From Candidatus Odinarchaeia archaeon (GTDB lineage Archaea; Asgardarchaeota; Odinarchaeia; Odinarchaeales; Odinarchaeaceae): DNA of 5,654 bases. The first letter of the stretch is position 1; each line of letters opens with the position of its first letter. Shown here in pieces: positions 1 to 5,654 of the stretch. The stretch is taken from positions 1-5,654 of the forward strand of contig JAHQXC010000077.1 in assembly GCA_029856525.1 (NCBI GenBank). Direction: 5' to 3'. The notes under the pieces are model-generated. The model was not told where the DNA came from, did not search any database, and saw nothing but the letters and a program-made list of their open reading frames with translations. A program made the position numbers and the translations under genes.

Positions 1-458
1 CCCTTCTCAGGCGTGTAATCGATTTCATTAAACCAATCATAGTCGAACATTGATCTAGCGATAAACCGGTTTCTATCAGTTTCTTTAATGAATTTTCTTC
101 TAAGCTCTATAGCGTCTGGTAGATCTAAATCATACCATTTTATTTTACCGTTGTCAACTCTGTTGAACGGTGTATCTAAACCCGCGCCTAGGTTTACAAT
201 AGTAGCATACGGTTTTTTCTCAATAAACTTTTTTACAAGATAGTCTAATGCCTTAGTTCTGGCTTCAATGCATATATGCGCGGCTTCATCGTAACTCTTC
301 TCTATTCTCTCAAAATCATACTTGATTTTATTAAAAATACTTGCTGCAGTCCAATCTTTAAAATCCGAGTTAGCGCATAATGTTCTTATCACTCTACTAT
401 AGAATGGTATTAGCATAGTGAACTGGAGGCTGTTCTCGTCGAACGGTATTTCGCTCAT
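1..458 (-). CDS. Class I SAM-dependent methyltransferase, LCM/TcmP-like O-methyltransferase family (partial; 3' end runs off the left edge)
   Basis: Not in the ORF track; translated by hand from ATG at 458 with no stop to position 1: MSEIPFDENSLQFTMLIPFYSR...EARTKALDYLVKKFIEKNPYATIVNLGAGLDTPFNRVDNGKIKWYDLDLPDAIELRRKFIKETDRNRFIARSMFDYDWFNEI... The motifs IVNLGAGLDT (motif I), WYDLDLP and R-x-x-F...S-M-F-D-x-x-W are typical of PF04072-like methyltransferases. A G-rich RBS-like stretch (GAGGGCGGG) lies just upstream. Confidence 0.85.
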   Translation of the reverse strand, partial: MSEIPFDENSLQFTMLIPFYSRVIRTLCANSDFKDWTAASIFNKIKYDFERIEKSYDEAAHICIEARTKALDYLVKKFIEKKPYATIVNLGAGLDTPFNRVDNGKIKWYDLDLPDAIELRRKFIKETDRNRFIARSMFDYDWFNEIDYTPEK

Positions 459-536
459 AACCCGCCCTCTGCTATTTTAAAACCCGCTGTTATTAATTAG
501 CTTATACCAATTCTTAAATATAGCTTTTTATTCTAC

Positions 537-1688
537 CTAGGTCAGCTGACTAGCTTTCTCTCTTATTCTCTTCAACATTTTTCTAGGTTTAACAACTTCA
601 GCGGGTCTTTTTTTACCGTGAACCTCTATGTAAACTATCGTCCCGTCTTTCTTATACTCTCTGTTAACATATCCTAAAGCTATCCCATATCCTTTAGGGA
701 GAAGCGGTGAATAGCTTCCGCTCGTAGTCTCACCTATTATTCTACCAGCTGCGAATATAGGAAGATGAGGGCGCGGTATGCCTTTATCTATCATGATTAA
801 TCCGACTCTAAGCTTCGATGGTTTACGCTCATTCTGCTCCGCTAAAGCCTGTTTACCTATGAAATCTTTTTTATCTAATTTAACAACGAATTTAAGCCTC
901 GCCTCTAAGGGCGTGGTCTCCTCTGTGATATCGGAGCCGTGGAGGGGCATACCCGCCTCTAATCTAAGCGTGTCACGGGCGCCTAAACCAACCGGGGTGA
1001 TCCCGAATTCACCGCCAGCCTCTAATATTCTCTCCCATAAATCCACCGCGGGTTTAGGATTCGATAAAGGCACGTTTAACTGGGATATCTCATATCCGTC
1101 TTCACCTGTATAACCTGTCCGCGTCGCATACACTTCGTAGCCGGCTAGCTTTGTTTCAATAATCTCCCCGAATCTGTAAGGCCGGTTAAGGTTTACTTCA
1201 GAGATTTTATTCAAGGTCTCTATGGCTTTCGGTCCTTGAACAGCAAACTGCGGTGTTATATCAGATATATTCTGTATCTCTACACTTCTACCTTTAGCGT
1301 GCCGTCTAAACCATTCTTCATCTTTAACCTTATTAGCCGAGTTTACAACAACGAAAAATCTCTCATCACCTAAACGATAAATTATAAGATCATCTATTAT
1401 ACCGCCTTTCTCATTACAGAGCACCGAGTACTGGCCTTCCCCAACTTTAAGGTTTTTCACATCATTAGTTGTTAAATAGTCGAGGAGGTTTTCAGCATCC
1501 GGGCCCTTGAAGATAAAGCGGCCCATATGTGTTACATCGAAAACACCTACACTGCGTCTAACAGTTAAATGCTCTTCAACTATCCCCTTCTCATACCAGA
1601 TAGGCATCTCGTAACCTGCGAATTCAACCATCTTCGCATGATTCTTATGCCAGGAGTTTAGATGAGTGATTTTAAGGCTTCCAGACAT
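537..1688 (-). CDS. gcvT: Glycine cleavage system aminomethyltransferase (T protein)
   Basis: Motifs HLNSWH...MVEFAGYEMPIWY, EEHLTVRRSVGVFDVTHMG, RTGYTGEDGYEI, GLGARDTLRLEAGMP and TSGSYSP. The ORF track starts at GTG 1697, but that GTG is part of an SD-like GGAAGGTG (1702..1695) lying 6 nt before ATG 1688, so ATG 1688 (MSGSLK...) is the more likely start. Confidence 0.96.
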   Translation of the reverse strand: MSGSLKITHLNSWHKNHAKMVEFAGYEMPIWYEKGIVEEHLTVRRSVGVFDVTHMGRFIFKGPDAENLLDYLTTNDVKNLKVGEGQYSVLCNEKGGIIDDLIIYRLGDERFFVVVNSANKVKDEEWFRRHAKGRSVEIQNISDITPQFAVQGPKAIETLNKISEVNLNRPYRFGEIIETKLAGYEVYATRTGYTGEDGYEISQLNVPLSNPKPAVDLWERILEAGGEFGITPVGLGARDTLRLEAGMPLHGSDITEETTPLEARLKFVVKLDKKDFIGKQALAEQNERKPSKLRVGLIMIDKGIPRPHLPIFAAGRIIGETTSGSYSPLLPKGYGIALGYVNREYKKDGTIVYIEVHGKKRPAEVVKPRKMLKRIREKASQLT

Positions 1689-1730
1689 TTCAGCCACCTT
1701 CCGGCAACTAATATAGTATTATTAATATGT

Positions 1731-1748
1731 TTTTAAAAGCTTTATTTC
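1731..1748. promoter_or_regulatory. Overlapping divergent archaeal BRE/TATA promoters for gcvT and folP
   Basis: The + strand reads AAAAGC-TTTATTTC, with the TATA-like box starting at 1741, 27 nt before the folP ATG. The - strand reads GAAATAAAGC-TTTTAAAA, with TATA at 1738..1731, about 50 nt before the gcvT ATG. Called from consensus and spacing only. Confidence 0.5.
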
Positions 1749-1767
1749 TCTTTTAATAATTTAATAG

Positions 1768-2616
1768 ATGATTTATATGTCGGTGAAGATCAGTATTAAA
1801 TCGAAGAATATCGGGGACGGTGAACCCCCCTGCATCATGGGAGTTATAAACTGCTCACCTGAATCCTTCTACCCGCCTTCTGTTAAATTAACTCCGAGAG
1901 ATTTAGCCGACTATACTCTAAAACTGGTTGAAGACGGAGCTGACATAATAGACGTAGGAGGCGCTTCAACCGCGCCCACATCATTTTACCCAGCCTCAAA
2001 ATACGTATCAGAGGAAGAAGAGCTTAATAGAATAGAGAAGGCGATACCTGTTATCCGAGATTGCACCAGTCTACCCATATCCGTCGACACTATGAGAGCT
2101 AAAGTAGCTGAACAAGCTTTAAAACTTGGAGCTGACATCATCAACGATGTCAGCGGTCTTAAAAAAGACGTGAACATGAAACGGGTTATCTCAGAGTACT
2201 CACCGTATCTTATTCTAATGGCTTCGAAAAAAGAAGCCGGCGATGTAAAATCGATTAACGAGATAATCAACGCGCTTAAAGAAAGCTTAAAACTCGCTTT
2301 TGAAGCTGGAGCTGACAGATCTAAAATCATCATAGACCCAGGCTTCGGCTTCGGTAAACCCTTTAATCTAAATATTCGAATATTAAAAAACCTCCAAGCT
2401 CTAAGAATACTCCGGCAGCCGATCCTAGTCGGATTATCTAGAAAAGCGTTTATAAAAAAAATAGTAGACTCAGATCAAGACACAGATATTTTAACAGGCT
2501 CATTAATCGCAGCCACAATCGCGGTTTTAAAAGGAGCGCATATAATTCGAACACACGACGTTAAAGAAGCTAAAACCCTCTCAAAATTTATTAGCAAATA
2601 CAACTTAATAGAATAA
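1768..2616 (+). CDS. folP: Dihydropteroate synthase, archaeal type
   Basis: Pterin-binding TIM-barrel motifs IMGVINCSPESF, GADIIDVGG, PISVDT, IINDVSG, IIIDPGFGFGK, LVGLSRK and GAHIIRTHDV. An alternative start is ATG 1777. Confidence 0.9.
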   Translation: MIYMSVKISIKSKNIGDGEPPCIMGVINCSPESFYPPSVKLTPRDLADYTLKLVEDGADIIDVGGASTAPTSFYPASKYVSEEEELNRIEKAIPVIRDCTSLPISVDTMRAKVAEQALKLGADIINDVSGLKKDVNMKRVISEYSPYLILMASKKEAGDVKSINEIINALKESLKLAFEAGADRSKIIIDPGFGFGKPFNLNIRILKNLQALRILRQPILVGLSRKAFIKKIVDSDQDTDILTGSLIAATIAVLKGAHIIRTHDVKEAKTLSKFISKYNLIE

Positions 2617-2630
2617 TACAGGTGGTTTAA

Positions 2631-3422
2631 ATGAATTTAGGGCTTAAAGGTAAAACAGCGATCGTAGCAGCGTCAAGCAAAGGCTTAGGATTCGAAATAG
2701 CTAAAGCCTTAGCTGAAGAAGGCGTTAAAGTTTCAATATGCGCTAGAAACGAGAGCGAACTATTGAAAGCCCGTGAAACCATAGTGAAAGAAACAGGCAG
2801 CGAAGTTCTAGCAGTTAAATGCGATCTAACAATCCAAGAAGATATTAAAAACCTCGTCGAGAAAACAGTTGAAACCTTCGGCGATGTAAACATTCTAGTT
2901 AACAATTCAGGAGGACCCCCAACCGGAATATTCACAGAACTACCATTAGAAGAATGGTTGAAAGCAGTCAAACTAAACTTGATAAGCGCGATCACACTCT
3001 CCAAACACGTCTTACCATATATGATTAAAAACCGCTGGGGGAGAATAATAAACTCCACATCATTCTCCGTTAAACAACCGATAGAAGGATTAATCCTATC
3101 AAACAGTATAAGACTAGCAGTAATAGGGTTCGCTAAAACCCTTGCAAACGAAGTTGGAAAATACAACATCACCGTAAACAACGTATGCCCAGGATACTTC
3201 AAAACAGACAGAGTTATACAACTAGCTAAAACCAAAGCTGAAAAACAGAATACAACAATCGAAAACATATTCAAAGAATGGGAGAGCCAAATACCCCTAG
3301 GCAGACTAGGAAACCCCAGAGAATACGCAGAACTCATACTATTCCTAGCATCAGAGAGAGCAAGCTATATCACAGGAGCCACCATCCAAATCGACGGCGG
3401 AATAATAAAAAGCCCACTATAA
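2631..3422 (+). CDS. Atypical short-chain dehydrogenase/reductase (BKR-like SDR subgroup lacking YxxxK)
   Basis: Rossmann motif AIVAASSKGLG, VNNSGGP, GRIINSTS, ITVNNVCPG, IPLGRLGNPREYA and YITGATIQIDGG. The catalytic segment reads LSNSIR instead of YxxxK. SD AGGTGG at 2620-2625; 14 nt after the folP stop, so probably co-transcribed. Confidence 0.9.
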   Translation: MNLGLKGKTAIVAASSKGLGFEIAKALAEEGVKVSICARNESELLKARETIVKETGSEVLAVKCDLTIQEDIKNLVEKTVETFGDVNILVNNSGGPPTGIFTELPLEEWLKAVKLNLISAITLSKHVLPYMIKNRWGRIINSTSFSVKQPIEGLILSNSIRLAVIGFAKTLANEVGKYNITVNNVCPGYFKTDRVIQLAKTKAEKQNTTIENIFKEWESQIPLGRLGNPREYAELILFLASERASYITGATIQIDGGIIKSPL

Positions 3423-3434
3423 AAACTTAAAATA
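3421..3434 (+). promoter_or_regulatory. BRE/TATA promoter of the tRNA gene
   Basis: AAAAAC-TTAAAATA overlaps the SDR stop codon. The TATA box starts 37 nt upstream of the mature tRNA 5' end, which allows a short leader. Confidence 0.55.
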
Positions 3435-3463
3435 ACACATAAAAAATAACTATTAAATAAAAA

Positions 3464-3569
3464 GCGGGGGTTCCCGAGCCAGGTCTAAGGGGTAGGACTC
3501 AGACTCCTATGCTGCAGAGTCAAATCAACGCAGACAGCTTCATGGGTTCAAATCCCATCCCCCGCACCA
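3464..3569 (+). tRNA. tRNA-Leu(CAG), archaeal type, CCA encoded, with a putative 18-nt intron in the variable arm
   Basis: Acceptor stem GCGGGGG/CCCCCGC with A73 and CCA. D arm CCCGAGCCAGGTCTAAGGG. Anticodon stem TAGGA/TCCTA with loop CT-CAG-AC. T arm ATGGG-TTCAAAT-CCCAT. The variable region (3510-3541) is 32 nt. Removing 3518-3535 gives T-GCT-GCAG-AGC-TTC (14 nt) and an 88-nt tRNA, the usual archaeal tRNA-Leu geometry. Confidence 0.93.
3518..3535 (+). other. Putative non-canonical tRNA intron (AGTCAAATCAACGCAGAC) in the variable arm
   Basis: Central 4-bp helix CTGC(3512-15)/GCAG(3530-33), 3-nt bulge AG^A(3516-18), inner helix GT/AC closing a 7-nt loop, and second bulge AC^A(3534-36). Cutting after the second nucleotide of each bulge restores a canonical Leu variable arm. 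The outer helix is imperfect (relaxed HBh'/BHL form). Confidence 0.75.
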
Positions 3570-3836
3570 CTTTTATTCAATATTATAAGAGTGATTTAAA
3601 CGGGATGAAGAGTTAAACACTTTCTGGTATTCTATAATAGTATTGCGAGTTTATTCACAAGTATTTATAAATGACTTGCGACTATATTTTATTCAAGAAT
3701 TATAACAGAACCAACGTGAATATGGTGTAATATCCAGGCTAGAAAAATCATCGAAAGGATCTTGACGTTTAGTTTAATTAATGCCGAATGAGTTTGAGTT
3801 TAAATATTCCCATGAAGGATTAGTCGGTGATTATAG

Positions 3837-4829
3837 ATGCCAATACTTGTTATTGACGATTTCAAGTATAAGCTTTGGAAACCTGAAGACGAGGAGAAAG
3901 AGTTTCACCCTATAATAAAAGAGCATTACAAACACATATTTGGTGAAGATTCTATATACTTTGACATGAAGCATAAGCTTAAATCAAAACCCGGAAGTGC
4001 CGCGATCCCTGATGCCTTTGTCATCACTTTATCTAAGCCGTATACTTGGTATATTGTTGAAAATGAATTGGCAGACCACCCGCCTTACGAGCATATAGTT
4101 CCACAGCTCACGAAATTTATAAATAACATTGAGAAATTAGAAATAAAGAACAAGATTAGAGATATTTTATACAACGAGCTGAGTAATTATAATAATAAGG
4201 AGTTAATTAAAAGAAAAACTGGCCAGGATTCATTCCAATTTTTGGACAACCTTGTTTCAGATCCTCCTAAGATTTGTATTATAATTAATGAAATAAAACC
4301 AGGATTGGAAGACGCAGTTAAAACTTTGAAGGCACCTTCTGGTATAGAAATAATTGAGTTTAAAACTTTTGAGAGTAGTAATGCTCCAAACGTTCGAGCA
4401 TATTTAATTACCGAGCCACTTTATAAGCTTGAAGAGCACGAGAATAAGAACTGGGAAAGTTCGCTTGCTCGTGCTAATAATAACTTAAAAGAATTAGTTG
4501 ATATTTTAAGCAAGCAAATAGAAGAATTAGGGGATGTGAAGAAGGAAGTTAGTGGAAAATACTTATGTTTTTACAAAATACAACAAGGTGTAAGGTCAAT
4601 ATTTACGGCATTTATATTGACCACAGGCGCGCTTAAAGTCAGAATTAGAACAAACCCGAACACGTTCAGTGACCCACAGAAATTGACGGGAGATAAAATT
4701 TACAAAGGCTGGTTCTTTAAGAAAATAGGACAAGAAAGAGAGTTTAAGATAACAAGTAAAGAATCCATACCATACGCAATGGAATTGATAAGACACTCCT
4801 ATGAATTTAGCGGTAAGCAAGAGCTATGA
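3837..4829 (+). CDS. Putative PD-(D/E)XK-superfamily (NucS/restriction endonuclease-like) nuclease with a DUF5655-like C-terminal domain
   Basis: SD GGTGA at 3826-3830 and TATA-like TTTAAATA at 3799-3806. The N-terminal EEKEFHPIIKEHYKHIFG helix is followed by PDAFVI...WYIVENEL (PD...E-x-E variant). The C-terminal ~120 aa (LKELVDILSKQIEELGDV...LKVRIR...FSDPQKL...EFKITSKESIPYAMELIRHSYE) resembles DUF5655. Domain calls come from motif recognition, not a search. Confidence 0.6.
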   Translation: MPILVIDDFKYKLWKPEDEEKEFHPIIKEHYKHIFGEDSIYFDMKHKLKSKPGSAAIPDAFVITLSKPYTWYIVENELADHPPYEHIVPQLTKFINNIEKLEIKNKIRDILYNELSNYNNKELIKRKTGQDSFQFLDNLVSDPPKICIIINEIKPGLEDAVKTLKAPSGIEIIEFKTFESSNAPNVRAYLITEPLYKLEEHENKNWESSLARANNNLKELVDILSKQIEELGDVKKEVSGKYLCFYKIQQGVRSIFTAFILTTGALKVRIRTNPNTFSDPQKLTGDKIYKGWFFKKIGQEREFKITSKESIPYAMELIRHSYEFSGKQEL

Positions 4830-4900
4830 AACATGTGTAACTTTCTTGTTTATTTCTGTGGGTACTGTTAGCTCTGTATTATTCTTCCAATAACTTGCTT

Positions 4901-4931
4901 TATAACAGAAATCTAGGTTTAATCTGTTATA
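4901..4931. repeat. Inverted repeat TATAACAGA-N13-TCTGTTATA
   Basis: Perfect 9-bp arms at 4901-4909 and 4923-4931. The spacer holds the near-palindrome AATCTAGGTT. Confidence 0.6.
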
Positions 4932-5101
4932 CTTGAGAACTTATAACTGAAGGGGTCGTAGGGCTAGGATGGTATTCCAGAAGCCACAGCGAATTAATAG
5001 GTTTTTCAAACCGTTTTATGATGAAAAATAGCCCCCCATCAAAGTTATGGGGATATAAAAACTTAACTTAGAAGATTCATCGACAGCATAAATTTTTGTA
5101 A

Positions 5102-5277
5102 CCTGAGCTCTCCGTGTTAGTCTTGTATGTAAATGATTAATGCTAAGAAGTATTAGTTAAACACTCAATAAGGCCGATGTCAAAATTGTGAAAGAACCGT
5201 CTACATACATTTAAAAGAGCAGATTGGCATTTCTCACGCTCCTAGAAGAGAGCGGACTCAGTTTCATCGAAAAATGA
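5102..5277 (+). pseudogene. Possible decayed VOC/glyoxalase-family gene (C-terminal half)
   Basis: The frame from 5102 reads PELSVLVLYVND*C*EVL. The frame from 5161 reads TLNKADVKIVKEPSTYI*KSRLAFLTLLEESGLSFIEK*. Together they resemble the VOC pattern (L/F)YVDDV...L..aGVKIVKEP..y.WG.RlAff.DPeGn.lelIE, with stops and a frameshift. Recognised by eye only. Confidence 0.3.
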
Positions 5278-5308
5278 GTTATGCATATCTGAGTCATATT
5301 TTTTCTAT

Positions 5309-5331
5309 TTTTACAAGTGAACTTTGTAAAA
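5309..5331. promoter_or_regulatory. Operator-like palindrome TTTTACAA-N7-TTGTAAAA
   Basis: Perfect 8-bp arms at 5309-5316 and 5324-5331 in non-coding DNA, about 210 nt upstream of the final CDS. Confidence 0.35.
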
Positions 5332-5494
5332 GGTAGTAAAGATCTTTGCAATATCTACCACCTTACTAGGCTTCTCTACCATTCAGCAGATACCCATTAG
5401 AATAAGAGTATTATCAATTAGTTTATGTTAAAAGTGGCTGATTTATAATATGTGGATTTAAGAAAATCGAATTTTGATATATCATTTTTATACC

Positions 5495-5510
5495 GGCAAA
5501 CCTTTTCATA
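5495..5510 (+). promoter_or_regulatory. Candidate BRE/TATA for the MerA-like gene
   Basis: GGCAAA-CC-TTTTCATA, with the TATA-like box at 5503-5510. This would place the start site near 5530, just before SD-like GGGTG (5533-5537) and ATG 5544. Confidence 0.35.
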
Positions 5511-5543
5511 TCATGTTTTGAATACTTATTATGGGTGTTGTTT

Positions 5544-5654
5544 ATGGGTGTGTATGATCTGGTGATTTTAGGTGCTGGTTCCGCTGGTTTCGCGGCTGCG
5601 ATTAAAGCTTCGGAGCTTGGTAAGAGATTTGCGGTGGTTGAGAGCGGGGTGATA
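5544..5654 (+). CDS. merA: Pyridine nucleotide-disulfide oxidoreductase, most like mercuric reductase MerA (5' partial; runs off the right edge)
   Basis: MGVYDLVILGAGSAGFAAAIKASELGKRFAVVESGVI: FAD-binding GxGxxG followed by FAAAIKAxELG and E-x-G-x-I, which in MerA directly precedes GGTCVNVGC. Dihydrolipoamide dehydrogenases usually read GPGGYVAAIRAAQLG here. Only 37 codons are visible, so the symbol is provisional. Confidence 0.55.
   Translation, partial: MGVYDLVILGAGSAGFAAAIKASELGKRFAVVESGVI

Follow-up and report, generated by a model that had tools for sequence, protein, structure and literature searches.

A predicted protein-spliced intron at position 47d/47e in the variable arm of an Odinarchaeum tRNA-Leu(CAG)

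The tRNA-Leu(CAG) gene and its variable-region insert

The window, by which we mean the whole stretch of DNA analyzed, is an entire 5.65-kb contig from an Odinarchaeum assembly of 1.32 Mb (38.5% G+C, 93% complete). Among the proteins encoded in this assembly is a tubulin of 424 aa, which gives a full-length match of 893 bits to PDB 7EVB ("Tubulin-like protein"), the OdinTubulin of Candidatus Odinarchaeum LCB_4. The protein genes that it carries upstream are ordinary, encoding GcvT (537–1697, −), a pterin-binding enzyme (1768–2616, +), and a short-chain dehydrogenase (2631–3422, +). The Rfam tRNA model RF00005 scores positions 3464–3566 (+) at 49.2 bits, compared with a gathering score of 29, and places a 30-nt insertion in the variable region. 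Downstream of this tRNA gene lies a 330-aa ORF (3837–4829, +) without a Pfam family. The tRNA gene is made up of the following elements.

3464..3569, + strand: tRNA-Leu(CAG) gene, 106 nt including the encoded CCA (3567–3569), with discriminator A3566 and anticodon CAG at 3500–3502
3464..3517, + strand: 5' exon, containing the acceptor, D arm, anticodon arm, variable-stem 5' strand GCU (3511–3513), and variable loop GCAG (3514–3517)
3518..3535, + strand: predicted 18-nt intron at 47d/47e, whose excision restores the arm shape of uninterrupted Asgard tRNA-Leu; same-site introns are found in 27 distinct genes
3536..3566, + strand: 3' exon, containing the variable-stem 3' strand AGC (3536–3538), UUC, the T arm, the acceptor 3' strand, and the discriminator A
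3571..3574, + strand: T-run directly 3' of the gene, read as a likely archaeal transcription stop

The acceptor strand reads as GCGGGGG, the D arm as that of a class II tRNA, and the anticodon loop as C-U-CAG-A-C. The variable region (3510–3541) is 32 nt long. Excision of 3518–3535 leaves the arm U-GCU-GCAG-AGC-UUC, and ARAGORN calls this spliced form an 88-base tRNA-Leu(CAG). The spliced form has what is expected of a class II tRNA-Leu, namely the loop G-C-A-G with A3516 and G3517 as 47c and 47d, A3566 as A73, and the Leu anticodon CAG. In its unspliced form, the gene escapes ARAGORN, which calls no tRNA in the window either by default or with -i. No second Leu(CAG) gene was found in the assembly, where the window gene is the sole copy. 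A "Leu(cag)" call made by ARAGORN on contig C26 in circular mode is gone in linear mode and was dismissed as a wrap-around artefact.

Within the precursor, the variable region can be folded into a BHB-like motif, in which a caret marks each predicted cut.

3512..3515, + strand: 5' strand CUGC of the central helix H, consisting of two stem bases and the first two loop bases; its partner is 3530–3533
3530..3533, + strand: 3' strand GCAG of the central helix H, intron sequence
3516..3518, + strand: 5' bulge AG^A, predicted cut 3517/3518; its first two bases are A47c and G47d
3534..3536, + strand: 3' bulge AC^A, predicted cut 3535/3536
3519..3529, + strand: intron hairpin h', GU (3519–3520) paired with AC (3528–3529) around a 7-nt loop

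The CUGC/GCAG helix is present in the minimum-free-energy fold of the whole gene. In archaeal introns, each bulge is cleaved after its second base and before its third (PMC4307357), and this rule applied to AG^A and AC^A predicts cuts at 3517/3518 and 3535/3536 and thus an intron of 18 nt. As in other BHB introns, the motif has a 4-bp H and two 3-nt bulges on opposite strands, and its intron-side helix h' is just 2 bp, the least that a BHB intron is expected to have. The strict hBHBh' form additionally calls for an exon-side outer helix h, which measures 0 bp here and 0–1 bp among the 27 same-site genes. This helix is absent because G3537, the base after the 3' bulge, cannot pair with G3511. 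The motif is therefore a relaxed one and not a full BHB, and the 3' splice site lies outside a closed 3-nt bulge.

The original prediction, made from the sequence of the window, had described a 32-nt variable region with this CTGC/GCAG fold and these two bulges, had deduced from them an 18-nt intron at 3518–3535 and an 88-nt tRNA, and had warned that scanners may miss the gene. The elements all lie where it had placed them, ARAGORN agrees on both the spliced product and the missed precursor, and the comparison with related genes described below backs the same intron.

Energy estimates for the isolated 32-nt region favor the BHB conformer at 37 °C (−2.1 kcal/mol versus +8.9 kcal/mol for the mature stem closed around the intron). 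At 75 °C, however, the isolated BHB motif is at +3.2 kcal/mol and neither conformer is predicted to be stable alone, so that support from the enzyme or from the body of the tRNA would be needed. The motif is also easy to find. A loose BHB scan of the 106-nt gene returns 16 matches, and ARAGORN tolerates any shortening of the variable arm, alternative excisions included; neither motif nor scanner therefore decides the junction by itself. Taken alone, the BHB-like motif is no more than chance would provide, whereas the comparative evidence goes well beyond chance.

Conservation and covariation at the 47d/47e site

The insert is kept within full-length genes in three genomes of the same genus (95–96% identity) and in three genomes of the sister family, where both the CAG and the UAG isoacceptors carry it. 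The variable regions of the two groups read as follows; the AG shared by the loop and the 5' bulge is written twice.

This genus: U GCU G[C/U]AG AG^A GU-loop-AC GCAG AC^A GC UUC
Sister family: U GCC GUAG AG^A GG-loop-CC GCGG A[C/A/G]^G GC UUC

Where the genus has the exon stem GCU/AGC and the intron strand GCAG, the sister family has GCC/GGC and, in step, GCGG. The intron hairpin h' is GU/AC in the genus and GG/CC in the sister family, both of its pairs changing on both sides, and the hairpin loop differs freely. Within the genus, variation is found in 5 of the 18 intron columns, all of them in 3521–3527, and in 2 of the 88 exon columns. One exon difference is at 3504 (position 38, in the anticodon loop), which reads C here and in one relative and A in the remaining two species of the genus. 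The other is at 3515 (47b, in the variable loop), where this genome alone has C and so reads GCAG while the others read GUAG. This C3515 turns a U-G wobble of the precursor central helix into a C-G pair and leaves A47c and G47d intact.

Other Asgard families provide tRNA-Leu genes with uninterrupted arms, such as U-GGC-GUAG-GCC-UGC and U-CUC-GUAG-GAG-UUC, which share the shape U-NNN-GUAG-NNN-UKC. Across all relatives, the junction 3517/3518...3535/3536 alone yields this shape. The comparison of orthologues suggested in the original prediction showed an insert retained in the genus and its sister family, and the uninterrupted tRNA-Leu arms of other families match the spliced form.

Twenty genes were aligned for an analysis of covariation. 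In these, 95.8% of the cells of the BHB structure are paired; H alone is paired in 100%, with pair types CG/GC/GU and CG/UA and changes on both sides, and the intron hairpin h' is paired in 87.5%. The BHB covariation score is 0.703, compared with a shuffled mean of 0.225; none of 500 shuffles reaches 0.703, and the best slid control gives 0.158. The mature 3-bp stem is also paired in 100% of cases with both sides changing, a count that is biased because the 20 genes were chosen by a complementary mature stem, which does not affect the BHB count. Its covariation score is 0.772 (shuffled mean, 0.251; 0/500 shuffles reach the observed value; best slid control, 0.054). The same two exon bases thus co-vary with a partner in the intron and also with a 3'-exon partner, and this dual pairing is a prediction of splice-dependent refolding. 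The fully paired H bears out the earlier proposal that the arm is held in the precursor through the intron's own GCAG.

The distribution of the site was gauged by searching 400 genomes of the phylum with a pattern that demands at least 9 extra bases between GUAG-A and UKC plus the T arm; a reversed-pattern control gave no matches. Same-site tRNA-Leu inserts were found in six Asgard families, f1 (3/3, plus this genome), f2 (3/3), f7 (5/5), f3 (2/2), f10 (1/1), and f26 (1/2), counts that are lower bounds given the strictness of the pattern. Matches in family f9 proved to be tRNA-Ser (D-arm GTAGAGCGC) and not tRNA-Leu, and those in G026, G300, G312, and G370 belong to other tRNAs; a further match was seen in G205. 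A scan of genomes of all species, in which bacterial chance matches are abundant, recovered at least two Bathyarchaeia loci with an insert at exactly 47d/47e. A Woesearchaeota match of the same scan was set aside, as it did not parse as a same-site intron.

L131:1551-1584 and L134:298-339, both − strand: Bathyarchaeia (a different phylum) tRNA-Leu on MAG contigs, with a 47d/47e intron, an AG^A 5' bulge, and a GCGU/GCG[C/U] helix

The 47d/47e site is either very old or has been gained repeatedly.

Together, the six Asgard families and the two Bathyarchaeia loci supply the set of 27 distinct tRNA-Leu genes with this intron site. All four H pairs form in 25 of the 27; of 324 control 4-mers drawn from other offsets in these introns, 2 are fully paired with the exon strand. 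AG^A is the 5' bulge throughout (27/27). At the 3' side the last two intron bases vary (AC, AA, AG, AT, TT), and the bulge's third base is in each case also the start of the 3' stem strand. The introns are 16 to 31 nt long with a middle that is free to vary, and the spliced loop is GUAG in 26/27 genes, the window gene being the only one with GCAG. The two genes that do not form all four H pairs make up a single orthologue group of the sister family.

L037:55-99 and L038:42-86, both − strand: third tRNA-Leu gene of the sister-family genomes G006 and G005, with a 31-nt insert at the same site and no 4-bp helix in the usual register

The arm of these two genes, U-GAC-GUAG^A...GACGAG^G-UC-UUC, may use a different geometry or a different junction. 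An origin of the intron by local duplication of GCGUAG was considered and rejected, since genes with GCU, GCC, or GGU stems have no copy in the intron strand; the likeness to GCGUAG in genes with a GGC stem arises because complementarity to the self-complementary GCGU demands it.

Four tRNA-Leu genes were found in the genome, each with at least one variable-arm intron.

tRNA-Leu(CAG), in the window: one intron, at 47d/47e
tRNA-Leu(UAA): one anticodon-stem intron and one at 47d/47e (GCGU/GCGC, AG^A, AG^G)
tRNA-Leu(GAG): a full canonical 37/38 intron plus another within the variable-stem 5' strand (46/47)
tRNA-Leu(UAG): a clean intron at 46/47, plus one of less regular form at about 47d/47e
Locations of the three tRNA-Leu genes outside the window (genome G000): C97:4168-4303, − strand; C97:7928-8065, + strand; C124:14736-14924, − strand

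These three genes parse into BHB introns by the same bulge rule. The 47d/47e site is thus occupied in three of the four genes (CAG, UAA, and UAG), and the CAG gene is the only one of the four in which the variable-arm intron is the sole intron. A tRNA-Leu(CAA) gene was not found in the genome. The four tRNA-Ser genes seen (on contigs C26, C61, C62, and C91) have intact variable arms with no intron. Interrupted tRNA genes are otherwise abundant in the genome, and many of them are class I tRNA genes with the insert in the variable region. Genome-wide, ARAGORN at default settings finds 16 tRNA genes and the Rfam tRNA model 26 in an assembly that is 93% complete; multiple or non-canonical introns conceal much of the tRNA set.

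Predicted splicing of the precursor and its charging by LeuRS

Two EndA genes, of 188 and 187 aa, are present in the genome, and both products have N-terminal and catalytic-domain folds. The first can be aligned over its full length with the catalytic subunit of the Aeropyrum pernix enzyme (A. pernix; 3P1Z chain B), keeps the Tyr/His/Lys triad, and has K-P-K in place of K44-P-R46 of A. pernix, in the Crenarchaea-specific loop. Lys44 of this loop gives EndA its broad substrate specificity, relaxed motifs included (PMC3241643). The second copy aligns with M. jannaschii EndA and has Ala at the position of the catalytic His. The host EndA therefore looks like the two-subunit (alpha-beta)2 type with broad specificity, and broad specificity is what the original prediction had called for; its assembly and activity are predicted from sequence. 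A gene for the RtcB ligase is present as well.

C95:1-1311 (= L200; genome G000), − strand: RtcB gene, with a LAGLIDADG-domain intein after about ORF residue 102; it runs off the contig end

By sequence, then, the host has both an endonuclease suited to relaxed motifs and a ligase.

We consider it probable, at roughly 0.87, that positions 3464–3569 are Odinarchaeum's only tRNA-Leu(CAG) gene and that it carries an 18-nt protein-spliced intron, 3518–3535, at 47d/47e. The observed sequence, fold, covariation, and enzyme genes lead us to infer expression of the gene, followed by cleavage and ligation along the following lines; among the sequencing runs listed as containing this stretch, none is recorded as RNA. 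Before splicing, the arm's 5' strand and the first two loop bases (CUGC) would pair with GCAG of the intron to give the 4-bp central helix. The 2-bp intron hairpin would close one side of this relaxed BHB, leaving the other side without an exon helix. At each 3-nt bulge, AG^A and AC^A, the splicing endonuclease would cleave the strand 3' of the second base, leaving two exons for RtcB to ligate. The freed 5' strand could then pair with AGC to form the normal arm, U-GCU-GCAG-AGC-UUC.

A spliced intron could in principle be bounded by other cuts, either a one-base shift or an excision of 16 nt between the two GCAGA copies that would leave U-GCUG-CAGA-CAGC-UUC. To ARAGORN, the products of the 16-nt excision and of several shifted 18-nt excisions all pass as tRNA-Leu(CAG), and the 4-bp stem of the 16-nt product would co-vary too, being GCUG/CAGC in one family and GCCG/CGGC in the other. 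As we read the sequence, however, no register of the 16-nt excision gives a 4-bp helix with 3-nt bulges. Moreover, the loop that it retains would differ among paralogues (AC, AA, AG, AT, TT), whereas the 5' copy is always G-Y-A-G and contains the conserved A47c and G47d in 27/27 genes. Uninterrupted Asgard tRNA-Leu, with a 3-bp stem and a 4-nt loop, is also unlike the 16-nt product, and we regard cuts at other positions as very unlikely. Retention of all 32 nt, giving a mature tRNA with an extra-long irregular variable arm, is less probable again. It would agree with a motif that has no exon-side helix and with an unspliced gene that still scores above the Rfam threshold, but not with an insert whose middle varies in sequence and length (16–31 nt) and whose two ends retain BHB geometry, covarying with the exon. 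Retention would also leave A47c and G47d buried in an internal bulge, whereas the host LeuRS has kept the residues for reading them at a hairpin tip; in addition, the genome is full of BHB introns and has the genes for splicing enzymes.

The least probable of these alternatives is that the window holds a decaying or unexpressed copy and that CUG codons are read by tRNA-Leu(UAG). Such a copy would hardly be expected to keep exons that are nearly invariant over four species of the genus (2/88 columns vary) together with A73, the encoded CCA, and the T-run. An assembly that is 93% complete leaves room for a second gene that went unassembled, yet no other Leu(CAG) gene was found in it, and in a one-contig 1.418-Mb genome of the same genus BLAST gives matches at just four tRNA-Leu loci, of which one is the CAG orthologue, with the intron.

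The position of the proposed intron bears on aminoacylation. A47c and G47d are determinants for LeuRS, and the C-terminal domain of the P. horikoshii enzyme reads them with residues that include Pro962, Ile964, Ile966, and Glu967 (PMC4005665). The host LeuRS, 958 aa in length, aligns to its last residue with P. horikoshii LeuRS (1WZ2) and ends in P-G-I-L-I-E; this P-x-I-x-I-E ending means that all four residues that read A47c and G47d are conserved. With the loop numbered 47a–47d, the intron lies between 47d and 47e, which fits the earlier placement directly after the LeuRS bases. All same-site genes have A47c and G47d as the leading two bases of the 5' bulge. The precursor would present these bases in a bulge and not at a short hairpin's tip, which probably makes it a poor substrate for LeuRS, in line with the proposal in the original prediction that splicing would gate aminoacylation.

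Most likely, the 47d/47e intron is a neutral passenger that is kept where splicing happens to be allowed, rather than a selected device. LeuRS ignores the anticodon. This blindness, the double use of A47c and G47d as 5' bulge bases, and the capture of the arm's 5' strand by the intron could together suggest a selected checkpoint, by which no tRNA-Leu precursor would be charged by LeuRS before splicing of its variable arm. We think such a checkpoint unlikely. If it were real, it would account for the presence of variable-arm introns in all Odinarchaeum tRNA-Leu versus none in the four tRNA-Ser, and for the recurrence of the site in six Asgard families and Bathyarchaeia.

Relation to known archaeal introns

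For annotation, the gene indicates that tools without models for class II variable-arm introns will under-count tRNA-Leu or report over-long arms. Because its variable-arm intron is its only intron, tRNA-Leu(CAG) is the cleanest natural test case for whether a two-subunit Asgard EndA can cut a motif that has no exon-side helix, and it could equally serve to ask whether an intron placed on the LeuRS determinants stops charging of the precursor. At this recurrent site, conserved exon sequence already gives half of the motif (the stem plus GU, followed by the AG bulge). Its repeated use agrees with a view put forward in print, in which introns are maintained wherever a splice motif can be formed in the tRNA (10.64898/2026.10.13.758758).

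Crenarchaeota and Ca. Caldiarchaeum subterraneum are described as having introns of the "V-arm" in passages of PMC3082918 and PMC3293823 that cite Sugahara 2008/2009, and for the variable-region introns of A. pernix tRNA-Lys splicing has been confirmed experimentally (PMC4307357). The intron described here resembles these crenarchaeal and aigarchaeal non-canonical introns in being short, in lying outside 37/38, in its BHB or relaxed motif, in following the same cut rule, and in having a host with a two-subunit EndA. Unlike them, it is found in an Asgard host and within a class II tRNA's long arm, at the boundary between the loop and the 3' strand, right after the LeuRS determinants. In the literature we found no description of this exact 47d/47e class II site or of its overlap with LeuRS determinants; Marck & Grosjean 2003 or Sugahara 2008 may hold one.

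Heavily interrupted tRNA genes in Asgard archaea were described by Valentin-Alvarado et al. 2024 (PMC11291895), and a preprint (10.64898/2026.10.13.758758) reports variable-region insertions, although insertions in class II variable arms are omitted from its drawing. As in those studies, most tRNA genes have non-canonical introns and are in part missed by annotators. Both studies, however, center on Freyarchaeia, Atabeyarchaeia, and Jordiarchaeia, with "Odin" absent from the preprint, and neither takes up the 47d/47e site, its recurrence, or the way it overlaps the LeuRS determinants.

A closer comparison is available within the same genome, where tRNA-Leu(GAG) has a canonical 18-nt hBHBh' intron at 37/38. 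The two introns are alike in length class, in their 4-bp H, in their 3-nt bulges, and in the cut rule. In the 37/38 intron, however, h' is 4 bp and h is 6 bp, compared with 2 bp and 0 bp in the variable-arm intron, which would therefore need an enzyme that tolerates relaxed motifs. Also unlike the 37/38 intron, the variable-arm intron can form its H only by unzipping the mature variable stem. Overall, this is an intron of a known kind at a site that is recurrent and not rare, and both variable-arm introns and interrupted Asgard tRNA genes have already been published.
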